DNA of 62,916 nucleotides, filler included, from Octopus bimaculoides (GCF_001194135.2; 6 parts of 6 records of this genome joined end to end with filler, not necessarily neighbours in it), one strand, 5' to 3'; shown: positions 1 to 62,916, numbered from the whole stretch's first letter. A program made the numbers and translations. Notes: generated from the letters alone by a model not told the origin.

Positions 1-202
1 TATGCAATCACCATGCTTGATTGCTAAATCCACAAATTTATTATTTTTCTTTCTGTTTATTTTCTCTTATTCCTTTCTGTTGAAGACCTTAGGCTCGAAA
101 TGTAAAAGACTTTCTGACTTTCCCGAATATCAGACTAATATAATTGTTTGTTGTTCATACATCTGTCTTTGTCTTTTGATTTTCTGTAAATTTCAACTAT
201 AT

Positions 203-205
<3 letters not shown>
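1..205 (+). mobile_element. Penelope-like element terminal repeat (pLTR/3' end) fragment, copy 1
   Basis: Aligns by eye with 26128-26360(-), 60335-60530(-) and 62550-62775(+). Shared core TTTCTGTTGAAGAnCnTAGGCTCGAAAnGTAAAAGACTTT, ending in a (TA)n/(CA)n tract. The 26 kb copy lies directly downstream of a GIY-YIG domain. Confidence 0.7.
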
Positions 206-243
<38 letters not shown>

Positions 244-712
244 TGTATGCATGTGTATATATATGCACAACTGGATATGTCATTCAATTTCCACCTCAGG
301 ACCCCACCACCATCCATTATCTCTCTAATCGTAGATTTTCCTTGATACCATTAATTTTTCTCACTGTCTGGAACTTTTTCACTTGATACCCATCCTTCAT
401 CATTAACAATGTCATCTCTGCCCACATTTTGCATTGATCACCCCTCTGAGACACCAAATTATCTTTCCTTCTCCATCATTATATGATTCTTACTCTCTCC
501 TTGTTCTATGCCTACCTCTCTCTCCTTCTCTTGCCTCACTCTTACAATTTATCAAACCAAACATTATCTCTCTCTCTCTCGTACACTCACTCTCTCTCGT
601 ACACTCACTCTCTCTCATCCTTCCTCTGTCTACTGTATCATCATTACTACTATGCTGCAGTTTACCCCACGCATTGTTGGTTACCGCCTACTCATGATTG
701 ACCCTTCATTAC

Positions 713-954
713 GATTACAGGAAAGTTCACCACGAGCAAAGTTTACCCGGAAAATATATCCATAATATCTCACCATTAATAGTTAAAAACTATTTTATTG
801 AACAAAAATGGTGAATTGATGATGGTGAACTTTCCTTGTAGTGAACTGATGATGGTGAACTTTCCCTGCGAAGACAGTGAACATACCCTGCAGTGAACCG
901 ATGATGGCGAACTTTCCCTGTAGTGAATTGATGGTGGTGAACTTACCGGACATG
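713..954. mobile_element. 242-bp MITE with 9-bp TSD (MULE-like) and internal 30-bp tandem repeats
   Basis: Direct repeat CTTCATTAC at 704-712 and 955-963. Imperfect 19-bp TIR (GATTACAGGAAAGTTCACC vs reverse complement CATGTCCGGTAAGTTCACC, 14/19). About 4 copies of a 30-bp unit GATGATGGTGAACTTTCCCTGTAGTGAACT at 808-950. Confidence 0.65.
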
Positions 955-1216
955 CTTCATTACATCCATCCTTAAGTCCTATCCAATCTCTTTAGTTGTC
1001 ACCTGCTCTTCCCGACCTCCCTTACTTTATCATTCCTCCCCTCTTAGTTTTCATTCATTATATTTACACCCTGTCACCCTTTTCCCATCTCTCTCACTCT
1101 CCCATACACTCCTGCAACCTCAACCAAGAAACAGATACCAGTTTACATGATTACCACTGGCAGATCATTTTCAGTGTGACTGGATACAAGTCCCAGTTAT
1201 TTAAGGTCCCATATCA

Positions 1217-1390
1217 GTATTTCGTCTGCTGCTACGTTCTGAGTTCAAATTCCGCCAAGGTTGACTTTGCCTTTCATCCTTTCGGGGTCGATAAATTAAG
1301 TACCAGTTACGCACTGGGGTCGATGTAATCGGCTTGTCTGTCCTTGTTTGTCTCCTCTATGTTTAGCTCCTTGTGGGCAATAAAGAAATA
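1217..1390 (+). mobile_element. SINE family B (tRNA-like head, Meta-like central domain), 5'-truncated copy
   Basis: B-box-like GAGTTCAAATTCC, central GCCTTTCATCCTTTCGGGGTCGATAAATTAAGTACCAG, tail GTGGGCAATAAAGAAATA. More than 12 related copies occur in the window. Confidence 0.85.
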
Positions 1391-2410
1391 AGAAAAGAAC
1401 AGAGTGGTCATTGCTGGAATGTGATTGATCATGTAAGCTAAATGGGATTGTTTATCATCATCATCATCATCATCATTATCGTCATCATTTGTCTGTTTTC
1501 CATGGTGGCATGGGTCTATGGATATCTGAATTCAATCACCAAGTGGTGAAAACTAGGCAATAAAGCCAAGTTAACAGTAAATGACCTTTAGCTGTTTTTA
1601 GTAACTGGATTGTGGTCATGTTGGGGCATCACCTTTATGGATGTCCTTAATTAAATCTACTCTCCAGCAAGTACTCGTAGACCAATATTTATTTTCACCA
1701 ATCTCAAGAGGATAAAACTCCAACATTTACCTGGACAGGATTTGAAATTTTCAGTGTAAACTGACATAACTAAATGTCACAAAGTACTTAGTCTGATGCT
1801 CAACCAAATCTGCAATCCACCAGACAATTAAATATTGACTGCTAACACAAGAACAAGGCCAGTGCATGACAAGTTACTTACTTTAACATTCCAAAGAGGC
1901 AGAGCTAAACTTTGGCAGTATTTAAATTCAAGATGAAAAGGAACACAACTAAATAACCATAGTACATTTTGTCTGATGCTCCAGCGATTCTACCAGCCTA
2001 CCAGCTAAATAATTCATATATTGATTCTATCATTAATTAATTCATATATTCTATCATACATTACATAACCATTCATGGATATTCCTGTATTTCTTTCTCC
2101 AATCACAATTTTTTTCTATTTTTTTTTTTTGTATTGACTAAAGCTATTTAGAAAAAGAGAACATACCAGCTCCTCACCTCTGTTAAACATGATCTAATAA
2201 AGAAACTTCAATATTGTCCCTCCCGAAATGCTAGAAATCACATCCACACTGTCTTAGAAAACGAAGGACACATTGGATGATGTAGTCTTAGATATACTAT
2301 TCCACCCCCACCCCCACCCTCCCAAAAAAGGAAAGACAAAATAGTCACAAGAGGATTTGATCAATCAAGGTTGGCCAGGGATTTAACTACAACATTAGGC
2401 TACTGATAAC

Positions 2411-2540
2411 ATTTTCTAAGCCATCTTAATGAATTGTAAGTCATCTTAATAAATTCTAAGCCTTCTTAATAAAATTTAAACCATCTTAATAAGTTCTAAG
2501 CTGTCTTGATAAATTCTAAAACTTCTTAATAAATTCTAAG
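2411..2540. repeat. 20-bp minisatellite (about 6.5 units, consensus CCATCTTAATAAATTCTAAG)
   Basis: Six in-register 20-bp units at 2421-2540 plus a partial unit. Confidence 0.9.
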
Positions 2541-2749
2541 CGATTTACTAAATCAGATTACTGTACTATTGTTAGTCTCCATAAAGTTACACTGTTACTT
2601 AAAACATTAATTTATGTAAGTTACTTGCATGTGAAGAAGAGATACATCAGAGAGACATTTGGTTATATAAGATCCTTCAAATATAATTTATTTGAATCCA
2701 TTCCTGACTGTATTTTGAATAAGTACACTGCATAATTACACTCATTTGT

Positions 2750-3140
2750 TTTATCTTTAACGTGTTTTGGTCATTAGACCGTGGCCACGCTGGGGCACCG
2801 GCTTCAAGAATTTTTAGTTGAATGAATCAACCCCAGTAGTTAAATCTTTTTAAGCTTGGTACTTATTCTATCATTCTCTTTTGTTGAGCTGCTAAGTTAT
2901 GGGGATGTAAATACACCAAGCAGTGGTGGTGGTGGTGGTGGGAACAAACACCGACACAAAGACACACACACATACATAGATTCACATATATATATATATA
3001 CGACAAGCTTCTTTTAGTTTCTGTCTGCCAAATCCACTCACAAGGCTTTGTTCGGCATGGGGCTATAGTAGAAGACTATGCAGTGGGACTGAACCTGGAA
3101 CTATGTGGTTGAGAAACAAACTTTTTATCACAAAGCCTTG
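2750..3140 (-). mobile_element. SINE family A (tRNA-like head, internal (CA)/(TA) microsatellite, GTAAAAGA tail), diverged copy
   Basis: Reverse complement matches the family A head (GGTTCAGTCCCACTGC...TTCTACTATAGCCCC) and tail (GCATGGCC...ATGAC...AAA). Confidence 0.8.
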
Positions 3141-5390
3141 CTCAACATCCTTTTTTACATGCTAGCATGGGTTAGCATTTTACAACCAGACGATCTTCCT
3201 ATTGTCAACTGCTACCCATTTCCCAACACTGTCATGGTTCAACCAATCTAAAAACATGGACTAATAACTTATTAACCCCAGAAGGATAACAGCAAAGTTG
3301 GCCTCAGTGGGTCTTGAACTTAGAATGTAAAGAGCTACAACAGATTTTACAGGTCATTTTAACCAACAGTCTAACAATTTTGCCAGATTCCCACCTTTCT
3401 CTTGGACATCATTGATATCGTGGAGGGGAAATTTGCTGCAGGGGAAATGTCAAAACTCACTTAAAAAGAAAAAAAAAAAAAGAAGACCCCTGGGCTTCTT
3501 CTAGGAGAAAAAACATTCCAGAGGCAGTTGCATGGTCAACTCTGACCAATGGAGGCTTTAGATAAGTTGGAAAGGTCATGAATGGAAGACTTTTATCACA
3601 GGTTTGTTTGATCAGAACAACAACATTAATATCATCATCAACAACAACAACAACAACAAAAACACCAACAACAACTACCACCATTATGCTGAAAGTAACT
3701 TTATGAGTAGAGTAACAATATTCCTTAGGGACAAAGCTTTTGTTGTTGCCCCTTTGAACTGTCCTATCTTCTATGGCATTATCTGATGCATTGATGTAAT
3801 TCCTGTTTCAATGAGGTAACCAGAAAGATGTTCAGAAATCACTGATTCTATAAATATGGAATGTTTAACATAACATAATTATTTATGTAGAACAAACCTA
3901 TTTTTTAAAACCAGATTTCTAAACCTAAATATTAGGGATGGATATAGTATGTGAAAACTAAATGTTACTCATTTTGTCATAGTTGAGTGTGTCACCATGG
4001 TTGAGATGACAAAATGGAAGTAATTTCATTGTATTGGTTGTTAAAGCCAACTGATGTGTGAAGAAGAGTTAAAATCATGATACTACATTTTTCTATGATA
4101 GTAGAAATTTATTAAATATTGGTCCGTGGATTTATTACTGTGAAATTACTACACAAAGCAGAATATAATACTTTCATTATTGCAAATACTATTTGAGTTA
4201 TTTAATGCAAAATTTAAATTGATAAATAATCAATAAATTAATTTAAATTAATTAATAATCAATAAAGATTATTCATAAATATTGTCATTATCAAAATATA
4301 AATATAAATTTAAAAAAAAAAAAAAAACTCCTAAAACTTTTATTCCCAAAATTCTGTAATTATTATCATAATGAACCATCACTATAAATTTTTCTATTGA
4401 AACAACAAAAGTATTTTATAATGAAAGTATTTATGTGAAAATGTTTACATTCTGTATTATGTCTTTTAAACTTGTTCAGTCTGATAGGATTTCAACAGGC
4501 TGTCTTCACAGAAGACGCACTTTTTATAGATTACACCAGTTCAAAATTTGTTTATTGTTTTGAGGATATGTGAATATTTTCAAAATATTTTAGATAGCAA
4601 TTATAATAAATCTGACTAAACACACCTTTTTTTCCCCATACATCATAATATAAGATGAATAAATAACAAATAAATAAATAGATAAATAAATAAATAAATA
4701 AAATCTGTGTACATTATACACGAGTGATAGTTACTGGGATTTCATAGCAAATGACCAGTAATGCTCATTATATGCAAGTCTGCAGTATATATGAATAAAT
4801 ATGGTATCTACAATAAGATGACATTGAGAATAATGAATACTACTAAAGTATTAAAAACTATATCATCTCACTAATAACATGATTTTCACCAAGAAAAAGA
4901 AAAAAAAAAACCAAAGTCATTTTTAAAATACAGTTGTTAGTGTAGTTGTTGTTTTGTTCAGTCCCAGGTCAATCCTCACCAAACAGATCAAAACATTCGT
5001 CTCTCTACCAATATTTTGAAAACATAGCAGAACTTAATACATTTAATGTAAAAACATTTTTACATTATGTTCTTCTATTTCGGTGAGTCCTCTCAAAATA
5101 CAACGGAATGCATTAGCATCTTTAATGTCGCACTTTTGCTTTCTCAATCTTAGCTACGAGTATTCGGTTCTGTTTACCACTAACCAAACTTTCATCAAGA
5201 GATGACTAGCTGAATAAATGTAATATCCCAAGATACAGTGATATAGTCACTAAAATTAGATATATACATACATAAGGTCAAATATTAATTATAGATGCAG
5301 GCATATAAACAGATATTCATGATTATTATACTTGATCAAAACTGACTAGCTTTATAGTGTTAATATACATACATACAAACATATGTGTGC

Positions 5391-5424
<34 letters not shown>

Positions 5425-5896
5425 GTGTGTGTATGTATGTGTATGTATACATATATGTGTGTGTGCGTGTGTATTACATATATATGCGTGTTCAAGTTTA
5501 GCATTGCAGATTAAATGGCTGAGTTGAATGTAGTATCTAAAAGCGTACAGATACAATAATGCAGATTTTGATGAAGTCAGTGAAAAAGGTATATTTATGC
5601 TGTATTATTACAGAAACAAATTTAATGTAACCAAACAAAGATTTTAAGCTCAGAGCCTCAAGGCTCTGTGTTCAAAACCTGCTTTTAGTTGACTGGAATT
5701 TCTTCTTTGCAGATTCAATAAATGAAATATTGCAGGTTTTTACTGATCTGCCTGTATTTTATAACCATAAGTATAATACAAGCATGTCAAACATTTTTTA
5801 CAAACTCACACATTAGGAAAACTATTTGCATACAAACACATGCACATATACATGTACGACAACTATACATACATACATACAATCATACATACATCA

Positions 5897-6121
5897 TATT
5901 TCTTTATTGCCCACAAGGGGCTAAACATAGAGGGGATAAATAAGGACAGACAAGGGGAGTAAGTCGATTACATTGACCCCAGTGCGTAACTGGTACTTAA
6001 TTTATTGACCCTGAAAGGATGAAAGGCAAAGTCGACCTCGGAATTTGAACTCAGGACGTAATGGCAGATGAAATACCACTAAGCATTTCACCCAGCATTC
6101 TAATGTTTCTGCCATCTCGCC
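5897..6121 (-). mobile_element. SINE family B, full-length copy
   Basis: Head GGCGAGATGGCAGAAACATTAG, B-box GAGTTCAAATTCC, central domain and AATAAAGAAATA tail are all present. Confidence 0.85.
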
Positions 6122-6154
6122 ACCGTCATGACATACATACATACATCATCGGGT

Positions 6155-6405
6155 TCATCATCATCAACATCATTTCAACATCCACTTTTCCATGTTTGCA
6201 TGACTCAGGCATCATTTGTTGGGGCACGTTGTCTATGGCTCGATGCCTGCCCTGCTGTGAACCCTCACCAGTTTCCAAATAAGGTAATATTTTATCAATG
6301 ATCAGACATGTTTTCACAGAAGATTGGAAATGAAAGACACAGTTTGCACAATGGTGACATTTATTTACAACTATCAGATGATGTCAAGGTAAGGACATAG
6401 TAAAC

Positions 6406-6410
<5 letters not shown>
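6155..6410 (-). mobile_element. Retroposon 3' end with (GAT)n tail (family C, RTE-like tail), variant copy
   Basis: (CAT)n followed by TTCAACATCCACTTTTCCATG, the reverse complement of the CATGGAAAAnnGGAnGTTAAATGATGATG terminus seen in the other family C copies. Confidence 0.55.
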
Positions 6411-6437
<27 letters not shown>

Positions 6438-6471
6438 TATATACAAAGGGTTTCTTCCAGTTTCTGCCTAC

Positions 6472-6590
6472 TTTGCTTTTCATCCTTTTGGGGTTGATAA
6501 AATAAGTACTGACTGAGCACTGGGGTTGATGTAATTAACTGGCCCCTCCTCTAAAAATTCAGGCCTTGTGCCTATAATAGAAAAGATTTC
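6472..6590 (+). mobile_element. SINE family B, 3' half (AGGCCTTGTGCCTAT tail subtype)
   Basis: CTTTGCTTTTCATCCTTTTGGGGTTGATAAAATAAGTAC central domain plus the alternative tail. Confidence 0.75.
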
Positions 6591-6739
6591 TTTTTTCAAA
6601 GTGGTGGGCACGAAGAATCGTTAGCAAGCCAAACAAACTGCTGGGGTCGATGTAATCCTCTGTCACCTCCCTTCAAATTTACTGGCCTTGTTCCAAAACT
6701 TAGAAACACACACACACACATACATACACATACATGAAT

Positions 6740-6900
6740 GACAAGCTTCTTTTAGTTTCCATCTAGCAAATTTACTCATAAGGTTTTGGTTGACTTCAGG
6801 CTATAGTAGAAGACAATTGCCCAAGTTCCACACAGTGGGACTGAACCCAGAACCCTGTGGTTGGGAAGCCAGCTTCTTACCACACAGCCATGACTGTACC
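6740..6900 (-). mobile_element. SINE family A, head half
   Basis: Reverse complement GGCTGTGTGGTAAGAAGCTGGCTTCCCAACCACAGGGTTCTGGGTTCAGTCCC carries A-box and B-box-like motifs. Confidence 0.8.
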
Positions 6901-8234
6901 ATATACATGTATGTATATATATGTTTGTGTGTTTGCGTAATGTGGGTGCATGTGTGCATACAACTCTATATTTGATAACAGGAGCATTTAATTAGTTAAT
7001 TGTTTCAGTCATGGGATCTAAATTCTAATCAGAGGCAGAATATATAATTAAAATGGCTCCCTTATGCAACTGCATAAATTCTTTTATTTTAAACTTTCAA
7101 TGTTATGGAAATGTATTTAAGCTACTTTCAAACATAAAGATCTATACATGAGGATTTAACATGGAGGAGAATGAAAACAACTCTTTTTTATTTTCACTTT
7201 TGAATACCAAACAAAACTTTATGAGATGTTATATATTATAATAGCCTTTTCTTGTAGGAGAGCTGTCAGTTTTCTTCAAGATTAGAAAACACAAATACAA
7301 ATGCACACACACACACGTGTGTGTGTGTATATGCATGTATGTTTATATATAAATACATAAACATATATGTTCATATATATATATATGCGTGTGTGTGTGT
7401 GTGTTTAATATATGTATGCATGTATTTATATGAAAGTGACCTCAAAGAGTTTTAGCACAAAGTACCATAAAAACAGGCAAAGTGAATGCAGCTATGGTTA
7501 AGCAATGTATCAGAATGGCAAGTTAAAAAGATTGGAATTAGATAAAACAAAACTAAACCAAACCAAACAAAACAAACAAATAAATGAAAATAAAAAAACA
7601 AAATAGATGAAGAAAATGGTTGGTTAGAGACATTTATACTGATTCCAAAGTCATCTATAAAGCTGATATTAGTAAATATTGCATTATAAGAAACAAAAAA
7701 AATCAGTGAGATGGAACATTTTTGAATAAATGTTAAAGTTAGAAAATATGAACAAAACATAGAAAAACACTCTAAAAAAAGGGAGGGGGAATAAAATAAC
7801 AAAAACAAACAAGACAAAAATATATTGGCTATTAGTAGTTTTGAAAACACTGTAAACGGTATGTAAATAAATATACATGGCTACTTCAGACAATTTAAAG
7901 AAACTAACTGATAGACACATTTTCTGTACCCTTTGATCGATTAAGTTTTCCAAAATTACAAATATTGTATAAAAAAGACTTTGAATTGTTGTACATCTAA
8001 GAAAAACATCAAGTGATATCACTTTGAATTTGTGAACATTTTATAATTTGATATATTACATTCATGCAGGAGCAAATGTGGTTGCATGGTTTTAGGTTCA
8101 GTCCTACAAGTGTCTTGTACAAACCCTGGGCCAATCAAAGCCTTGTGAGTGGATTTAGTAGACAGAAACTGAAAAAGCCCAATGTATATACATATGTATG
8201 TGTGTGTGTGTGTGTACATATATATATATATGAG

Positions 8235-8437
8235 ATGCAGCACAGAATTTTGTCAGTGAACAGGTCACAATCTCAAAGCAACGAAAATATTTTGACAAAT
8301 TAAATTTAAATGTTGAAGTGAATCTAACGGTTTTTGTGTGTTATTTTAATGGCTTATAAACATCTTCCACACTGCAATTGTTTTCGTTTTAGCACACAAT
8401 CTCAGATCAGGTCACTTGCTATGCAAGTACATCTCCG

Positions 8438-8440
<3 letters not shown>
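8235..8440. repeat. Unclassified dispersed repeat also present at 55690-55850 (opposite strand) and 56190-56240
   Basis: Shared blocks include AACGGTTTTTGTGTGTT, GACGAAAATATTTTGA and AATCTCAGATCAnGTCACTTGCTATGCAAGTACATCT. Confidence 0.7.
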
Positions 8441-8489
<49 letters not shown>

Positions 8490-8917
8490 TTAGCAGTTGA
8501 AATATATGACAAACATATTTCAACCAAAACTAAATCTCTTTTTGTTGATTTGGTTAGTTAGAGAACACTGTACCAAGTTTTAAGTCCTTTACCATTATCA
8601 ACTACATGGAAAACAAGAGAGACTCAATGATATTTAACTTGCTCACAATAGCAACCACATTTCGCAGAAATCACATCTAACATCTCAGAAAAAAACGAAG
8701 GGTACACTGGATAATGTTAAAATAAAAAATGGGATAATCATGCATAGGACATCTTGATCGTAAGTCTTCTTAACCAGGGTCAAAATGGGGTTAAACCATA
8801 AAAAAATATAGAGGAAGTTACATCTATACAGCATGGGTTAATGTGAGCTACATATTAACTATAGGCAAGAGTGGGTAGCTGAATGGTATAAACAAAACAT
8901 TCTAATTTATGTCTTAA

Positions 8918-9207
8918 CCCATTACCTCCCATAATTCTATTAACTGGAATTTTTTTATGAAACTTTGATTTCTAGCATAAAACAGCCTTAGAAACACGCT
9001 GGAATGACCAAAATAACATTTCAAAATAACATTTTAAATAGAAATAAGCAAGATATTGGGTGAAAAATTAGCAAACCTCATTTGAATATCAGAGAAATAT
9101 ACCTAGTAGATATAGCAAAAAGGTTAGATATGTGTAAATATTGACAGATAATTACGAAATTTGAAATTTTTAAGTGATCTCATATGAGATCACTGGTAGG
9201 TAATAGG
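8918..9207. mobile_element. 290-bp piggyBac-like MITE
   Basis: TTAA at 8914-8917 and 9208-9211. Termini TTAA-CCCATTACCTCCCA and reverse complement TTAA-CCTATTACCTACCA match 16/18. Perfect 22-bp palindrome AGTGATCTCATATGAGATCACT at about 9173-9194. Confidence 0.8.
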
Positions 9208-12200
9208 TTAATTAGTGGTATTCTAATGGTTTCTAAGCTCTACATTTGATGATACTAAAATTACAATACACACACATTGAGTTGATATCACTATGATTTA
9301 TAATAGATACGTTGCTTGAGAGGTTAAGGTGAGAGAATATTGAGCAATTGTTTCTGACAAAAAAAAAAAAAAGACAATTGTTCCAATAAAAACTGTCTCA
9401 ACCATGAAGAGTAAATGAATGTAAAAACAAAATGGAAACCAAAAAAAAAAAAAAAAAAAAAAAGGAAAAGTAAGACAGATCCTGAATGTACCAGTTCTTA
9501 TCTCGATTAAAGCATGTAGTAAAAAAGTGAAATAAATAAGTAATTAACAAGATTCAGCAAAAATGTAAATGGATTTCCAGTAGTGAGAGTAGCAGTGGCA
9601 TTTCATGAAAGATGCATCGACTGACTGTGAAAAAGGATTCATTCTGGATCCTGGTTAGAAATTGTCCCACATGAATATAATCAATATAGCTGAAGCACTC
9701 AAAGCTGCTTACATTATTAACTGATTGAATCTTACTTTGTTTAACGAGCTGGCATTAGTTGTGACTATAAAATTCCCATGTGGAAAGTGACCAGTCCATT
9801 ATCAAGGAACAGTAATGAAATGTTGCGAAATATAACAGCTTGCCACTATTTCATAATTAAAATGGCAGTTGGTTAGTATTCTATTGAAATGGTCGGCATA
9901 ATTGGCAGTAAATTGAAACCAGTACATAAGCATGAAGTAACTGAGGCAAATTGTGCTGAAACAAAAAGTAACTACAATTAACTAACTGTTTGAAATGTCC
10001 CTTAAGTCACAGAAGTGGATTAGTCACTAAAATTTCATCATGTGTCTTTATTATTATTATGAAACAAGTCATTTTTAATCATGATAATGGAAAATAAAAA
10101 AGTATTTAGATGTCGTAATAATCTAAGAAACGCTTCAACTGAATTTCTTTTTTTTATTTTTTTATTTAACAACAACAAAGCTTTTTAATTCAATGGAAGA
10201 ACTTTCAAAGATTAATCCTTGAGATCCAGATCAAAAGAGAACTTAGTAACAGCTAACAATTAAGCAAATAGCATAGTAAAATATTTTTTTCTTAAAGCCA
10301 TTACAGATGAATTAAAATGATTGCCCTAAAATACGTAATGTAACTTCAAAATATATCTAAATTTAAGAAAGTCAATCTTTCCTAGTTCTTATTTTATATC
10401 AAGTGAAAGATAAATAGTAGAAAGGAACTTGGTTCGTTAGTAAACATTCAATCAACAACTAGAGAATTTATCATCATCGTCATCATCATCATTTGAACGT
10501 CCGCTTTTCCATGCTTGTACTGGTCTTGATTGAAATTCTAGAACAGTTTAGAAGAGAATCTCATCAAGTTGTTGTAGCTATTACAGAATCTCTCCAACAA
10601 ATGTTCCCAGCAGTTAAAATTTGGGGGTTATTTGACAGTTCAGCACCAAATTAATTATGCAATGTCAAGGGCACAGATCACAGTCAAAGAGTTTGGGCTC
10701 ATTTTCTTTCAATTATAATGAAGGTTTACATTTGAAAGAGGTGGAGGCAATTAACTCTCACCTCCACCCCAAATAGTAGACTGGTATTTACCAGAAGAGT
10801 GAGAACAAATCAATCCAAGTGGGATTTGAACTTTAAACACAACAGGACATAATTAGATACTGCAAGACATGTTGTCTGGTGTCCCTATTGATTCAACTAC
10901 TCCTCTCCAGCCTAGGTTTTTGTTTTTCCAATTATGATTAATAAAGTTGTTCAGTAATTAATTTCCAGAAACATGAGGGGGGAAAAAAATTAAGAAAAAC
11001 TATCTCTCTCAAGTAGCATCTGAACTGATAGTTAGTTAAATTAATTAACAATTACATCCATATTTGGACATTTCTCAATATTTGTTGGAGACAAACCCCT
11101 CCTGAATCAAAGAAAATCTAATAAAACCAGTTTAGAAACAGATTAAAGTGGGTTTTGTACAGTTTTGCTTTTTTTTTTAACGAAAGTTTCATTAAAAATG
11201 TGCGCAGAAAATAACAAACAAAATATCTATTTGAAATAACGTCAAAAAGAAAGAAGTCAATCATAATAGCATACTTAATTTTCACTAACATCAGTCTTTT
11301 TCCTTCTATTCTAAGACATAATGAAATTAAATTGAGAAAGACAAACAAAGAAGCTTCTATGTCGTCTCATTTGGTCAGTCAAGTTTCTCAATTATAACAC
11401 TATTTCAAACCTACAAACTTTGTCTTCATATTTGTATTCTTTATTCAATTACTTTACAACCAAAAGCTACAGAACTACCAGAAACAGACATGCATGTAGA
11501 CACACATTCATAGAGGCAGAGAAAATGGTTAAGAAAGCTAGTGTCTGTTACGTTTGCTTGTTGGTTGTCTAAACAATATGTGGTTTTCATGTAGTTCTAC
11601 TTTTTGAATAAAGAACTGTTTGGTTTATGAATCTGTCACTTTAATAATGGATTGACTTTGGAATTATTCCATCATCCTTCATAATGACTAATTATGCATC
11701 AAAGAAGATGAAACTCTCATCAAGAGGAACATCCAACCATTAATCTTTATAGTCAACAAGTTTCTGTGGAATAGATGGGAATAAAAAGACTTTCCAACAT
11801 CATCCTAAGACATAGCATTATGCTGCACATATGTAAATGTTTGTAGAGAGAAATGTAACCCACATAAAAGAAAACTGGATAGTAGGTGACAGACAAAGTG
11901 TGTATGTGTATGTGTATGTGTGTGTGCGCATGGGTGTGTATGCATGGGTGTGTATGTGAGCGTGTGTGCATGTGCATATGAATCTCTGTGTGTGTGCATG
12001 CAGGTGTGTGTGTGTGCATGCAGGTATGTGTGTGCATGTGTGTATGTGAGCATGTATGTATGTGCATATGAATGTGTGTGTGCGTGTATGTATGGGTGTG
12101 TTTGCGAGATTTTTTTAATTTTTATTTTTCTTTATTGCTTACAAGGGGCCAACACAACGGGGATGGGTGTGTATGTGAGCATGTGTGTGCATGTGTATAC

Positions 12201-12284
12201 GAATGTATGTGCATGCATATATGTGTGTGCATGCGTGCATGTGTGAGTGTGTTCAAAAATTCCCTTCATTGCATATGAAGTTTA

Positions 12285-12650
12285 ATAAACACCTTGCCCA
12301 TGCTATATAAAAATCACCTGCACTAATGCCAGTAAAAGGCACTTGTACCGATACCACATAGCAAGCAACCATGCCAACTCTATGTAAAAGGTACTTGTGC
12401 CAGTGCCACATGAAAAGCACCCAAGTTGGTGTCACATAAAAAGCACCCAGTACACTCTGTAAAGTGGCTGGCATTCCAAAGGGCATCCAGCCATGGAAAC
12501 CATGCCAGAATAGACAATTGGAGCCTGGTGCAGCTGTTCAGTTTATCAGCTTCTTTCAAGCCATTCAACCCATGCCAGCATAGAAAACCGATGTTAAATG
12601 ATGATGATGATGATGATAATGATGATGATGATGACAATAATGATGATGGT
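12285..12650 (+). mobile_element. Family C retroposon (RTE-like 3' tail, (GAT)n) with degenerate internal tandem repeats
   Basis: AAGGGCATCCAGC...CAACCCATGCCAGCATAGAAAACCGATGTTAAATGATGATG. Upstream are degenerate copies of the 26-bp unit seen at 14993-15122. Confidence 0.75.
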
Positions 12651-12799
12651 GAACTGAGCACTAAAGTTGCTGCTACCACCACTAACATTTTAATCCACAC
12701 TTGTGTGGGTCAGACAGAATTTATTGAGGCAGATTTTCATTGGTTGGTTGTTCTTCCTGTTGCCAACTTCCTAGCAACATGACCATGAAGACAGGGTGA

Positions 12800-13009
12800 A
12801 AGAGAGAGAGAGAGAGAGAGGGGGGAGACTGAGAGAGAGCAACAGACAGACACAAACAGAGAGGCACAGAGTCAGAGAGGGAGAATGAGAGAGAGAGAGA
12901 GAGAGAGAGGGAGGGAAGGAGATACAGTGACTGAAAGAGATAGAGAGAGACAGTGTCAGAGAGGAAGAAAGTGAGACAGATATAGGGGAAGGAGGGAGAG
13001 ACAGAGACT

Positions 13010-13041
<32 letters not shown>

Positions 13042-13210
13042 CAGACAGACAGAGAGGCACAGAGTCAGAGAGGGAGAAAAAAAGACAGAGAGAGAATGAA
13101 GGAAAGAGAGACAGTGATTGAGAGAGAGAGAGGGGGGAGATAGAAGGAGAGAGAGAGAGATGGACAGAGATAGAAACAGAGACAGAGATAGAGAGAGAGA
13201 AGGAGGGTGA
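12800..13210. repeat. (GA)n-rich polypurine tract
   Basis: About 400 bp almost entirely GAGA/GACA. It accounts for the SLSL-rich ORF 12721-13413. Confidence 0.9.
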
Positions 13211-13910
13211 CAGAGGAATTTATTAATAAACAGCTTAATTAAGAAGACACCTAATTCCATTACTTGAACTAAAAAAAATAAAGAAATATTTTTAAAAATC
13301 ATCAAATAAAAAGGGGCTGATAATTCAGATCCTCGTTCTGAGTTAGAATCAAGTATCCTAATGACGAAACACTTTTGCCGCTGTGAAGCTCCAGCAGTGC
13401 AATTCTGTGTCAACCTGTTAACATAAATATTTAAGATATTTAGACTCTACAAAATGTGTGATATTTCATTTGTGATTCTATATTTATAAATGATAATCTC
13501 AATATACAAGAGATTTAGCTGAGTGGATTATTAGATATTAAGCCAGTGTTTCTTGACCTTTTTACCCCTGTGTAACCCTTAAAATAAATTACAAGTCTCA
13601 AGGAACCCCTGCACTAAAAAAATTATATGCCGTATCTTTCTTATATTTTTTTCATCGTAGTTCACGTGGTAAATATCATTCATTGCTTGAAATAAGGAAT
13701 AGAAGGACAGCTGACAACTGATGAAGGGTCGATTTTTATGTTACTTGTCTTGATTTCCATTTGCTTCTCTCGTTCTTTGTGTACCAAACTTTATTTTTGT
13801 ATTTCATATTGTTTACATTTTATGACGTCCTGTACCAATATATGCGTATCTATATGTATACGTATGTATGTATGTACATATATGTATGTATATATGCATA
13901 TATATATATT

Positions 13911-13956
<46 letters not shown>

Positions 13957-14644
13957 NNNNNNNNNNNNNNNNNNNNNNNNNNNNNNNNNNNNNNNNNNNN
14001 NNNNNNNNNNNNNNNNNNNNNNNNNNNNNNNNNNNNNNNNNNNNNNNNNNNNNNNNNNNNNNNNNNNNNNNNNNNNNNNNNNNNNNNNNNNNNNNNNNNN
14101 NNNNNNNNNNNNNNNNNNNNNNNNNNNNNNNNNNNNNNNNNNNNNNNNNNNNNNNNNNNNNNNNNNNNNNNNNNNNNNNNNNNNNNNNNNNNNNNNNNNN
14201 NNNNNNNNNNNNNNNNNNNNNNNNNNNNNNNNNNNNNNNNNNNNNNNNNNNNNNNNNNNNNNNNNNNNNNNNNNNNNNNNNNNNNNNNNNNNNNNNNNNN
14301 NNNNNNNNNNNNNNNNNNNNNNNNNNNNNNNNNNNNNNNNNNNNNNNNNNNNNNNNNNNNNNNNNNNNNNNNNNNNNNNNNNNNNNNNNNNNNNNNNNNN
14401 NNNNNNNNNNNNNNNNNNNNNNNNNNNNNNNNNNNNNNNNNNNNNNNNNNNNNNNNNNNNNNNNNNNNNNNNNNNNNNNNNNNNNNNNNNNNNNNNNNNN
14501 NNNNNNNNNNNNNNNNNNNNNNNNNNNNNNNNNNNNNNNNNNNNNNNNNNNNNNNNNNNNNNNNNNNNNNNNNNNNNNNNNNNNNNNNNNNNNNNNNNNN
14601 NNNNNNNNNNNNNNNNNNNNNNNNNNNNNNNNNNNNNNNNNNNN

Positions 14645-14715
<71 letters not shown>

Positions 14716-14794
14716 TTTCATGCTAGTGTTGGGTAAAGTAAAATGGTAATGTTCAAATCAAAATGCTTCATGCTATTTTGGTCTGGCTACATTA

Positions 14795-15134
14795 CCACCA
14801 TCATCACCACCACTACCACCATTGCCTTTTAACGTCCAGCTTCCATGATGGATGGTTTGACAAGGTCCAATGTATCCGAAGACTGCATCTTGCTCCAATG
14901 TCTGCTGTGTCATACTTCCTGCAGAAGGATGCCCTTCCTAACACCACCCACTTTAGAGTGTACTGGGAGCTTTTGACATGGCACCATTACCAGTGCTTTT
15001 TATGTGGCACCAACACCTGTGCTTTTTATATGGCACCATCACCTGTGCTTTTTATGTGGCACCCTCACCTGTGCTTTTTATGTGGGACCAGCACCTGTGC
15101 TTTTTATGTGGCACCAGCACTTGTACCTTTTTAT
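14795..15134 (-). mobile_element. Family C retroposon containing a 26-bp tandem array
   Basis: TTTAACGTCCAGCTTCCATG and GGATGCCCTTCCTAACACCACCCAC match the other family C copies. Five 26-bp units GTGCTTTTTATGTGGCACCAACACCT start at 14993, 15019, 15045, 15071 and 15097. Confidence 0.8.
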
Positions 15135-15632
15135 CAAACCTTAAATAAATAAAAAAATAAAAGTGGTGAGGGAAGAATATATTGGATGTTATCATGGAAA
15201 GCTTTAAAAATACAGGATGGTCATGGTTGGAAGGCTTTTGATCATAGTCCTGCTTGATCAAGGTTGAACTAGGACTAAACACTCACAGTGAATGTTGTTG
15301 GTTTCTAACATTTTACTAATGCAATGTGCAGTATTGCTTAGACAGAACCATATAATTCATAATAAGCAGCATTACGTAAATAAAAATATATATCATGAGG
15401 AAGAGAGGTTCACTGATACGTCTGCTTCCAAATTCAAGAAAAGCAATGGTAAGAGACATTCTTGTGTATCTTCCCTGCAGATATTTCCCATTCCTGAAAT
15501 AAATAAAGAAATAAAGCTAATCTCCCTATCGATAGGTAACCTTCAGGAGAAAGAATTCAGCAACTGGCTTCCTTTCTTTGTTGTGCAACATGTACAATAT
15601 TATAGATACCATATAAGTGATATAAATATATT

Positions 15633-15684
<52 letters not shown>

Positions 15685-16425
15685 NNNNNNNNNNNNNNNN
15701 NNNNNNNNNNNNNNNNNNNNNNNNNNNNNNNNNNNNNNNNNNNNNNNNNNNNNNNNNNNNNNNNNNNNNNNNNNNNNNNNNNNNNNNNNNNNNNNNNNNN
15801 NNNNNNNNNNNNNNNNNNNNNNNNNNNNNNNNNNNNNNNNNNNNNNNNNNNNNNNNNNNNNNNNNNNNNNNNNNNNNNNNNNNNNNNNNNNNNNNNNNNN
15901 NNNNNNNNNNNNNNNNNNNNNNNNNNNNNNNNNNNNNNNNNNNNNNNNNNNNNNNNNNNNNNNNNNNNNNNNNNNNNNNNNNNNNNNNNNNNNNNNNNNN
16001 NNNNNNNNNNNNNNNNNNNNNNNNNNNNNNNNNNNNNNNNNNNNNNNNNNNNNNNNNNNNNNNNNNNNNNNNNNNNNNNNNNNNNNNNNNNNNNNNNNNN
16101 NNNNNNNNNNNNNNNNNNNNNNNNNNNNNNNNNNNNNNNNNNNNNNNNNNNNNNNNNNNNNNNNNNNNNNNNNNNNNNNNNNNNNNNNNNNNNNNNNNNN
16201 NNNNNNNNNNNNNNNNNNNNNNNNNNNNNNNNNNNNNNNNNNNNNNNNNNNNNNNNNNNNNNNNNNNNNNNNNNNNNNNNNNNNNNNNNNNNNNNNNNNN
16301 NNNNNNNNNNNNNNNNNNNNNNNNNNNNNNNNNNNNNNNNNNNNNNNNNNNNNNNNNNNNNNNNNNNNNNNNNNNNNNNNNNNNNNNNNNNNNNNNNNNN
16401 NNNNNNNNNNNNNNNNNNNNNNNNN

Positions 16426-16504
<79 letters not shown>

Positions 16505-16884
16505 TATATTTAAACATCCACAATCAACAAATATGTCAACATGTTCTTTTACAAGCAACACTGGTGCTGTGAATTGTAGTCAGAAGGTTGCTAGCAGACA
16601 AACCAATCCAACCCACGTTGGAACAGAAATATAAACTTGTTGCTGCTGCAGCTGTTGGTGTTGCTGCTGCTACTAATGATAACGATGATGATGATGATGT
16701 TGGTGATCCTTATAAGGAGGAGAAAGGGAATATGCAAAACTTCATATCAATTTATTGGCACTGACTTTTGTCTTGCCCTCCTTTTATATAAAATGAAAGC
16801 CTAGTCAAGTTTAATTTCATTCCTCAAACATTAAGTGGTCCTTCTTTTGTTTTGTGACACTTGTTCCCTCTCTTACTCTGTATG

Positions 16885-16916
<32 letters not shown>

Positions 16917-18290
16917 TACACACACACACACATATATATATATATCTATATACACTACAGAGAGAGAGAAAGAGATAGAGAGAAGGAAAGNNNNNNNNNN
17001 NNNNNNNNNNNNNNNNNNNNNNNNNNNNNNNNNNNNNNNNNNNNNNNNNNNNNNNNNNNNNNNNNNNNNNNNNNNNNNNNNNNNNNNNNNNNNNNNNNNN
17101 NNNNNNNNNNNNNNNNNNNNNNNNNNNNNNNNNNNNNNNNNNNNNNNNNNNNNNNNNNNNNNNNNNNNNNNNNNNNNNNNNNNNNNNNNNNNNNNNNNNN
17201 NNNNNNNNNNNNNNNNNNNNNNNNNNNNNNNNNTCTCTTCAGGGAGTTCATAATAAAACATGTAATAGCAAGACAAAAACAAAATGATGAGGTAACTTAC
17301 GAGCAGAGATGAAACATGTGCAGGAATTAAAGGAACTTTTATTGACATGCGTTTTGCTCCATTTATTATTATCCATATCTTCTCAAAATGTATCAATTTA
17401 ACTTGGTATCTCTACCTGTAATACGGCTGTGATATCTTGTTTTTTAGTGCAATTTTGCTACCTCTGGTAACTATTAACGTATTTAAATTATCGAAAGTTT
17501 TAATAACTGAGATAATATTAATATATACATAAACTTATATATATATATCTATATACACTACAGAGAGAGAGAAAGAGATAGAGAGAAGGAAAGAGAAAGA
17601 GAAAGAGAGAGTGGCATAGACCCAGTTTTCTAAGTGATCTCATATTTAGATGGTAAATGACCCCAAAAGGCTTTTTTTTGTTTTTTGATAAATCCTTTTA
17701 AATCCTACAAGGGGGCCAATATTTCCCTCTACAGCTGATGGAAGTCATCATTATCGCTGTCCTGTGTATGACTTCAAAATGCATCTGGTAATGAGGGACT
17801 TAGGTCAGGAATTCCAGGATTTTGAAGAGCATGGAACTGCCTCTTAGCCACTAATGTTGCAAGGCCTATCCTGACCCAGAGTAGTAGCATCTTTCAAAAT
17901 CCCAGTTATGGGTCAGCTAGCATGTTACAGAATTGCCTCAGCAAGAACGACACTCACAGGCATCCACCAACAGACCCACAGCAGATGAGGCTCTTCAGTT
18001 CTTTAGCTGCTCATCTAAGAGAAGGTAACTGCATGCAAAAATCCTGCATCCTGATAACTATGGGGTCATAGTGCTTATTGCACCAGACCAATACAGTTTT
18101 GAAGTAGGAGACAGCAGGACTGGTTCTGCATAAAACATGCCTACTATAGTCATATTTATCAAACAGGTTGTTCAAGAAAGCAAAGCACCAGAACCAACAC
18201 CATTGCATTGTTTTCATAAGACCATTTGGTGATAGGGAAAGAGGTGATGCGGACTGATAGAGAACGCTACTGGAAGTCTTCAGCTTTGAT

Positions 18291-18427
18291 TCAGTAAACA
18301 GGTGCCTCTGAGGTGATGGTCGTTTCCCACAGACCTGAAAGAACACTGCGCAGCTGCGTTTGCTGAACCTTCATTCTTTCTAGTGACATGAGTTCACCAC
18401 TCCATATTTCATCAAGAGGACCAAAAG
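18291..18427 (-). CDS. Tentative exon of an unidentified host gene (xFGPLDEIWSGELMSLERMKVQQTQLRSVLSGLWETTITSEAPVY-stop; alternatively ends at a donor at 18335)
   Basis: AT-rich acceptor TTTATTTAATAG and a 45-codon open frame in non-repetitive, GC-richer sequence. Phase 1 start fits the 21009-21049 candidate. No protein family was recognised. Confidence 0.3.
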
Positions 18428-18587
18428 CTATTAAATAAATTAATTAATTATACATACAGATACCTCAAAATGCATACACACATACACACACACATTTTCT
18501 CCTTTTTTACCTTTAGAGCAATTTCTGGATTGTTCCACACTCCTGTGTGTTTTCTAAGTTTATTTGCACATGTACATGAGTGCACGT

Positions 18588-18620
<33 letters not shown>

Positions 18621-18811
18621 AATATTGACTCATCCCCCTCCTATACACACCCAGGTACATGCCCACAGATGCATGAACACACACACACTTATTAATTATG
18701 CAAATAGCAATCACAATCTCTTAGTAATGATGTGATATTAAAAGCAAAAAAATATTATGTATAAAAGGAAAGTAATTGAGTTATGTAAACAAGGAAACCA
18801 CATCATAACAA

Positions 18812-18858
<47 letters not shown>

Positions 18859-20305
18859 TTTATATGTATATGTATATGTATATATGTATGTGCCTATATG
18901 ATAAAGCAAGAAAAATGTGTGAGCAAGGGAACGAGAGAGAGGTGGAGAGGCAAAAGGGAGAGAAAGAGAGGAGAAAGGGATTAAACTGTCAGTAATTTTG
19001 AACCTGTCTTCTTCTCCAACCCATTCTTTTCTAACTGCTGCACTAAGGGCAGCTACTCTTCTTACCCTACTTTGTCATTAGGTGTGTGCCCCACTCCACA
19101 GCAATTTTCTGTCTTTTTTTTTTTTAAGAAAGAAAAAAATAACAACAAGGAAAAGCAAGGTGATGATTCCATTAAAATTTAACACATTGGCATTAAAATG
19201 TCTGATAAAATAAAACCATGGAGCCTCTTGTACAGTGACATGCAGTACAAACAAACAAAACAAACGGCGCTTTCTGAATAGAAGAAGCCCGAATAACTGT
19301 GAGTGTGCTTCAAAATAGATTATAGTAGAAAGTCTAGGAAATTCTATAGGGAGGAAGGATATTCAACTAGTGTCATTATATTTGTGTCTGCACTGGGAAA
19401 TGATAGACTAAATACATACAATCTCTATATTAATTAATTAGATAATGAGTTTGGCTTTTTTGAGATGAGATGAGCTTGGCAAGCCTTTTATGTCATTTTT
19501 TTTTTTTTTCTGTTAGGGTCACACTCAGTGCATTCTTTATATGTTTTGTTACACTTTATTTTTCGGTGAAAGATATTATGACTCAGTCGAAATATTGTTT
19601 AAACGTACAATTCTATAACCATTTTGAGTGATAATAGTTGATTTGCTTGTGGAAATGTTTGGTGTTTCTCTTTAAACTCCAGACTAATCTTCTAATAAAT
19701 GTCAGTTTTCCACCATCACCATCACCATTTTCGTAGTAATGCTTTAGGGAAGTTATCCATCTTTCCTAGTATATCGCTGTTTTTTTTTTTTTTTTTTTTT
19801 TTTTTNNNNNNNNNNNNNNNNNNNNNNNNNNNNNNNNNNNNNNNNNNNNNNNNNNNNNNNNNNNNNNNNNNNNNNNNNNNNNNNNNNNNNNNNNNNNNNN
19901 NNNNNNNNNNNNNNNNNNNNNNNNNNNNNNNNNNNNNNNNNNNNNNNNNNNNNNNNNNNNNNNNNNNNNNNNNNNNNNNNNNNNNNNNNNNNNNNNNNNN
20001 NNNNNNNNNNNNNNNNNNNNNNNNNNNNNNNNNNNNNNNNNNNNNNNNNNNNNNNNNNNNNNNNNNNNNNNNNNNNNNNNNNNNNNNNNNNNNNNNNNNN
20101 NNNNNNNNNNNNNNNNNNNNNNNNNNNNNNNNNNNNNNNNNNNNNNNNNNNNNNNNNNNNNNNNNNNNNNNNNNNNNNNNNNNNNNNNNNNNNNNNNNNN
20201 NNNNNNNNNNNNNNNNNNNNNNNNNNNNNNNNNNNNNNNNNNNNNNNNNNNNNNNNNNNNNNNNNNNNNNNNNNNNNNNNNNNNNNNNNNNNNNNNNNNN
20301 NNNNN

Positions 20306-20680
20306 CACATGGCTCCAGGTTCAGTCCCACTGCGTGGCACCTTGGGCAAGTGTCTTCTACTATAGCCTCAGGCCGACCAAAGCCTTGTGAGAGGATTTGG
20401 TAGACGGAAACTGAAAGAAGCCCGTCGTATATATGTATACATATATATGTATGTGTGTGTGTATATGTTTGTGTGTCTGTGTTTGTCCCCCCCAGCATCG
20501 CTTGACAACCGATGCTGGTGTGTTAACGTCCCCGTAACTTAGCGGTTCAGCAAAAGGGTCTAATAGAATAATTACTAGGATTACAAAGAATAAGTCCTGG
20601 GATTGATTTGCTCGACTAAATGTGGTGCTCCAGCATAGCCACAGTCAAATGACTGAAACAAGTAAAAGAGTAAAAGAGAG
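20306..20680 (+). mobile_element. SINE family A, near full-length (head clipped by gap)
   Basis: GGTTCAGTCCCACTGCGTGGCACCTTGGGCAAGTGTCTTCTACTATAGCC, internal (TA)/(GT)n, tail GGTGCTCCAGCATAGCCACAGTCAAATGACTGAAACAAGTAAAAGAG. Confidence 0.9.
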
Positions 20681-21008
20681 AGATTGGGTCTGAAATGAAT
20701 TTTATTATAAATCTGTTACATCGGGGCCAAACAGGGGCTAACAACAACAACAACAGCAACAGCAACAAAAGCAGTAGTTGTGGAGAAGGTGGAGAGGAGG
20801 AGGAGAAGAAACAGTAGGAAGAAGAGGGACGAAGAAGAAGAAGAAGACAAAGAGTCAAGAGGAGGAGGAGGAGAAAAGAATAGGAGATGGAAAATGAATG
20901 GACAGTTATTTCCATATTGTAGACAATGTTTTGAAATAGTGACTGGCTGTTGTTGTATACTTAATTATAATAGATTGCTAAGCTTTTCATTAAAGAGATC
21001 TTGCTCAC

Positions 21009-21049
21009 AAACTGAAGCAAACAATTCATCTGATATTTCTAGAGTTTCT
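21009..21049 (-). CDS. Tentative 41-nt exon (xETLEISDELFASVx)
   Basis: TTACAG acceptor and GTGAGC donor. Phase 2 to phase 1 would link the 29061-29183 and 18427 candidates. Confidence 0.25.
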
Positions 21050-21277
21050 CTGTAACTAATGTATATATCAATATATATCCAAGAAGGTGTTGTTTAGTTC
21101 CATTCACAGAATTTACTACAGAAACTTTAAGACAGCTATCTAAAGACATTACTCAAAAGCTACCCTTCTTGTTCTCTCTCTCTCTCTCTACACACACACA
21201 CATGAATACATGCATACACACACACATATATATACACACACATATATAAATATATATAGTATAAATATATATAATAT

Positions 21278-21441
21278 AGGTGTGGGCACGGCTGTGTGAT
21301 AAGTAGCTTGCTTACCAACCACATGGTCCCGAGTTCAGTCCCACTGCATGGCACCTTGGACAAGTGTCTTCTACTATAGCCTCGGGCCGACCAAAGCCAT
21401 ATGAGTGCCTTTGGTAGATGGAAACTGAAGGAAGCCCATTG

Positions 21442-21473
<32 letters not shown>

Positions 21474-21700
21474 CGTGTGTGTGTGTGTGCGTGTGTGTGT
21501 GTGTGTCTGTTTGTCCCCACCAACGTCAATTGATAACAGATGTTGGTGTGTTAACGTCCCCATAACTTAACGGTTCGGTAAAAGAGACCGATAAGTGCTA
21601 GGCTTACAACGAATAAGTCCTGGGGTCGATTTGTTTGACTAAAGGCGGTGCTCCAGCATGGCCACAGTCAAATGACTGAAACAAGTAAAAGAATAAAAGA
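21278..21700 (+). mobile_element. SINE family A, full-length
   Basis: Head GGCACGGCTGTGTGATAAGTAGC...GAGTTCAGTCCC, internal (GT)n at 21450-21505, tail ACAAGTAAAAGAATAAAAGAATA. Confidence 0.9.
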
Positions 21701-21816
21701 ATAATATATATGATTATGATGATGATGATGATGCATATAATATATATACACACATATATAATATATACATTATATATAAATATATATAATACACACACAC
21801 ACACACACACACACAG

Positions 21817-21847
<31 letters not shown>

Positions 21848-21848
<1 letters not shown>

Positions 21849-23084
21849 CAGATTTCTCACATGAAATGTATATTAAATGGGTTACTTATAAGTCATCTAT
21901 AAATGGATTTTTAATGAGTTTCTAAGTATTTGCTTGTGTTTACTCTTGACTCTTTTTCTTTCTAGACAATACTATTATTCAAAATTGCTACCTACAGCTT
22001 ATATGACAATATTGATAACTGAACAATACCGAGTGATTTTCTTGTATGGATACAAGTTGGCTCACTGCCACTGAAGCTCTATGAAACATCAAGCAGGCTT
22101 TTGGTAATGATTCTGCTGACATTAGAATTGTTCAGAGATGGTTGCAAAGATTTCTTTCGGGAAATGAAAGTCTTAAAAATGAACCAAGAGAGAGACCAAG
22201 ATCAAGTTATTCGGCATGATGAATTGAATGCTTTGGTTAAATGAAATCCGAGAACAACGGTCCGAAAAATCGGATCAGAGCTCCAGACATCTCCTGCAAC
22301 TGCTTCTCGACACTTGAAGAAAATTGGAAAAGTCAAAAAGATGTATAGATTTGTTCCCCATCAACTTAATGAGATTCAAAGAAACAGGTGCCTTACAGAG
22401 TGTTCCATGTTGATTTCTCGGTTGGAAAGAGAGCCATTTTTGTATCGACTCATTATGTGTGATGAAAAATGGATACTCTTTGATAAAAGCAGGAGGACAG
22501 GACAGTGGTTAGATGCAGGAGAGTCACCAAAACACTACCCTAAACCACCATTACACCCTAAAAAGTTGATGGTCACTGTATAGTGGTCAACAGAGGGGGT
22601 TATTCATTATTCATTTTTGCAACAAGGTAAAACTAACAGAAACATCCTGTTGTCAGGAAATCAATTGTATGCATGAAAAATTAAAAAAAGAAGCAACCCA
22701 GATTAGTGAATAGAGATGGACCAATTTTGCTTCATGACAATGCATGACCTCACACTTCTCAAGTTGCAAAGCCTGAATTATGAAATTTTGGCACATCCTC
22801 CTTATAATTCCGACTGATTATCACATATTTGAACACTTTGAGCTTGTTATATGCAATAAAACATTCTTAAATAAAGAAGAGGTAATTGAAGCTTTCAAAC
22901 AGTTTATCAGTGTAAAAGATGACAAATTCTTTGAAGATGGAAAATATGCCTTAGAGGAATGTTGGATGAAGGTAATAAATGAACAAGGATTATATGTTGA
23001 TTGAATAAATAACTATTCTAAAACTTAAAAAACAATTTTAATGTTTCCTTTCTCAAATGCGACATTTCATGTAAGACAGCCTGA
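21848..23084 (+). mobile_element. Full-length (1237 bp) inactivated mariner transposon
   Basis: TIRs TCAGATTTCTCACATGAAATGT (21848-21869) and ACATTTCATGTAAGACAGCCTGA (23062-23084), each flanked by TA. Transposase remnants are listed in the next feature. Confidence 0.93.
22003..23004 (+). pseudogene. Mariner (DD34D-type) transposase pseudogene
   Basis: Multi-frame translation gives IVQRWLQRFLSGNESLKNEPR, FVPHQL (WVPHEL motif), IMCDEKWILFD, LHPKKLMVTV, GPILLHDNA, AHPPY/PTDYHIF. It has several stops and frameshifts, and the SPDL part of YSPDLAP is deleted. Confidence 0.92.
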
Positions 23085-23120
23085 TATATATATCTATACA
23101 CACACACACACATACATGTA

Positions 23121-23415
23121 CAGTGGCAGACTGGGTCCAAAAATATTGGTTGCCAGGAGACTAAGGGGCTCCACCCGCAACTACAATGCGATAATTTAAT
23201 TTTTTTCTGTTTTTTTTTAAAGTATTCTTTTCAACTGTCTACAAACACAGCCAGGCTGAAATAATTAATGCATTCTTCCAGGAGTGAATAAAAAATGATC
23301 AAACTTGAGGGGATTGGCCCCTTAGATACTTACATGGGTACCTGTATATGGATCCTAATGGCGCAGGGGTCCACTTATCATCGGGCAAACTGGCAATTTG
23401 GCCAGTCCGCCACTG
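23121..23415. mobile_element. 295-bp MITE with TA flanks
   Basis: TA-CAGTGGCAGACTGG at the left and CCAGTCCGCCACTG-TA at the right (13/14 TIR match). Confidence 0.75.
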
Positions 23416-23599
23416 TATGTGTGTGTGTGTGTCTGTGTGTGTGTGTGCACATGTGCATGTGTGTGCGTGTGCACTACTTATTTCATTGCTGACTGCGAAA
23501 CAATACAATGATGTCCAAAACTCATATTATTGAGACAAAAATATGCTGAAAGCATATGAGATAGATATAAAGGCTATGCTTAAATTGTACTTTTCTCTT

Positions 23600-23980
23600 T
23601 TACTTGTTTGAGACACTAGACTGTGGCCATGCTGGGGCACTGCCTGGAAAAAATCTTTACTCGAAGGAATCGACCCCAATACTTATTGTATCAACCTCTT
23701 TTGCCAAGCTGTTAGGTTACAGGAATGTAAACACACCGACATCCGTTATCAAGTGGTGGTAGAGAACAAACAAAGGCACAAAGACGCACACATGCATAGA
23801 TACAGGTATATACATACGACAGGCTTCTTTCAGTTTCTGTTTACCAAATCCATTCACAAGGCTTTGGTCAGCCTGTGGCTATAGTAGAAGACACTTGCTC
23901 AAGGTGTCATGCAGTGGTACTGAACCTGGAACTATGTCATTGGGAAGCCAGCTTCTTACCAAACAGACATGCCTGCACTT
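23600..23980 (-). mobile_element. SINE family A, diverged full-length copy
   Basis: Reverse complement matches the family A head, middle and tail. Confidence 0.85.
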
Positions 23981-24328
23981 ATTTGATGTTTAGAAAAGAA
24001 AAGAATAATCTCAGCTTAATCTTAAACCCATGATTTCAGCAGAGGAAAAAGTCATTTAAAATTATTAAATGGTCTGTGCTTTAAATTCTGTTCTGAGATC
24101 AAATCTAGCTAAAGCCAACCCTGGTATTTATGTTTTTAGGGCTAGTAAAATAAAGTATCAGTTAAATACTGAAGATACTTTCACTAAATAATACTCTCTC
24201 TCTAAGATCTGAGGGAGTTGGATATCAGAATCAATAGCTATGCCCCTTCTGAGTTCAAATCCTGGGGTGAACCACTTTGACTTTTTCAACCCTGATCAAT
24301 AGAAGTGTCAGTCACAAACAGGGAGTGA

Positions 24329-24530
24329 TTTAACCCGTTAGCATTTAATTCAGCTATATCCAGCCGAAATATTCTTCCTGTTTTATGTTCAAACTAAGGA
24401 GATCCATCCTTGCCTATTTACCCCACAATATCATTCTAACAATGAGACAATCATATCATTGAAATCGTGAAACTATGGAATAAAGTATGATTAATTCAAA
24501 ATGATATACATAAACAAGCATTACATTTGA
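24329..24530 (+). mobile_element. Possible truncated piggyBac-like MITE (left end only)
   Basis: Begins TTAACCCGTTAGCATTTAA. No matching right TIR is visible. Confidence 0.4.
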
Positions 24531-24726
24531 TAAAAAAAAAAATGAATGAATTTATTATTTATTATTATTTTATGTTTGACTTTTGCTTTGCATTTGTACA
24601 AGTTGGATCCAAGTCTCACCCAGAGACCTCAAGAGACAAGTTAGAAGTTCATGTAGGTGTTATGCCTAGGGTACCATATATTTCGATTTGTACATAGTGT
24701 TGTTCTAGAGAGTGTTTAAGAAACCA

Positions 24727-24793
<67 letters not shown>

Positions 24794-24794
<1 letters not shown>

Positions 24795-24940
24795 TTTTCT
24801 ACTCTAGGCACAAGGCCCAAAATTTTGGAGGAGGGGTAGCAGTCGATTAGATCGATCCCCAGTACACAACTGGTACTCAATTTATCGACCCTGAAAGGAT
24901 GAAAGGTAAAGTGAATCTCAGCAGAATTTGAACTCAGAGC
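24794..24940 (-). mobile_element. SINE family B with long (ATT)n tail (24727-24793)
   Basis: Central domain TTTATCGACCCTGAAAGGATGAAAGG and B-box GAATTTGAACTC on the plus strand. Confidence 0.85.
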
Positions 24941-25076
24941 ATGAGAGAGCAGTGCATGCCATCAAAGTGACACTGGGGTAAAATATATGAAGCCCAGTAT
25001 AGCCATCATGACTACCCGTCTGATAAGGGTTACACCAGGCACCATCTATCACATATTATTATTATCATCATTATTA

Positions 25077-25440
25077 TACTTCCACCTTAGCGAAAGTGGA
25101 GGTATTGTTCTCAGTTGTGCTTGCTTGTTTGTTTGCCTGTGGACACGATATCTCAAGAACCACTAGATGGATTTGGATGAGACCTTCAGGGATGTTTGGC
25201 CTCATGACTAGCACGAGCTTATTAGATTTTGGGATTGATCTGGTACTGAACAAAAATTCTAGATTATTTTTTCCGTTTTTTTTTCTTAATTTTTGAGAGC
25301 AGTTGGGTTCATTTTTAGCATTCTCATTGGGAGAGCAATTGAGTTTATTTCAGATATTCTCATTTTAAAAATCATCTCCAGCTAATCATTGAGAGGATGT
25401 TGGCATTGCCTTGGCAGAGGTTTGCGCTCTCTGATTGCTC
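25077..25440 (+). mobile_element. Helentron/HINE (DINE-1-like) non-autonomous rolling-circle element
   Basis: 5' stem-loop CTTCCACCTT-AGCG-AAAGTGGAGG, then a short (TTGT)n and GATATCTCAAGAACCACTAGATGGATTTGGATGAGAC. The 3' end GCCTTGGCAGAGGTTTGCGCTCTCTG has a subterminal repeat and hairpin. This is the architecture of HINE/DINE-1-type elements. Confidence 0.7.
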
Positions 25441-25827
25441 ATTATTCTTATTATTCTTATTCTTATTCTTATTATCATTATTGGATTCTAATTAATAATA
25501 AAATATCTGCAATGAACTTTAGCGTAAAAAGCTTTATAAGGAAAAAAAAAAAAAACCTATCAGTTAGAAAAATCGTATTTATTTCAATATTCATAGTAAG
25601 ATATTCACTTCAAAAGTTACACACAAACTCAAAAATATGCTCGGTTTCATTTGCTTTTATGTATATTTTTTCAATAATTGTATAGAAATAGATAATAAAA
25701 AGCATAATTCTTTAAACATAATCTACATACAAATACTGTATACAAGTTTTGTTTCTTTGTGGAATATATCTGAACTCTTAGCAATGATTCTTCGAAACAA
25801 AAGATGATTACAAAAAAAAAAAAAAAA

Positions 25828-51329: not shown

Positions 51330-52113
51330 CCCTGATGCAGTACCAGGCAGTGGCTCCCATGGCTTCTGATCTTAACTGATTGGAAGTGAGTGTTATCATG
51401 TACGTTGTTTTGTCTTTTCTACTCTAGGCACAAGGCCCCAAATTTTTTGAGTAGCAGGGAGGCAGTCAATTAGATCGACCCCAGTATGCAACTGGTACTT
51501 AATTTATTGACTTCGAAAGGATGAAAGGCAAAGTCGACCTCGGCAGAATTTGAACTCAGAACATAAAGACAGACGAAATACTGCTAAGCATTTTGCCCGG
51601 CATGCTAACGATTCTGCCAGCTCGCCACCTTGTATACATTGTTTTGTCTTGGTATAGAAGATGGGCTACAGCAAATATTCTGCTCAATACCACAGATTTG
51701 CTTGTCAGTTGTTTGACCTTAACCAGTTGAGCATGTCCCTTAGTGGCTGACGATATGTGCATCTCTGATCATGAGCAGAAGTAGTGGGGGAGCATCATAG
51801 CCATGTGTTGAGAGGAATTCTTTGGGGTTTGGATAACTCACCTCTGGAAACATGGGTGTATCGTTCAACATCCTTAAACAAACCTTATTCAGGGACCTTT
51901 TGAGTGGGATGGGCTACTCGACCTGAAGAAAATTCTAACTGGGCTTCCCCTGCAAGGTCATGCGCTGTTTATCACCATGTCGCGCACATATGGTTGTGAT
52001 GCATGTGCCTGGTGTACCCTTATCAGATGGGTAGTCATGATGTGTATACTGGGCTTCGTATATTTTACTCCAGTGTCACTTTGATGGCATGCCCTGCTCT
52101 CTCACTCAATAAT
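51329..52113. mobile_element. About 550-bp unclassified repeat bounded by (AAT)n, interrupted by a full-length family B SINE (51417-51634, -)
   Basis: 16-bp TSD TACGTTGTTTTGTCTT (51401-51416) and TACATTGTTTTGTCTT (51635-51650). A partial second copy of the host repeat lies at 24942-25042 in the opposite orientation. Confidence 0.75.
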
Positions 52114-52199
52114 GTACGGATGGATGAAATGGCACATTTTGGCCGGTGTCCCAAGAATCCTGCCAGTTTGCCGCCTTAAACCAGTGCTAGTTATATTGG

Positions 52200-52412
52200 T
52201 TTTAAATCTTGGCACAAGGGTAGCAATTTTGCAAAGAGGGTAACTCAATTACATTGACCCCCAGTGTTTTACTGGTACTTATTTTATCGACCCTGAAAGG
52301 ATGAAAGGCTAATTCGACCTTGGCAGGATTTAAACTCTGAATGTAAGAATGGACCGAAATAGCACTAAGCATTTTGCCCAGCATCCTAACGATTCTGCCA
52401 GCTCACCACCTT
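52200..52412 (-). mobile_element. SINE family B, full-length
   Basis: Head GGTGAGCTGGCAGAATCGTTAGGATGC, central domain and tail on the minus strand. Confidence 0.85.
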
Positions 52413-53661
52413 AAACCAATGATAGTAATATTAGCACCATTTTGTGCAATCTTGGTATTTTTATTTGTCTAACAGTTTTAATAAAAGACATTCACTCCTC
52501 CTCCACCATCACCAGCAACAACAACAGCACCACCTCCACCACCATTTCAGTTCTACAATGAAGAAATGATAGATAAAAATTTTATTTCTCCTGTCCAGCA
52601 ACCCCTCCCCAACACCACCACCACCACCACCACCACCATCAGCAACAATAACTAAAATCAATAATAACAACATTACAAGCATCATTAATATTTTGCCAAT
52701 AAAATCCTAATCAACACCAACATCATCAACATCAGCATCNNNNNNNNNNNNNNNNNNNNNNNNNNNNNNNNNNNNNNNNNNNNNNNNNNNNNNNNNNNNN
52801 NNNNNNNNNNNNNNNNNNNNNNNNNNNNNNNNNNNNNNNNNNNNNNNNNNNNNNNNNNNNNNNNNNNNNNNNNNNNNNNNNNNNNNNNNNNNNNNNNNNN
52901 NNNNNNNNNNNNNNNNNNNNNNNNNNNNNNNNNNNNNNNNNNNNNNNNNNNNNNNNNNNNNNNNNNNNNNNNNNNNNNNNNNNNNNNNNNNNNNNNNNNN
53001 NNNNNNNNNNNNNNNNNNNNNNNNNNNNNNNNNNNNNNNNNNNNNNNNNNNNNNNNNNNNNNNNNNNNNNNNNNNNNNNNNNNNNNNNNNNNNNNNNNNN
53101 NNNNNNNNNNNNNNNNNNNNNNNNNNNNNNNNNNNNNNNNNNNNNNNNNNNNNNNNNNNNNNNNNNNNNNNNNNNNNNNNNNNNNNNNNNNNNNNNNNNN
53201 NNNNNNNNNNNNNNNNNNNNNNNNNNNNNNNNNNNNNNNNNNNNNNNNNNNNNNNNNNNNNNNNNNNNNNNNNNNNNNNNNNNNNNNNNNNNNNNNNNNN
53301 NNNNNNNNNNNNNNNNNNNNNNNNNNNNNNNNNNNNNNNNNNNNNNNNNNNNNNNNNNNNNNNNNNNNNNNNNNNNNNNNNNNNNNNNNNNNNNNNNNNN
53401 NNNNNNNNNNNNNNNNNNNNNNNNNNNNNNNNNNNNNNNNNNNNNNNNNNNNNNNNNNNNNNNNNNNNNNNNNNNNNNNNNNNNNNNNNNNNNNNNNNNN
53501 NNNNNNNNNNNNNNNNNNNNNNNNNNNNNNNNNNNNNNNNNNNNNNNNNNNNNNNNNNNNNNNNNNNNNNNNNNNNNNNNNNNNNNNNNNNNNNNNNNNN
53601 NNNNNNNNNNNNNNNNNNNNNNNNNNNNNNNNNNNNNNNNNNNNNNNNNNNNNNNNNNNNN

Positions 53662-53692
<31 letters not shown>

Positions 53693-54431
53693 CTGTGTGT
53701 GTGTGTGTGTGGCAGTGTGTGTGTGTGTGTGGCTGTGTGTGTGTGTGTCTATATGCGTGTATCTGTATGTGTGCTTCTCTTTTTCTCTTTCTATGTGAGT
53801 AGTTTTGTGTGTGTGTGTGTATTTCTTTGAGTTTCATGTGTCTTTATACATGTGGTGTGTGCGTGTGTGTGTCGCTCTCTCTCTGTCTAAGCATGTGAAT
53901 AGGAATGTTTGTGTGCATGTGAATGTTTGTTTGTGTGTGTATGTGTGTGTCTGTGTGTGTATGAGTGATGTGCGTTTGTGTATGCATCCGTGTGTATGTG
54001 TATGTGTGTGTGTGGTGCATATGAATGTTTGTGTATGTATATGCGTGAAGGTGTATGTGTGAGTGATTGTGTGTGTATGAATGTCGTGTGTGAGTATGAA
54101 TGCGTGCAAGTGTATTTGTATAAATGTGTGTTTGTGGTGTGTATGTACGTATGTGTGTATGTGTGTATGTATGTATGTATGTATGTATGTATGTATGAGT
54201 ATGTATGAATGTACGTATTTATGTATGTATGAGTATGTATGATTGTGTATGTATGTGTGTATGTATGTATGTATGTATGAGTATGTATGAGTGTGTATGT
54301 ATGAGTATGTATGAGTGTGTATGTATGAGTANNNNNNNNNNNNNNNNNNNNNNNNNNNNNNNNNNNNNNNNNNNNTTAATTAATTAANNNNNNNNNNNNN
54401 NNNNNNNNNNNNNNNNNNNNNNNNNNNNNNN

Positions 54432-54605
54432 AAAAAACTGAATCTTGATCAATCAGTGTGAAGAATGAGCGATAATATCAAATAAAAACTGAAAAGCTAT
54501 CCCCTTGAAGCACACGCACACACAAACACAAATACACACACGCGCGCGCGAAGAGACACAATCCCCCGCGCCCACTCACACATCATCTGTGTATATAAAA
54601 TACTT

Positions 54606-54653
<48 letters not shown>

Positions 54654-55023
54654 CGCAATCCATTCACAAACGGCTCAATTAGATCAAATCGAATTTTACA
54701 TGGTAATACTATCAGAACCCGCATCAACATGTAATTCTTTCGCATTAAAACTATGTAACATTGGCAATGATTCCGTATTACGTCTCAAAACTCAAAGGAT
54801 AAAAGTGAAAGAATACCATTTATATTGTAATGTGATATATTGTTTCACTTTCATACTTTAATTTTTTTTGTATATTACAGTGTAATTGTCTGTGAATGTA
54901 TGTATGTGTATATATCTCTCTCACTGTGTGTATCATTGTACGTGAGTTAGGTTATTAGACATATGTGTGTGAGGGCTGATCGGTGTTAATGAGAAATTTG
55001 ATTTTCATTTCGATTAAAGTATA
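54432..55023 (-). repeat. Left arm of a ~600-bp inverted duplication (partner 56268-56878)
   Basis: Collinear reverse-complement match over the whole contig, about 94% by manual count, including (GA)n and a CpG-rich GCGCGCGCG patch. Confidence 0.92.
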
Positions 55024-55474
55024 NNNNNNNNNNNNNNNNNNNNNNNNNNNNNNNNNNNNNNNNNNNNNNNNNNNNNNNNNNNNNNNNNNNNNNNNNNNNN
55101 NNNNNNNNNNNNNNNNNNNNNNNTGTCTATATTTTGCATGCAGTGTAAATTAACAAAATATAAGCAAATGAACAAAATAGAAGCACGTGTATGGAACTGC
55201 AAATTTAACGAAAATAACACAAATAATTCTTACAGAGAGACAAAGAATTATATAGATATAGGATACATTTCTTAATGTAAGGGTAAATATGCCTTTACAA
55301 ATACCTTGCAACTGTTGCGATAATTATTAACTGGCAATGGAACAGTAAATGTGTATTTTTGTGTATATCTTGTTCCCTCCCACCGCATTGTGTTTTTCAA
55401 GAATTTCACCTCTAGAACTAACGTACATACATTCAGGCATGTCAGTTGTCATATATGAATATGTATGTGTTGTT

Positions 55475-55512
<38 letters not shown>

Positions 55513-55846
55513 AATAACGTACCGTTACATATGTATGTCTAGATGTATATGTTTATTAACGTACCTAACGCGGAAATACACAGACACTTTTATACATATA
55601 CTCACTTATACACTAACACACATATACTCACAGACAGATGTACAGTCATATACACAATGTGATGTTATCTTCGTGGTATAAAATGTCCCGTAGACAACAG
55701 AAAGACTGCAGCGTGAGAGACGTTTGTAAGCCATTTAAGAACACACAAAAACCGTTAATTTCACTTCGGCATTTAAATTTCATTTGTATCAAAATATTTT
55801 CGTCGCCTTAAAACCCGACCTGCTCACTGACAAGATTTCGTGCTGC

Positions 55847-55877
<31 letters not shown>

Positions 55878-56146
55878 TGTATGTATGTATGTATGTATGT
55901 ATGTATGTATGTATGCATGTATGTATGTATATGTGTAAATGCGCATGCATATACCCATATACTTATCTATGTATGTATGTATGTATGTATGTATGTGTAT
56001 ATGTATGTATGTGAGTATTTACAGATGTAAGTGTATAGAGGTATCTGTCTTTGTGTATATGTATATGCACATGTAAATATATATTCATGTACTGATTCAT
56101 GTGTATGTCATCAAATTGTATATATAACTGTTACTCCGTCAAATTT

Positions 56147-56188
<42 letters not shown>

Positions 56189-56267
56189 CCGAGCACGCAA
56201 TCTCAGATCAAGTCACTTGCTATGCAAGTACATCTGCGTAAATAGAAAAACTATCTCTATGAAATGT

Positions 56268-56636
56268 TATAGTTTACTCGAAATGAATATCAAATTTCTC
56301 ATTGACACCGATCAGCCCTCACACACATGTTTAATAACCGAACTCATGCGGAAAGATACACACAGTGTGAGATATATATACACACACATACATTCACAGA
56401 CAATTACACTGTAATATACAAACAAAATTAAAAGTATGAAAGTGAAACAATATATCACATTACAATATATATGGAATTTTTTCAGTTTTATCCTTTGATT
56501 TTTGAGACGTAATACGAATCATTGCCAATGTTGCATAGTTTTAATGCGAAAGAATTACATGTGGACACGGGTTCCTGATAGTATTACCATGTAAAATTCG
56601 ATTTGATCTAATTGAGCCGTTTGTGAATGGATTGCG

Positions 56637-56704
<68 letters not shown>

Positions 56705-56878
56705 AAGGATTTTATATATACAGATGATGTGTGAGTGGGCGCGGGTGATTGTGTCTCTTCGCGCGCGCGTGTGTGTATGTGTGTTTGTGTGTGCGTGTGC
56801 TTCAAGGGGATAGCTTTTCAGTTTTTATTTGTTATTATCGCTCATTCTTCACACTGATTGACCAAGATTCAGTTTTTT
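56268..56878 (+). repeat. Right arm of the inverted duplication; lies immediately upstream of the LRR exon
   Basis: See left arm. It ends about 25 bp before a GTAAGT donor at 56905. Confidence 0.92.
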
Positions 56879-56904
56879 TTTAATTTTTAATTATGACTTT
56901 GAAA
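56700..56904 (+). promoter_or_regulatory. Putative promoter / 5' UTR exon of the LRR gene
   Basis: TATATATA at 56713-56720, CpG-rich patch at 56739-56770, TCAGT Inr-like motifs at 56818 and 56869, donor AAA/GTAAGT at 56904/56905 giving a 124-nt intron to the acceptor at 57028. TSS unknown. Confidence 0.4.
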
Positions 56905-57032
56905 GTAAGTGAAATCAATGATAAATTCCTCGCATGAAACATGGAGCAATTTTTGTCCTTCATAGAATCTGAAAAAGGAATGAAATAATTATGGAGTGCC
57001 TGATATTTTATATTTTATTCTTTTACAGATTA

Positions 57033-57223
57033 ATGCGGCGACAAAATCTCCATGTTATGTTCACCTTTGTGTTGATACTGTACATGAGATTACTTTTGGA
57101 GGCTCATACTGTTTCAGACGTTTGCAGTATTAGTAGATGTGATTTGGTAAGTCAGGAAATACATTGTGAAAATCGCAATTTGCCTTCTGTTCCAGAAAAT
57201 ATTCCCCAGAATGTTCGGATATT
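57033..57223 (+). CDS. First coding exon of a secreted or membrane leucine-rich-repeat protein (signal peptide + LRRNT cap)
   Basis: MRRQNLHVMFTFVLILYMRLLLEAHT-VSDVCSISRCDLVSQEIHCENRNLPSVPENIPQNVRI(L). Hydrophobic leader, then the LRRNT pattern C..C...C..RNL..VP.NIP..V..L. Strong acceptor (TTTTATTCTTTTACAG, exon start 57029) and phase-2 donor TT/GTAAGT at the position typical of LRR introns. Confidence 0.75.
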
Positions 57224-57769
57224 GTAAGTATTGGACATTTTGTTTTTACATATTTACACATTCAGTGTTTTAAATCCTCATTGATTATGTTTAAGCAAAT
57301 ACCTTATTGTGTTGATTTCACGGCTTTAAACACCAATTTATGTTGTAGTAAAGGAAGCCGATATGTTACTAGGCATGAAATCAGGTAAAAGGTTTTTCAA
57401 TATATATTGATTTATTTTTAATTTCCATATCTAAACGGTTGCACGAGTTGTATTAAACAGAAAACTGTCCCACAAAATTCCAACTGACAAATCGATGTTC
57501 CTACTCCCACACTATTTTCGGTATTCTTTGCTCTTCTGCTTACGCATGCATTCCACGACTGTGATAATGGATGTCCTCTTGCAGTTCAGGACTACTCGGA
57601 GAGTCTTCAGTTTTCCAAACATCCGTCTTGTCGCTTCAAGTTATATATGTACGTATGTATGTATGATTTTCGTTGTATTTAATTTGAGTTCTTGAGAGAT
57701 TTCAAGCCGGTTACTAACAAACCAACAAGACATTTTCAGTTAAATGAGTTCCCGGTGTTTGCAAATATA

Positions 57770-58371
57770 CGGTCGAGTTGGCTTGTTGGTTGAACTCTCG
57801 ATGCGTACACCCAAGGATCGGTTCCTTTCTCTCTTCACATCAGGCTCAATTCCTTTCTCTCTTCTTCCGTGAAACCGAGTATTTCTAGGTTTTAGTATAC
57901 ATTTGTTGATATATAACCTAGTGCACTTATGATGATAGGTACAAATGAAAATACATAGTAAGGTTACAAGAGTTGTAAGTTCCGCATTAATTCGCCATAA
58001 ACGTTCACTTTTTCGTGGACCTTTGATTGTACATTCACATCTGCAGGCCAGTTGACCTCTGCGGCAGTACATGACTTTTGTCCACTGTCCCACAAAACAA
58101 CATCAGGCCTGTTAAGTTTCTATTTGGGTGTTCTATCGATGCTCCTTCTTTTTAACGGTGTGAATACATGCTGGTTCTGAGATGCCATTGATGTATACGT
58201 CAAGGCAGTCCTTCCAACGGATAGCTTTGTAAATAGTCTTTGCCTTAGAAATATGTCATACGTAGCGGCAGATAGTATTTTATAAGCATTTTGGGGTATC
58301 TGCTAATGATGTGAGTGATATCTTCTACACTGGTATAGCAGAGCCGATATTCTTTTATCACGGTGTGGATA
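57770..58371 (-). pseudogene. R4/Dong-like non-LTR 3' fragment (zinc knuckle + restriction-like endonuclease)
   Basis: With frameshifts: RLCYTSVEDITHIISRYPKMLIKYYLPLR, AKTIYKAI, NRPDVVLWDSGQKSCTAAEVNWPADVNVQSKVHEKVNVYGELMRNLQLL*PYYVFSFVPIIISALGYIS. Confidence 0.8.
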
Positions 58372-58619
58372 NNNNNNNNNNNNNNNNNNNNNNNNNNNNN
58401 NNNNNNNNNNNNNNNTTAATTAATTAANNNNNNNNNNNNNNNNNNNNNNNNNNNNNNNNNNNNNNNNNNNNTATTATTATTACTATTATTATTATTATTA
58501 TCATCATCATCATCATCATTTGACCACCAGCTGACTTTCAGAAGCAAAAGCTCAACAGAAGCTGACTCGATTATTTCTACAAAACAGTAAAAGAACGAAC
58601 ATTTATTCAGAAGAATTAC

Positions 58620-58900
58620 CTAGATTAATCTTCAAAAAGATTCTGGCACCACTGTACTCCAAATTCAAATAAAAATGCTAATCCAAATACCAACAGAACT
58701 AGAATGGTTGATATCATCAGAGAACAACTATCAGAATCAATGACAGAATATCGGATAAAATGGAAATAGAAAGCGCTGCCCTTCCTCAAAGACGCATTTG
58801 CAGACCACTATTATTTATTATTTATGTCAACGATATATGGCCACTGATGTTATTGGATGCTAGATAATTCTTTAATGCAGGTGATACCATTTTACGGTAT
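58620..58900 (+). pseudogene. Heavily decayed CR1/L2/Jockey-like RT remnant
   Basis: LPQRRICRPLLFIIYVNDI (compare VPQGS.LGPLLF.IYVND), followed by NAGDTIL (compare FADDT.L). Confidence 0.55.
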
Positions 58901-59193
58901 TTCTACAAAGAACCAGGAATTATAATGGAAACAAAAGAAAATGGTAAAAAAATTTTAAATACTCCACTGTGTGGTTTGTCTTCTTTGTTTGAGGAATTCT
59001 GAGAGAGATTGAGCATGTTCTCTTTGGATCAAAGTGACTCTTAACCAAACAATAAAAAATCTTTATTGAAATTAATGGGGATGGATATAACGGATGGAAC
59101 GGATATAAAAGATATTTGCTGACAATCCACAGTGGAAAATCTCCTTGGCACAGTTTTTAGATAAATCACACGGCTTTAAAGAAAATGTCAATA

Positions 59194-59236
<43 letters not shown>

Positions 59237-60334
59237 NNNNNNNNNNNNNNNNNNNNNNNNNNNNNNNNNNNNNNNNNNNNNNNNNNNNNNNNNNNNNNNN
59301 NNNNNNNNNNNNNNNNNNNNNNNNNNNNNNNNNNNNNNNNNNNNNNNNNNNNNNNNNNNNNNNNNNNNNNNNNNNNNNNNNNNNNNNNNNNNNNNNNNNN
59401 NNNNNNNNNNNNNNNNNNNNNNNNNNNNNNNNNNNNNNNNNNNNNNNNNNNNNNNNNNNNNNNNNNNNNNNNNNNNNNNNNNNNNNNNNNNNNNNNNNNN
59501 NNNNNNNNNNNNNNNNNNNNNNNNNNNNNNNNNNNNNNNNNNNNNNNNNNNNNNNNNNNNNNNNNNNNNNNNNNNNNNNNNNNNNNNNNNNNNNNNNNNN
59601 NNNNNNNNNNNNNNNNNNNNNNNNNNNNNNNNNNNNNNNNNNNNNNNNNNNNNNNNNNNNNNNNNNNNNNNNNNNNNNNNNNNNNNNNNNNNNNNNNNNN
59701 NNNNNNNNNNNNNNNNNNNNNNNNNNNNNNNNNNNNNNNNNNNNNNNNNNNNNNNNNNNNNNNNNNNNNNNNNNNNNNNNNNNNNNNNNNNNNNNNNNNN
59801 NNNNNNNNNNNNNNNNNNNNNNNNNNNNNNNNNNNNNNNNNNNNNNNNNNNNNNNNNNNNNNNNNNNNNNNNNNNNNNNNNNNNNNNNNNNNNNNNNNNN
59901 NNNNNNNNNNNNNNNNNNNNNNNNNNNNNNNNNNNNNNNNNNNNNNNNNNNNNNNNNNNNNNNNNNNNNNNNNNNNNNNNNNNNNNNNNNNNNNNNNNNN
60001 NNNNNNNNNNNNNNNNNNNNNNNNNNNNNNNNNNNNNNNNNNNNNNNNNNNNNNNNNNNNNNNNNNNNNNNATATTCACACATACATATACACATACACA
60101 CACACACACATATATATATATACGTACACATATGCACGCACACATAAACATATATATTTATATATATCTACATGCATGCATACATACACACATATTCACA
60201 CACATACATATACATATATATATACACACATATATATACATACACATATGCACGCACACATAATATATATTTATATATATCTACATGCATACATACATGC
60301 ACACACATACATATACACACATATATACACACAT

Positions 60335-60530
60335 ATAGGGAGAGTTCACAAAAAACAACAGATGAAGATAGGTGGTGTAGAAAACAAACAGATATATTAG
60401 TATAATAATGCTCAGGAAATGAAAAAGTCTTTAACGTTTTGAGCCTACGCTCTTGCACAGAAAGGAACACAGAAAGAAACAGGGAGAGAAAAAATGTGTG
60501 TAGGGGTCAGCGATCTATCATGGCGAATGA
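60335..60530 (-). mobile_element. Penelope-like terminal repeat fragment, copy 3
   Basis: Matches 26128-26360 along its length (ATAATGCTCAGGAA...AAAGTCTTT...GAGCCTACGCTCTT...CAGAAAGGAACAC...ATCTATCATGGC). Confidence 0.75.
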
Positions 60531-61038
60531 TATATACATACACATATGCTCACACACATAAATATATATTTATATATATCTACATGCATACATACACACA
60601 CATACACACATACATATACACATATATGCACACACATACGCACACACATGTACACACATATATATGTCCACATGCATACATACATACACACATACACACA
60701 CACATATACATACACACATATGCACACACACACACACACTCACACAAACCCCCCACCCCCCACCCACATATTATNNNNNNNNNNTGCACACACACACACA
60801 CACTCACACAAACCCCCCACCCCCCACCCACATATTATTTGCAAACAGCTTGCAGATACAAGTGCTCTCATTTGAAAGCTCTGCTTATCGGACATTAGCA
60901 GGCTTCTGGACCATCAGGAGAGAATGTACACTGCTTTGGAGCCTTCCCTTCATTGGGCTCATTGCACACCAGCACCCCACCTCAGTGAGAGGGCCCCACT
61001 TGCTTGATCTAGGCTTCACTCAATATTCTTCTAGCCAA

Positions 61039-61096
61039 AGGTGGTGAGCTGGCAGAAACGTTAGCACGCTGGGCGCAATGCTAAGCGATATTTCGT
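61039..61096 (+). mobile_element. SINE family B head, clipped by join
   Basis: GGTGGTGAGCTGGCAGAAACGTTAGCACGCTGGGCGCAATGCTAAGCGATATTTCGT. Confidence 0.8.
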
Positions 61097-61254
61097 NNNN
61101 NNNNNNNNNNNNNNNNNNNNNNNNNNNNNNNNNNNNNNNNTTAATTAATTAANNNNNNNNNNNNNNNNNNNNNNNNNNNNNNNNNNNNNNNNNNNNTCTG
61201 AAAATAATTTTAAAAATCAAATGTATCAACTAGATTATAGCTGAAACAAAATAA

Positions 61255-62090
61255 TTTATTAAAATTAGCCATCTTCAGCTTCTTCCATGGCCTTAAGACG
61301 GCTCCGGAACGTGGTGCATACATTCATCACTGAGTTTCTGGAAAGATCGTCGAACACCTAGATGTTGGACACCAACTCGGCCTTAGCGTTACAATCACGG
61401 AAATTAGGTGGCTAGAATTTCTGACTCTTTCTTCAGGTGTGGTAAGAAATCCCATCTTGCTGTCATACAGACGGTCTACCTGTAGTAAACTTCTCCAGGA
61501 AGAATTTGACCTCAGTTTTCAGCAGATTCACATAAGTGTTTGAATTCAGCCTACGACCCTGTTGAATGTTTTGGGATAGCATAGCGTCAGCATAACGTCA
61601 CCCTTACTGGAGACAAACACAAGACTACCAGAGTTTGGAAGGACTTGTCATGATGCCTGAGAAATGACACGGATTGTAGGCAAGCCACTTGTGTGTAGGC
61701 AAATTATCTGGGTGTTGTGCAACTCATCCTGGCAACATTTCTTTTTATCTGAGAAGAAGCAAATCCTCACCGCCTCAGCAAGATACCTCAGTTTGTTCTG
61801 GAGTTTCTTTGCCTTCATCAAGCGGTTCTCTTTGGCCTTGGTTACCAGATTTATCTCTGGCACCTCTAGTATGAGTGGTAGTGAAGACCTTCAGTAAGGG
61901 TCAGCTTCGTAGTCGTGCTTCCAACACCCAGCTCACTCGTCAAAGTCTGGAGTCCCTTATTTTAGTCTTTCATGAACTTGCCATGCAGTTCTTGAATGAA
62001 TTCTGGCGTGCAGATGTAGTCAAAATGCCTGCTGTGTCCCCTCTTATTGGCTAAAGCTTCGTAGTCTCCGTTGCAGCTGCCCATGTACTT
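61255..62090 (-). pseudogene. Decayed maT/DD37D-type (Bmmar1-like) Tc1/mariner transposase
   Basis: With stops and shifts: ICTPEFIQELHGKFMKD, TKAKENRLMKAKKLQNKLRYLAEAVRICFFSDKKKCCQDELHNTQ, VSSKGDVM, CNAKAELVSNI*VFDDLSRNSVMNVCTTFRSRLKAMEEAEDG. Confidence 0.8.
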
Positions 62091-62216
62091 ATTCTATTTG
62101 CCTATTATGCCGAAACGCTAAGTTAAAATATACATATATATATATATATATATATGTTAAATATATATTTTTTTTAACCAAAAAATTTGGTAAAAAATAT
62201 AGTATCTGTTAACAAT

Positions 62217-62469
62217 CAAAGAGAACCGCTTGATGAAGGCAAAGAAACTCCAGAACAAACTGAGGTATCTTGCTGAGGCGGTCAGGATTTGCTTCTTCTC
62301 AGATAAAAAGAAATGTTGCCAGGATGAGTTGCACAACACCCAGATAATTTGCCTACACTCAAGTGGCTTGCCTACAATCCGTGTCATTTCTCAGGCATCA
62401 TAACAAGTCCTTCCAAACTCTGGTAGTCTTGTGTTTGTCTCCAGTAAGGGTGACGTTATGCTGACGCTA
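62217..62469 (+). repeat. 253-bp inverted near-identical copy of 61582-61834 (internal part of the decayed transposase)
   Basis: Reverse-complement match with about 3 substitutions, sharing the same lesions. Confidence 0.9.
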
Positions 62470-62549
62470 ATTATTATTGTTATTGTTGTTGTATTAAAGT
62501 ATTTTCAACGGATCAATTTTGAGCTCTATTTAAAGTTGAACACTATTCA

Positions 62550-62775
62550 ATTTTGTTTCTCCGTGTTTTTCTCCTTGTCTCCGTATTCTTTCTGTTGAAG
62601 AGCGTAGCTCGAAACGTCGAAGACTTTCCGTATTCCCGAGCGTCATACTANNNNNNNNNNCGTAGCTCGAAACGTCGAAGACTTTCCGTATTCCCGAGCG
62701 TCATACTAATATATACTTTTGTTATTTACACCACCTGTCCTCGTCTGTTGTTATTATTTGTATATTCTCCCATAT
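62550..62775 (+). mobile_element. Penelope-like terminal repeat fragment, copy 4
   Basis: TCTTTCTGTTGAAGAGCGTAGCTCGAAACGTCGAAGACTTTCC...TATATTCTCCCATATATA. Partly repeated across a 10-N gap (assembly overlap). Confidence 0.75.
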
Positions 62776-62776
62776 A

Positions 62777-62812
<36 letters not shown>

Positions 62813-62916
62813 TATAAATATATACATATATATAGATATATAGATATATGACGTCCTGTACCCGGATATGCATCTATATATGCATGTAATTGTAGGTATG
62901 TACATATATGTATGTA

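What the first reader, a model, noticed from the sequence alone, without database searches (positions are those of the whole stretch)
54432..57223. Inverted duplication of an LRR gene's upstream region: possible head-to-head paralog pair with a hidden left partner
Seen: 54432-55023 and 56268-56878 are ~94% identical inverted arms. The right arm runs into a donor (56905), a 124-nt intron and a signal-peptide/LRRNT exon. The left arm points outward and is cut by a scaffold join about 150 bp before a twin exon would begin. About 6% divergence seems high for an uncollapsed allele. Inference: a divergently transcribed pair of young LRR paralogs sharing a ~1.2-kb intergenic spacer, as expected in an expanding receptor or immune gene cluster. 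The alternative is the long TIRs of a transposon that donated a promoter.
Basis: partly seen in the sequence, partly recalled or inferred. Interest (0 to 1): 0.7.

Follow-up and report, generated by a model that had tools for sequence, protein, structure and literature searches.

The report
Inverted repeat beside octopus receptor gene
The start of an octopus leucine-rich-repeat adhesion-receptor gene has a second, 5%-different, reversed copy of its upstream region, but that copy is one small separately assembled contig joined across an unread gap, so a hidden head-to-head twin gene is plausible and unproven.

Summary
The inverted repeat is real in the sequence. 54432-55023 reversed aligns end to end with 56268-56878, with 559 matches, 30 mismatches and 5 indels. 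The left arm is exactly one whole 592-bp contig, bounded by the piece edge and the N gap, so both of its limits are assembly limits. Nothing shows continuity across the gap. The exon at 57033-57223 is the signal-peptide/LRRNT exon of an octopus-specific family of LRR adhesion GPCRs. Its closest relative is O. bimaculoides LOC106877970, at 77% amino-acid identity and 88% DNA identity over 1 kb. Paralogous loci align straight across the outer end of the arm, which rejects the transposon-TIR alternative. In O. bimaculoides the two closest relatives already sit head-to-head 21 kb apart with inverted homologous upstream segments, so the proposed architecture has a precedent. No twin exon is visible. 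The arrangement rests on a single unsized join, and duplicates that abut gaps are common in octopus assemblies. My estimates are 0.4 for a real cis inverted duplication, 0.3 for an uncollapsed allele and 0.2 for a misplaced paralogous contig. The finding is ordinary in kind and of low interest.

The parts
54432..55023 (-). Left arm. This is a complete 592-bp contig and a reversed copy of 56268-56878. It carries (TC)21.5 at 54608-54650.
   Evidence: It is bounded by the piece edge and the N gap.
55024..55123 (.). Assembly gap of 100 N, true length unknown. It is the only link between the left arm and the rest of the piece.
   Evidence: One search finds no overlap and no mirrored continuation across it.
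55124..56267 (.). Spacer. It is non-coding and rich in microsatellites: (GT)17 at 55477-55510, (TATG)41 at 55848-56012 and (TA)18 at 56149-56185.
   Evidence: Rfam gives only sub-threshold microsatellite look-alikes.
55707..55837 (+). Segment Y. It is 78% identical to O. bimaculoides L006 7791-7915, which is half of a 184-bp segment upstream of paralog P0003.
56186..56241 (-). Segment X. It is 91% identical to L006 7727-7781, the other half of the same 184-bp segment. It lies in the opposite orientation, 26 nt inside the inner end of the right arm.
56268..56878 (+). Right arm. It carries (AG)31.5 at 56640-56702 and a TATA-like TATATATA at 56713-56720. Its outer ~90 nt (56790-56878) is part of a 5' element conserved in paralogs.
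56810..56897 (+). Conserved family 5' element that spans the outer arm end at 56878. It aligns to paralog loci L007 9792-9893 and, in part, to L001 9723-9779.
   Evidence: score 36 against a shuffle maximum of 24 for L007, and 26 against 21 for L001. Also.
56905..57028 (+). Predicted 124-nt intron. The acceptor TTTTACAG is conserved in all paralogs; the proximal donor is not confirmed.
   Evidence: Identity to L005 over 56921-57028 is 97%.
57029..57223 (+). Exon with ATG at 57033. It encodes the signal peptide and LRRNT cap (63 codons plus 2 nt, phase-2 end). Ser replaces the second family cysteine at 57132-57134.
56921..57887 (+). Block 88% identical to O. bimaculoides LOC106877970 (L005 11853-12841).
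   Evidence: The homology starts at an N gap in L005.
57888..58371 (.). Intron sequence with no counterpart in L005. It may be an insertion. The next (LRR) exon is expected beyond the piece edge.
   Evidence: Pfam finds nothing in the three minus-strand frames tested.

Best explanation
The piece is the 5' end of an octopus gene for a leucine-rich-repeat adhesion GPCR (ADGRA2/3-like). Its closest known relative is O. bimaculoides LOC106877970. The two arms are two copies of that gene's promoter-proximal flank.

The most likely origin is a recent local inverted duplication, of the kind by which this clustered family grows. On that reading, the left copy continues outward into a twin 5' exon, intron and LRRNT exon. 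Those parts are too similar to the right copy (97-100% at the last visible bases) to have been assembled separately, so only the more diverged inner 592 bp survived as its own contig.

Shown: the repeat; the gene identity; that the outer arm end is not a biological boundary; and the family precedent for divergent pairs.

Inferred: that both copies lie on one chromosome, in this orientation, and that a twin coding exon exists.
For: 1. The differences look like real sequence divergence rather than noise. There are 30 substitutions at ts:tv 12:18, matching octopus inter-locus controls at 41:43, 58:61 and 15:32. There is about 1 indel per 6 substitutions, against about 1 per 10 in the piece-versus-L005 control.

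2. Substitution divergence of 5.1% far exceeds the published octopus heterozygosity of >1.1% in O. vulgaris (PMC6472339).

3. The gene belongs to an octopus-specific, locally duplicating adhesion-GPCR expansion (PMC6408891).

4. In the O. bimaculoides chromosome assembly, the two closest relatives lie on opposite strands with start codons 21.4 kb apart. They are P0001/LOC106877970 and P0003. Their upstream segments are inverted homologs (L005 9774-10471 versus L006 7385-8261, 70-82% identity).

5. Paralogs align across 56878, so the duplicated unit extends toward the exon.

6. Identity rises to 97-100% at the outer end. This is as expected if the remainder of the left copy collapsed onto the right copy.

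7. A strand switch independent of the gap exists inside the spacer: segments X and Y.
Against: 1. The left arm is exactly one small contig, and its only link is an unsized 100-N join. 100-N gaps in the octopus chromosome assemblies sampled (L001, L002, L008) are probably proximity-ligation joins, which orient short contigs poorly; that attribution and property come from my own background knowledge.

2. No twin exon is present, and no mirrored sequence continues past the gap.

3. A gap between the two copies on one scaffold is a listed hallmark of false duplication (PMC9516828).

4. In eight octopus loci, 6 of 44 gaps have a duplicate abutting the gap, one of them inverted.

5. The source species, and therefore its heterozygosity, is unknown.
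Confidence: 0.4

Rival explanations
1. False (heterotype) duplication. The 592-bp contig is the other haplotype of 56268-56878. It was too divergent to collapse and was attached next to its partner in arbitrary orientation by a scaffolder that neither sizes gaps nor orients short contigs reliably.
For: The arm equals a whole contig between the scaffold end and a gap. The gap lies between the two copies, the criterion from PMC9516828. Identity converges toward one end, like a bubble arm. The (AG)n length difference and homopolymer indels are typical allelic variation. Some octopus genomes are heterozygous (>1.1%), and assemblers produce separate allelic contigs (PMC6472339). Gap-abutting duplicates are frequent in octopus assemblies.
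Against: 5.1% substitutions plus 5 indels in 600 bp is several times the genome-wide heterozygosity reported for O. vulgaris. It would be far above the value I recall, from memory and unchecked, for O. bimaculoides (about 0.1%). Paired-end scaffolding would not place an allelic contig in inverted orientation 1.2 kb away. The inner end of the contig stays divergent up to its last bases (mismatches 5, 10 and 21 nt from the end), so it is not a clean bubble. Location in a known expanding family favours paralogy.
Confidence: 0.3
2. A real young paralog, but placed wrongly. The contig comes from another recently duplicated family member, either in tandem or elsewhere in the cluster. Its placement and orientation next to this gene are a scaffolding error caused by the similarity of the two copies.
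For: The family is clustered, with many members on one O. bimaculoides chromosome. The 5' element is shared among paralogs. The join is unsized. Contigs this short are hard to orient (background knowledge).
Against: No other copy of the arm was seen in 267 kb around seven family loci (L001-L008) from three species. Known paralogs are only about 70% identical in this region, not 95%.
Confidence: 0.2
3. The arms are the long terminal inverted repeats of a transposon or foldback element that donated a promoter.
For: The structure has roughly 600-bp inverted arms containing simple repeats and a non-coding 1.2-kb centre.
Against: Paralogous loci in O. bimaculoides and O. sinensis align without a break across the outer arm end into the intron and exon. 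The arm end is therefore a contig end, not an element terminus. The spacer has no transposase-like ORF. No second copy was found in 267 kb of octopus DNA, whereas a genuine ~370-bp interspersed repeat shows up many times in the same sample. A target-site duplication cannot be examined.
Confidence: 0.03

Closest known systems
O. bimaculoides LOC106877970 (XP_052833773.1 / XP_014782533.1), a member of the octopus-specific adhesion-GPCR expansion ('group 3' of Ritschard et al. 2019, PMC6408891)
   Same: The signal-peptide/LRRNT exon is 77% identical in protein. DNA is 88% identical over 967 nt, including both flanking introns. The acceptor and the phase-2 exon end are the same. The family carries LRRs followed by an ADGRA3-type GAIN/GPS domain and a secretin-type 7TM.
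   Different: It is not the same locus: it is either a paralog or an ortholog from a related species. This exon has Ser in place of the second LRRNT cysteine and a 3-nt deletion, and dN/dS is about 0.95. The upstream arm cannot be compared, because the O. bimaculoides assembly has a gap there.
The divergent pair LOC106877970 (P0001) / XP_014782534.1 (P0003) on O. bimaculoides CM046629.1
   Same: Two family members lie on opposite strands, head-to-head, with inverted homologous upstream segments.
   Different: That pair is old (70-82% upstream identity, about 60% protein identity in the first exon) and widely spaced (21.4 kb between start codons). The case here would be 95% identical and about 2.4 kb apart, with the partner unseen.
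Heterotype false duplication in draft assemblies (Ko et al. 2022, PMC9516828)
   Same: The two duplicated copies sit on one scaffold and are separated by a gap. One copy is a whole small contig, and the copies differ by a few percent.
   Different: Read depth, k-mer multiplicity and read-pair concordance, which are the defining tests, are not available here. The inverted orientation and 5% divergence are less typical.
Foldback / long-TIR transposons
   Same: Long inverted arms containing simple repeats, and a short non-coding centre.
   Different: The arm end is not an element boundary. There is no evidence of multiple copies and no transposase.

Membership tests
Octopus LRR adhesion-GPCR family (ADGRA2/3-like expansion) | N-terminal exon encoding a signal peptide plus an LRRNT cysteine cap, homologous to family members | tested here: met
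   phmmer finds 28 relatives, the best at 1.6e-21 and 77% identity. Every relative that carries a species name is from Octopus. All 28 weak PDB hits align to LRRNT caps. One of the four cap cysteines is Ser here.
Octopus LRR adhesion-GPCR family (ADGRA2/3-like expansion) | Leucine-rich repeats following the cap | not testable with these tools
   In the closest relative the first LRR exon (72 nt) lies 1.87 kb after this exon. Only 1.15 kb remains in the piece.
Octopus LRR adhesion-GPCR family (ADGRA2/3-like expansion) | GAIN/GPS domain and secretin-type 7TM domain | not testable with these tools
   These domains are present in relatives (PF26588, PF01825, PF00002) but would lie far outside the piece.
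Head-to-head (divergent) paralog pair from inverted segmental duplication | Two copies of the coding exon on opposite strands | tested here: not met
   tblastn finds a single copy of the exon in the piece. The twin would lie beyond the piece edge, so this result is non-decisive.
Head-to-head (divergent) paralog pair from inverted segmental duplication | Both copies contiguous on one DNA molecule in inverted orientation | tested here: inconclusive
   The copies are linked only by a 100-N gap. There is no overlap and no mirrored continuation. An independent strand switch (X/Y) exists in the spacer.
Head-to-head (divergent) paralog pair from inverted segmental duplication | Two copies per haploid genome (full read depth on each) | not testable with these tools
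   No reads are available. No copy of this locus was retrievable: exact look-ups were negative and metagenome scans were negative.
Heterotype false duplication | Assembly gap between the duplicated copies on the same scaffold, with one copy being a whole contig | tested here: met
   The criterion comes from PMC9516828.
Heterotype false duplication | Half read depth, haplotype-specific k-mers, discordant read pairs | not testable with these tools
   No read data.
Long-TIR / foldback transposon | Arm ends are element termini, so homology to loci lacking the element breaks there | tested here: not met
   L007, L001 and L004 align across 56878.
Long-TIR / foldback transposon | Multiple genomic copies | tested here: not met
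   No copy was found in 267 kb from three Octopus species. The sample is small and the species may differ.
Long-TIR / foldback transposon | Target-site duplication | not testable with these tools
   The left outer flank is cut off by the piece edge.

The most novel reading that the evidence does not exclude
A very young (about 5% diverged) head-to-head pair of LRR adhesion-GPCR genes shares a compact ~2.4-kb bidirectional upstream region. It would have been caught soon after an inverted duplication in the octopus-specific receptor cluster, with a further small inversion (X/Y) in the spacer. This would be a snapshot of how the expansion grows, and of how new copies share or partition a promoter.
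Probability: 0.35. Interest if true: 0.3.

Novelty: new member of a known kind. Interest (0 to 1): 0.18.

Why it matters
If the duplication is real, it adds one very recent duplicate to an already described octopus-specific adhesion-GPCR expansion. That expansion is tandem-clustered and positively selected, and many of its genes are expressed in the axial nerve cord, suckers and skin of O. bimaculoides (PMC6408891). It would also show that inverted duplication, not only tandem duplication, feeds the expansion. If it is an artefact, it is a reminder that gene-family counts in draft cephalopod assemblies are inflated by small contigs next to gaps. In either case, no new kind of element or mechanism is involved.

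Tried and rejected
1. Searches with the 64-aa exon against the word-indexed 5.8-billion protein set and against Pfam found nothing. Only the exhaustive representative search found the family.

2. Exact look-ups of 11 products from the piece found nothing. Two metagenome scans, with an arm 24-mer and an exon 32-mer, also found nothing. The same locus in another assembly could therefore not be fetched, and the source species stays unknown.

None is this locus. The likely O. sinensis ortholog region lies about 5 kb beyond the end of L003 and could not be reached.

4. I tested whether the inner arm is homologous to the upstream-exon/intron segment of L005/L006, which would have reversed the polarity of the story. 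Scores fell within shuffle range, so the idea was rejected.

5. I tested whether the gap-abutting inverted repeat upstream of paralog P0012 is homologous to these arms. That repeat is L007 8226-8360 versus 9424-9558, at 98.5% identity. Homology would have implied a conserved promoter palindrome. The result was not significant (110/1000 and 24/1000 shuffles reached the score), so the idea was rejected.

6. Rfam gave only sub-threshold miRNA look-alikes inside (TATG)n, which I judge spurious. No tRNA was found.

7. By eye, the minus strand of 57740-58371 resembles a decayed retroelement tail. Pfam gave nothing and no copy exists in the fetched loci, so this is left unverified.

8. The transition:transversion ratio did not discriminate error from biology. 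Octopus controls also sit near or below 1:1.

Full report
**What is in the sequence**

The piece (54432-58371) consists of three parts: a 592-bp contig (54432-55023), 100 N (55024-55123) and a 3248-bp contig (55124-58371).

The reverse complement of the whole first contig aligns end to end with 56268-56878. The alignment has 559 matches, 30 mismatches and 25 gap bases in five events. Those events are a 20-nt (AG)n length difference, one 2-nt indel and three 1-nt homopolymer indels. The repeat is far beyond chance: 571 shared 15-mers against at most 6 in shuffles.

Identity is 89% in the 100 nt next to the gap and rises to 97-100% at the gene-proximal end. The substitution spectrum (12 transitions, 18 transversions) matches genuine octopus inter-locus divergence (41:43, 58:61, 15:32). 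The indel-to-substitution ratio is similar to the piece-versus-L005 control. The differences are therefore biological, not consensus noise.

The decisive anatomical point is that the left arm is exactly one whole contig. Its outer limit is the piece edge and its inner limit is the gap, so neither limit says where the duplication really ends.

**The gap**

No supported reading frame crosses the gap. The contig ends do not overlap. The unique 82 nt just inside the right arm (56186-56267) is not mirrored to the right of the gap; all scores fall within shuffle range. Continuity is therefore unproven, and the '1.2-kb shared spacer' contains an unknown amount of sequence.

**The gene**

The exon starts at the ATG at 57033 and ends at 57223, before GTAAGT. 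It encodes a hydrophobic signal peptide and a cysteine cap.

Pfam and the word-indexed search were silent. The exhaustive search found 28 relatives. Every relative that carries a species name is from Octopus bimaculoides, O. sinensis or O. vulgaris. The relatives continue with LRR_8/LRR_4 repeats, and several carry an ADGRA3-type GAIN domain, GPS and a secretin-type 7TM domain. This is the octopus-specific adhesion-GPCR expansion described by Ritschard et al. 2019 (PMC6408891). All 28 weak PDB matches map residues 30-64 onto LRRNT caps.

The closest relative is LOC106877970 of O. bimaculoides: 77% protein identity, and 88% DNA identity over 56921-57887 against L005 11853-12841. By segment, identity is 97% in the last 108 nt before the acceptor and 90% in the exon and in the next intron.

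That level equals what I measured between orthologous O. sinensis and O. bimaculoides DNA at the 3' part of the same gene (78-90%). It is also near the published 92.4% similarity between O. vulgaris and O. bimaculoides (PMC6472339). The piece may therefore be an ortholog from a related octopus or a paralog within one species. I could not decide which.

In the relative, each LRR has its own 72-nt exon about 2 kb apart, and the first lies 1.87 kb downstream. The absence of LRR exons in the remaining 1.15 kb of the piece is therefore expected.

**Gene-structure caveats**

The acceptor TTTTACAG at 57028 is conserved in every paralog examined. The proposed donor at 56905 is not clearly conserved.

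The annotated O. bimaculoides model splices this acceptor to a coding exon 1.9 kb upstream. In addition, an out-of-frame ATG (56893) sits 12 nt before the proposed donor. The 124-nt intron is plausible but not verified.

The exon has Ser where the family has its second cap cysteine (57132-57134). dN/dS against the relative is about 0.95, with all changes in the mature part. This fits either diversifying selection, which has been reported for the expansion, or decay.

**Is the arm a transposon end?**

No. The outer ~90 nt of the right arm belongs to a 5' element conserved in paralogs. L007 aligns from 56810 to 56897, straight across the arm end at 56878 (score 36 against a shuffle maximum of 24). 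L001 also aligns significantly (26 against 21).

The spacer has no credible ORF. The arm does not recur in 267 kb of DNA from three Octopus species, although a true ~370-bp interspersed repeat appears there many times.

The duplicated unit therefore probably extends toward the exon. That is what both the 'twin gene' reading and the 'second haplotype' reading predict.

On O. bimaculoides chromosome CM046629.1, LOC106877970 (minus strand, ATG at 865,917) and XP_014782534.1 (plus strand, ATG at 887,360) are head-to-head. Their upstream segments are inverted homologs at 70-82% identity. Inverted duplication has therefore already contributed to this family.

**Reasons for caution**

A gap between two copies on one scaffold is a listed hallmark of false duplication, together with half read depth, which I cannot measure (PMC9516828).

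As a control I examined the flanks of the 44 N runs in the eight fetched loci. Six have a duplicate that directly abuts the gap, and one of these is inverted. That one is L007 8226-8360 versus 9424-9558 (98.5% identity), upstream of another family member. It shows no significant homology to the arms here.

In O. bimaculoides the region homologous to the arm falls in an N gap (L005 11615-11852). This promoter-proximal, microsatellite-rich sequence is evidently hard to assemble.

The gap here is exactly 100 N. That matches the unsized-join convention seen in the O. sinensis, O. vulgaris and O. bimaculoides chromosome assemblies. Such joins orient short contigs poorly (background knowledge).

**Weighing the explanations**

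For a real second genomic copy:
- 5.1% substitutions plus five indels is several times the reported octopus heterozygosity.
- The locus belongs to a family known to duplicate locally.
- Ordinary paired-end scaffolding would not place an allelic contig in reverse orientation 1.2 kb away.
- The rise of identity to about 100% at the outer end explains why only 592 bp of a left copy would assemble separately.

For an artefact:
- The contig and gap anatomy.
- The unsized join.
- The ascertainment effect: uncollapsed haplotypes are by definition the most divergent ones.

My estimates are 0.40 for a real cis inverted duplication, with a twin exon likely but unseen. I give 0.30 to an allelic false duplication, 0.20 to a real young paralog placed or oriented wrongly, and 0.03 to a transposon.

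**Unexplained**

A 184-bp segment is present upstream of paralog P0003 (L006 7729-7912) and absent from its inverted partner locus. In the piece it occurs as two halves in opposite orientation on either side of the (TATG)n/(TA)n block. Y is at 55707-55837 (+) and X is at 56186-56241 (-). Both halves are broken at the same internal point.

This strand switch lies inside the large contig and does not depend on the gap. It could be a small inversion, the centre of a fold-back duplication, or a mis-join through the microsatellites.

**Verdict**

The repeat is real in the assembly and the gene call is right, and is now specific. The transposon alternative is rejected. The hidden twin is plausible but undemonstrated. 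In kind this is an ordinary event in a known expanding family, or an ordinary assembly artefact.

Noticed in passing
window 57132-57134: The second cysteine of the LRRNT cap, nearly invariant in the family alignment, is Ser here (AGT against TGT in the closest relative). dN/dS for the exon against O. bimaculoides LOC106877970 is about 0.95, with all changes after the signal peptide. This could reflect diversifying selection or an early pseudogene.
   Followed up: partly
window 55707-55837 and 56186-56241: Two halves of a 184-bp segment known from O. bimaculoides L006 7729-7912 lie in opposite orientation on either side of the microsatellite block, broken at the same internal point. This strand switch inside the large contig is independent of the N gap.
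   Followed up: partly
window 56893-56904: An ATG lies 12 nt before the proposed donor. It is out of frame with the main ORF if the 124-nt intron is spliced. The closest annotated relative instead uses a coding first exon 1.9 kb upstream of the same acceptor.
   Followed up: partly
L005 11615-11852 (O. bimaculoides CM046629.1): The O. bimaculoides chromosome assembly has an N gap exactly where the homolog of the arm and 5' element should be. The same promoter-proximal region resisted assembly there too.
   Followed up: yes
L005 9774-10471 and L006 7385-8261: LOC106877970 and XP_014782534.1 are a divergent head-to-head pair with start codons 21.4 kb apart. Their upstream segments are inverted homologs at 70-82% identity, which marks an older inverted duplication in the same family.
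   Followed up: yes
L007 8226-8360 and 9424-9558: A 135-nt inverted repeat at 98.5% identity, each copy ending at or within 3 nt of an assembly gap, lies just upstream of another family member (P0012). Its topology resembles this finding, but it has no significant homology to these arms.
   Followed up: yes
L006 1892-2274, 4376-4769, 10387-10769 and others; L008 33371-33741: An abundant ~370-bp interspersed repeat, probably SINE-like, has copies 91-94% identical to one another and is shared by O. bimaculoides and O. vulgaris. It makes many chance inverted pairs of about 94% identity in octopus DNA. The arms studied here are not members.
   Followed up: partly
window 57888-58371: Homology to the O. 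bimaculoides locus stops at 57887. On the minus strand, the remaining sequence reads by eye like a decayed retroelement tail (the 117-aa ORF at 57740-58093 overlaps it). No Pfam match and no second copy were found.
   Followed up: partly
window 55840-56210: Sub-threshold Rfam matches to mir-297, mir-466, mir-3149 and similar families all fall inside the (TATG)n/(TA)n microsatellite block. I judge them to be composition artefacts.
   Followed up: yes
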